NCBI GenBank assembly: GCA_051530055.1
Contig: CM121342.1
Coordinates: forward strand, 6,013,489-6,077,488
Length of the DNA: 64,000 bases
Direction of reading: 5' to 3'
DNA from: Neoechinorhynchus agilis
Taxonomy: Eukaryota > Animalia > Acanthocephala
Shown: piece by piece, positions 1 to 64,000 of the stretch
Position numbering within the stretch: position 1 is the first letter of the stretch
Layout: each line of letters opens with the position of its first letter
Position numbers and translations under genes: made by a program
Notes under the pieces: model-generated
Told to the model about the DNA's origin: nothing
The model's input: the letters and a program-made list of their open reading frames with translations, nothing else
Databases searched by the model: none

Positions 1-189
1 GAAAAAACAATAAAGCAAAAAATTATTTAATTCTCACCTTTTTTTGATTATTGTCTTTGGGGGAAAAGATAGTTTCTTTTGGTAGTTTTGCAAGATAAAC
101 CTTTAAATTAACGATCAATCGTTAAAACCCTTTTCCGATGAATACCAAATTTGTTGTCTTCAAATGTTATGTTTGTTCGGCAGCTTCCT

Positions 190-745
190 TGATGGCCGCG
201 TTGAATCGAAGCGCTGATTCGCTGCAACAGGAAGCTGCTGGATCGCATATCGCCGGTGGCATCTTTCTCAGTCGGGAAAAGGAAATAATCGGCTTCTTTT
301 CCGAGACATCCCAGTGTTTCCACTGCAATCGGGATGAAAATATATTGATGCCCATCGAGCGAGGAGTGTACTTCTGCCGCTTCTTTTCCTCTGCTCCCGC
401 CTTTGAGGCGGCATCCCGTAAGTGGGATGCTGCGAGCGTCTTGGGGCAGGTAAAATCCCAAACCAGTATTTTCCCGGAGTCGCCCCGTCGTTCCGGGAGA
501 GTCCGACTGGTTCGAGTCGAGCTGGAAAACCGGCCGTTGAGAGGGCTTTCTTTGAGCGTGGCGAGCAGTTGAACGCTTGCAGTCAAGGCCGTGAGTTCCC
601 GTTCACTGTCTCACCGCACCGAGAAATCGATGCCCAACCGAAGTCCCACAGCGACGGTGATGGCCTGATCATCCAGGCCAACAGCCCCTTGATCGAGAAA
701 GCCTTCAAGAAGTCGCTGGAGTGTGGAGCTGAGACTGCCAGGAGA
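190..745 (-). mobile_element. Decayed CRE-clade non-LTR retrotransposon, 3' part (zinc-knuckle/restriction-like endonuclease region)
   Basis: Frameshifted minus-strand translations give, in order, LAVSAPHSSDFL, KKALSTAGFPARLEPVGLSRNDG, KILVWDFTCPKTLAASHL, EEKKRQKY, FIPIAVETLGCLG and FLLQRISASIQRG. This matches the motif order I recall for the RLE-bearing C-terminus of CRE-type elements. Confidence 0.8.
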
Positions 746-1529
746 CGTCTAATTTTTTAATCCAAACATTGGAGTTTCGGATATTCGTATAGAAACTCTC
801 TTATCCGAATATTATCCGGTCCGAATTCGAGAATAAACGACGTTTTATTGCATATCGTCAATTATTTTTAAATCTCGGAAGATATTGATTGAATTCGGCA
901 CAATTTGGCTCCCTTTTATTCAATCTTGAAACGTTCATTGGATGCTTTCATTTAAGAAAAACAACATTGGAAAGCAATATAAAGAATCAAATTTTTATTG
1001 GACGAATTCTTTTGACCATATCAAGATTACAGGACGAAGGTTCATTGTTCATCTTTGGATTGATTGAACCTTTTAAGAAGACGGTTCCATCTGCGCCGTT
1101 CCGTCTTATTCTTTCATATCTTTAACATCGTTGTGCCCGAAGTGTTCATCCATTCTGAGATGCATTTTCCCTCTTCTCGTTTTGAGTGAGTCTTTGGTTT
1201 GTAGGTTTTTTGCTCACTAAGAATTTTATTCCATCGTTTGAGTTCCAAGTAGAACTCAAGTTTGAAATGTTCAATATTTAACAACTGTTCATGATGGATT
1301 CTAATGTTTTTCTTCAACTTCTTTAAATCCTTTACAAAAATTTAATTTTTGACTAATTGAAGTTTCAATGTGGGATTTAAGACCAACTCTAAACTTATTT
1401 CTTAAACTTAATTTTTAAGAGTTTCAACGTCTCGTTCAAATCCCGTGAATGGCCTCAGACAGTCGATCTGGGACAGATCTCTCGTCGCGAGAGCTCACAG
1501 CTATCTACTTTCAGGTTCTCGCCATGGGG

Positions 1530-2135
1530 TCGTCCGAGCTATATTGTTGGCAGTTTCAACAGGAGAATCGGGGTTCCTCCGGCATCCGTGGGAACTCTTC
1601 TTACTGATGAGGTAACGAGGATCGCAGTATCCTTAAGACTTGGTCTTGGGGCGACACGGTCTCGTTTGCCGAAAGTCAGGAGGAAAGTTCTCACGCCATT
1701 CTGAGATCAGCAGCGTAATTTCTCGGGCGTTGAGAACGACGAATGATTTGGAAGAGGCAAGATTATTTTCTGGTTGTCTAAAATGACCTTCTTAGATTCT
1801 GGCACTATTCGTGGCTTCACTTTGTCACGAACTCGATCACATGGGAAAGACTAATTCATTCGCCCATCTTTGTCGACCTGACGGAATTTCGGTCTTTCCG
1901 TGACGGGAGGGCAAATGCCTTCCCTGGGACGACCCTCGCAGTAAGCAACATTTCCTACTCAGCGAAAGGGACGAAGGTACGAAAATATTGGGATTTAGCA
2001 AGGATCCACTATTTTATCCACATTTGGAGTAGTGGAGCGCTTTCTCAGCTCGGCACTCTGCTCCAGGATCTCTCGAGGAAATTCAGAGGCCGGCGACGCA
2101 CGAGCAGGTGCATTCCTGCGACAAAATATCTCGCT
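1530..2135 (+). mobile_element. Second decayed CRE-clade retrotransposon 3' fragment
   Basis: Broken frames read RAILLAVSTGESG (1535), SVGTLLTDEVTRIAVSLRLGL (1585), GKFSRHSEISSVISRAL, RPDGISVFP*REGKCLPWD (1874), RKYWDLARIHYF and AGAFLRQNISL. The homology stops abruptly at 2135. Confidence 0.75.
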
Positions 2136-2136
2136 C

Positions 2137-2186
2137 CTCGATTATTTCCATTGAGCAAATCAGATTGCTCAATGCAAATAATCGAG
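2137..2186. repeat. Hairpin: 22-bp arms, 6-nt loop
   Basis: ctcgattatttccattgagcaa / ttgctcaatgcaaataatcgag with one mismatch; sits exactly at the CRE breakpoint. Confidence 0.9.
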
Positions 2187-2279
2187 AATAGCCTCGGGAT
2201 TTTAACCAATCTGGGGGTTTTGTTTGTCCATCGTCCCCGGGATCTCCGCTTTAGTGGGTCTGGTTCTCATGCCTGAAAC

Positions 2280-2465
2280 TTCTCAGATCACCACTGATTC
2301 TATTTCGATACCTGATATCGTGCGGTTTCTGCCCAGGAACGCCCAGAAACGGATCCCAAAGGCGCGCGATATCAGGTCGCCAAAGCATTTACGGGATTGC
2401 TCAACGATTGCTATCATGGACACGACTCTTCGGTTTCCCGCGCTTAGTCCTCTGCACCAGCGGTG
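2280..2465 (+). mobile_element. Probable CRE-like pre-RT region fragment
   Basis: Across a frameshift it reads KRIPK(G)ARYQVAKAFTGLLNDC, resembling the RIPKGAR motif upstream of the RT in animal CRE elements (from memory). Confidence 0.45.
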
Positions 2466-2571
2466 ATTCTGGGGTGTCCTTGACATCAACAATCAAAGAA
2501 GGGGTGGCCTCCTTTGAACAAATATTTAACAATTTTGAAAGGGATCTCCGCGAGGTTTCTAAGGGACGCAC

Positions 2572-3651
2572 GAGACTTTCATCATCTTTCTTTCAAAATT
2601 CACCGTTATTTTAATTTGTCAAAATTGGCTCAATAGATCACGAGGAGTGCCATTCAGAATTCTCATTTTCGATTCACTAGACTTTCATCGTCTTTCTTTC
2701 AAAATTCACCGTTATTTTAATTTGTCAAAATTGGCTCAATAGATCACGAGGAGTGCCATTCAGAATTCTTATTTTCAATTCACTAGACTTTCATCATCTT
2801 TCTTTAAGATTCACCGTTAATTTTTAGTTTTAATTTGTCAAAATGGCTCAGTAGATCACAAGAAGTGCCATTCAGAATTCTTATTTTCGATTCACTAGAC
2901 TTTCATCATCTTTCTTTAAGATTCACCGTTAATTTTTAGTTTTAATTTGTCAAAATGGCTCAATAGATCACGAGGAGTGCCATTCAGAATTCTTATTTTC
3001 GATTCACTAGACTTTCATCATCTTTCTTTAAGATTCACCGTTAATTTTTGATTTTAATTTGTCAAAATTGGCTCAGTAGATCACAAGTGCCATTCAGAAT
3101 TCTTATTTTCAATTCACTAGACTTTCATCATCTTTCTTTCAAAATTCACCGTTATTTTAATTTGTCAAAATTGGCTCAATAGATCACAAGGAGTGCCATT
3201 CAGAATTCTTATTTTCGATTAACTAGACTTTCATCATCTTTCTTTAAGATTCACCGTTAATTTTTGGTTTTAATTTGTCAAAATTGGCTCAATAGATCAC
3301 AAGTGCCATTCAGAATTCTTATTTTCAATTCACTAGACTTTCATCATCTTTCTTTCAAAATTCACCGTTATTTTAATTTGTCAAAATTGGCTCAATAGAT
3401 CACGAGGAGTGCCATTCAGAATTCTTATTTTCGATTCACTAGACTTTCATCGTCTTTCTTTCAAAATTCACCGTTATTTTAATTTGTCAAAATTGGCTCA
3501 ATAGATCACAAGTGCCATTCAGAATTCTTATTTTCGATTAACGAGACTTTCATCATCTTTCTTTCAAAATTCACCGTTATTTTAATTTGTCAAAATTGGC
3601 TCAATAGATCACGAGGAGTGCCATTCAGAATTCTCATTTTCGATTAACGAG
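2572..3651. repeat. Tandem array, 106-112 bp unit, about 10 copies
   Basis: agactttcatc recurs at 2573, 2679, 2785, 2897, 3009, 3119, 3225, 3335, 3441 and about 3544. Confidence 0.95.
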
Positions 3652-3700
3652 TAGTTCTTTCACCACAAAGAATGCTTTTCCTTTATTTCGGTTCTTAAAG

Positions 3701-4502
3701 ATGATTGTTGAATTGAGTAAACTCAGTGCGATGGGTGCATTAATGAGAAGACATCATGCTTTAAAGAATGGAGCATTTCGGTTAACTCCACGTCGCTTGT
3801 TCTTTGCCTCGTCAAATCTCGTAATGAGCAATGAAAACATTGGGCAATCATTTGGTCAAATGATCAAACGGAATCTTGAGACGGTCAATAGCGTCACTAT
3901 GAGACATGCTCAAGAAGTAACTGTATCAAAGAACGAAATTCCACATTTCTATTTAGCAATCGATGTTAACGTAGATCGTCTTATTCAAACCGGAATCGAC
4001 ATTAATGGTGCTGTTGTCAAAGCAGCAGCCATTGCTTGTAAATCCGTCCCGGAAGCAGCGGCATGTTGGTTCCCTGAGAATAAAACTATTAGACGTTTGT
4101 ACGATCACTTTAGTCTTTAGTGATTGAACAACGAATAGAATGTACGACCAAGTAAATGTTTTATTCCGTCAACCTTCTCATGAAGCTGTGATTGGTGATC
4201 CTGGTACCATGAGTGTTTCCCATATTAAAAACGCACTTAAAGTGCCTCGCCTAGACGCCGATGATCGATCAACGTTCACAATAATCTCCAGTCCGACGGT
4301 CGATAATGTCTGTGCCATCATTAATCCGCGACAATCATGCGTTCTAGCGATGGGAATGGTTAAAGATCAAGTCAACAAGGAAGGAAAAGCCGTTAAGTTG
4401 GTCACTTTCAATCTTTCTTGTGATCACCGTGTTATCGACGGCGCTGTCGGTGCAATGTGGCTTCAATGTTTCAGAAAAACACTTGAGGAAATGAATGCCT
4501 AA
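3701..4502 (+). CDS. 2-oxoacid dehydrogenase E2 (DLAT-like) catalytic domain only, with mitochondrial presequence-like N-terminus
   Basis: Contains SKNEIPHFYL, AIINPRQSCVLAMG and FNLSCDHRVIDGAVGA. A 40-nt GT-AG intron at 4099-4138 joins the two ORFs in frame. The start could be 3701, 3731 or 3743. Confidence 0.8.
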
Positions 4503-4845
4503 GAGAAATAGTCGCAATTAATGTTGTCGAACTTTTCTTTAAATGAAAAAGTTGTCTTCTAAAGATATTTACCGTTTTTATCCTCAACTTCTCAATTTTA
4601 GAAACGATTCGAAATGATATTTTGACAATGCCATTTTTAAAAATTTAGCATTTTTAATCTATTAATTCAAAAAATATTTCGTCCCACATCTTCTCATTGT
4701 TAAAAAAATAGCTTTAATTAACAATTTCTTTACAATTTAGATTCAATCAAAATTCACGACCACGGAGACAATAAAATGAAGAAAAAAAAGGTGAATGGAA
4801 TCACAAGAGCGTAAGTTTATGTTTGCAGAATCCCACCGATTTATC

Positions 4846-5088
4846 TGGCGTAAAGAAATTTGAAATGGTGATTTTGGTTTTAAAATATCCGATTGCTTTC
4901 GAAGAGGCATACAATCTTGTTGTTAAATTTTTTTCAATATAAGAAAGTTTAGCTGTTTTTCTCAGTGAGAATTACGACCTTTTTTTTATTATTATTATAT
5001 CGAAACACTTAACATTGATCAAAAGGCGCTTCGAAAACAATCGGAGATTTTAAAACCAAAATCATCATTCTAAAATTTCTTCACGCCA
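4846..5088. repeat. Imperfect inverted repeat, about 59-bp arms
   Basis: 4846-4904 is the reverse complement of 5029-5088 with several mismatches. Confidence 0.8.
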
Positions 5089-5182
5089 TATAAAACAACC
5101 AAAAATAAGTTTAAGTTAAAAAAGTTTCTTCGGTATTGCTAATGTGGACGAAATAAAACGTCGAATTAAAGGCAATGAACAT

Positions 5183-5464
5183 TTATTGTTCTCTAAGCTT
5201 GATTTGGTTCTCAAGTCGTTCAATTCTACTCGTTAAACTCCTCATTACTTCTATCAATCTTAAAATATATTCCTTCGCATTGTTTTCCTTTGGAGAACTA
5301 TAATGAAAATTATCCGTGCCCATTTTATGTATTGTCCGCCTAACGAGACTGGAATCTTCAAATGTATTCACCAATTCGAAGGACGACACTGGAATGCTTT
5401 GTGAATGAATAAACAGAGAAATGAGAAGAAATGTTAAAATGAGAGGTAACAACACTCTAACCAT
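5183..5464 (-). CDS. Small putative secreted protein (93 aa)
   Basis: ATG-initiated ORF with a hydrophobic leader (VLLPLILTFLLISLFIHS) and a heptad-like C-terminus (LIEVMRSLTSRIERLENQIKL). Confidence 0.55.
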   Translation of the reverse strand: MVRVLLPLILTFLLISLFIHSQSIPVSSFELVNTFEDSSLVRRTIHKMGTDNFHYSSPKENNAKEYILRLIEVMRSLTSRIERLENQIKLREQ

Positions 5465-5989
5465 TATTTAGTCGAGAAATAAAAACAATTAGTAGTTCAA
5501 AACATCGTCTTGGTTACGAAAGGCGACCAATTCAAATCCTAGGCCACGGGAAGTCTACAAAGAAGTTTCTTTTTAAAAAATCATTGACGATTTAATCATA
5601 TGCCGAAAGATCGATCTCTCAGAAATCTTTAAAGCATGTATTTTGGCTGTTCTATTTTTGAATACTTCCAAATCCAAAATCGTTCAAAGGCTTCTTTTGG
5701 TCTACTAATAAATCATCCACGACTACTAATTCGATGAAATGTTTTTGGCGTTCCACGAGTTATGGAAAAATTAATTCGCGGTCATCGATGTTTATTTGCT
5801 GGAATAATAGTTGGAGATGTTTGGTGATCATAATCCCACCGGATAAAATGGACATTTTTCGAAAGACTGAGGCTCAACTGAGATCGCTAAAAAATCGAGG
5901 ACATGTTAGAAAAATATTGGCAGTATGAAACAGTGTTAACAACGTAACTTTCGACGCGTTTATATTGCTGAAATAATTTTAAAATGGAA

Positions 5990-6780
5990 ATGTGAGTGGT
6001 GATCACCGAATAAAATTGAGATATTTTAAAAGAGGAATTTCTCTAATCGACTCGTCTTTTCGATGAGAATCTGAAAACATCTCCAATTTTTGGATTTTGC
6101 AAGAACAAAAACTTGCAATTTACTCTCAAAACATGATTTTTGTGAAATATATTTTCATTTTTAGAGCACCGAATAAAATTGAGATATTTCAAAAGAGGAA
6201 TTTCTCTAATCGACTCTTCTTTTCGATGAGACATAATCGCTACTCGAATTTTCGGTTTTTTCAACAAAAAACCATGCAATTAACTCCCAAAACATGATTT
6301 TTGTGAAATATATTTTCATTTTTAGAGCACCGAATGCAATTGAGATATTTCAAAAGAGGAATTTCTCTAATCGACTCGTTTTTCATCTCAATAACACCTT
6401 TTTCAATCCGAACACATCTCCAATTTTTGGTTTTTCAACAAAAAACCCATGCAATTAACTCTCAAAACACGATTTTTGTGAAATATATTTTCACTTTTAG
6501 AGCACCGAATGCAATTGAGATATTTCAAAAGAGGAATTTCTCTAATCGACTCGTTTCTTTTTATCTCAATAACACCATTTTCAATCCGACTCCAATTTTT
6601 GGTTTTTCAACAAAAACCCATGCAATTAAGTGTCAAAACCCGATTTTTCTGAAATATATTTTCATTTTTAGAGCACCGAATGCAATTGAGATATTTCAAA
6701 AGAGGAATTTCTCTAATCGACTCGTTTCTTTTTATCTCAATATCCGTGTCAAAACACGATTTTCGTGAAATATATAGCCT
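5990..6780. repeat. Tandem array, 161-175 bp unit, about 5 copies
   Basis: caccgaat...gagatatttcaaaagaggaatttctctaatcgactc recurs at about 6004, 6167, 6328, 6503 and 6674. Confidence 0.9.
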
Positions 6781-7168
6781 TTGTGTGGCCACAAGAACCT
6801 TTTTTTCCTTGATAAAATTTTTACCAGCCTTTTTTTTCTCCTCTATAAGTGTTATTTTGATGTAGGACGTTGAAAGTCATGATTTCGTTTACAGGATCGA
6901 CCAAACGAATGCTCAGACATCCAAGGCGACATTCCTCGTCTGAAATAACCCTTAGACTTTGTTTCATCATCTAATTTTTTTTTGAGATGGCAACAGTTAA
7001 CAAATCCATTGTTTGGTTGAACAAAGATCCTCTATTTTTGTGTGTGTGAGAAGATAAAAAGTGACATGAATGCGCAAAACGTACCGTGTCAAGCACGCAC
7101 TCGACTAACATTGTCCCGTTGATACATTTGCTTAGCAACCGACTTCATTGGATCAGTCCACACAATCA

Positions 7169-9252
7169 ATGAAATCAATGTTTTTGAGCCGTAAACTGAG
7201 ACGGTTAAGGTTTTGTGTGGTCGTAATGGTTACCGCAATTGTTTCAGTGGCACTCGTGATCTCGATGCCCAGTCGAAGGAGATTATTGCAACATTTACCA
7301 ATAGAAGTGACTCCTTGCTTAAATTGTCCTGGAGAATTCGGAGAAGCAGTCGAACTTGAGGTAGGTTTTTTTGTCTGAAAAACGGTCGATTTTTTTGAAT
7401 AGGAAACGGAGAAACGAAACCTGAACATCACCGGAGTCATGTCATCTGATCATTTTAATATTTTTGTAAGTGAAAAGATTTCTCTTTGGAGGTCTTTGCC
7501 GGACGTACGACATCCAAAGTGAGTACTTTTAAACTAAATTTTTTTGTTTAAAAGCAAAAAATGAGTAGATGTAAAAGTATCAAGTATAAAGTTGACGATC
7601 TTCCCAGTGCAAGTGTGATTTTGGTGTTTAAAAATGAACGATTTAGTATTCTAATGCGGACGATATACAGCGTTATATTACGATCGCCTCGTGCTAGTCT
7701 AAAGGAGATAATCCTCATAGATGATCAATCGGAGTTAGAAGAGTTAAAGACTTCTTTAGATGAATATTGCGAAACTCACTTTGGAAATCTGGTCCAAATA
7801 TACAGAGCTCCACGTCGACTCGGTCTAATTCAAGGCAAAAATTTCGGAGCTAAAAAAGCAACTGGAGACATTGTCGTGTTCCTTGATGCTCATTGTGAAG
7901 CGAATATTGGATGGCTTGAACCTATTTTGTTTCGATTAAAACAAAATAGAAACGCAGTTGTTTGTCCAATCATTGATACCATTGACGCAGAGACTTTTGA
8001 ATACAGAGGAGGTCAAGTTCCGAGATCGATTGGAGGATTCAGTTGGTCAATGTTTTTCACATGGATTCCAATTCCGCAAAGATTGATGAGTATTGCGGAT
8101 AAAATCACGGAACCTGTACCGTAAGATATTTGCAAAATATAATTTAAAATCCATCAGAACATAAAAAAAGGTCGCCCACGATGGCTGGTGGTCTATTAGC
8201 GGCTGATAGGAAAGCGTTTTTTGAGTTTGGTGGATACGACGATGAAATGGAGGTGTGGGGTGCGGAGAACTTGGAAATATCATTTCGGGTATCTGATTTG
8301 TTTATAGTCTCCGATATGGAAACATTTACACTATTTTTTAGTAGACTTGGATGTGTGGTGGATCCATTGAGTTCATTCCTTGTTCTCATGTGGGGCATGT
8401 ATTCCGGCATGGACATCCTTATAATATGACCGGGGAAAAGGGAGGAAGCAATGTGAATGAAAGGAACAGTGTTCGATTGATCGAAGTCTGGCTTGATGAA
8501 TACAAGAAATTCTATTATCAACGAAATAAAAATTCAAAGGTTCGTTGTCTCTACTACGCACAAATGCAAAATTTTTTAACAATTCAAATCTTCCTTTTCA
8601 TCACTATTGGCCTCGAATAGATAAAATATGAAAATGAAGATTTGAGTGAACGAATGGAACTACGGAAAAAACTTAAATGCAAAGATTTCCGTTGGTATTT
8701 AAAAACAGTGTACCCGGAGAAACTGATTCCAGACGAAAACACTCTATCGCATGGATCAGTAAGTGTTTTTTATGTCTCTTCTACCTTATCGGAGACTTTT
8801 AGATTAAAAATCGTGATACTGGTCTTTGTTTGGATACCCTCGGCAATGTTAAGCCTGGATTGACCGTTTCTGTATTTCCATGGCAATCCGGTGGATCCAA
8901 TAATCAATACTTTTCATTCTACCTCAATAATAAAATCTGCATTCAAGACTATTGTTTAACAGTTCGTGATGCCAGTGGATTTGCAAACGATGGAGACCAG
9001 ATTACGTTCGCATACCCGGATCGATCGCCGGGATGGAGTTACACACGAGTAAGTTAAAATGGAAACGCAATTTTTAAATTTATTTCTGTTCATTTAAAGG
9101 ATAATACCATAATGTTTCTGGGAAAAAGCATGGATAGACTTTGCATGAGCGTAAAAGATCTTAAAGCAAACGATCCGATTATACTTCGAAAATGTAATAA
9201 GACTGATGGCTATCAGAAATTTATATTGGAAAACTACATTGTTAACAATTAA
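7169..9252 (+). CDS. GALNT: Polypeptide N-acetylgalactosaminyltransferase (8 exons)
   Basis: Type II TM anchor, [27 protein letters not shown] (DxH motif), [28 protein letters not shown] and a ricin-like C-terminus. GT-AG introns at 7361-7402, 7519-7568, 8121-8170, 8289-8344, 8540-8620, 8759-8802 and 9049-9099 restore the frame. The paralog cannot be assigned. Confidence 0.93.
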
Positions 9253-9632
9253 AACAATTTTAAATGTTGGTCTTCGGTGAGCTGTCACTACTCCGAGAAT
9301 TTTTAAAAATATTTCAGAACCTGAGTTTTCTCTTCAGTAAATTATTTTTTTTGGTCTCAGAGTGGTGAGAGTTCACCGAAAACCAAAATTTTAAATGTGT
9401 TGAACACTTTCGAAAATGTAATAAGACTGATGGCTATCAGAAATTTATATTGGAAAACTACATTGTTAACAATTAAAACAATTTTAAATGTTGGTCTTCG
9501 GTGAGCTGTCACTACTCCGAGAATTTTTAAAAATTTTTCAGAACCTGAGTTTTCTCTTCAGTGAATTATTTTTTTTGGTCTCAGAGTGGTGAGAGTTCAC
9601 CGAAGACCAAAATTTTAAATGTGTTGAACACT
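9184..9632. repeat. 224-bp tandem duplication of the GALNT 3' end
   Basis: cgaaaatgtaataagactg occurs at 9187 and 9411; the copy includes the last ~20 codons and the stop. Confidence 0.9.
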
Positions 9633-9732
9633 TCTTTTTTTTATTATTATTTAAGTATTCATAAAAAAGCGGTTCAAAGGTTGTTTTTAAAGGATTTTCT
9701 ATACAGACACGAAAAGCCATTTACACAATGAT

Positions 9733-12255
9733 TTACAATAATGTACTTAAATCATCGAAGAGTTTCGTCTTATTTCGAGACAAATAATGTTTTTGTATGA
9801 GTTGATGAATGTGCGCTAAGCATTTTTCCAACTGTCCTAAATTCCAATTTTTCGATTCGATTGTGAATCTTTCAACAAGAACGCCTGCTCTCTTCACGAG
9901 TGCATCATTCTGAGAATGATTCGCTTTGTTATATTGTCGGCAATGACCTTGACCGTTCCTCGAATTCCTAATGGATTTCCGGTCGGGAATGACTTCAATA
10001 AATAGGTTCACTTTTGTCTCATTTGGTCTAATTGTGATTATTTTACGGAAATTGGGATGATCAGCACTTAAAGGACCTTCGACACCGTGATTGGATCTAA
10101 GTTTCACATTGTCTGGTACGATTGGATCATATCGCACAAAAGCAGCCAATACATTTCCTTTAATGGGTTCATTGGAAACAAATACATTGCAAACTGCTGG
10201 CACTTGAACAAGAGCTTTACGGTCCTCACGCGACTTGAAAATCCCGTTTAGTTTTTGTTCAGCATCCACACTCATATGAGATCGCTCAAGTGAATGTATT
10301 GTATCGAGCAGAAGTGAAGCTTTATGGCGAGCTCCTCGATCATCGTATACTCCGTCTGTATTGTAATAGAACGCATTTTGACAAACGAGCTCAAGATCGG
10401 CGAATATATCTCGAAATCGGAAATAATTGTGTCGATCGATTTTAGACATTATGACGGAAAAATCAATCGGGCGTCGGATAACTTCATAGTAATCACTGAC
10501 AGCCATTGGATGTATAGCTCCTCGGAACATGGAAAATTTCTGCTCACGGGTCAATTCAGCTATCAATCGTCGACATGCCAAACGAAATGCGATCAGATAA
10601 AACTCTTCTTCTTTCCAAATCACTTCAAGGTCATCATCGTTCAGATTCAGTTTTGCAATACCATCTTCAAGATGAGCACTTTCAAAAGCGTCACGTTTAA
10701 GGACTTGCTCAAAAACACTCCGTCTTTCGGACGAACTAGGTCCCGAAGCGACTATGATTTGAGAATTATCAGGAAACCATTTTTTTATACAATCAGGGCA
10801 TTTCTTCGGTAAACAATTGCATGTAACTACAAGGAGTGTTGCTCTGTTTGAAGACATTGATTGAATACAACTGATCATAATCGATCTCACAGATTCCGGA
10901 ACCGAATTCCACCAAGTGTTCAAGTGTCGTATGAAAATCACCGAAGGAATATCGATTTGTGCTCTTTTAAAAAAAGTATTGACTGCTTCTTCGGGAGATG
11001 CAAACGACGGATCGTACATTGTTGACGGTGATATGCATTGAACGTTAAGATCAAGTGAACGTAAAAGCCCCGGTGCTAAGTACGAATTATAGCCCCAATC
11101 CACGGGTTCACAAACTAACAGACGAGGATTGTAAATGCTTGGATCGTCTTTGCTGGGTTGTCTTGAATTAAAAAGAGCTGGACATTGTAGGAGGAGACTT
11201 GCTCGAATATCGGCGATTCGTGATTCAAAAAATGGTGAAAGACCTTTTGGGATTGTTGCAAATCCCATCGATCCTGAACGCAACGATGCTGGAGTTAATC
11301 TTGAAATTGGATCAAGAAAATCATCCGCAGTGACTTCAACCGAACCAACGTCAATCGTGCATCGACGTCTCGTGTTGTAGATTTGAGGATGCTTCTTTTT
11401 AAAACTGTTCATAACTGCTTCTCGACACAATGCCTGCAAATCAGCTCCACAAAACCCTTTTGTCTGACAAGCAAGTTCATTTAAGAGCTCATCGCCTAGT
11501 GGAGGTTGCCACTGGCGTGTATGGATCCTTAAAATTGATTTCCGGGCTTCGACATTAGGTAGACCAAAATAGAACTCGCGATCAAACCGACCAGGACGGC
11601 GAAGAGCTGAATCGATTGTATCGATTCTATTGGTGGCACCAATCACAATAATACCAGCAGCAGAATCTATGCCGTCCATAAGACCCAGAAGAGTGGTAAC
11701 TATCGTATTATGAGTCATTTCAGTTCTTAGCGATCTAGCGGGCGCAAGACCGTCAATTTCATCGAAGAAAATAATGCTTGGTCGAGTTTTATAGGCTTCT
11801 TCGAACAAAATTCTCAAATGTTTCTCAGATTCCCCGAAATATTTACTCATACAATCAGCTCCTTTTCTGAGATAAAAGGATACTTTTTGTGTCTCAGTGG
11901 AGCATTCCGACGCGAGTGCATGAGCCATTAGAGTCTTCCCAGTTCCAGGAGGACCGTGGAATATTACTCCACGAGGTGCTTTGATTCCGAATTTCTTGAA
12001 AATATCCGGATATATTAAAGGAAATAGTATAGTTTCCTTAAGGGACTTTATTGTATGATCGTGGCCTCCAATATTATTGAAATGAACACTTCTATCTCGC
12101 CAACACGATTCACCATTTCCGAACATTGAATCCGATACATGACGCAGAGTCGAAGTTGGCGATGGCGATCGGGATAAAGAACTGCTCGATGATTTATCGC
12201 TTTTTTGTTTTAACTTGGTACCGTGTGGGATTTTTCGTCTTATCCGTTTCGGCAT
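9733..12255 (-). CDS. ATAD2: ATAD2-family AAA+ ATPase with bromodomain, single exon, 840 aa
   Basis: Walker A GPPGTGKT, Walker B IIFFDEID, SRH ALRRPGRFDRE, degenerate second AAA module, bromodomain (DYYEVIRRPIDF...NAFYYN). Confidence 0.93.
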   Translation of the reverse strand: MPKRIRRKIPHGTKLKQKSDKSSSSSLSRSPSPTSTLRHVSDSMFGNGESCWRDRSVHFNNIGGHDHTIKSLKETILFPLIYPDIFKKFGIKAPRGVIFHGPPGTGKTLMAHALASECSTETQKVSFYLRKGADCMSKYFGESEKHLRILFEEAYKTRPSIIFFDEIDGLAPARSLRTEMTHNTIVTTLLGLMDGIDSAAGIIVIGATNRIDTIDSALRRPGRFDREFYFGLPNVEARKSILRIHTRQWQPPLGDELLNELACQTKGFCGADLQALCREAVMNSFKKKHPQIYNTRRRCTIDVGSVEVTADDFLDPISRLTPASLRSGSMGFATIPKGLSPFFESRIADIRASLLLQCPALFNSRQPSKDDPSIYNPRLLVCEPVDWGYNSYLAPGLLRSLDLNVQCISPSTMYDPSFASPEEAVNTFFKRAQIDIPSVIFIRHLNTWWNSVPESVRSIMISCIQSMSSNRATLLVVTCNCLPKKCPDCIKKWFPDNSQIIVASGPSSSERRSVFEQVLKRDAFESAHLEDGIAKLNLNDDDLEVIWKEEEFYLIAFRLACRRLIAELTREQKFSMFRGAIHPMAVSDYYEVIRRPIDFSVIMSKIDRHNYFRFRDIFADLELVCQNAFYYNTDGVYDDRGARHKASLLLDTIHSLERSHMSVDAEQKLNGIFKSREDRKALVQVPAVCNVFVSNEPIKGNVLAAFVRYDPIVPDNVKLRSNHGVEGPLSADHPNFRKIITIRPNETKVNLFIEVIPDRKSIRNSRNGQGHCRQYNKANHSQNDALVKRAGVLVERFTIESKNWNLGQLEKCLAHIHQLIQKHYLSRNKTKLFDDLSTLL

Positions 12256-12678
12256 TTGGACCAGGTTATAACTACTGCATTCGGGGTCGCTACGGTCAAT
12301 CGACTAAAGGTTGTTTATTTTGTAGCCAAAGAAAAAACCCCAAACCAATACCTGTGAAAAATCTTCATTGTCGCAGCGTCGGACTTTTGTAGAAAAAGTC
12401 GGTGGACCTAACCAAATGGAAAATTTTTTATGGAGAGCTTGTTAAAAGCACTTACAACTCATTCGAGATCGGAAATATCGCTCTTTTTCCTTTGGGACGC
12501 GTCGTTTGAAGGGTACGAGCTTTTGATTTCTATTTTTGCTCTTAGATCGACGATTATTTGGAGCCATTTTCGAATATATTGTTAAAAAAAACAAACGCGT
12601 TGATTTCGCTTCGTCAAGTGCACGACAGTGTAAATGTTCAAAAGTTATGTTTTTTTTTGATCGAATAAAGAACGAAGA

Positions 12679-12960
12679 TTATACATCCAAGGTTTTTTGA
12701 TTTCCATTGCGTTTGTGTTCACTTCTTTTTCTAGATCCGGTGCCATCAATGATGATTTTGACGAATAAGACTAGACCGACAGAGTCCGAGATTATTCCAG
12801 CCAGAATCGTTAAATTATTGGTACAAATGACTCCAGCAGCGGTCGTTACGACTCCAGCACTTAAGAAGAGAGCTGACACGTGAGGTAAGAATAACGAAAA
12901 GTCTATATTGCCAAGTCCAACAAGGCCGTATCTGATTGTGGGTCCGGATGTGAGAGGCAT
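12679..12960 (-). CDS. Hypothetical small membrane protein
   Basis: 93-aa ORF with about two hydrophobic stretches and a basic tail; no family recognised; may have further exons. Confidence 0.3.
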   Translation of the reverse strand: MPLTSGPTIRYGLVGLGNIDFSLFLPHVSALFLSAGVVTTAAGVICTNNLTILAGIISDSVGLVLFVKIIIDGTGSRKRSEHKRNGNQKTLDV

Positions 12961-13156
12961 TCCATATACACTAACGTTTTTCTTCGACTTTATATGGAAA
13001 TAGTGGCACAGCCTTCAAACACACTGCAGCTAAAGGCAACCAAAAAGAAGTGCTATTCAATTTGGAGCTGTCACTCATTCTCGTTTTTTATGAGACAGCT
13101 GAGGACAGCAGCTGACTGAAACTCACTTAAAAAACCATACACAAACATTAGAAAAA

Positions 13157-13488
13157 ATGAGCAATTTGAAGCTTTTTACACTATCGATATGTTTACTTGC
13201 GTTCAATTCACAAGCCTTCGAAATTAAAAAGTCCACTTCGAATCATAAAATAAGCAATTCTAATAGGAGTAGAAAGGTATATTTGTACACTCAAATCATA
13301 TTTAGTAATGAACTTTAAAGAATATGAGCCCACATCTCAACGAACTCTTACAAAAATGGATACTTCTCAAACGGAAATTCCGGGAATTCGCCAGTCAGGT
13401 TAATGGATTTGCAAGTACGGCCAGAAATGCTTTCTATGAAGCTAAAGGACATCTAGACAAAAAAGATTGGAAAAATAAAAGAGTTTAA
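13157..13488 (+). CDS. Two-exon small secreted basic peptide (95 aa), not in the ORF track
   Basis: Exon 1 13157-13276 encodes MSNLKLFTLSICLLAFNSQA-FEIKK...RSRK. A 44-nt GT-AG intron (13277-13320) leads in frame to exon 2, NMSPHLNELLQKWILLKRKFREF...KNKRV*. Confidence 0.55.
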
Positions 13489-13729
13489 TCTCAATTTTTT
13501 TACCAGAATAAAAGTACTTCAATAACATCAACATTTCCCATTAGAAAAAAAGGGAGAACGGACGTATATTTCGCTTCATTAACATGTAGATTAAAAACAT
13601 TTGTGTGGTTAAGTCAATCATCCATGCAAATTAAATCATGGATCATTTCCTTTGCTGGTTCATCAGAAACAAGTAGACGATGAAACCAATTTTGATGCTT
13701 GAAAAAAAAGAGAGCATCAATTCGACCGA

Positions 13730-14345
13730 GAGAGATATTTCGAGAGAACTCTTAGGGGTCATTTCAAAAGATTTTGGTTGTTTTATGGATCCGGTAAGCA
13801 AAAAGAGCGGACATTCGGTTCACTTTCCCCTCTCGAAATTGCGTCTCCAACTCTCCCAAAGGATTAATCCCAAAATGTTTATCCGGCAAATGGACCAAAG
13901 TCTTTTCCAGAAAGTGGTGGTTATTTGGTCCGAGACAGATATTTCCAGAGAATTCTTAGGGGTCATTTCAAAAGATTTTGGTTGTTTTATGGATCCGGTA
14001 AGCAAAAAGAGCGGACATTCGGTTCACTTTCCCCTCTCGAAATTGCGTCTCCAACTCTCCCAAAGGATTAATCCCAAAATGTTTATCCGGCAAATGGACC
14101 AAAGTCTTTTCCAGAAAGTGGTGGTTATTTGGTCCGAGACAGATATTTCCAGAGAATTCTTAGGGGTCATTTCAAAAGATTTTGGTTGTTTTATGGATCC
14201 GGTAAGCAAAAAGAGCGGACATTCGGTTCACTTTCCCCTCTCGAAATTGCGTCTCCAACTCTCCCAAAGGATTAATCCCAAAATGTTTATCCGGCAAATG
14301 GACCAAAGTCTTTTCCAGAAAGTGGTGGTGATTTCGTCCGAGGAA
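13730..14345. repeat. Tandem array, 204-bp unit, 3 near-identical copies
   Basis: gatatttccagagaattcttagg recurs at 13938 and 14142, with a slightly diverged first copy near 13734. Confidence 0.95.
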
Positions 14346-15392
14346 AGAGTAAGAGACCGAATGTCCGCTCTTTTCGCTTTCGCGAGCCATACAAAACAAA
14401 CTAAAATCTTTTTAAATATTTTCTATTTGAGCGGCAAGCAAAACCGATAATCCAAAAGACGCTCTTCTACTCAATCCAATCTGCAAAAGCGAATCTTGTT
14501 CTAATAGAAAGTTGAGATTGCCAAAGGAGAATCAATGTAAAAGACTGAGCAGAAATCAATTAGATTCATTGATGAAAATGTTAATTTGTTTTTTATAAGA
14601 TTGCATTAATGGCGATTGGAAATACAATCAACTAAAAAAATTATGGATCTCGCCAAAATTCAACAAGGCAAATTTCAATTGAATTCTTGAATAATCACAG
14701 AGGAACTTATTTTCCCGATTAATGTTTAACCAAAAGGAGGTTTTTCGTATCGATCAAACAGAACATCATTGAAAAACGCTCGTGATTGATAAAGTGACAA
14801 AGACTTGAGTGCTCTTAGAAGAAAAGTTGACAAAAGAAAATCTCAAGAGAATTGGTCGCAAATGCTAATTGTAAATGACAGTTGCCGGATTTTAAGAAAA
14901 GGTTTCGTCCGAAAAATTACATAAAACTTATAGAAAAAGTACTCGTTTAAAAAGAAAGGATAATTGAACACGATCCTGGGATGAAATAGGAAGTTTTCTC
15001 TACAATAAATCAGAAGATTCTCACATTTTCTACCACATAAAAAACAATCAATAAAGACAATTTTCGTGATAAAGAGAAATTCCGTTTTCTTGAAATGAAT
15101 ATAAAAATTAAATTCAAGGATCGACGTTAACATTTTAATGAAAAATCATCAAATGAGCAAAGAAATAATGAAAATAAAATCTTTTTGAACGAATAAAATT
15201 GTATAAAAATGACTTTAATTTAAAGGAATAAATAAAGACGGATTTTTCGTGATAAAGAGAAATTCCCTTTTCTGAAAATTTCTTCAACGGATGATAAAAA
15301 AAGACCCAGAGGAGCAAAAATAATTTAATCCTACGGAAGATAAATGCCCTTTGGCTAAAGAGGAACGACAAATACAATAATCGTGATTTAGA

Positions 15393-18300
15393 ATGACAAG
15401 TGATCAATCGATTGAACGTTTGATAGGTTCGTAAAATCGATTTATTGGCTAAAATTCCACCTTTTCTCGTATTTTGGACTTAGACTCATTGAAAGACTGC
15501 GATGCACTTAAAGAAGACAAAATTGGTGTTCAATTGAGGTATTTATCTATAAAGAAGATCTTTTAACAAAGCAAAAGATTCAGCATTGGTCGATCATTGA
15601 CGTCCGATAATCAATTTTTTATCCATTGGTTCACTTCTGATCCGCATTCATGCCTCGAGGAGATCGGACAGCGTATTAAAACCTCGGAAAATGATGTGGC
15701 TTCGATCAAAATAATCGATATTCCTTATTGCGATGCATTTTATCGAACAAAAGTCCCAACTTCTACGGATATCGGACGATTTTTATGTTTTAAAGGCACG
15801 GTGGTCCGGGTATCACCGGCCAAAATCTATAACCGATATCTTGAATTCGTTTGCCGTTATTGCCGCAATGTTGGAAGATCGTTTGCGGAATGGACGTGCT
15901 CCGGTGGAATATTATCGGCTATAATCAATAATAATAAGAATGTCTGTGCCGAATGTGCACGAGGCAGAAATGGTGAAGGTCCGAATGGAAAAAGCGGTAT
16001 GTGGAACTGCGTTGTGCCACTTTAAAAACTGTTCAAAATAACCAATATAGTCAAATATCCGTCGAAAAGAAAATCAATCGCTCATTGAACTCTTAAAATA
16101 TTGTTTTTATCGATTAGGATTTAAATTTGAAAGGTTTAAAGATGAGAAATCCGCTTTTACTTTAATAATAACTTTTTTTATAAGTTAAAATCCGTCTAAA
16201 AGAAAATCAATCACTCATTGAACTCTTGAAATATTGTTTTTATCGATTAGGATTTAAATTTCTAAGGTTTAAAGATGAGAAATCCGCTTTTACTTTAATA
16301 ATAACATTTTTTATAAGTTAAAATCCGTCTAAAAGAAAATCAATCACTCATTGAACTCTTGAAATATTGTTTTTATCGATTAGGATTTAAATTTCTAAGG
16401 TTTAAAGATGAGAAATCCGCTTTTACTTTAATAATAACATTTTTTATAAGTTAAAATCCGTCTAAAAGAAAATCAATCACTCTTTGAACTCTTAAAATAT
16501 TGTTTTTATCGATTAGGATTTAAATTTGAAAGGTTTAAAGATGAGAAATCCGCGTTTACTTTAATAATAACATTTTTTATAAGTTAAAATCCGTCTAAAA
16601 GAAAATCAATCACTCATTGAACTCTTGAAATATTGTTTTTATCGATTAGGATTTAAATTTCTAAGGTTTAAAGATGAGAAATCCGCGTTTACTTTAATAA
16701 TAACATTTTTTATAAGTTAAAATCCGTCTAAAAGAAAATCAATCACTCATTGAACTCTTGAAATATTGTTTTTATCGATTAGGATTTAAATTTCTAAGGT
16801 TTAAAGATGAGAAATCCGCTTTTACTTTAATAATAACATTTTTTATAAGTTAAAATCCGTCTAAAAGAAAATCAATCACTCATTGAACTCTTGAAATATT
16901 GTTTTTATCGATTAGGATTTAAATTTCTAAGGTTTAAAGATGAGAAATCCGCGTTTACTTTAATAATAACATTTTTTATAAGTTAAAATCCGTCTAAAAG
17001 AAAATCAATCACTCATTGAACTCTTGAAATATTGTTTTTATCGATTAGGATTTAAATTTCTAAGGTTTAAAGATGAGAAATCCGCGTTTACTTTAATAAT
17101 AACATTTTTTATAAGTTAAAATCCGTCTAAAAGAAAATCAATCACTCATTGAACTCTTAAAATATTGTTTTTATCGATTAGGATTTAAATTTGAAAGGTT
17201 TAAAGATGAGAAATCCGCGTTTACTTTAATAATAACATTTTTTATAAGTTAAAATCCGTCTAAAAGAAAATCAATCACTCTTTGAACTCTTAAAAATATT
17301 GTTTTTATCGATTAGGATTTAAATTTGAAAGGTTTAAAGATGAGAAATCCGCTTTTACTTTAATAATAACATTTTTTATAAGTTAAAATCCGTCTAAAAG
17401 AAAATCAATCACTCATTGAACTCTTGAAATATTGTTTTTATCGATTAGGATTTAAATTTCTAAGGTTTAAAGATGAGAAATCCGCGTTTACTTTAATAAT
17501 AACATTTTTTATAAGTTAAAATCCGTCTAAAAGAAAATCAATCACTCATTGAACTCTTGAAATATTGTTTTTATCGATTAGGATTTAAATTTCTAAGGTT
17601 TAAAGATGAGAAATCCGCTTTTACTTTAATAATAACATTTTTTATAAGTTAAAATCCGTCTAAAAGAAAATCAATCACTCTTTGAACTCTTAAAATATTG
17701 TTTTTATCGATTAGGATTTAAATTTCTAAGGTTTAAAGATGAGAAATCCGCGTTTACTTTAATAATAACATTTTTTATAAGTTAAAATCCGTCTAAAAGA
17801 AAATCAATCACTCATTGAACTCTTGAAATATTGTTTTTATCGATTAGGATTTAAATTTGTAAGGTTTAAAGATGAGAAATCCGCGTTTACTTTAATAATA
17901 ACATTTTTATAAGTTAAAATCCGTCTAAAAGAAAATCAATCACTCATTGAACTCTTGAAATATTGTTTTTATCGATTAGGATTTAAATTTCTAAGGTTTA
18001 AAGATGAGAAATCCGCGTTTACTTTAATAATAACATTTTTTATAAGTTAAAATCCGTCTAAAAGAAAATCAATCACTCATTGAACTCTTGAAATATTGTT
18101 TTTATCGATTAGGATTTAAATTTCTAAGGTTTAAAGATGAGAAATCCGCGTTTACTTTAATAATAACATTTTTTATAAGTTAAAATCCGTCTAAAAGAAA
18201 ATCAATCACTCATTGAACTCTTGAAATATTGTTTTTATCGATTAGGATTTAAATTTGAAAGGTTTAAAGATGAGAAATCCGCGTTTACTTTAATAATAAC

Positions 18301-21300
18301 ATTTTTTATAAGTTAAATTCCGTCTAAAAGAAAATCAGTCCCTCATTGAACTCTTGAAATATTGTTTTTATCGATTAGGATTTAAATTTGAAAGGTTTAA
18401 AGATGAGAAATCCGCGTTTACTTTAATAATAACATTTTTTATAAGTTAAAATCCGTCTAAAAGAAAATCAATCACTCATTGAACTCTTGAAATATTATTT
18501 TTATCGATTAGGATTTAAATTTGAAAGGTTTAAAGATGAAAAACAAAAACCCATTACTTTGATTGACGGTCAGCTATTTTCTGCTAATTTTTCATTCTTA
18601 AGGTTTTATTGTCTAAAATCAACGCTTATTTCAGATGTTAGACGTTTTCGAATTAAAAAATATCGAGAAAATCCGTAGGGATGGTGAATTTTGACTTGTG
18701 ATGAAGATAATCCGCGAAACGTTTCTCGAATTTTTCACTGAAAACAATGATAGATAAAGCGAGGGGGTTATGTTTCGAAATATTTCGCGAACAATAAAAT
18801 AATTTTTAACCGGATTCTTGATTCCCTGAAATTTTCATTGAAAGTTTTCTTGTTCTGATTGATCGCCCAAGCACTTAGAGGTCGGAAACGAAGATTGAAC
18901 GAATTGGGCGATCGGACAATTCACGTAGCGTTGAATTCAACGAACACTAATGATTATCAAGAAGTTCGGGTTCAAGAAATAAAAGATTCGGATATCATGG
19001 GTAATATTCCAAAAAGCATTCGTGTGCTCCTCGTCGGTTCCACCGTCGATACTTGCTCTCCTGGTGATCAAGTTATAGTCCGTGGAATAGTTATGCAGCA
19101 TTGGAAATCGAATCGTTCGCTTGAATCGGAACTAGTCTTGCACGCCAATACCATCACTGTAATCAGCATTGAAGACCACTTTCGGATGATTTCATTTCGG
19201 TATTCGTCTGAGGTTTTTGAACGTTTTTGGAAGCGCAATCAGAAGGATGTTATCGCGGGTCGTAACAAAATAGTGAGAAGTTTTTGTCCTGCTCTAATGG
19301 GTGGTTTATATTACGTCAAACTTTCGTTGGCACTTTGTCTCATTGGATCTGGATTAGAACGTAAATACATCGATGGATATAGGTTTCGATTATTCGTCGA
19401 TTTGTTAGAACAACATCAATGCGTCCAGATTCTCACCTCCTTCTAGCTGGTGATCCGGGCACTGGGAAGTCTGAAGTCCTTAGATTCGTAAAAGAAGTGA
19501 CTCCAAGATGTGTGATGACAAGTGGCACTGGGAGTACGGCTGCAGGTCTCACAGTTGCAGCCATCAAAGAGAATTCTAGTGATTGGCAACTTGAAGCGGG
19601 AGCATTAGTTCTAGCTGATTGCGGAGTTTGTTGTATTGATGATTTTTCGTCCATTCGAGTCCAAGAAAGAGCGAGTGTTCATGAGGCTATGGAACAACAA
19701 TCGGTCAGTGTAGCCAAGGCTGGCATGGTTTGTCAAGTACGTTCACGATGCACTGTGATAGCAGCTTGTAGTCATCTTGACAAGGAATTCGAAAGTTTGT
19801 CGGATTCTTTGGATATCGGAAACCCTTTACTCAGTCGATTTGACATCGTTCTCATCTTAAATGACAATGAAATCGGATTAAGCAACTCATGGACGAAGCA
19901 GCTGTGTCAAGCAGTTCTTAATGGACATGCCGGAACCAAGACTAAAGGAAACTTAACGGATGATGGATTTTGGCCTTTGTCCAGACTAAAGGCTTATATT
20001 ATGGCTGCAAAGACCAGACCTCCGTGTGAAATGACAAACGAAGCTAATGATCTGATTAATAAGTATTATTGCTATAGGCGGCAATCGGAAATGAGAGATA
20101 TATCCAGAACCAGTGTGAGACTATTAGAGAGTCTTATTAGACTTAGTCATGGTTAGTATGTAAATTTAATCAACTTTTGAAAGGAACACGTCTAAGAAGT
20201 CCTATTGGGCTTAAGTTAATTAACTTTTCTCCAATCAGAATGATACAAATCGTTTAATAAAAAATATTGACCCAAAGAAAATGACTCTTTAATCAACTTT
20301 TGAAAGGAACACGTCTAAGAAGTCCTATTGGGCTTAAGTTAATTAACTTTTCTCCAATCAGAATGATACAAATCGTTTAATAAAAAATATTGACCCAAAG
20401 AAAATGACTCTTTAATTAACTTTTGAAAGGAACACGTCTAAGAAGTCTTATTGGGCTTAAGTTAATTAACTTTTCTCCAATCAGAATGATACAAATCGTT
20501 TAATAAAAAATATTGACCCAAAGAAAATGACTCTTTAATTAACTTTTGAAAGGAACACGTCTAAGAAGTCTTATTGGGCTTAAGTTAATTAACTTTTCTC
20601 CAATCAGAATGATACAAATCGTTTAATAAAAAATATTGACCCAAAGAAAATGACTCTTTAATTAACTTTTGAAAGGAACACGTCTAAGAAGTCTTATTGG
20701 GCTTAAGTTAATTAACTTTTCTCCAATCAGAATGATACAAATCGTTTAATAAAAAATATTGACCCAAAGAAAATGACTCTTTAATTAACTTTTGAAAGGA
20801 ACACGTCTAAGAAGTCTTATTGGGCTTAAGTTAATTAACTTTTCTCCAATCAGAATGATACAAATCGTTTAATAAAAAATATTGACCCAAAGAAAATGAC
20901 TCTTTAATTAACTTTTGAAAGGAACACGTCTAAGAAGTCTTATTGGGCTTAAGTTAATTAACTTTTCTCCAATCAGAATGATACAAATCGTTTAATAAAA
21001 AATATTGACCCAAAGAAAATGACTCTTTAATTAACTTTTGAAAGGAACACGTCTAAGAAGTCTTATTGGGCTTAAGTTAATTAACTTTTCTCCAATCAGA
21101 ATGATACAAATCGTTTAATAAAAAATATTGACCCAAAGAAAATGACTCTTTAATAACTTTTGAAAGGAACACGTCTAAGAAGTCTTATTGGGCTTAAGTT
21201 AATTAACTTTTCTCCAATCAGAATGATACAAATCGTTTAATAAAAAATATTGACCCAAAGAAAATGACTCTTTAATTAACTTTTGAAAGGAACACGTCTA

Positions 21301-21840
21301 AGAAGTCTTATTGGGCTTAAGTTAATTAACTTTTCTCCAATCAGAATGATACAAATCGTTTAATAAAAAATATTGACCCAAAGAAATAATTAACTTTTGA
21401 AAGGAACACGTCTAAGAAGTCTTATTGGGCTTAAGTTAATTAACTTTTCTCCAATCAGAATGATACAAATCGTTTAATCGCTTTTGAAAGCTAATTTTTG
21501 GATTTCTAAAAATTAAAGAATTTTCATTAGACAAAGATGTAGTTTTAAATTTCTTAATTTAGCTCATGCTCGACTAATGTTCAAATGTCACGTGACGACT
21601 TTCGATGTTGTAGCCGTGATTGAACTTCTAGAAATCACATCTCAATCGAGTGATCTTCTTTTGGAAACTAGATCTCCTTTAAAGACGGATTTTCCAATAA
21701 ATCCAAAAGATCAATATCGATCAGCGACTCAGCGGATTCTAAGACATGGTTTCTTGTTCATCTTCAACGAACGAGAACTCAATGACATAAACAAACTGAA
21801 TATGAACCATCTAAATAAGCTCAATGAACTAAAACATTAA
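15393..21840 (+). CDS. MCM9: MCM9 helicase (6 exons; two introns filled with satellite)
   Basis: Inferred exons 15393-15426, 15484-15538, 15578-15996, 18929-19382, 19409-20152 and 21563-21840. Motifs: CRYC/CAEC zinc finger, DYQEVRVQE, HLLLAGDPGTGKS, GVCCIDDF, LLSRFD, RLLESLIRLSHAHARL. MCM9 rather than MCM8 from recalled motif similarity. Confidence 0.88.
16062..18540. repeat. Intronic tandem array, 133-bp unit, about 18.5 copies
   Basis: agaaaatcaatcactc recurs at 16201, 16334, 16467 and onward; lies in MCM9 intron 3. Confidence 0.97.
20165..21478. repeat. Intronic tandem array, 123-bp unit, about 10.5 copies
   Basis: aacttttgaaaggaacacg recurs every 123 bp from about 20172; lies in MCM9 intron 5. 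Confidence 0.97.
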
Positions 21841-21914
21841 TGTTATAAATTTCAAATAAAACGCAAACGTTCAAAACTTTTACAAGGACGCACGCGGGTG
21901 TAAAATGGTGGTGA

Positions 21915-24900
21915 TCAAGGACTAAAGACATTCTCAGGTGGTGATTCCATCATTGTACACGAGATAGCCGATGTTGTAGACGCTGTCATTGCTGTCGTCC
22001 AATCAAAATCCTTATCATCGGCAGTCTTCTGCGGAATAACCAATCGTCTCAGAGCCTCTGCATGTGACTCACTCATGTTTCGCTGAGCAACGTCAATCTG
22101 TGCGCTGATTGACACTAAAGTAGAGTTCAATTGTTGCTCGAGTTGAGCAGCTTCACTATGAAACTGACGTTCAAGACGACGCCGATTGGTTGCCTGAGCT
22201 TCCAAAAGTGCGTTCATTTCCGTCTCAAGCTCACGATGCAACATCTCTTGCTCAGCTCGATGCCTCTGCTCTAAGGCTTCACTCATTTGCTCTTTTAACT
22301 CACATAAAGACTGTTGATATTGTGCTTTTAGTCTGCTTCGATCATTACCCAATGATTCGGGATTATCTTTGTTCCCATTGCTGAGACAACGTCGATGTTT
22401 GTACCAACTACTTGATTGATCGGAAGATGAAGCCGTACTGGAATTATAAAACAATTGTGTTCGCTCCAAGGACAAACAATCTTGCTTGTATATCTCCTTT
22501 AACTTTGCAGCTCGTTCTTTGATTTTAGATGGAAGGCATCGTGTAGCAATCGCTTGTCTCTTCAGCATTTGCTTTTCTCGCTTTCGCATATATTCCTTCT
22601 GGTGAGTGATTTCGAGCTCCTCCTGCTTTTGCTGAAGCTCTTCTTTAAGTCTCTGATAAGTATCTAGGTTACTGCGTTGAGTGTCGTGGATCATCTCAAA
22701 GTGCTTTTTCCGAACTAAACCCATTTGACGTAAATGCTCTTCTTGAATAGCCATTTGCTAAATTAAAATCAGTAAAATGAACTATGGATTTTTTTTCAAA
22801 AGAAAACTACCTCCTTCAAATGCCTCACTTCTATCCCATGAAGTCTATTGTTTCTTTTATCCATCATAATTTTCCTATGGATTTCCAACTGCTCATTTAG
22901 TTGTACTTTCTTGGCTTCAATATCTTGCCTCATGTGGACTTTTAAATGTTCTTTATAGGCTTTTATAACGGCGCCTTTGGATCCAAGTAAACTCAAAGTC
23001 GATCCGGTTGTATGTGTGGAGGTAGTCATTGCCGACGGAGCTAATGAATTTCTCGAAGGTTGTTGACTAACGGATAGATCTCGCTTATAAGACTCTTTCT
23101 GCATTTTATAAAGTCTATCTTGTTCAATAGTGAACTTCTTCAGATCATTATTCATCTGACGTTCGCAATCCCGCATATCTTTCTTGATACGATTATCCAT
23201 GTGCTTTCGCCAATAGTTCATTTCCTTCTCGTGTTTACTCACGAGTTTCTCAAAGTCAGTCTCAAATCCAATCCGATGTTGTTCTTCTTCTTTATTACAT
23301 CTAGCGATCAACTCCTGTTCAGTCTGATAACATTTCTCGTGCAATGCATTTAAGCGTTTTTGGTGTTGCCTTCGCATTTGTCGATATCCACTAAATCCGT
23401 CCGTCCGTTGCTTCCGACTATCACAAGTACTAGTAGACTGGGAAGTCGATGAATTTCCCAATGCAAGCAGATCACTACTAGCAGCAGCAACATCATCCAG
23501 TCCGTTTATACGACGAGACATCGCTGTTGGACGAATAGTTGGGAATTTCAAATGGGGCATGTGAGACTCTAAAGCCCGGCTTAAACACTATACGCAAACA
23601 CAAAGTGAAGATTAATCGGCTAGACTGAATTGACAACACCAACCTGACTTAATGAACTTCGAGTGGAAAGTAGAGAAACTGGGCTTTGGGATGAGGAAGC
23701 CTTCAATCGTGATCCGTGAATTCCATCTTCGATCGATGCGATCTCTCCTATCGAGTCTAGTGAGACCAATCTAAACAAAAAGGACTAACCGTCGTCTTCA
23801 CCGGCTACACAATTTGCCAAGGAAAGAACTGCGAGCTTCTCCGCTAATGCTGCCTCACCAGCATCCCTCAATCTCTCCGAACTTAATCCTCGTCGGAACT
23901 TTACTTCTTCCTGTTCAAACAACAACAATGGAATCCGCTGGATTATTGGTCAGGCGAAAACGCGTGCCATTGAAACACTTTGAAGCAGTGACGGAAAGAG
24001 GAGTTATCCGAGACGTGAAATATCGAAATTTTGCTGAATTTTTGAATCAAAAGTGGGGAAATCTTTTGGTTTTCTAATAGAAAACACTGGTCGGTTTCAC
24101 TTTAACATCACAACCAAGAGTTTTGGGGAGTATTTTTGAGTCAAAAAGTCAGCAAAATTCCTCTTATTTTACGCCGAATTTGAAACCTTGAGAAAATTTA
24201 GAAGTTATCCGAGACGTGAAATATCGAAATTTTGCTGAATTTTTGAATCAAAAATAGGGAAATCTTTTGGTTTTTTATTTGAAAACACTGGTCGGTTTCA
24301 CTTTAACATCACAACGAAGAGTTTTGGGAAGTATTTTTGATTCAAAAAGTCGGCAAAATTCCTCTTATTTTACGCCGAATTTGAAACCTTGAGAAAATGT
24401 AGAAGTTATCCGAGACGTGAAATATCGAAATTTTGCTGAATTTTTGAATCCGGAGGGGGGCCGCCAAAACTTTAAGATCGAATACTTAATATCGACTTTT
24501 TTAGAACCATGAAAAAAAGTAATCTTAACGAAATCCAATATGGAAAATTAATCTTTTTATATTCTGTGTGAAAGGACTTTTTTGTTTGAAACCTTAGACC
24601 GAATGCGCTAAATTGTTTCGGAATTTTTTAAACTGCAAGTGTTCTTACAATAAAAAACATGGACAATAAAATGATTATGGACGCCATCAATTAGTTCGCC
24701 GTTTGACAAGTCCTTTTTACAAAAGTGGATACATTTCTATGCAAACAATGCTTTAGACGAACAAATGATGGCCAAAATGCATTTGATTAATTTTCATTAA
24801 ACTTATAAAACTTGTACAAAAAATGGCTATTAGGTGGTTAGAAAAATAGGATAATTACTTACCACTGAATCCTTATCACTACTTTCATCTTTTGAAGTTT

Positions 24901-26055
24901 CATCCGCTTTAATAGTATCTTCAATTATATCACAACTGTCGATTGACTGTTTATTGTTCAGTAGCTCCTTCTCGCTCTGACCGATCAATAAAAGTTTTTT
25001 CATCTTTTTCCGGTTTAGTTCATCGAGTTCCTGGACTGCAACCTTGGTTCTTGCGATCAAGTCCAAAAGGACCTGTCTTTTCGCACTTACAAGAATAAAT
25101 GGATCTTGCCGAAGTTGCTTAGCCGTCTTACGGTCAACTGGATCATTCTTAAGGCATCCATCAATAAAGGAACGAAATTCTGGACTCCATTTTGTTTCAT
25201 CCTTTAGCTGCGGTGGTCCGTTTTGAGCGATATAATAAAGAGCACTCATTGCATTCCATTTAAAATAGGGTGGCTCAAGTTCTGCCAATTCGATGCAAGT
25301 AATTCCAAGCGACCAAATATCCACCAGTCGATCATATTGGCCATCGTCCATCGATAAAATCACTTCGGGTGCCATCCAATAAGGAGTTCCGACAAAGCTC
25401 CCAGCCGGACACTCAAAAGAAGCAGTACCGAAGTCGCCAAGTTTAGCGATTCCTTGCTCAGTAATAAGAATATTACTTGCTTTAACATCCCTGTGAATTC
25501 TATTCAAATCGCGGATTCTTAAGCAAGATTAACCTTTTACAATGTTAAGAATCGGTGATGTAAACTGTGAATGTACTCAAGAGCAGCCAACGTATCGGCC
25601 AACAATGTAGCGATTTCACTCTCACTTAATGGTTTTTTGTGAACGATAACGAAATCGTTTGCGGATCCAATGCAATATTCCATTAGGAGCCAAACATGAT
25701 CTTCGTTAATATAACCGCCTTTAAATGCAACGCAGTGCTCATGATTTAGGGTTCTGATGAACTCAACTTCGTTCATGACATCTTTGAATCGCTCGTCTTC
25801 ATTCTTTTTCTTCGGTTTTAAACTCATCTTCTTCACTGCAACAATCTCAGATGAACAGTGTCTCGCGTAATAAACTGCTCCAAAGTTTCCGTGGCCAATT
25901 CGGTACATGTCCGTCAGTCGGCCGCAAACCTCAGGATTTTGTCGCAGTAAGCAGCTAGCGGCTTTAACGACGGATTTGGACGGTGAAACTGGGGGAACGG
26001 CTTTGGAATGAAGGAAGTAGCTCGTGAACTCGCCATGAGAACAAACTCGAGCCAT
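21915..26055 (-). CDS. TAOK: TAO (STE20-family) kinase, multi-exon
   Basis: [53 protein letters not shown], then FPTIRPT and the long coiled-coil C-terminus (22796-23560, 21915-22754). Extra small exons lie at about 23580-23960. The true 5' end is uncertain. Confidence 0.9.
24003..24450. repeat. Intronic tandem repeat, about 201-bp unit, 2.2 copies
   Basis: gttatccgagacgtgaaatatcg at about 24003, 24204 and 24405. Confidence 0.9.
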
Positions 26056-27930
26056 TTACACTCGCACTTTGAACGGTCAAGGCTGAAAATATCTAGAATA
26101 CAAAGAGTTTAGAATTCAAACGTTTAAAAGAACTCAAAATCTCCTAGGATATTTCCTCGGGCAAAAGAAATAATGTGTAAAAAAGGATTCTTAACGAATT
26201 AGCCCGGTGGTTAGGTGTAGAAAAGTTTAAAAGTGGGCAATTTTTGGTCAGCTGACGAGAGATAAACAATTAAAGAGCAAAGTAAACAACCAGCGATTTT
26301 TAGGGACTGATTTGGAATGGGAAAAGGAGCTCGTGAACTCGCCATGAGAACAAACTCGAGCCATTTACACTCGCACTTTGAACGGTCAAGGCTGAAAATA
26401 TCTAGAATACAAAGAGTTTAGAATTCAAACGTTTAAAAGAACTCAAAATCTCCTAGGATATTTCCTCGGGCAAAAGAAATAATGTGTAAAAAAGGATTCT
26501 TAACGAATTAGCCCGGTGGTTAGGTGTAGAAAAGTTTAAAAGTGGGCAATGTTTGGTCAGCTGACGAGAGATAAACAATTAAAGAGCAAAGTAAACAACC
26601 AGCGATTTTTAGGGACTGATTTGGAATGGGAAAAGGAGCTCGTGAACTCGCCATGAGAACAAACTCGAGCCATTTACACTCGCACTTTGAACGGTCAAGG
26701 CTGAAAATATCTAGAATACAAAGAGTTTAGAATTCAAACGTTTAAAAGAACTCAAAATCTCCTAGGATATTTCCTCGGGCAAAAGAAATAATGTGTAAAA
26801 AAGGATTCTTAACGAATTAGCCCGGTGGTTAGGTGTAGAAAAGTTTAAAAGTGGGCAATGTTTGGTCAGCTGACGAGAGATAAACAATTAAAGAGCAAAG
26901 TAAACAACCAGCGATTTTTAGGGACTGATTTGGAATGGGAAAAGGAGCTCGTGAACTCGCCATGAGAACAAACTCGAGCCATTTACACTCGCACTTTGAA
27001 CGGTCAAGGCTGAAAATATCTAGAATACAAAGAGTTTAGAATTCAAACGTTTAAAAGAACTCAAAATCTCCTAGGATATTTCCTCGGGCAAAAGAAATAA
27101 TGTGTAAAAAAGGATTCTTAACGAATTAGCCCGGTGGTTAGGTGTAGAAAAGTTTAAAAGTGGGCAATGTTTGGTCAGCTGACGAGAGATAAACAATTAA
27201 AGAGCAAAGTAAACAACCAGCGATTTTTAGGGACTGATTTGGAATGGGAAAAGGAGCTCGTGAACTCGCCATGAGAACAAACTCGAGCCATTTACTCTCG
27301 CACTTTGAACGGTCAAGGCTGAAAATATCTAGAATACAAAGAGTTTAGAATTCAAACGTTTAAAAGAACTCAAAATCTCCTAGGATATTTCCTCGGGCAA
27401 AAGAAATAATGTGTAAAAAAGGATTCTTAACGAATTAGCCCGGTGGTTAGGTGTAGAAAAGTTTAAAAGTGGGCAATGTTTGGTCAGCTGACGAGAGATA
27501 AACAATTAAAGAGCAAAGTAAACAACCAGCGATTTTTAGGGACTGATTTGGAATGGGAAAAGGAGCTCGTGAACTCGCCATGAGAACAAACTCGAGCCAT
27601 TTACACTCGCACTTTGAACGGTCAAGGCTGAAAATATCTAGAATACAAAGAGTTTAGAATTCAAACGTTTAAAAGAACTCAAAATCTCCTAGGATATTTC
27701 CTCGGGCAAAAGAAATAATGTGTAAAAAAGGATTCTTAACGAATTAGCCCGGTGGTTAGGTGTAGAAAAGTTTAAAAGTGGGCAATGTTTGGTCAGCTGA
27801 CGAGAGAAAAACAATTAAAGAGCAAAGTAAACAACCAGCGATTTTTAGGGACTGATTTGGAATGGGAAAAGGAGCTCGTGAACTCGCCATGAGAAAAACT
27901 CGAGCCATTTACACTCGCACTTTGAACGGT
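26002..27930. repeat. Tandem array, 309-bp unit, about 6.2 copies, overlapping the TAOK 5' end
   Basis: ctcgtgaactc at 26021, 26330, 26639, 26948, 27257, 27566 and 27875. Confidence 0.97.
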
Positions 27931-29147
27931 TGGATTAGTAGTCAAAGCAACGAAAGCCATTTTTAAAGAGAGTGATCGTATTTCCACAATGTGGATAAAG
28001 CTATATTTTCACTCTCGGATTCCTTGATGAAATTTGACGATTCTTGAGAGGGTTAGAGACTTAAGCGCCGAGAAACCTTCAGAATGCGTTTTTCCTGGAG
28101 GGATTACGATATGAAGAGAGCATTCGCGTAAACCAGAGTGCCGTTGATTGGTTTATGTCTCCTGACAATCCTTAATACATTCCCATTGGATCGACAGTTT
28201 CAAGAACGGGGGGTAAATATTCTTTTAAATTTGAACCGAAGATCATTAAGTCATCCTTAAGAATGGATTTGAAAACTTGGACAAAACAAGTGAACATTTT
28301 GTATGAGATATTTTTTGTAGAAATCGCTTAGGAAATTGCGGATTTTTCGCTCGTATAGCGACATAAAAGATCTTTATAAGAAAGCATCGACGGTATAGAG
28401 TCTTATTTCTTATGGCCCATAAACATAAATTAGCCCTTATTCTCCGAATTACTTTTATTTTCGATTTCATTCCTGACAGTTTTAAAATGTAACGAGGAAT
28501 AAGCAACTGACGATTCGTTAAATCTTCTTAACGCAAACGGAAAATTAAACTAAATCAGAGGCACCATTTTAAAATACGTTTGACCGGTTTTTCTAATTGG
28601 GTGGAAGCTTCTAGAAAGTGGAGGAAGCCGTCGAAAGATTAACTTTGTTGCGTATTTTCTAAACAGTTTTTCTCTTCAACAGTCGTGAGTCAAGACGGTT
28701 TCGTTTCAATATTAAATAACCGAAACAAATTGGATTATAATAAATTGGAACGGAAATTCCACATTAACGAAACGGTACTAGAAATAGAAAATATGGCTCG
28801 TGGATAAAAAAACGAGAGATAAGAATGTTCAAATTTACCTATGAGAATCTATTGAGGTTCATAGCTCGAAAGAGCCGTGATGACACAGAAAAAAAAGGAA
28901 ATGAACATTTTAACTCCTGAGTCAGTCACACTTTGTAAACTCATGATAAAGATTCTTGCGAAAATCTAGGACAAACATAAGAAAATCCTTAGGGATGATT
29001 CTAAAGGATAAAAGATTTGTTTTGAAATATTTCGAAAGAGCAATCCCGACGGTGGTTTCCTCTCTTTTGGAATATTTCGCGAATAATAAAATGATTTTTA
29101 AACGACAAAAGTCAAAATTGTAAAGAAATTAATCATTATTGTTTCAA

Positions 29148-29288
29148 TTTCAATTAGCGATATTCACTCAGAGATAGATTTATATTGAAATTTTTCGGCC
29201 TTTTCGTTGGCCTTCTTCAGTCAGATTGCTTGTAAGTTTTTAAATTTTCAATATAAATCTATTTCTGAGTGAATATCGCTAATTGAAA
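29148..29288. repeat. Inverted repeat, about 43-bp arms, one mismatch
   Basis: ttcaattagcgatattcactcagagatagatttatattgaaa and its reverse complement about 55 nt downstream. Confidence 0.9.
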
Positions 29289-30740
29289 AAGTCAAAATTT
29301 AGCATCTCAACGATACGGATTTTCTCTTGTTGATAATATCTTAATTTTTTTGTGGCAAAACGTTCCGAAAACAATGATTGATGAAGCGAAACATTTCCAA
29401 CAAATTGAAATCATTTCCGTCAAAAGTATAAACTTTGACTTAGCCGAAGGATTTTCTCTGTCGATGATAAAGAAATATTTTGAAGAATCAAGAAGACCAG
29501 TCAACAACGGCCGAAAAAATGACTATTAAAACAAAAGATAAATCTCAGATTTTAGAAGTTCCCTCAAATGAAGAGATCAATCTTTACGTTAAGAATGAAA
29601 ACTTCTTTTTTCATAAGCAAAATGGGCCATACTTTTTGTTAGCTTGTCAAGCAATTCGTTCCAAGAATGCCAGCAACTTTCCTAGTTTCGTACTGTGAAG
29701 ATAAAAAGCAAAAACATTTTGGCCTGTTATTTGGATAACAAAAACATAAAAACCCAGTAAGAAGTGATGCGAAAACTCGAGGTATTAAAAAATTCGGGAA
29801 TTGAAATGTCTGTTTAAAACGTTTTCTGATTGGCTAAAATTTTGATTAATTTTCTTTAATTATTGGACCTTGTGGTTTAAATTTAACGAGATCAAAGCGC
29901 ATCAGAAAAAAAAGAAACTAAAGTAGATTTCGTTGAACAGAGAACAAAAAATTTTAGTTTTCTTTTAAATTAGTAAAAATTTATAACTAAAGAGGCGAAA
30001 ACAACAAAAACACAAATTAGTATTTCAATCTTTAAAGCCAGAAAAAAATGTTTTTCGGCGCAAAAAGAATGAAACAACTAATTTTCTCCAAATTTCAACC
30101 AATTAGATTAATTCGTGCGCGTTTTTCGAATACTAACAAGAAAATCATTATGAAACAAAAATCCTTCAGGAAACTCTTGAGTCATAAAAATAATTTTAGA
30201 TATTGAATAAAATAAGGCAAAGAAAACACCATACAAATTTTTCAATCTGACGATTAGCAATTTGGATACAAATAAAAAGAAAACAGTGAATGTTGATTCT
30301 TTTTTCTTTAACTATGTTCTAAAATCTAAAAATTTGTGTTAAAGAAACGCTGTGAGCGATTTTAACCAGTTCTATTAGACAATTAAAGCATTACTCGAAA
30401 AAAAAGATAGAATTCCAATTTCCCACTGAAATAAGAACTAAAAAAATCAAAGAATTATTCCAACAGACCAAAATGAGAACATTCAATTTGATCGTGTCAA
30501 TATTCGACTAAATTTTGAAGTTGGAAGAAGAGAGGTTTGTTGATTATACGCAGGCGCGGTGTTACTGCGAAATAAAAGAATGTTTTCGTTGGATTAAAAG
30601 TAGCTTTTCTCGGATTGATTCGTGATGATCGATTTTTTCCAATATCTCTCCTCAAAGATAGTAACCGATTTGGTCGTTGAAAAGTGAAACGGATTGTAGA
30701 AGTGGCGTAACGGATAAGAAGAAAGTGTCGAATGGACTAA

Positions 30741-33700
30741 ATTCGGTTCGAACCTTTAAGCAAAAATCTAACCGGAAAATGTCTTCGAGTTTTTAGACTG
30801 GCAAACTTTAGATTGTCTTTTATTATTCGATCAAATATTCGTTTTAGCCATCAGAACGATTGCTGAAACATTGGAAAGACTATTGATTTCCTGTATTTCT
30901 TTTTCTAGATTGAAACATTCGAGAGACTATTGATTTCCTGTATTTCTTTTTCTAGATTCGTAAAAGTCACTTGAGAAAGAAGCTCAAATTGGAAGTTTTT
31001 TAACATATTCGACAGTTTCGGAATTCCCAGAGCATTTCCTTAAATCGCAATTTGTCGTATCTCTCAAGAAAGTGGATTTAAGAAAAGATAAATTTTTAAT
31101 TTTCCAACGATAAATATTTATTAGGTTTTTTAGCTTTAAAAAATACAATAAATTCTCCTCGAATTCGGTTCGAACCTTTAAGCAAAATCTAACCGGAAAA
31201 TGTCTTTGAATTTTTAGAGGCAAACTTTAGATTGTCTTTTATTATTCGATCAAATATTCGTTTTAGCCATCAGAACGATTGCTGAAACATTGGAAAGACT
31301 ATTGATTTCCTGTATTTCTTTTTCTAGATTCGTAAAAGTCACTTGAGAAAGAAGCTCAAATTGGAAGTTTTTTAACATATTCGACAGTTTCGGAATTCCC
31401 AGAGCATTTCCTTAAATCGCAATTTTTAATTTTCCAACGATAAATATTTATTAGGTTTTTTAGCTTTAAAAAATACAATAAATTCTCCTCGAATTCGGTT
31501 CGAACCTTTAAGCAAAAATCTGACCGGAAAATGTCTTTGAATTTTTAGAGGCAAACTTTAGATTGTCTTTTATTATTCGATCAAATATTCGTTTTAGCCA
31601 TCAGAACGATTGCTGAAACATTCGAGAGACTATTGATTTCCTGCATTTCTTTTTCTAGATTGAAACATTCGAGAGACTATTGATTTCCTGTATTTCTTTT
31701 TCTAGATTCGTAAAAGTCACTTGAGAAAGAAGCTCAAATTGGAAGTTTTTTAACATATTCGACAGTTTCGGAATTCCCAGAGCATTTCCTTAAATCGCAA
31801 TTTGTCGTATCTCTCAAGAAAGTGGATTTAAGAAAAGATAAATTTTTAATTTTCCAACGATAAATATTTATTAGGTTTTTTAGCTTTAAAAAATACAATA
31901 AATTCTCCTCGAATTCGGTTCGAACCTTTAAGCAAAATTCTAACAGGAAAATATCTTTGAATTTTTTTAAGAAGGACAAACTTTAGATTGTCTTTTATTA
32001 TTCGATCAAATATTCGTTTTAGCCATCAGAACGATTGCTGAAACATTCGAGAGACTATTGATTTCCTGCATTTCTTTTTCTAGATTCGTAAAAGTCACTT
32101 GAGAAAGAAGCTCAAATTGGAAGTTTTTAACATATTCGACAGTTTCGGAATTCCCAGAGCATTTCCTTAAATCGCAATTTGTCGTATCTCTCAAGAAAGT
32201 GGATTTAAGAAAAGATAAATTTTTAATTTTCCAACGATAAATATTTATTAGGTTTTTTAGCTTTAAAAAATACAATAAATTCTCCTCGAATTCGGTTCGA
32301 ACCTTTAAGCAAAAATCTAACAGGAAAATGTCTTTGAATTTTTTTAGGACAAACTTTAGATTGTCTTTTATTATTCGATCAAATATTCGTTTTAGCCATC
32401 AGAACGATTGCTGAAACATTGGAAAGACTATTGATTTCCTGCATTTCTTTTTCTAGATTGAAACATTCGAGAGACTATTGATTTCCTGTATTTCTTTTTC
32501 TAGATTCGTAAAAGTCACTTGAGAAAGAAGCTCAAATTGGAAGTTTTTTTAACATATTCGACAGTTTCGGAATTCCCAGAGCATTTCCTTAAATCGCAAT
32601 TTGTCGTATCTCTCAAGAAAGTGGATTTAAGAAAAGATAAATTTTTAATTTTCCAACGATAAATATTTATTAGGTTTTTTAGCTTTAAAAAATACAATAA
32701 ATTCTCCTCGAATTCGGTTCGAACCTTTAAGCAAAAATCTAACCGGAAAATGTCTTTGAATTTTTTTAGAGGACAAACTTTAGATTGTCTTTTATTATTC
32801 GATCAAATATTCGTTTTAGCCATCAGAACGATTGCTGAAACATTCGAGAGACTATTGATTTCCTGCATTTCTTTTTCTAGATTGAAACATTCGAGAGACT
32901 ATTGATTTCCTGTATTTCTTTTTCTAGATTCGTAAAAGTCACTTGAGAAAGAAGCTCAAATTGGAAGTTTTTAACATATTCGACAGTTTCGGAATTCCCA
33001 GAGCATTTCCTTAAATCGCAATTTGTCGTATCTCTCAAGAAAGTGGATTTAAGAAAAGATAAATTTTTAATTTTCCAACGATAAATATTTATTAGGTTTT
33101 TTAGCTTTAAAAAATACAATAAATTCTCCTCGAATTCGGTTCGAACCTTTAAGCAAAAATCTGACCGGAAAATGTCTTTGAATTTTTTTAGGACAAACTT
33201 TAGATTGTCTTTTATTATTCGATCAAATATTCGTTTTAGCCATCAGAACGATTGCTGAAACATTGGAAAGACTATTGATTTCCTGCATTTCTTTTTCTAG
33301 ATTGAAACATTCGAGAGACTATTGATTTCCTGTATTTCTTTTTCTAGATTCGTAAAAGTCACTTGAGAAAGACGTTCAAATTGATTGTTTTTTTAACAAA
33401 TTTGACATTTTAGAAATTTCCAGAGCATTTCCTTAAATCGCAATTTTTAATTTTCCAACGATAAATATTTATTCGATTTTTTAGCTTAAAAAAATACAAT
33501 AAATTCTCATTCAATTCGGTTCGAACTTTTAAGCAAAAATCTAACAGGAAAATGTCTTTAAATTTTTTTAGAAGGACAAACTTTAGATTGTCTTTTATTA
33601 TTCGATCAAATATTCGTTTTAGCCATCAGAACGATTGCTGAAACATTGGAAAGACTATTGATTTCCTGTATTTCTTTTTCTAGATTGAAACATTCGAGAG

Positions 33701-34320
33701 ACTATTGATTTCCTGTATTTCTTTTTCTAGATTCGTAAAAGTCACTTGAGAAAGAAGCTCAAATTGGAAGTTTTTTAACATATTCGACAGTTTCGGAATT
33801 CCCAGAGCATTTCCTTAAATCGCAATTTGTCGTATCTCTCAAGAAAGTGGATTTAAGAAAAGTTAAATTTTTAATTTTCCAACGATAAATATTTATTAGG
33901 TTTTTTAGCTTTAAAAAATACAATAAACTCTCGTCCAATTCGGTTTGGAACCTTTAAGCAAAATTCTAACGGGAAAATATCTTTGATTTTTTTTAAGAAG
34001 GACAAACTTTAGATTGTCTTTTATTATTCGATCAAATATTCGTTTTAGCCATCAGAACGACTGCTGAAACATTGGAAAGACTATTGATTTCCTGTATTTC
34101 TTTTTCTAGATTGAAACATTCGAGAGACTATTGATTTCCTGTATTTCTTTTTCTAGATTCGTAAAAGTCAGTTGAAAAATACTTTCAAATCCGACGTTTT
34201 TTTAACAAATTCGACAGTTTCGGAATTCCCAGAGCATTTCCTTAAATCGCAATTTGTCGTATCTCTCAAGAAAGTGGATTTAAGAAAAGATAAATTTTTA
34301 ATTCTCCTGCAATAAATATT
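30741..34320. repeat. Tandem array, about 330-420 bp variable unit with internal subrepeat, about 9 copies
   Basis: aattcggttcgaacctttaagc recurs from about 30741 to about 33936; the subrepeat gactattgatttcctgtatttctttttctagatt occurs once or twice per unit. Confidence 0.95.
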
Positions 34321-35116
34321 TATTAGTTGTGTTTAATGTTTTTAATATCTTAACCCTCAAAGTTTCGATGGAAACTTACTAACACATCTCACTGATTCTC
34401 CGATATAAATAGTTTTGTTTCTGCTACCAACCATTTTCTAACATTTGTTGAGAATATTGCGATGTTTGGTCCGACGGCACCAATTTTCTCAATTGCGAGA
34501 AGTTTTAAAAGGTAAATCGACGGATCTAAGCATTTGCATTTCTCCTTTTTTTTGTATCCATTCAGTCATTTTGCCGGCTTTTGAAACTACTTAAAAAATA
34601 CAATAAATTCTCATCGAATTCGGTTCGTTTTTTCAATTATTCAATCTCAAAAAAATCACATTCTGAAGTTATAACTCTTTTTTTGTGTCATTCAATTGTT
34701 TTTTTATCGTTTATTAAGAACTTTAAACCATCTTTAATGAACGATTTTGAAAGTTTCGTTTTTTATAAAGAATTAATCAACAAGAAGCGATTTTCAGTGA
34801 TGATTTGTACAAGTTTTTCTTAATGCAGCTCTAAATCGTTATCATTTTAACCGTTTAGTATTATTTCCTAAGGTTCAAACTTGAGTTTCGTCTCTAGATC
34901 ACAATTGGGATTGCTATGTTTTTGAAAATGATACTAGAAATCAATAAGCATTATTTTAGGCGTTTATAAAATCACGTATTCTTTGTTTTACATTGAAATA
35001 TAATTCGTTAAAGCAGATTTAACTAAAAATATCTCTCAATTTCACATGAGTTTGCTTCCTCTACCTCTGATAATCAATATCATAATCGTTTTGAAAAGAT
35101 AATTCATTGTTATTTT

Positions 35117-35233
35117 TCGATAGGAGAAAAAAAATGAAATTAAGAATTTGATATTTCGATCCACTATCTCGGATCTTCTTCAGTGATCGAAATATCCAAT
35201 AAAATCTTAATTTCATTTATTTTCTCCTATCGA
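35117..35233. repeat. Imperfect inverted repeat, about 45-bp arms
   Basis: tcgataggagaaaa...atttcgatc paired with gatcgaaatat...ttctcctatcga. Confidence 0.8.
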
Positions 35234-36040
35234 CAAATACCGTAATGGATGCAAATGATTTCTTCAAACGGAAGTAGATTATGGAGTCGAATGGTTCTCA
35301 TTAATGCGGCATTATCGAAGTATAAAATCGTTGCAGAATCGAACTTGGCAACGATTTAATACGAAGTTGCGTCCTTGATCAATTATTAATTAGTTGAATT
35401 TCGGATTAGCAGCGACAAATCTAGTTTTGACTTTTGATTTTATTGTTCTGAAATATTTCGAAAGGGAGGAAACCTCTTCTTATCGACCATCTAAAAAGGT
35501 TTTGGCTATTGTTATTTATATCTAACCGTAAACCATCGTAAGTTTAAAAAAGATTCAATTTCATACTTTTGAAAAAGTTAATTCAAGATTTATACGAAAA
35601 AGAACCAATTCGTTAAGATTAAAAATGTTTCCTCGAAAGCGTCGCGGATTTTCTAAGACGGAAAAAGTGCTTTTTTATAACGAAATTCTAATCGCACACA
35701 AATCTGTTTCACAGCTTTCAATGTAAAATAAATTTGTTGTTTTAGTCTTTGACGGTAGAGAGCTTCAAAGACGTTTCCAACCTCGATACTCAAAGGAACT
35801 TGACGAGGTTCGATAGGTTTTCTACCAGGCGAAGACAAAAACAACAAATTTGACATTAAAATTAGATATGATTTCATCTTTTTTTTAAAAAAAACGTCGC
35901 CTTTTAATTCTCCGCTTTTTTAAACAATTTATTTCTGTATCTTTTAAAGATTATCAGACTTTCTGTTTAGTTCAAAGCATCTCGAAAAACCTACTAGAAA
36001 AAGGTATAAGGATAAACATTCTTGTAAGAAAAATTAAATC

Positions 36041-36112
36041 ATGCTGGTATCACCTTATAAAACTATTCGGCAGAATGTTCTAGCTCAATTAGCTCAAATA
36101 TTCGCTTGTTAT
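36041..36112 (+). pseudogene. Orphan SEC24C/D coding fragment without evident splice sites
   Basis: MLVSPYKTIRQNVLAQLAQIFACY resembles the SEC24C segment SPVKAVRDTLITQCAQILACY (from memory) and is continued by RTSCPNPGSSTHLVLPESLKLLP at 37872. Confidence 0.55.
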
Positions 36113-37014
36113 ATTGATGGGGAATCTCTATCCTCTTTTACGTGGTGGTCGTAAGGAAAATATTTCACAAGTTTGTCACAGGAAATCAAGTGCGATCGGA
36201 CGAAATATTTCATATCATTCGTTAACTATTAGCTTTTTTCTCAAACATTTTGATGAAGATTGGTCAGCCGGTAACTTATATCAATGTGTGGTGACCTTTT
36301 ATCGTACGGCAGATAATTTTTCGGGCACACAACTTAAAGATCTGGTTCAGGAAAGCCAATAAAATCAATTAATATCGATGAATCATCCCTCAAAAGAGTT
36401 TGTACATTCCGCAGGTTGTTGGGGGATGGGACTCGAGTGAGTTTCCTCCTCCCATCAACGAGATATTTCGCCCCTTTTGATTGTTCTCCCTTTGTCGGTA
36501 ACGGATTCGAACCATTTGACCCAACAAACTGAGATCAAGAGGATTAATCCACTTCACCACCTCATCAGGAAAACTACGGAATGTACAAACTCAGCCAGTT
36601 TTTTATTTTAATTCCAGGCCACTGAATTTTTTTTCCTTTTGGTACACAACCCACCGATCTGGTTCAGGGAAGCCAATAAAATCAATTAATATCGATGAAT
36701 CATCCCGCAAAAGAGTTTGTACATTCCGCAATGGGACTCAATCAGTGAGTTTCCTCCTCCCATCAACGAGATATTTCGCCCCTTTTGATTGCTCTCCCTT
36801 TGGCGGTAACGGATTCGAACCATTTGACCCAACAAACTGGATCAAGAGGATTAATCCACTTCACCACCTCATCAGAAAACTACGGAATGTACAAACTCAG
36901 CAAGTTTTTTATTTTAATTCCAGGCCACTGAATTTTTTTTCCTTTTGGTACACAACCCACCGATCTGGTTCAGGGAAGCCAATAAAATCAATTAATATCG
37001 ATCAATCATCCCGC

Positions 37015-37018
37015 AAAA
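37015..37018 (-). terminator. Putative Pol III T4 terminator of unit 3
   Basis: First run of four T on the minus strand downstream of the A/B boxes, about 185 nt from the predicted start. Confidence 0.45.
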
Positions 37019-37041
37019 GAGTTTGTACATTCCGCAGGATC

Positions 37042-37113
37042 CTCAGATACCTCCCGGGGAGGATGGGACTCATCAGTGAGTTTCCTCCTCCCTTCAACGA
37101 GATATTTCGTCCC
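37042..37113 (-). ncRNA. Hammerhead ribozyme, complete core, strands in non-canonical order (array unit 3)
   Basis: GGGAC-GAAA-UAUCUC..CUCA-CUGAUGA-GUCCC..GAGGUAU-C-UGAG. Stem II 5 bp, stem III 7 bp, stem I 4 bp. AUC triplet with C17 at 37046. Confidence 0.7.
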
Positions 37114-37127
37114 TTTTGATTGCTCTC

Positions 37128-37201
37128 TGGCGGTAACGGATTCGAACCACTTGACCCAACAAACTGAGATCAAGAGGATTAATCCACTTCACCACCTCAT
37201 C
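37128..37201 (-). promoter_or_regulatory. tRNA-like Pol III internal promoter (A box and B box); further copies at 36493-36566 and 36801-36873
   Basis: Minus strand reads GATGAGG-TGGTGAAGTGG (A box)...GGTTCGAATCC (B box), 45 nt start to start, with a T-arm-like stem around TTCGAAT. There is no proper cloverleaf. Confidence 0.65.
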
Positions 37202-37424
37202 AGGAAAACTACGGAATGTACAAACTCAGCCAGTTTTTTATTGAATTTTGGAGACTGGTCAGCCATTAGCTTTTATTAAGTATCAATGTGTGGTGACCTT
37301 TTATCACACAAACGGCTGATAATGTTTCGGGCACACAGCTTAAAGATCTGGTTCAGGGAAGCCAATAAAATCAATTAATATCGATCAATCATCCCGCAAA
37401 AGAGTTTGTACATTCCGCAGGATC

Positions 37425-37498
37425 CTCAGATACCTCCCGGGGAGGAAATGGGACTCATCAGTGAGTTTCCTCCTCCCTTCAACGAGATATTTCGTCCC
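37425..37498 (-). ncRNA. Hammerhead ribozyme, second intact copy (array unit 4)
   Basis: Same three segments; C17 at 37429; linker AUUUCCUCCCCGG. Confidence 0.7.
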
Positions 37499-37557
37499 TT
37501 TTGATTGCTCTCCCTTTGGCGGTAACGGATTCGAACCACTTGACCCTTAATCGGGAA

Positions 37558-37667
37558 GTCCCATTTCCTCCCCGGGAGGTATCTGAGGATCCTGCGGAAT
37601 GTAAAAACTCTTTTACGGGATTATTCATCGATATTAATTGATTTTATTCGCTTCCCTGAACCGGATC
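37558..37667. repeat. Inverted partial copy of the array unit (pairs with 37345-37454)
   Basis: gtcccatttcctccccgggaggtatctgaggatcc...ccggatc is the reverse complement of unit 4, with a few mismatches. Confidence 0.9.
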
Positions 37668-37871
37668 GGTGTGCCCTAAAATAAACAGCAGTGAGATAAA
37701 AGGCATGTTTGATTTGAAATCAGTTAACAATTTTTTTATGGATGGTCACATCGATCCGGTTAAATTCTAAAGGTCGGTAGCGTAATATGTAAACAAAATC
37801 CGAGGGACTTCTATTAAACTCTACATTTTATCCGGTTTAAACTGCAAAAAAGGAGAGATTCTCATCGTTAG

Positions 37872-38484
37872 AACAAGTTGTCCGAATCCTGGTAGTTCAA
37901 CACATCTCGTGCTTCCGGAATCGTTGAAACTCCTTCCTGTTCTTGTGAACAGTCTTTTACGATCGGATTCGCTTATAGGAGCTCAAAACGTGAGTGTGGA
38001 CACCAAAGCTTATTTACTAAGATGCCTCATGTCGATGTCAACGCCTCGGATTTGTCAAATGCTTTATCCAACGCTGATTTCACTTTTGGACAACGATCAA
38101 GTAGATTTACGGTGCTCGTCCAAAGAGATGTCGCCGGATCGCGTACTCTTGCTCGATAATGGATTCGAGATGTTTATCTGGATGGGAAGTGGAGTGGATG
38201 CGAGCATTAGAACCCAAGTGATGGCTGCAGTGAATAGCGTAATGAATCGAGACAGTGCCGATGGACAGGAAGCTGTTTATCAAAAGGTGAAGAATCTCTT
38301 GAACAGTAGAATGACGGCACATAAGAAATTGATAAAGGTGATGATTGTGGCGGAACATGACAGCCAGGAGATTGCTTTCAAGAACCAAATGGTAGAAGAA
38401 GCTGGGTTTGTCGCAGGCGGAACATCTTATGCGGAGTTTCTACTCGACTTACATAAGGAAATTCGAGGAATCAGCGGTTTGTGA
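37872..38484 (+). CDS. SEC24: SEC24C/D C-terminal exon (helical and gelsolin-like domains)
   Basis: LVLPESLKLLPVLVNSLLRSD, LLDNGFEMFIWMG and GGTSYAEFLLDLHKEIR; AG acceptor at 37870-37871. Confidence 0.85.
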
Positions 38485-38817
38485 GATTGGAGAACAATTA
38501 AAGCAATTTAAGTTCGCTTTCCGTAAAGAATTCGTTTGGAATTGGGTTCAGTTTTTAAAGTGTTTTTTTCAGGTTCAATAATTTCCAATAATTAGTCAGC
38601 AATCTACCAATTTTTAACTTTCAATTCCAAGCCTTTTTTTAATACAAAAACTCCTTACTCTTTTCATTTCGTAAAATCATAAATGGGAAATTTGCTTTAT
38701 GCTCGTTGTTCCAAGATTCCGAAACGAATTCAACCGTACCAACGGGAATAATTTTAACCATCATTTGTTCAGCTCTCTTCTCTGTCTCCCATTCCTAAAT
38801 CCAGAAAACTTTCTTCT

Positions 38818-39227
38818 TCTGTTGTCGTTTTTCCTGATTTTACGACTTTTCAATTCCGACTTTTTCTCCACCCCTCTAAAATTCCAACTTTTCTTTTCCG
38901 ATTAAACATTTTCCCCAACATTTCGAAATCCGAGACGAACAAATTGACCATCCGAAGACTAGAATTTTGGTTTTTACGCTCTTTAAACAGAAGTTTATCG
39001 AAAACTCTCAATTTTTCTGAACGAAATGTCTATTAAAGGTTTTGTATTTCCGCAATCCTTTTCTTCTAATCTCTTTAAAAAAAATTAAAACCTTTCACAA
39101 GAGGAGAGGTGCGGTCTAACGCTTTCATTCCTCCAAAATTTCAACTCAATAACATTTTCCATCGTTCAGTTGATCGTTCAAATTTCTACTTTTGCTCTTT
39201 GTTCCCCACGGCTCAATTCTTCAAACA
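38818..39227 (+). repeat. Dispersed 410-bp repeat, copy A
   Basis: Near-identical reverse complement at 60930-61339. Confidence 0.9.
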
Positions 39228-39364
39228 TTCCGTGGTCCATATGAAAATTAAAAGAATTTTGTGAAGAGCTTAAAGCATTTTATAAAAAAAAAGATTTACA
39301 TAAAGCGTATGAAGTTCACCAAAGCAACTCTGCTTTGGTTCATCAAATAGGATTGCGCCATGAT

Positions 39365-40378
39365 CTATGGACTATCATCGTAATGTCTTTTAAAGCTTTG
39401 CAAGTAAGTAAACTCCTTAACTGAACTGTTTTCTAGCTCTTTCCTTACTCGATCCGTCACATTTTGCTGATATTCGATAGATCGAGTGCTGAGTGCTTTG
39501 ATGTTGTCCGCGAATTTACTGAGATCAAAAGTTTTGACTTTTTCTTTGAATATCTTCAAATAAGTGCTTTGGAGTTCAGTTAAAGGTTCTGTTGGATTCT
39601 TAAGAGTGATTCGGTGAGATGCCATTACAGGGAAGAGTTCGTCTCGTAAGAACAATTCAATGTTCTTTAATGTTGAAAGTCGAATAGGTTCGTGCCTTCG
39701 AAATATCGAAAGCAAAGAGCGGGCTCCATTGAGTTCATTCTCGTCCTCTATTTGGAGATTTCTAGAGATATTAAAACTTCAAAGAATAATACCTAGGATT
39801 TGTCCATCTTCGGTTTTTTGAATAAATCTATCCATCGTCGGAATCATTGAACATAGGTTTGCAAAAAGAGATTTTTTCTCAGATTCCTTTGGATTTTCGT
39901 TACTCAAAAGTTCGATTTCGAATGACTCGCTTATATCATCTGAATCTTTAAAACCATTCGATGGTTCATTTAGATCTTCTCGCGATCGTCGTTCAATGGA
40001 TTCCAGTCGCAATGTCTCGCACAACACTTCCACTTTATTCTGATACTCACCTGAATCATTGCATTGGGAATAAATTTGGCTTTCCAGTTCTAAAGCTTGA
40101 CTTGGTGATCTGCGATCACTTTCTCTTAGTAAACTTTGCCTGGAGTTCATTGTGGCAATAATCGAAACGATCACGGAAACTTACAGTGTCCCTACAACTG
40201 TTCGCCGAAATTCTTCAAGAATATCGAGCTTTCGATCGAGATTTAACGAACCTTGGTCTGGTGGATCCATCATGGTTGTTAGAGCTCGGCGATGCCGTTT
40301 ACGTGGGTGAAAACACATCGCAGTGACCGCAATCCATTTCGAACCGACGACGGTTATTTGAGTAGGCCTAAAATTCAT
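39365..40378 (-). CDS. Hypothetical multi-exon protein, family not recognised
   Basis: Three ORFs are joined in frame by GT-AG introns at 40140-40184 (45 nt) and 39748-39793 (46 nt). Both ends are uncertain. Confidence 0.6.
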
Positions 40379-40476
40379 CAACTTATCCACATTGTGGATA
40401 TTTTTTGGGGTTTCAAGTCAGTTTTCATGCCTTCAGGGAATTTTATGACCGTTCTCGAGGGTTTAAACTCTGCTCA

Positions 40477-40734
40477 ATCTCACACTTTTGACTTTTCAGT
40501 TACTGATCACAAATCGATCGATTTTTGTTTCCGTAGTTTAATCGGAAAAAGAAGACAAATGTTTTTATGGACTTTATTCCATAAACTGTTTTGTGCCATT
40601 AAATTCGTGATCAATGATCATTTCATGTCTTCAAAAATGACTCCATCTCACACTTTTCAGTTACTGATCACAAATCGATCGATTTTTGTTTCCGTAGTTT
40701 AATCGGAAAAAGAAGACAAATGTTTTTATGGACT
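40477..40734. repeat. Direct repeat, about 90-97 bp, two copies
   Basis: atctcacactttt...atggact at 40477 and 40645. Confidence 0.85.
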
Positions 40735-41053
40735 GAGCTGGAAATCAGTAATCTATTAATAGATATTTGTTGATTATTCTTTTCCTCTGCTCAGTTCTTA
40801 ACCTAAAACGATGATATAAAAGTTATCTCTTTTTATCTGGTTAACGTTAGTTTTTATTACATAAATAGTTCATATAGAATCTTTGAGATCAATAAAGACG
40901 GAAATGTGCTTGTAAAAGTAGGTTTTGTGAGATCTTTTCACTTAAAATAAGTTTCGCCTTTATCGTCCTTTTATTGTCTTTAAATTCCAATCAAGCGTCT
41001 TTGACGCTTCAACGATGAAAGCTAATAAGCGTGAAACTATCTTAAAAGAACGT

Positions 41054-41315
41054 TCATCCATTCTGAAGTTCAAAGAAAATGTCAATGCTGTAGATAATTA
41101 AATCTTAATAATAAGTTGACATGCGATAATTGGCAGTCTCTTGCCTTCTACGGAACGTTATCCGTCTGATTTTTGTCATAAATATTTCTCATCTCATTCA
41201 CATCTTTATTGAATGAGAAATATTTATCGAGACTGCCGATTATCGCATGTCAACTTATTATTAAGATTTAATTATCCACAGCATTGACATTTTCTTTGAA
41301 CTTCAGAATGGATGA
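41054..41315. repeat. Inverted repeat, 87-bp arms, two transition mismatches, 88-nt spacer
   Basis: 41054-41140 is the reverse complement of 41229-41315. Confidence 0.93.
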
Positions 41316-41506
41316 TTTAAGGTGGGACAATCTCTTTATGCGAACGTACCTTAAAGATGCAATACGATTTTATAAATTAATCGATTTGGCGGAAAACGGT
41401 TTTTCTTTGATCGCTGATCGTAGAGAAAAACTATGCTTTTCATTTTCCGAAATTAGAGTATGAATTATACCCACATAAAAATATCTATTTGAAAGTTTCA
41501 CGTACC

Positions 41507-41957
41507 ATTACTCAAATGATTGGGAACGACACTGATTGGCCGGAAAACAATTTAAAAAACAAAGTTTTTCGCGTGCCATCTTAAAAAATGTTTACTCAAA
41601 TGATTGGGGACGATACTGATTGGCCGGAAAACAATTTAAAAAACAAAGTTTTTCACGTGCCATCTTACAAAATGTTTACTCAAATGATTGGGGACGATAC
41701 TGATTGGCCGGAAAACAATTTAAAAAACAAAGTTTTTCACGTGCCATCTTAAAAAATGTTTACTCAAATGATTGGGGACGACACTGATTGGCCGGAAAAC
41801 AATTTAAAAAACAAAGTTTTTCACGTGCCATCTTAAAAAATGTTTACTCAAATGATTGGGGACGACACTGATTGGCCGGAAAACAATTAATAAAAAACAA
41901 AGTTTTTCACGTGCCATCTTACAAAATGTTTACTCAAATGATTGGGAACGACACTGA
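41507..41957. repeat. Tandem array, 84-bp unit, about 5.3 copies
   Basis: tttactcaaatgattggg at 41591, 41675, 41759, 41843 and 41930. Confidence 0.93.
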
Positions 41958-42389
41958 TTTTTCTAAGAATCAATTAGGCGATTAAAGTGGATAAGATGTA
42001 ATATTCAAGAGCATTTTAAGATATGCGCCCCTGCCCCTATGATCTCGAAGCCAAGTAACCATTTTTTTTCTAACAACATTATAGCACACAACTGCGACGA
42101 ATTACATTTAAAGAATTCGTCATTAAAAGCTCTCCTCTTATATTGAGCGCCTTTGCACTCGCATTTTTCTCAAGGATAAAAGCCTTTTATATAATTCGAT
42201 TGCTATTAACCGAATCGTTTGTTTTTGATATAGACAATGAAAAAACGAACGGAGAGCGAGATGCCATTAGGTTAATGGATGAGAATGAGACTCACTTCTT
42301 GACGATAAAGAGGCATTTTCGTTAAAGATCAATGATTTATTAACACGAACGACTTTTTACAAGACTCGTGTGATTGAGACACTAAAAGC

Positions 42390-43604
42390 CTATTGGCTGT
42401 TGTTGTTTGGTGACCGTTCATTTGACCCGTTAGCGGAATTGCTTTGAGCTGCTAACATTGACGAAGGACTGGGCGTTTGTTGTTTTCCATTGGCACCGGA
42501 GGCGAATCCGCTATTAGAAGAACTGTCGTTAGATCTGGATTTGGTTGCGTTTATGGTACGGCTGCTGCTACTTGCTGGACTGGGCGAATGCGACGATGTT
42601 TGAGCACGTCTTTTTCGTTTTGGTTGGGAATTCGCTGGACTCAGTCTTTTAAGAGGTGCCGTGCCAGAGCAGGCAGTTGCTGCGGCGAGAAAAGCAGCAT
42701 TCGCCCAGAAAGGAGGTGCCATTGTTGTAATCTGTGGAGGAAGGATAAGTCCTGGCTGTTGTGATGGTGGTAGAACATTTGTGTTATTTGAAGGGTTTAT
42801 AAAGTTGTTGAAAGGTCCGTTGCCATTAGGACCGGCACCATTGTTGACTTGCGTTTGTTGGATAAGTGCAGCGGCAGCGGCTAGGACAGCGTTTGAGAAG
42901 TCTTGTTGGTTAGTTACGCTCCCAGCGAACATTTCAGTTCCATTAGAAACTGAAGATGTTGGTACAGCAGCGAGTAGAGGAGGAAACCGTCGATTGGATG
43001 ATGGCACCAAAGGGAATTGGGTTGGTCTGCCTTGCGGTGGACCATTATTGATCTGTTGTTGTTGTTGTATAACGGCTCTGTCCGGATATTTTCTTTTATT
43101 CCCACTTGATTGATGATTAGTGTGTGGTTGAAAGGGCATTGGAGATTTTGTGGATCCGCCACTACTGAGTTTATGCCGTGCGATGGCGGCTGCAATGGTC
43201 CAATGCATTTTGCTCCAAACGCCTTTTCTGGCAGGTTGTTGTTGTTGTAGCGAAGGTGGAATGAGTTGTGTTGTTGTTGTTGGGCAGTTGTTGGATAGAC
43301 TGACCGTTGTTGTTGTTGTTGGTTGATTGCCGGTGGTTTGTCGCCTGAGTAATGGAGGTATTGGAGGCCGTAGAGCTTGATCTGGTTTGGCGGATAAGAA
43401 GCAATGGTTGAGTTCCTGAAGGGCGATTTGTATATCCTTAGGAGTGGGTATACAGGCTGGTGGGATAGAAGGTCCGATAACTGGTGAGAAAGTGTGATGA
43501 TGTCCTTGACTGATGAAATTAAGAAGTGCTTGAGCACTCGAAGGTAACTGTTGACCATGTCCCGTCGGTGGTGGAGCGCTTCCCGATGGATTCATGGCGT
43601 ACAT
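42390..43604 (-). CDS. Q/P/N-rich protein with an AUTS2/fibrosin/Tay-like motif (404 aa)
   Basis: Long ORF with coding-like GC content. RKGVWSKMHWTIAAAIARHK fits the G-x-W-x-x-M-H-x-x-I-A-x-x-I-x-x-H pattern. Additional exons are possible. Confidence 0.6.
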   Translation of the reverse strand: MYAMNPSGSAPPPTGHGQQLPSSAQALLNFISQGHHHTFSPVIGPSIPPACIPTPKDIQIALQELNHCFLSAKPDQALRPPIPPLLRRQTTGNQPTTTTTVSLSNNCPTTTTQLIPPSLQQQQPARKGVWSKMHWTIAAAIARHKLSSGGSTKSPMPFQPHTNHQSSGNKRKYPDRAVIQQQQQINNGPPQGRPTQFPLVPSSNRRFPPLLAAVPTSSVSNGTEMFAGSVTNQQDFSNAVLAAAAALIQQTQVNNGAGPNGNGPFNNFINPSNNTNVLPPSQQPGLILPPQITTMAPPFWANAAFLAAATACSGTAPLKRLSPANSQPKRKRRAQTSSHSPSPASSSSRTINATKSRSNDSSSNSGFASGANGKQQTPSPSSMLAAQSNSANGSNERSPNNNSQ

Positions 43605-44212
43605 CTAAGGAGTTGCTTTTCGGAGGGCCTATTAAGTCAATTGTTTCCTCGTTCGGTCTCCGTGGTTTCAGATTAGGAAAATTCTCGTTAGCGGAGACGA
43701 ATGGTTGTTGTCTCGCTGCAGCCGAGGCTGTTTCCGTCGCTGATAGCGAGAATGGCATTACAAGCTTGACTTGACACGTTCTCAGAGAAAGCAGAGTACA
43801 TGCCTAATTTATGAGAAGAGGAGGGAAAGACCGAGACAATCTAGTTATCGTGTGCCGGAATTGCATCAAACACACACACATAAAAGGTGTCAACCAACCA
43901 AGAAGAGAAGATTGTGACCGACGAGTCCAAAACAAGGATGAACGAGTTTAAGAAAAACGAGACGCTGTGGAAATGTCATACTTGCTCGCTTTTTTTTTCT
44001 TAATAAAAAAACACACAATTTTGACAACCATGAAAAAAGAGACACATCATAACCAAGAATTTTACGCCCGTCCAAATGCGAACCCAAAATGGGAATCCTA
44101 ATCGGCATGATGAAATTAGTTTTCCCACAAAAACAACACAATTTTGGGGTTGTTCACCGGAAAAAACCAACGATCTTGCGCCGCGTACACACAAATGAAC
44201 GGGTGCGGATTT

Positions 44213-44820
44213 GTTGAACAAAAACCATCTTTATTCGAGTGAATTTCCCCGTCTAAAAATGAACGGGTCCGAATTTTTTCTCGTGAAAATAATAGTTAAA
44301 AACTTTCGTCTAAAAAATGAACGGTTTCGGATTTTTTTTCGTGAAAATCCTAGTTAAAAACTTCCGTCTAAAAAAATGAACGGGTGGGGATTTGTTGAAC
44401 AAAAACCATCTTTATTCGAGTGAATTTCCCCGTCTAAAAATGAACGGGTGGGGATTTTTTTTCGTGAAAATAATAGTTAAAAACTTTCGTCTAAAAAATG
44501 AACGGTTTCGGATTTTTTTTCGTGAAAATCCTAGTTAAAAACTTCCGTCTAAAAAAATGAACGGGTGCGGATTTGTTGAACAAAAACCATCTTTATTCGA
44601 GTGAATTTCCCGTCTAAAAATGAACGGGTCCGAATTTTTTTCGTGAAAATAATAATTAAAAACTTCCGTCTAAAAAATGAACGGTTTCGGATTTTTTTTC
44701 GTGAAAATTAATCCTAATTAAAAACTTCCGTCTAAAAAAATGAACGGGTCCGAATTTTTTTTGTGAAAATCCTAGTTAAAAACTTTCGTCTAAAAATGAA
44801 CGGTTTCGGATTTGTTGAAC
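44213..44820. repeat. Array of about 59-bp monomers organised as an approximately 180-bp trimer
   Basis: aaatgaacgg recurs about every 59 bp, cycling through three variants. Confidence 0.85.
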
Positions 44821-44859
44821 AAAAAAACCCAACGATCTAAATCGTTGTGATTTTTTGTC

Positions 44860-45005
44860 GAAATACTTTGACAAACCCAAAATAATCACCGTGATCTTCA
44901 ATCTAAAAAAATGAGCGGCTATGATTTTTGTTATTGAAAAAAAATACTTTGACAAACCCAAAATAATCACCGTGAAGATCTTCAATCTAAAAAAATGAGC
45001 GGCTG
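44860..45005. repeat. Tandem duplication, about 80 bp
   Basis: aaatactttgacaaacccaaaataatcaccgtga...atgagcggct occurs twice. Confidence 0.85.
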
Positions 45006-46087
45006 AGATGTTTCTTGTGGAAATACATTGACAAACCCGATCTTAATCGTCGTAAAGAGCTCTTTCTCTCTTTCGACAGAGATCGATTTCGAAGTCTGCT
45101 CTTTTTCGAGGGGGGGGGGTTTGAGAACCTCCCGTTCGTCTGTAGTATTTGTGTGTGTGAATCCGAGTGTCGTATCAGTTTCTGGATCAATATCTCATTC
45201 TGGGCGTAAGAACGTAAAAGACAGCAATCAACAAGAAAACAAGCTTCTCAGATCATCACTAAAGATGGAATTGTCGGAACCGCCACCATAAGATCCCTTG
45301 TTTTTGGCTAAATACGCGGATATGGTTGTCAGCGGCACTCTAACAGCCATCAGCACTCGTATAATTGACAATTATGCGCACATCAAACCTCTTTTGGGAT
45401 AAATCTTCGTAAAATGGTTTAATGAGGAGGCGAGGAACTATTCATTAATATGTCGGAGCTTTACACACAAATCCTGGAAATGGATTTAGAAGCGATTCCG
45501 CGCTTTCGATATTGTCGACCAAATCCAATTAAGAATTCATAATGTTTCTCGTATAATTCAGTTTATCTCAGTTGATAAGACGTCGTCTTCGAGAAATATT
45601 CGACATATTATACGCCTGACAACCTAATCGAGTCCCACTAAAAGACACAACCAATGTAGAGCTGTTTTAACAAATGATTTATGCAAAGTATCAATTTCAT
45701 GCTATTCGTTTTGGTGGGGGAAGTCAATGATCATCGGAGGGAGGGAGGAAATTAAGCAAACGAGTTTAAATCAATCTTAATTAAACATGGGAATCAGGTG
45801 CTCGAGGGCTGTCGAGACAAGAACCCTTAATGGGTTGTAATAAGTCTCATTTGTAGAAGGAGAATGGCGCAATTCCACAAATGATTCGCAGTGTATATAA
45901 GAGAATTGCTCTTCATCTAACGCTTGTGATTCCGTTCCTTAGAATTTTGTAACTCCGAATTCCTTTTGGATATTAAATGGGCGTTGAATCGAAAAATAAC
46001 ACTTGATCCAACATTACTAAACAGGGAGCTGGAAAACTCGTTAATCGGTTGATCAAGACGTTAATATTCAAGAAAAGAAGATTGTCT

Positions 46088-46700
46088 TCCAAGAGAATGA
46101 ACACTTCTAAAACGTAAAATTGAACAGGAAAAATAATCGGGGTTTCTAATGGGGATTTTTTCGAAGAAAAAGATGCAGATAAAAAAGTTTTTCTCACAAG
46201 AGAATGAACATTTTTGAACATAAAATTGAACAGGAAAAATAATCGGGGTTTCTAATGGGGATTTTTTCGAAGAAAAAGATGCAGATAAAAAAGTTTGTTT
46301 TTCTCCCAAGAGAATGAACATTTTTGAACATAAAATTGAACAGGAAAAATAATCGGGGTTTCTAATGGGGATTTTTTCGAAGAAAAAAATGCAGATAAAA
46401 AAGTTTGTTTTTCTCACAAGAGAATGAACACTTTTGAACATAAAATTGAACAGGAAAAATAATCGGGGTTTCTAATGGGGATTTTTTCGAAGAAAAAAAT
46501 GCAGATAAAAAAGTTTGTTTTTCTCCCAAGAGAATGAACGCATTTAAACGTAAAATTGAACAGGAAAAATAATCGGGGTTTCTAATGGGGATTTTTTCGA
46601 AGAAAAAGATGCAGATAAAAAAGTTTGTTTTTCTCCCAAGAGAATGAACATTTTTGAACATAAAATTGAACAGGAAAAATAATCTGGGTTTCCAAATGGG
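46088..46700. repeat. Tandem array, 107-110 bp unit, about 5.5 copies
   Basis: aagagaatgaac at 46091, 46198, 46308, 46418, 46528 and 46638. Confidence 0.95.
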
Positions 46701-46869
46701 ATTTTGCAAGAAAGCGCTTCTATCGAAATAAAGATATTGAACAACACTACAAAAAATCCGTAATTTTAATGGACGTCTAAATAAAAAATAAAAGATCTTA
46801 ATTATTTTAAAATCGGTATTAGCCACGGGATTCCGTTAAACGCATTCTTGAATGTATAAGAAACAATTC

Positions 46870-47440
46870 ATGGCTTAAACGGTCGAAAGATTAACTCCTT
46901 CGCTGTCCATGGCTTTCAAAGCTTCCGCTTTAAAGAGCAAATAACTGAGCTTACCATAACCGGCTAATTTTAGCCAAATTTTCTAAAAAAAATATAAGAT
47001 TGTTTATTTTGATCCGGCGGTTGCAGTAGTTGCGATAATGTCACCAGTAGCATTCATCAAAGTTATCGGAGAGTTCGTGAGATCCAAAAGACCGGATATC
47101 ACGCCATGTGAAAGGTTAACGGATACGTCTAATCAATAAACAAATTAAATCGACCGGCGGAAGCGCCATAACCGAAATCTAAACAACAAGACCGCAAATT
47201 AGCGATGATGATATCGTCCAAACAAAATCCTGGCGGCCTAATGAGATTAAACACTTTAGATTCCTAAAGAAATTCATTTGGTTGACACATGCAAATGTCA
47301 TATCGGAGATAAGAAATAATAATTTAATACGAAAAAGATTCTAAGCCACAAACCATTGTTCAAAGTGCTCAATTTTCCTTTAAAGAGACTCGCTTTGGAC
47401 ACATTGAGGATGACAGCGACGTGAGTTCGGCTGCCACTTT
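46870..47440 (-). CDS. Possible multi-exon gene of unknown function (3' exons)
   Basis: GT-AG introns at 47254-47353 and 47129-47154 (26 nt) join GSRTHVAVILNVSKASLFKGKLSTLNN / VFNLIRPPGFCLDDIIIANLRSCCLDFGYGASA / DVSVNLSHG in frame. A further 27-nt GTAAGC...AG intron lies near 46920-46950. Upstream exons may lie beyond the 47.6-50.7 kb satellite. Confidence 0.35.
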
Positions 47441-47569
47441 TAAAATGAAGGTTGGGCTTTGACAGAAGACGTCAAAGAAGCTAACCAACAATTGAGAAGC
47501 ACGAGACGCAAATTTATACCTCTAGAAAATGTTCAAAAAAAGAATTTTCTAAACACAGAAAATAATTTG

Positions 47570-50500
47570 AAACCAAATTGAAGATTTCCCTATGCATGAA
47601 AAAAGACCGAAAATCGGTTCAATTTGCATTTCGTCTCTAGAAACGTTGAATTATGGAGAAAGCCAGCAATCGTCCACCATTGAAATGGTTTACGAATAAA
47701 TGGATTTAAATTTAAAAAAAGAAACAAAATTGAAGATTTCCTGGGCATAAAATAAGACCGGAAATCGATTCAGTTCGCATTTCGTCTTTACATTGAGAAA
47801 CATAGAAGTCTGGAGAAATGAAGGAATCGTGGACCATTGAAATGGTTTACAAATGGATTTAAATTTGAAAAAGAAACAAAATTGAAGATTTCCTGGGCAT
47901 AAAATAAGATAAAAAATCAATTCAGTTGGATTTAAATTTAAAAAAGAAACAAACTTTAAGATTTCCTTATGCATGAGAAAAGACCAAAAATCGATTCAAT
48001 TTGCATTTCGTCTTGAGAAACGTAGAACTCTGGAGAAAGCCAGCAATCGTCCACAGATGAAATGGTTTACGAATGGATTTAAATTTAAAAAAAGAAACAA
48101 AATTGAAGATTTCCTGGGCATAAAATAAGACCGGAAATCGATTCAGTTCGCATTTCGTCTTTACATTGAGAAACGTAGAACTCTGGAGAAATGCAGCAAT
48201 CGTCCACCTTTGAAATGGTTTACGAATAAATGGATTTAAATTTAAAAAAAGAAACAAAATTGAAGATTTCTTCAGTTCGCATTTCGTCTTTACATTGAGA
48301 AACGTAGAATTCTGGAGAAAGACAGGAATCGTGGACCATTGAAATGGTTTACAAATGGATTTAAATTTAAAAAAAGAAACAAAATTGAAGATTTCTCTTG
48401 TTTGTTTGTTTCAGTTCGCATTTCGTCTTTACATTGAGAAACGTAGAATTCTGGAGAAAGCAGCAATCGTCCACCGTTGAAATGGTTTACAAATGGATTT
48501 AAATTTAAAAAAGAAACAAAATTGAAGATTTCCTGGGCATGAAAAAAGACCAAAAATCGATTCAGTTGCATTTCGTCTTGAGAAACGTAGAACTCTGGAG
48601 AAAGCAGAATCGTCTGAAATGGTTTACGAATGGATTTAAATTAAAAGGATTTAAATTTAAAAAAGAAACAAAATTGAAGATTTCTTCATGCATAAAGAAA
48701 CAAATTGAAGATTTTGAAAAAAAACAAAATTGATTCATTGCATTTCGTCTTGAGAAACGTTGAATTATGGAGAAAGCCAACAATCGTCCACAGATGAAAT
48801 GGTTTACGAATGGATTTAAATTTAAAAAAAGAAACATAATTGAAGATTTCCTGGGCATAAAATAAGACCGGAAATCGATTCAGTTCGCATTTCGTCTTTA
48901 CATTGAGAAACGTAGAACTCTGGAGAAAGCCAGCAATCGTCCACCGTTGAAATGGTTTACGAATGGATTTAAATAAAAAAAAAAGAAACAAAATTGAAGA
49001 TTTCTTCAGTTCGCATTTCGTCTTTACGTTGAGAAACGTAGAACTCTGGAGAAAGCCAGCAATCGTCCACCTTTGAAATGGTTTACGAATGGATTTAAAT
49101 TAAAAAAAAGAAACAAAATTGAAGATTTTTCAGTTCGCATTTCGTTTTACATTGAGACGTAGAATTCTGGAAAGGCAGAATCGTCACCTTGAAATGGTTC
49201 AATATGGATTTAAATTTAAAAAGGAACAAAATTGAAGATTTCCTGGCATAAAAAGACAAAAATCATTCGTTCAGCAATCGTCCACCTTTGAAATGGTTTA
49301 CGAATGGATTTAAATTAAAAAAAGAAACAAAATTGAAGATTTCTTCAGTTCGCATTTCGTCTTTACATTGAGAGACGTAGAATTCTGGAGAAAGGCAGGA
49401 ATCGTCACTTGAAATGGTTTGGATTTAAATTAAAATTGCTGGCATGAAAAAAGACCAAAAATCGATTCTGTTCGCATTTCGTCTTGAGAAACGTGTTTGG
49501 GAAGCAAATCGTACTGAAATGGTTTACGAATGGATTTAAATTTAAAAAAGGAACAAAATTGAAGATTTCTTTCAGTTCGCATTTCGTCTTGGGTGTTGGG
49601 AGCAATCGTCCACCTTGAAATGGTTTACGAATGGATTTAAATTAAAAAAAAGAAACAAAATTGAAGATTTCTTCAGTTCGCATTTCGTCTTTTTGAGAAA
49701 CGTAGAATCTGGAGAAAGTGGATTTAAATTTAAAAAAGAAACAAATTGAAGATTTCCTGGCATAAAGACCAAATCGATTCGTTCGCATTTCGTCTTGAGA
49801 AACGTAGAATCTGGAGAAGCCAGCAATCGTCCACCTTTGAAATGGTTTACGAATGGATTTAAATTAAAAAAAAGAAACAAAATTGAAGATTTCTCAGTTC
49901 GCATTTCGTCTTTACATTGAGAACGTAGAATCTGGGTGTGAAATGGAGAATGGATTTAAATTTAAAAAAGATAAAAGAAAAAACGTAGAATCTGAGAAAG
50001 CCAGCAATCGTCCACCTTTGAAATGGTTTACGAATGGATTTAAATTAAAAAAAAGAAACAAAATTGAAGATTTCTTCAGTTCGCATTTCGTCTTTACATT
50101 GAGAGACGTAGAATTCTGGAGAAAGGCAGGAATCGTCGACCATTGAAATGGTTTTCGAATAAATGGATTTAAATTTAAAAAAGGAACAAAATTGAAGATT
50201 TCCTGCGCATGAAAAAAGACCAAAAATCGATTCTGTTCGCATTTCGTCTTGAGAAACGTAGAACTCTGGAGAAAGGCAGGAATCGTGGACCATTGAAATG
50301 GTTTACGAATAAATGGATTTAAATTTAAAAAAGAAACAAAATTGAAGATTTCTTCAGTTCGCATTTCGTCTTTACGTTGAGAAACGTTGAATTATGGAGA
50401 AAGCCAACAATCGTCCACAGATGAAATGGTTTACGAATAAATGGATTTAAATTTAAAAAAGAAACATAATTGAAGATTTCCTGGGCATAAAATAAGACCA

Positions 50501-50705
50501 GAAATCGATTCAGTTCGCATTTCGTCTTGAGAAACGTAGAACTCTGGAGAAAGCCAGCAATCGTCCACCTTTGAAATGGTTTACGAATGGATTTAAATTA
50601 AAAAAAAGAAACAAAATTGAAGATTTCTTCAGTTCGCATTTCGTCTTTACATTGAGAGACGTAGAATTCTGGAGAAAGGCAGGAATCGTGGACCATTGAA
50701 ATGGT
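47570..50705. repeat. Complex satellite with variable 100-190 bp units
   Basis: Recurrent blocks gcatttcgtct, gagaaacgtagaa, tgaaatggtttacgaatggatttaaat and aaacaaaattgaagattt. Confidence 0.93.
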
Positions 50706-52146
50706 AAATGAAACAATGAATATAAATTTTAAGTGTTCTACTTAGTCGGTTGCGTTAGAAAACAAGAGGAGTTCACACAATGGCCATGCTGTTATTAATG
50801 GCAGCGACCTGTAAAGTCTGCATGGAAACCGACTGAAAATCAACAAAGTCAATAGACAAGAATTTAAAGTGTGATAACAACAGCGGTCTGGGCTTATTTG
50901 TAACATCAAGAAGGACCGAGTAATCAATCATGTCGAAATAATCCTTTCTTGGCCATCGGCGAAGTCATTAGACCGAATAGAATACGGCGTAATTTTAATG
51001 GACAGTGAAATTATTTAGTAGAAGATCTTATAAGGATGACATTCGTGACATTTATACCCACGCGGCTGATTTAATCCATTGATAATGTTGCTCGAAAGAG
51101 ATTGTTAGTTCAAAGTTCTCGATTTCCTTCTTATCAGTCTGCTGAGACCTTCGGATCAGTTCTAACAACCTGTACCAGATGAATAAACATTTGACACTCG
51201 AGTGATTGATTGCCAAATGATTAATAGGGCAAAAGGGATTGGTTGAGAACTAGGCCGTCTCTATGTATCAATTAATATATTTTCGATTAGTACAAAATTG
51301 TTTCAAGATTTAATTGTTTTCTGGTGGTCGACGAAAACAATCGGCAGTTTTATGCACCCGCGCCAGAAACAACCAATAGCAAATAAATTAGGCAATATAA
51401 CGAAAAAAAGACAACTTTTAAATGATAAAAACTCTGAATTTTTCAAAAAAAAGACGTTCAATCCTTACCTGATTGAATTTATTTTTTGTTCACAAAAGTG
51501 TACATCTCCATTGTTCGTGGTCAGTTCATTCCATATTTAAGTTCTCAACAATTCCATTGATTTTTATATTATTTGATAATTTTCTGCCTTCGTATAGGCC
51601 TTATTCAGTGGCCAAAATGTATCAAAAATAAATCAATTATTTGATAATTCTCGCTATAAAAAAAGCTAAAATGATGAACATCTTTACAAATTCCAGTTTG
51701 CTGATGGGACGGACAAATTGAAGGAAAAGGTCGATTTTCTATTAATTTGCAAATCTTGATCAAAAAAGTGAATATAAAATCGTTTCCAAAAACAAATGCA
51801 ATTCAATATCATTTGAACAATCTTAATGGATTGTGTGGCAATGTCTTTAAATGTGCGATGCTTATCTTATAAATTGCATATCACGATTCCGAGCCTCTGT
51901 TGCCTAAACAAAAAATTTCTTTTATATAAGACATTTGCCTAATAAATTTCATTTGGATCTTCCTTTCATAACCAGTTACAGAAATGTCCAATTAGATTTT
52001 TCGTTATGACAGCGAAATTAGATTAAAGAGCTGGAAACAATAATTAAAAAGCTTCTTAGTATTAATTATCGACAGAGAAAATCCTTCGGGATAATCCAAT
52101 TAGAATAGTGTCCCGGGCTCTTGAAATATTTTAATTTTGATTTATT

Positions 52147-52698
52147 TTACGATTTTCTCGTCGCTGATTTCAGCTTAAATATCATTTCAGCTTGTTTATT
52201 GATCACCTCTCGATGTTGTAAGACTTCGAACGCGGTCGAATATCCAAGATCGATCAAAGGAATTTCAACTTTGTTCATTGAATCTAGATGAACTCGAAGA
52301 TTTCTGCAAGTCTTATCATTTCGAACATCCAGAATTTCTTCGATCTGATAGTTCACGATGTTCGCATGGTTCATGTCAAAGGGTGCTCGTTGTAACAGAA
52401 TTTTAGATACTGGACCGAAAAACTGATTGGGCGTTTCAGTAAGACTTAAATGAACCGTTTGTTCTGCTTCTAAAAATGATTTGATATTGAATGCCATCAT
52501 CCAGTCGGGTGTCAATATTATGCATCGATTTAACCGTTTCATCACAATTGCAGCAAATAAAGGCACCTTTATGGGTATTCCAGCTTCAAATGGACCTATG
52601 GTTCCTACGCTTAATAGTTCGATTGATTCCATTGAAATGCTAGGAAGCACTGTTACAATTTGAGACTCTGCTAAGAATTCAATATCTCGTCCGTTCAT
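52147..52698 (-). CDS. GINS2: GINS complex subunit Psf2
   Basis: MNGRDIEFLAESQIVTVLP...GPFEAGIPIKVPLFAAIVMKR...IILTPDWM matches the Psf2 N-terminus; single exon. Confidence 0.88.
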   Translation of the reverse strand: MNGRDIEFLAESQIVTVLPSISMESIELLSVGTIGPFEAGIPIKVPLFAAIVMKRLNRCIILTPDWMMAFNIKSFLEAEQTVHLSLTETPNQFFGPVSKILLQRAPFDMNHANIVNYQIEEILDVRNDKTCRNLRVHLDSMNKVEIPLIDLGYSTAFEVLQHREVINKQAEMIFKLKSATRKS

Positions 52699-52770
52699 AA
52701 GTGTAAAATTATTGCGTAAAAGTGTCGAAATAAACATCACACACACACACACATTCTGGATAAATAAGAT

Positions 52771-54516
52771 TTAATGTAGTTCCGGTGTTTCAATGGACTC
52801 AAGAGAAACGTCTCTTAAATCACTAAGCCAAAATCCTCTTGGAGAGATCTTTACTTCCATTTTAGAATGCCGATTTGGATCAGGTCGATGCTTCAATGTT
52901 TGAACTGCAGCGGATGCTCGTGTTTCCTTTGCCCAGTCAAGCGGAGTTTGACCACAACCGTCTTTAAGGTTAACTTGACCGCCTTTACTGATCAATAACT
53001 TTAATAATCCAGGATCATTTCGTGAGGCTGCCAAATGCATTGGAGTCCATCCCCATTTATCCGGAGCATTTATTGCATTTGTCATCGCTTTTTTACCATG
53101 TTGCCCATATAATCCGTCCAACATGAGCTTTATAATATCAATGCTCATCTTATCCACGGCAGCATGAAGAGCACTCACGTTGTCCACATCAGGAATCGCG
53201 GGATTCGCGCTGTGAGATAATAGAAGCTTGCAAATGTCTAAAACAGTTTTCGGGAAATCTTAAAATATCGCTTTTATTTAGGAGTTGAGATCAATTGAAC
53301 ATTTAATATGGTCGTTATTCTGTCTAGATCAACTAATTTTAATCGATGGAATTTTTAAAATCACCGTAAAGTGCTTTATCTATTTTAAAAATCACCACTC
53401 CTTATTTTTTATTCTGACTTTTCACTAAATGCGCTATTCCAGATTTATTATCGAACGGAAAATGGGTGTTTTTTTCTTCAAATTTTCGACGTCTTCGTCA
53501 GGAAGCTTTTCTTCGGTTATCTGAAAAGGAATCAGAGGAGGGCAACGCTGTCCGTTTCCTTTTCAGATAACCGAAGAAAAGCTTCCTGACGAAGACGTCG
53601 AAAATTTGAAGAAATAAAACACCCATTTTCCGTTTGATAATAAATCTGGAATAAAACATGAGGATGTTGGGAAAAGAGGCTTTCCATAACTAAATGCGTT
53701 TGAAAAGGGACATTTAAAGAAAAACAATTATATTTCACGGATCATAATTAAAAGTTTGACCATAATCACATAACCAATCAAACGTTCAGCAATTTTCTCA
53801 AACTTTGTCACGGCTTTGTTTCGAACGACAAGGAATTCCAACTCTCTTTTTTATGGACAATTCGGTTTTTTCCAAATTTGCCAAACAAGGAGAAAAACAC
53901 CAGGGGACATTCCGACGATTAACAATAAAAAATCGATAAAACACTAACCTTCCCGTTCGCCTCTAACTGCTTCAAGAAGCATTGTTGTCCCTGTACTCCA
54001 GCAATTCCATCAATTCAGTTCCTCTTTTGGAATTGCTGATTTAGATACGGTCTGTTTGTTTACTCCAATACTTCTCGGTTGCTCTAACAACAATTTGGTA
54101 CATTCAAAAGAACCACCTCTGACCGAATGATAAAGGGCATTTCTATTTTCGACGTCCAAATGATTTATATGAGGATCGAACTGTAAAAAATATCGGCATA
54201 TTTCGGTTTTACCTAAATTTTTTGAATAGAATTATCCTAGGTTTTATGAGGACGTACCGTAGAATGCTGCATACATAAACAAAGTCATACCGTTTGCTTT
54301 TTCTTCATCTTCTTGATCAAGTATTTCTTTGATCATTTTAAGCTTTCGTGCTTCATTGAGAGGTTCAAGATTCTCATCAAAGAATTGACGAATCTCGTCT
54401 AGTTGAGATAGACAAACTAAACTGAATAAATATTCGAAAATCGCATTCTTTGAAATGGTCGATTTATAGAGTCCAAATGTAACAACGTTGATTATCGAGT
54501 TTGTGGTTGAGCCCAT
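52771..54516 (-). CDS. Multi-exon ankyrin-repeat protein
   Basis: Ankyrin motifs NGMTLFMYAAFY, NRNALYHSVRGG, TTMLLEAVRGEREDICKLLL, NVSALHAAV, GWTPMHLAA and GQTPLDWA. An intron of about 0.7 kb spans roughly 53245-53950; one junction is unresolved. Confidence 0.8.
53435..53653. repeat. Intronic foldback: 97-bp arms, 24-nt loop
   Basis: 53435-53531 pairs with 53556-53653, with one mismatch and one 1-nt bulge. Confidence 0.95.
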
Positions 54517-55114
54517 CAGAAAAGCATTGGATTGCTTTGGTGTTTTTATCGACGATGATTAAACGGCTCAAGAAAGGTTTCTTAATTTTCAACAATCTAT
54601 TTAACGAGCTCTTATCGCAAAAAAAGATAGTTTTGTGACTCTCAATTAGATATTTCCGAAAAACAAATCGGCTAATTCGAATTCTCCATGGAAAGCAAAT
54701 CAGATAGAGGATAATCATCGCTATGGAAGCCTTGAAACTGAATTGAACCCATTTAAGAACGGCCGTCTAGTTCCTAGGAAGCTGCAACTTTACTAGAATC
54801 ATTTTAGAATACGTCGCTGAGGGTAAAGCTGACTCATAACTGCTTGCTCATACAGAACTCTTGCTCGTTAAGAAGGTAAAATTTGCTCTAGACTCAGGAA
54901 TTTGTAATGGCATCTTTAAAAGGCGAAAGGTCAAAGAAAAGAGTCGCTTTTGTCAAACTGCTTTTGATTTATACAAATTCGGAGGAGAGCAAAGTTCAGT
55001 TCTGGTCTAATTGATCAGTTGAGATAAATTCTTTTCCATGCAAATCAACAATCTTTTAAACCCACTTAAAAACAAGCAATCGAAACATATTAAAATAAAT
55101 TTGGCCGTACGTTA

Positions 55115-56500
55115 AAAGAAGTCTTCAACTCTCACTAAAACAAACTGAAACAAACTGAAACAAACAATTTATTGTTGTCTTCAACTCTCACTAAAAAAAC
55201 TGAAACAAACAATTTAATGGCTTAAATAAAAACAAAAATAATACATTTGTCCATACTTTTAAAGGAGTCTTCAAGTATAACTAAAACAAACAGAAACAAG
55301 CAATTTAATGGCTTAAATAAAAACAAAAATTCTGCATTTGTCCATACTTTTAAAGAAGTCTTAAAGTCTCATTAAAACAAACAGAAACAAACAATTTATT
55401 GGCTTAAATAAAAACAAAAATTCTGCATTTGTCCATACTTTTAAAGAAGTCTTCAAGTATAACTAAAACAAACTGAAACAAACAATTTATTGGCTTAAAT
55501 AAAAACAAAAATAATACATTTGTCCATACTTTTAAAGGAGTCTTAAAGTCTCATTAAAACAAACTGAAGCAAACAGCACACAATTTATTGATTTAAATAG
55601 AAACAAAAATTCTGCATTTGTCCATACTTTTAAAGGAGTCTTCAAGTCTCACTAAAACAAACTGAAACAAACAATTTAATGGCTTAAATAAAAACAAAAA
55701 TTATACATTTGTCCATACTTTTAAAGGAGTCTTCAAGTCTCATTAAAACAAACTGAAACAAACAGCAATTTATTGATTTAAATAAAAACAAAAATTCTGC
55801 ATTTGTCCATACTTTTAAAGAAGTCTTCAAGTCTCACTAAAACAAACTGAAACAAACAATTTATTGGCTTAAATAAAAACAAAAATAATACATTTGTCCA
55901 TACTTTTAAAGGAGTCTTAAAGTCTCATTAAAACAAACTGAAAAAACAATTTATTGATTTAAATCAAAACAAAAATTATACATTTGTCCATAGTTAAAAG
56001 GAGTCTTAAAGTTTCATTGAAACAAACTGAAAAAAACAATTTATTGTTGTCTTCAAGTCTAACTAAAACAAACTGAAACAAACAATTTATTGTTTTAAAT
56101 AAAAACAAAAATTATGCATTTGTCCATACTTTTAAAGGAGTCTTCAAGTCTCATTAAAACAAACTGAAACAAACAACAAACAATTTATTGATTTAAATAA
56201 AAACAAAAATTCTGCATTTGTCCATACTTTTAAAGGAGTCTTCAAGTCTCATTAAAACAAACTGAAACAAACAGCAAACAATTTATTGATTTAAATAAAA
56301 ACAAAAATTCTGCATTTGTCCATACTTTTTAAGGAGTCTTCAAGTCTCATTAAAACAAACTGAAACAAACAACAAACAATTTATTGGCTTAAATAAAAAC
56401 AAAAATTCTGCATTTGTCCATACTTTTAAAGGAGTCTTCAAGTCTCACTAAGACAAACTGAAGCAAACAACAAACAATTTAATGGCTTAAATAAAAACCA
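55115..56500. repeat. Tandem array, about 91-bp unit, about 15 copies
   Basis: aag(g/a)agtctt at 55261, 55353, 55444, 55535 and onward. Confidence 0.95.
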
Positions 56501-57334
56501 AAATTGTTCTGAAATTTGATAATTTCCTTTCTTCGTAAAATTGATGGAGTCGCATTTCTGATGATATTTTTGACAATTAATGAACCATAAAGATGTTATC
56601 CATAGATTGTTTTGGTCAAAACGAAATAAAGAAAAGGAAGCTCTACCTTTTATCTACTTCCAAACACTTCTGAAAACGTCCAATGCGTAGAAGACGAAAT
56701 CTGTGGAAAAGAGACTTTCTTTTGGTAGTTTTGCCAACGACAAACCTTTATGAAAATGTCGGAAATAAATTAGTGACTCTAAATCATCGGACTGATAAAA
56801 CTACTAAAAGAAAATAAACAAAAATAAATTAATGAGCTGATGTAATTTTTTGTTGCTCCAACATTCATAGGGACGACGGAATCAGGAACGAGCCTAGTAA
56901 TTCATATAGAAATTCCTCGATTTTTTAAACCTATTCTCATCGAACGAAATCGATACTATCGTCAAATACGACCTAAAAAAAGGAATAGTCCACAACAAAT
57001 ACTCGTTGATGCTTTGTGTATCGAAAACAAGTAACTACCTACAATGTGATATTGTCGTCCGTAGAAAATGAGAAATACAACCATAGCCGTAGTAATCATT
57101 ATTCTCTTCTTTTATAAGATCACCGACTGTAAAAAGATTGGTTAGTCTTGATTTCTGAGGTCCATAATGGCCACAAAAAGACACTACACCGCAATCTTAT
57201 GGGTTTCTTTTAAAGATCCGGACTTTACTTGAGGGGTGATTGGAATTTCAAAGCAATTCTAGTTTTTGGGAAGTCCTAAACTAAAAATTATGCATTAAAA
57301 ATCCAAAACCAGTCCAATTTTCATTAAAATTTGC

Positions 57335-57930
57335 GCCCGAGTGAATTCTAAAAGTTAACTTGAATCACAAAAACGTTCTAATCCAAAGAAAAATACGAAT
57401 CCTGATTTTAAATAATAAAAATGAGCAATAAACAATTTTTTTAGCGATTTTCCGTTTCTTTTAAAAGTGCATTTTTAAATGGTTAATAAAATCAATAGAA
57501 AAAATTCTCAGGTTTAAAGAGCGAATTAATACTTTTCGTTTTCTCCAATAAATTCATTGGCTTCTTAGACTTAAAAAATAGAGCCATTTTTTTCGCCCGA
57601 GTGAATTCTAAAAGTTAACTTGAATCACAAAAACGTTCTAATCAAAAAAAAATAAGAATCCTGATTTTGTGGCCGGGGCGGAATAAATAGTAAAAATGAG
57701 CAAGAAATAAAAAAAATTAGCGGTATTATTTTTTTTAAAAGTGCATTTTTAAATGGTTAATAAAATCAATAGAAAAAATTCTCAGGTTTAAAGAGCGAAT
57801 TAATACTTTTCGTTTTCTCCAATTTAAATAATAAAAATGAGCAATAAACAATTTTTTTACCGATTTTCCGTTTCTTTTAAAAGTGAATTTTTAAATGGTT
57901 AATAAAATCAATAGAGCATAGATAATCCTT
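57335..57930. repeat. Degenerate tandem duplication, about 260-bp unit
   Basis: gcccgagtgaattctaaaagttaacttg at about 57335 and 57595; further blocks are repeated a third time. Confidence 0.8.
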
Positions 57931-58231
57931 TTCGTTTTCTTTAAAATGAATTTGAAATATTTAATTGAATTAAACTTGACACTTTTTGGGCCTCATAATT
58001 TGATGATGGCCACTTAAAATTTGTGTGATTCCAAAAAAAAATAGATATTAAACAATAAAGTGAATTCCAAACAAAAAAGATATCGATTATTATAAATCGT
58101 CATTAAAAAAAAGGGTTAAAATGTGGAAACAATTTAAGAATAGTCCACTTTCGATCAAGTAGAATCTTTCGTGTTGTGTAGATCGACTTTTTTTTCTCGA
58201 ACCCCACAATTCCGGTTCAAAGATTGACTCA

Positions 58232-58840
58232 ATGTCGACTCCGGCGCGTCGTCGACTGATGCGGGATTTCAAAAAGTAAGTGATTTTGATTATTGATTTT
58301 ATTTTTATATTAAAGACTTCAATCGGACGATAATATGGGTATAAGTGCAAGTCCAACAGACGACAACATAATGGTATGGGACGCTGTGATTTTTGGACCG
58401 GAGGACACTCCCTTCGAAGACGGAACATTTAAACTTCGACTGGAGTTTTCTGAAGATTATCCAGCAAAAGCTCCGTTGGTGAAGTTCACTACAAAAATGT
58501 TCCATCCAAACAGTAAGCGGACGCTATTCAAATTATGAAAGATTTTCTTTTAGTCTATAACGACGGTCGGATTTGTTTGGACATTCTACAGACTCGATGG
58601 AGTCCTACTTATGATGTAGAAGCGATTCTTACCTCGATTCAGGTGAGTTTTGTCTTCTTTTTTTCCAAGGGTGAGTTTTAGAACGTTCAGTCTCTTCTTA
58701 ATGAGCCAAATACCAATTCACCGGCTAATAATGAGGCAGCAGAGTTGTATGTGAAAAACAAGAGCGAATACGCGGCACGAGTTCGGGCTTGCGTCCGGGA
58801 GAGTTGGAAATCCGTGGATTCTGTTGGTGCCAATAATTGA
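58232..58840 (+). CDS. UBE2A: Ubiquitin-conjugating enzyme RAD6/UBE2A-B (4 exons)
   Basis: [50 protein letters not shown] and SPAN. Introns at 58276-58315, 58513-58553 and 58643-58690. Confidence 0.95.
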
Positions 58841-58931
58841 GAGAGAGAATATATTGTCTTCTTTAAACTATCGTAAAATATCTCCTTTTTTTGTTTAATA
58901 TTTGAGACTCTGCATTAGACGCGCTTTTTAG

Positions 58932-59081
58932 TCCTTGCTCAACGATCCAAACCCGTCGTCGCCCGCAAATGTTGTGGCCGCCAATATGTTCATCGTGAAC
59001 AAGGCTCAGTATGAGAAGGCAGTTAGGATTGCCGTCGAGGAGAGCTGGAAATGCGTCCAGCGAGATGATGATGTCGCATAA
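58932..59081 (+). CDS. Duplicated alternative terminal exon (4b) of RAD6/UBE2A
   Basis: ttttag acceptor, phase 0, 150 nt, encoding [55 protein letters not shown] at 59080-59085. Confidence 0.8.
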
Positions 59082-59084
59082 TAA

Positions 59085-60930
59085 ACTCATTCGTCTCGAG
59101 AGAACACTCGAATTCGCAAGGGATCCTCAGGCTGTTTGCCGCCGGTCTGTAGAATCTTGTTTTCCGCTCTTTCGTCCGAAACTCATTCGAGATTATCCGT
59201 CGCTCGTTGTTGGCGCCGTGGAGTAAATTTAAAAGAAAATGTAAAACTCTTTCTCATCCGTTTAATTAATAGTTCTCAAGAGAACACTCGAATTCGTGAG
59301 AGGTTCTGAGGTTGGATATTTGCCGCCGGTCTGTAGAATTTTGTTTTCCGCTCTTTCGTCCGAAACTCATTCGTGATTATCCGTCGCTCGTTGTTGGCGC
59401 CGTGGAGTAAATTTAAAAGAAAATGTGAACTCTTTCTCACATGGAAAAACTCGAAATAAATCCGTTTAATTTATAGTTCTCAAGAGAACACTCGAATTCG
59501 TGAGAGGTTCTGAGGTTCGCTGTTTGCCGCCGGTCTGTAGAATCTTGTTTTCCGCTCTTTCGTCCGAAACTCATTCGAGATTATCCGTCGCTCGTTGTCG
59601 AATTCGAGGTCTGAGGTTGTTTTGCCGGTCTGTAGAATTTGTTTTCCGCTCTTTCGTCCGAAACTCATTCGTGATTATCCGTCGCGTGCGCCGTGGAGTA
59701 AATTTAAAAGAAAATGTAAACTCTTTCTCATCCGTTTAATTAATAGTTCTCAAGAGAACACCGATTCGGGACTGGGTGGGCCGGTTGTAGAATTTGTTTC
59801 CGCTCTTCGTCCGAAACTCATTCGTGATTATCCGTCGCTCGTTGTCGAATTCGTGAGAGGTTCTGAGGTTGGATATTTGCCGGTCTGTAGAATTTTGTTG
59901 TTTTCCGCTCTTTCGTCCGAAACTCATTCGTGATTATCCGTCGCTCGTTGTTGGCGCCGTGGAGTAAATTTAAAAGAAAATGTGAAACTCTTTCTCATCC
60001 GTTTAATTAATAGTTCTCAAGAGAACACTCGAATTCGCAAGGGATCCTGAGGCTGTTTGCCGCCGGTCTGTAGAATCTTGTTTTCCGCTCTTTCGTCCGA
60101 AACTCATTCGTGATTATCCGTCGCTCGTTGTTGGCGCCGTGGAGTAAATTTAAAAGAAAATGTAAAACTCTTTCTCATCCGTTTAATTAATAGTTCTCAA
60201 GAGAACACTCGAATTCGCAAGGGATCCTGAGGTTGGCTGTTTGCCGCCGGTCTGTAGATCTTGTTTTCCGCTCTTTCGTCCGAAACTCATTCGGATTATC
60301 CGTCGCTCGTTGTTGGCGCCGTGGAGTAAATTTAAAGAAAATGTAAAACTCTTTCTCATCCGTTTAATTAATAGTTCTCAAGAGAACACTCGAATTCGTA
60401 AGGTTCTGAGGTTGGATATTTGCCGGTCTGTAGAATTTTGTTTTCCGCTCTTTCGTCCGAAACTCATTCGTGATTATCCGTCGCTCGTTGTTGGCGCCGT
60501 GGAGTAAATTTAAAAGAAAATGTGAAACTCTTTCTCACATGGAAAAACTCAAAATAAATCCGTTTAATTAATAGTTCTCAAGAGAACACTCGAATTCGTG
60601 AGAGGTTCTGAGGTTGGATATTTGCCGGTCTGTAGAATTTTGTTTTCCGCTCTTTCGTCCGAAACTCATTCGTGATTATCCGTCGCTCGTTGTTGGCGCC
60701 GTGGAGTAAATTTAAAAGAAAATGTAAAACTCTTTCTCACATGGAAAAACTCAAAATAAATCCGTTTAATTTATAGTTCTCAAGAGAACACTCGAATTCG
60801 TGAAACGTTCTGAGGTTGGCTGTTTAATTTGCCTGTTCAAAACAGTTTAAAAAATTGAGATTTTAAAACGTTTTTGTCTTGTAGAATTTTGTTTATTTTT
60901 TTTCTGCTCTTTCGTCCGAAACTCATTCGT
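59085..60930. repeat. Tandem array, about 180-200 bp unit with internal subunits
   Basis: gctctttcgtccgaaactcattcg recurs about 12 times; the array starts directly after the exon 4b stop. Confidence 0.93.
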
Positions 60931-61339
60931 GTTTGAAGAATTGAGCAGTGGGGAACAAAGAGCAAAAGTAGAAATTTGAACGATCAACTGAACGATGGAA
61001 AATGTTATTGAGTTGAAATTTTGGAGGAATGAAAGCGTTAGACCGCACCTCTCCTCTTGTGAAAGATTTTAAGTTTTTTTTAAAGAGATTAGAAGAAAAG
61101 GATTGCGGAAATACAAAACCTTTAATAGACATTTCGTTCAGAAAAATTGAGAGTTTTCGATAAACTTCTGTTTAAAGAGCGTAAAAACCAAAATTCTAGT
61201 CTTCGGATGGTCAATTTGTTCGTCTCGGATTTCGAAATGTTGGTGAAAATGTTTAATCGGAAAAGAAAAGTTGGAATTTTAGAGAGGTGGAGAAAAAGTC
61301 GGAATTGAAAAGTCGTAAAATCCGGAAAACGACAACAGA
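60930..61339 (-). repeat. Dispersed 410-bp repeat, copy B (inverted)
   Basis: Reverse complement of 38818-39227. Confidence 0.9.
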
Positions 61340-61341
61340 TT

Positions 61342-61503
61342 TCAATCTTCAAACACTCTTTTCTTATTTTAATGCTCGAAACTACATACGAGCGTTCGGT
61401 GTTGTAAAATTCAGAGTCAATTTGAACTTCAAATAGTATTTTGTTCAAACCTGAACCAATTCTTATGAAAGATCTTCCTAAGAAAAGAGTGTTTGAAGAT
61501 TGA
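61342..61503. repeat. Perfect 25-bp inverted repeat, 112-nt spacer
   Basis: tcaatcttcaaacactcttttctta / taagaaaagagtgtttgaagattga. Confidence 0.85.
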
Positions 61504-62289
61504 CTCTTTGCGCAACAAGATTGATGATTGTCCCACTTTAGATTTTCTTGAGAAGATGCTGTTGATCTAAAGAGCTATTTGAGATTGAGGGATTTTTTTC
61601 TCTGAAGAGAAAATCGCCAATGTAAAACAAAAAACCGGATAAAAGTTGTATATTTTTGCTTTTGTTCAAAAACAAACAGATTGACACATTGTTTACAAAA
61701 TATTTGAATCAGACCAGCGTAATAATCGACAATTAATAAAAATTTTATTATATGATTCACTTTTTACTCATTTTCTTCGTTGTGTTTATTCCTCTTTTTA
61801 TTGCTTTGAATATCGATAATCACTACTTTTTCGTTTTATCCTCCTTGCGGTTGATGAATCTTATTGTGGTCCGTAGTATTCGCGACTATTCGAAGATCTA
61901 AGACCGTTTGTAGCCGTAATCCAAACTTAAATTAAGTGATGGAACATCCCTTACTCGGTTTTTGTGAACTGATTGAATCACTTAGACTTTGAAACATACG
62001 GTTATGAGTTTCTACATCCCTCTGAGGATCCTGACTCTCGACGATATTTCGTCCGCTTTGGTTCTGAGTAGCCTAGAATATACTAATCGCCCGCAAAACT
62101 TTTTCCGGCGGGCACTCAAGGACTCCATCAATCAGTATTTTTTGCCCTGACTCAAATTACAATCATTGCTCCACATCGGACTCCACACAAACTATCACTC
62201 ACGTTTATAAGAATCATCAAGGAAAAATCCATGGGATGATAGAGTTGTGGAGATTACACAATCAAACGTATTTGTTGGGATATTTCGCG

Positions 62290-62500
62290 AGACAAACGGA
62301 CAGTACCGAATTCATAGACCCTCTAAACCCTCATTATAAATCACAGTTTTTTATACGGCATCTTTCCTTTATGCCTGAAAACTGCTAAAGTGATCCTTCT
62401 TCCGAAAAATGGATATCCGATATAGGCCGAATCATTCTGTCCAATATCCATCCTGGCCGCTCTTTCATAAAATCATCGAAAAATGTTTTAAACCACTTCT
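62290..62500 (+). mobile_element. Decayed LINE reverse-transcriptase fragment (CR1/L2-like)
   Basis: FLYGIFPLCLKTAKVILLPK...CPISILAALS* follows the G(I)FP..LK.AKV.P..K...RPIS.L..LSK pattern and contains stops. Confidence 0.55.
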
Positions 62501-63087
62501 TAGCACCAAATTATCGCCCCTACAATTCGGCTAATTTTCCGTAATTCTCCTCCTCGCTCGTCTCATTCAATTGGACTTATCGAAATAATTAGACTTCGTA
62601 GACCATTCACTCTTTTCGGTCTCAACTTAAGGCGCAGATCCACTGGCTCGAATCTTAACACTCGCAAACAGCCTCCTCCTCCTCCTCAACTCAAGATGCC
62701 GCGTCCTATCATCACTTCTTTTTCTCCTTAATCTCCAACGAAATCATCCACATCAAAGATTTCTGCACCATTCACAGAGTCCATCTGAATTTCTCTAAAT
62801 GCTTCGAAATGATTCCCTCACTTATTCTTTTAATGTTCCGAATAGACAAATGCTGTCTTTAATAATTTCATATCTTTTAAACTAACATCTCAAATTTTTG
62901 TCCAATATAAACTTCGATTCCGTCTTCTTTGATTCGATTTCAAATGTCAGTTTAGAATCTTTTTTCGGCCTTGGAATCGAGATTTCGAATTGCAAAAAAA
63001 AAGAGAAAACTTGAATCACAGTTGCGAGCACCTATCAGTAAGAGCTCACCTTTTCTTTTTAAAAAAAAGACGAATTTTGTCACAAAA

Positions 63088-63243
63088 ATGAACCGCGGAT
63101 ACGAACTCCACCGTCGCAGAAGACGCCATCATGAACACCACCACGGACAACATCCTGAACAAACTCATAATCGCCATTCACAAAATCATCACAGATCCCA
63201 GCATCCACCAAATGGACCTCCACAAGGATGCTGCATTATGTAA
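63088..63243 (+). CDS. 51-aa His-rich peptide ending in a CaaX box
   Basis: MNRGYELHRRRRRHHEHHHGQH...PQGCCIM*; 12 His; GC content is higher than the flanks. Confidence 0.45.
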   Translation: MNRGYELHRRRRRHHEHHHGQHPEQTHNRHSQNHHRSQHPPNGPPQGCCIM

Positions 63244-63769
63244 TGGATTATAATCTAAAATATATTTGTGCTCATTTCACTTCTGGCTCGAATTAAGAAT
63301 TAGTCTCATAAACAAAATCACATTTCATCTAAAATTCTAAGAAGAACCGTTATTTAACGTGCTTAAAGATTTTGAAGAAATCTATACAATTTTCTTAGTC
63401 TAACTCTCAAATTGATCATTGAAATACTATCAAAAATCGTAGAAAAAAAGAGCTTGGATGTTGTTCATAAGACAAAAATCAACTCGAATATCCATTGGAC
63501 CAATGATCCATTCTATTTCCTATAGAACATGTAAGAAATTATTCTATAATTGCTTGGATAAAACTATTTAAAGAGATAGCATTGTAAATCATCGGTTCGA
63601 TGGCAAAAAATTAAGCCTTTCAATTGACCATTTGCAACTCGATTTAGATGCTCCAATCGGATAAAATCAAAAACAATCGGATCTATTTTCGTCGTTTTTT
63701 AATTTTTTTTTGAAAAACATAATATATTTTTAACAATTCAAACAATCTGAAGCACACTCACCACCTCCC

Positions 63770-63860
63770 GCCAAATTCCAGCTTTTGTCCTTCCTCGACC
63801 GTCGCCATCACGCCGGCAGCATTGCCCCGTTGTACTGCCAGCGAGATATTTTGTCGAATG
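63770..63860 (-). mobile_element. CRE-clade retrotransposon extreme 3' end
   Basis: Reads IRQNISLAVQRGNAAGVMATVEEGQKLE and shares cgacaaaatatctcgct with 2119-2135. Confidence 0.7.
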
Positions 63861-64000
63861 AATCTTTTTTTCCATTTTTTCTCAAATAACAACAATTAAA
63901 ACTATTTTATCAAAAAGATGATCTCAATGTCCGTTACAAAGCTCTCTTATTGTTTTCCTTTTTTACGGAATTATTTAAAAGTTTAAAAAGATAATTTTTT

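Follow-up and report, generated by a model that had tools for sequence, protein, structure and literature searches.

Evidence for a tandemly duplicated last coding exon in the RAD6/UBE2A-type gene of the acanthocephalan Neoechinorhynchus agilis

Introduction

Can a single RAD6 gene supply an animal with two E2 enzymes that share one catalytic core and differ in their C-termini? As a hub E2, RAD6 works with RAD18 in DNA damage tolerance, BRE1 in histone H2B ubiquitination and UBR1 in the N-degron pathway. The question is raised by a locus of the acanthocephalan Neoechinorhynchus agilis, contained in a stretch of 64,000 nucleotides (assembly GCA_051530055.1, contig CM121342.1, positions 6,013,489 to 6,077,488 of the forward strand) that we call the window and in which all positions below are counted. 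A first reading of these letters, the sequence-only reading, had proposed that the gene ends in two tandem, diverged exons of identical length, derived from an old duplication kept by selection and used as alternative last exons. Here we examine this proposal using RNA contigs, sequence comparison and the corresponding loci of other animals. Taken as a whole, the evidence is best explained, with high confidence, by tandem duplication of the last coding exon of a RAD6/UBE2A-type E2 gene.

Results

Four RNA runs from one study shared 61–64% of the words of 58200–59100, and their assembled contigs were mapped to 57900–59270. Introns 1–3, which have GT..AG ends, were absent from these contigs, and we therefore take the contigs to come from RNA; contigs of this kind show neither RNA ends nor strand. 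The gene lies on the forward strand and its coding sequence starts with the ATG at 58232. The coding part of exon 1 (58232–58275, 14 aa plus 2 nt) matches the N-terminus of both annotated proteins of the locus, P0155 and P0156, and is joined to exon 2 at 58275>58316 (GT..AG, 4/4 runs). Exon 2 (58316–58512), placed by RNA joints, translation and alignment of the HPN motif, encodes the UBC core as far as that motif; its joint to exon 3, 58512>58554, was found in three runs, and run X2 has matching loose letters at both ends of the contigs. Exon 3 (58554–58642) encodes the catalytic Cys88 and ends in ...TSIQ. It has one donor only, the GT at 58643, and is the source common to both joints further downstream.

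What follows exon 3 is double. Proximal intron 3 (58643–58690, 48 nt), spliced out in the 4a form, leads to terminal exon 4a (58691–58840), which has 49 codons, a TGA stop (58838–58840) and a neutral tail, SVDSVGANN. A spacer of 91 nt (58841–58931) with neither AATAAA nor ATTAAA separates it from terminal exon 4b (58932–59081), which has 49 codons, a TAA stop (59079–59081) and a weakly acidic tail, QRDDDVA. Both exons measure 150 nt, are in phase 0 with exon 3 and are preceded by AG (58689–58690 and 58930–58931), so the twin exons of identical length described from the sequence are indeed present, as is the AATAAA said to overlap the 4b stop, at 59080–59085. In either form the full protein has 159 aa, and residues 1–110, the catalytic core, are identical. 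This is the single RAD6 locus of the 46.2-Mb N. agilis genome (n = 1).

Both forms are already in GenBank, as two 159-aa proteins under one locus tag named [quoted passage not shown]. P0155 (KAL7671170.1) ends in 4b, its C-terminus being equal to that exon, and P0156 (KAL7671171.1) likewise ends in 4a. These entries may have been derived from the same RNA data as used here, and for this reason we do not count them as independent support.

Is exon 4b reached by splicing? Splicing to 58932 had been set in advance as the check on the proposal of two isoforms. Joint 58642>58932 (listed as 58640>58930, cut moved by +2) was found in 4/4 RNA runs of the study beside joint 58642>58691 (listed as 58637>58686, cut moved by +5), which was also present in 4/4, both with GT..AG ends. 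The k-mer depth of isoform-specific contigs, a rough guide and no reliable abundance, was 70–148 for 4a and 98–236 for the 4b joint, the 4b:4a ratio being, again roughly, 1.4 to 2.2 across the four samples. Because these depths are of the same order, neither 4a nor 4b looks like a trace product. We infer that both RAD6 proteins accumulate. The 3′ UTR of the 4a mRNA does contain exon 4b, as expected if 4b were a decaying relic of the duplication and splicing to it were noise without a functional product. A joint that recurs in every run, at a contig depth not below that of 4a, argues against a relic, to which we return with the evidence on selection.

Where do the two mRNAs end? The 297-nt contig that carries the 4a joint spans 58686–58959 unbroken in each of the four runs. 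Hence 4a-spliced RNA crosses the spacer and the 4b acceptor, so that what is chosen is one of two 3′ splice sites, and the 3′ end is shared. Contigs cannot prove RNA ends, but in three runs they stop at 59073–59086, and the AATAAA at 59080–59085 is probably the 3′ end signal shared by both mRNAs. A single transcription unit, with one 3′ end and two acceptors that compete, is the most economical reading. The alternative last-exon use put forward earlier thus holds in so far as two isoforms arise from one core, and does not hold in the sense of separate poly(A) sites, since 4a RNA reads through into 4b.

The same contigs bear on the possibility that the assembly has placed two alleles, or a collapsed paralogue, in tandem. 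Apart from being a general possibility, such an artefact could be suspected from the young satellite that starts just after 4b; against it, RNA contigs of four runs extend from 4a across the spacer into 4b, the two copies are merely 54% identical in DNA, and the same layout is found in independent assemblies from other phyla. We regard an artefact as extremely improbable.

What is the mechanism of acceptor choice? The exon 3 donor has two acceptors to which it is spliced, 241 nt from each other. Use of the proximal one gives the 4a protein, with translation ending in 4a and 4b carried along as 3′ UTR. Use of the distal one discards 4a with the intron and gives the 4b protein, whose stop codon overlaps the poly(A) signal. 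The spacer (58841–58931) is accordingly 3′ untranslated sequence when 4a is used and part of a 289-nt intron when 4b is used. Since the introns removed from this RAD6 gene when the proximal site is chosen measure 40–48 nt, the proximal acceptor lies at a distance usual for this gene; the pyrimidine tract is better at the distal acceptor (...CTTTTTAG) than at the proximal one (...AACGTTCAG). A search for RNA pairing that might loop out 4a gave no inverted repeats and no unusual fold (z-score +0.77), and a direct 11-mer common to intron 3 and the spacer is probably there by chance. No joint leading from within 4a to 4b was seen in the contigs of the four runs. As a separate observation, a stretch of 28 nt contains two copies of the donor motif GGTGAGTTTT, one at the boundary of exon 3 (58642–58651) and one inside intron 3 (58670–58679); no RNA joint uses the second copy.

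Choosing one acceptor or the other also alters the untranslated part of the mRNA. Because anatomy dictates the lengths, the 3′ UTR of the 4a mRNA is at least ~240 nt long and the 4b mRNA has almost none, a regulatory difference that is certain. One may then ask whether regulation is the whole of the difference, both mRNAs being made and their proteins being interchangeable. The 3′ UTR difference, which follows from the anatomy, and the narrow range of the rough contig-depth ratio over the four samples would agree with this; the protein comparisons below weigh against it.

At its 5′ end, the RAD6 mRNA appears to be trans-spliced. One contig of run X2 carries a 20-nt leader that is foreign to the window and ends in ...ACTTACAAGCA; it is joined directly before 58223, at an acceptor AG (58221–58222) 9 nt upstream of the RAD6 ATG, leaving a 5′ UTR of 9 nt (58223–58231). 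In run X4, a contig is instead unspliced upstream and reaches 57905. The leader has ~104 copies in the N. agilis genome, compared to 0 for a control. In ~12 of these, it is followed by a GTAAGT donor within a conserved unit of ~200 nt that resembles an SL RNA gene (loci L007–L009); these candidate SL RNA genes had no match in Rfam.

Several repeats were noticed around the gene. A leader copy followed by AAT and not by GT lies on the reverse strand of the window (29140–29290), in a palindromic, MITE-like element with inverted arms of ~45 nt, and this form makes up most of the ~90 such leader copies genome-wide. The AT-rich DNA upstream of RAD6 (window 57700–57960) holds two copies of a direct repeat of ~35–40 nt (…AAAGTG.ATTTTTAAATGGTTAATAAAATCAATAG…). 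Downstream, a satellite of ~10 copies with a unit of 180–200 nt occupies ~59090–60930 and directly adjoins the 4b stop and poly(A) signal. RNA contigs of low depth reach into it, one of them with a tandem joint that goes back 177, and the satellite is therefore transcribed at some level or read through.

Are the two exons versions of the same protein segment? As the sequence-only reading had counted, they share 23/49 residues (BLASTP of 4a against 4b, E 2e-15), all 23 identities falling within the first 42 residues. Its motifs were also recovered: N-x-x-SPAN and ESWK stand in both exons, and the tails are unlike each other. Searched alone against the PDB, each exon matches the C-terminal 40–47 residues of Rad6/UBE2A/UBE2B structures; the best match is human UBE2A for 4a (9e-11) and yeast Rad6 for 4b (4.5e-11), the latter partly covering the acidic tail. 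Because each exon by itself matches RAD6/UBE2A chains, the likeness of 4a and 4b goes far beyond chance, and both are, as judged from sequence, bona fide RAD6 C-termini.

The rest of the protein places the gene in the RAD6 subfamily. Both isoforms match Pfam UQ_con (PF00179; cut-off 27), P0155 (4b) with 175.2 bits over positions 1–137/140 and P0156 (4a) with 181.5 bits over positions 1–139/140. H78, P79, N80 and C88, encoded by the common exons 2 and 3, are invariant in alignments A4 and A5. A further alignment, A3, in which fungal Rad6 and the window exons stood as separate rows, was the source of a profile search that returned P0155 and P0156. The protein has the 14-residue N-terminus that marks the RAD6 subfamily, and its best matches are Rad6/UBE2A/UBE2B and not other E2s; the other E2 loci of the genome match exon 2 at no more than 56% and 4b only with E > 0.05. 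AlphaFold models of both isoforms show helix 3 at 124–132, helix 4 at 134–150/153 and disordered tails, with pLDDT 79–94 over residues 111–150. These models are a weak test and hardly separate the isoforms, because the family alignment drives them.

Have both copies been under selection? Between 4a and 4b, pS is 0.74, which is saturated, and pN is 0.37. We used 201 distinct segments of the family as a reference for conservation; 16 columns reach at least 90% conservation among these segments, and of the near-invariant residues 4a keeps 15/16 and 4b 16/16. S120, A126, Y137, V141, V145, S148 and W149, invariant in alignments A4 and A5, are kept in both exons. Frame and invariant positions thus survive although synonymous sites are saturated, which argues for purifying selection on both copies. 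A neutral copy of such age would have lost them, and selection must accordingly have acted through most of the history of both. The sequence-only reading had spoken of an old duplication kept by selection: the saturated synonymous sites and the retained invariants bear this out, with "old" taken in the sense of saturated dS.

Database searches with 4b yielded no close kin, which could again suggest a relic. A word search among proteins of 27–86 aa found no match; a region search with P0155:111–159 returned the query itself as its sole match; and a representative search over 50%-identity clusters, which hide isoforms, gave 497 matches, the best at 66–67%, and no close kin. Thus, no close relative with a 4b-like exon emerged from the protein databases. 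These blanks are accounted for by limits on words and length and by sparse sampling of Syndermata, and do not indicate absence. The intact frame of 4b, its full set of near-invariant residues and a PDB match as strong as that of 4a make a non-functional relic a very improbable reading, and we retain a pair of terminal exons that are both in use.

Which functions could the exchange affect? The alternative segment comprises residues 111–159, which make up loop 8, where the gateway Ser120 lies, both helix 3 and helix 4, and the tail. The 26 positions that differ between 4a and 4b are mostly variable sites of helices 3 and 4 and of the tail; residues of the catalytic cleft are kept. In yeast Rad6, residues 141–149 are reported to be required for Rad18 binding and residues 150–153 for Ubr1 binding, the acidic tail matters to activity, and phosphorylation of S120 regulates H2B ubiquitination; roles of the gateway Ser120 in loop 8 and of Ala126 in helix 3 come from the same work (bioRxiv 10.1101/2021.10.12.464121). 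The exchanged segment spans the positions tied in yeast to Rad18 (141–149) and Ubr1 (150–153) as well as the tail. It is plausible that the two isoforms would differ in their preference for E3 partners or substrates. If the proteins were interchangeable and only their regulation differed, there would be no reason to conserve the invariant positions in two proteins while 26/49 residues diverged, and the divergence is located in helix 3/4 and the tail, regions linked to Rad18 and Ubr1 binding in yeast. A purely regulatory difference is therefore unlikely, and we favour two proteins that are distinct in their C-termini.

Is the paired terminal exon peculiar to N. agilis? The DNA of the wasp Cotesia congregata (L091) and the cricket Gryllus bimaculatus (L092) shows a ...TSIQ exon followed by two terminal exons, each with its own acceptor and stop, and the layout with two terminal exons is also present in the DNA of two ENA assemblies with mollusc-like sequence (L093, L095). 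As in N. agilis, the pair starts at the same codon, after ...TSIQ in phase 0, in arthropod and mollusc-like RAD6. Their spacers between the terminal exons are 570–1250 nt, compared to 91 nt in N. agilis, and the copy that bears the acidic tail varies between groups. RefSeq lists isoforms X1/X3 of the orthologue ("Ubc6" or "E2-17 kDa", Drosophila-type) in many arthropods. At an octocoral locus (L094) there is just one terminal exon. Metagenome loci (80, at most 68% identity) were considered as analogues and rejected: the five with two matches are tandem intronless E2 genes of different families.

Gene models at such loci can be misleading. In Nucella lapillus, Gryllus bimaculatus, Cotesia congregata and Timema monikensis, public models fuse both RAD6 terminal exons into one protein of 200–233 aa (P0157, P0159, P0160 and P0172); the A3 profile search had returned these models too, each with two copies of the terminal segment in succession. 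The DNA of Cotesia and Gryllus has a stop after the first copy, and the fused models are therefore annotation errors.

Did the pair arise once or repeatedly? The N. agilis exons share 21–25/40 identities with all others and are so diverged that they cannot be paired one-to-one with the "a" and "b" exons of other phyla. In a maximum-likelihood tree of the 40-residue core, both sit on long, unreliable branches among non-animal sequences. In AU tests, a lineage-specific 4a+4b pair (p-AU 0.25) was not rejected, and the same held for a tree that groups all first-copy exons together (p-AU 0.23). In the free tree, the arthropod first copy is nested with the arthropod second copy and vertebrate sequences, which is a hint of independent duplications. 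That the paired terminal exon is an ancestral feature of protostome RAD6, kept for more than 500 million years in arthropods, molluscs and syndermatans and supplying two E2 forms, one with an acidic tail and one without, that would steer a single core to different E3s or substrates, is a tentative idea that we consider rather doubtful.

Discussion

The N. agilis pair belongs to a known type, a terminal exon duplicated in tandem and spliced alternatively. It resembles tandem duplicated exon substitution, as in exons 3 and Ab of U2AF1 (PMC5224494, PMC9741552), in which adjacent homologous exons of equal length and phase are used one per protein and the isoforms are identical but for one homologous segment. 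Mutual exclusivity exists here at the protein level: the 4b RNA lacks 4a, and the 4a RNA keeps 4b untranslated. Unlike U2AF1-type pairs, however, the N. agilis pair is terminal, and the stop that closes its first copy turns the second into UTR, so that exclusivity can do without a steric, NMD or RNA-docking mechanism.

Comparison with well-known RAD6 enzymes shows likeness as well as difference. Vertebrates have UBE2A and UBE2B, separate genes with a nearly identical C-terminal segment, and thus likewise two RAD6-type E2s with the same catalytic core per organism; in N. agilis, by contrast, there is one gene, and its forms are 47% identical in the C-terminal segment. Yeast Rad6 carries an acidic tail of 23 residues. 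The 4b form is like it in having a short acidic end and unlike it in having only three Asp in its tail, and the resemblance of 4b to yeast Rad6 (NDPN, SPANV) may be convergent.

How new is the finding? That the gene has two isoforms is real yet not new, as both forms were already deposited and have parallels in other protostomes. A limited literature search found no paper describing paired RAD6 terminal exons, and the paper on the N. agilis genome and transcriptome (BMC Genomics 2025, PMC12690905) has no mention of RAD6, UBE2 or trans-splicing. For N. agilis itself the result is therefore modest: it validates the existing annotation of two isoforms. It also exposes several public gene models elsewhere in which the RAD6 terminal exons have been wrongly fused.

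The main interest lies in the recurrence across phyla and in a natural experiment on the RAD6 C-terminus. With isoforms that differ in nothing but loop 8, helix 3, helix 4 and the tail, the pair offers a ready test of which C-terminal surfaces govern partner choice by RAD6, and it bears on how one small E2 is shared among RAD18, BRE1 and UBR1. If the pair were ancestral after all, invertebrates would have in it their equivalent of the UBE2A/UBE2B gene pair of vertebrates. The recurrence of the layout in several protostome phyla suggests a general need for two C-terminal variants of RAD6.
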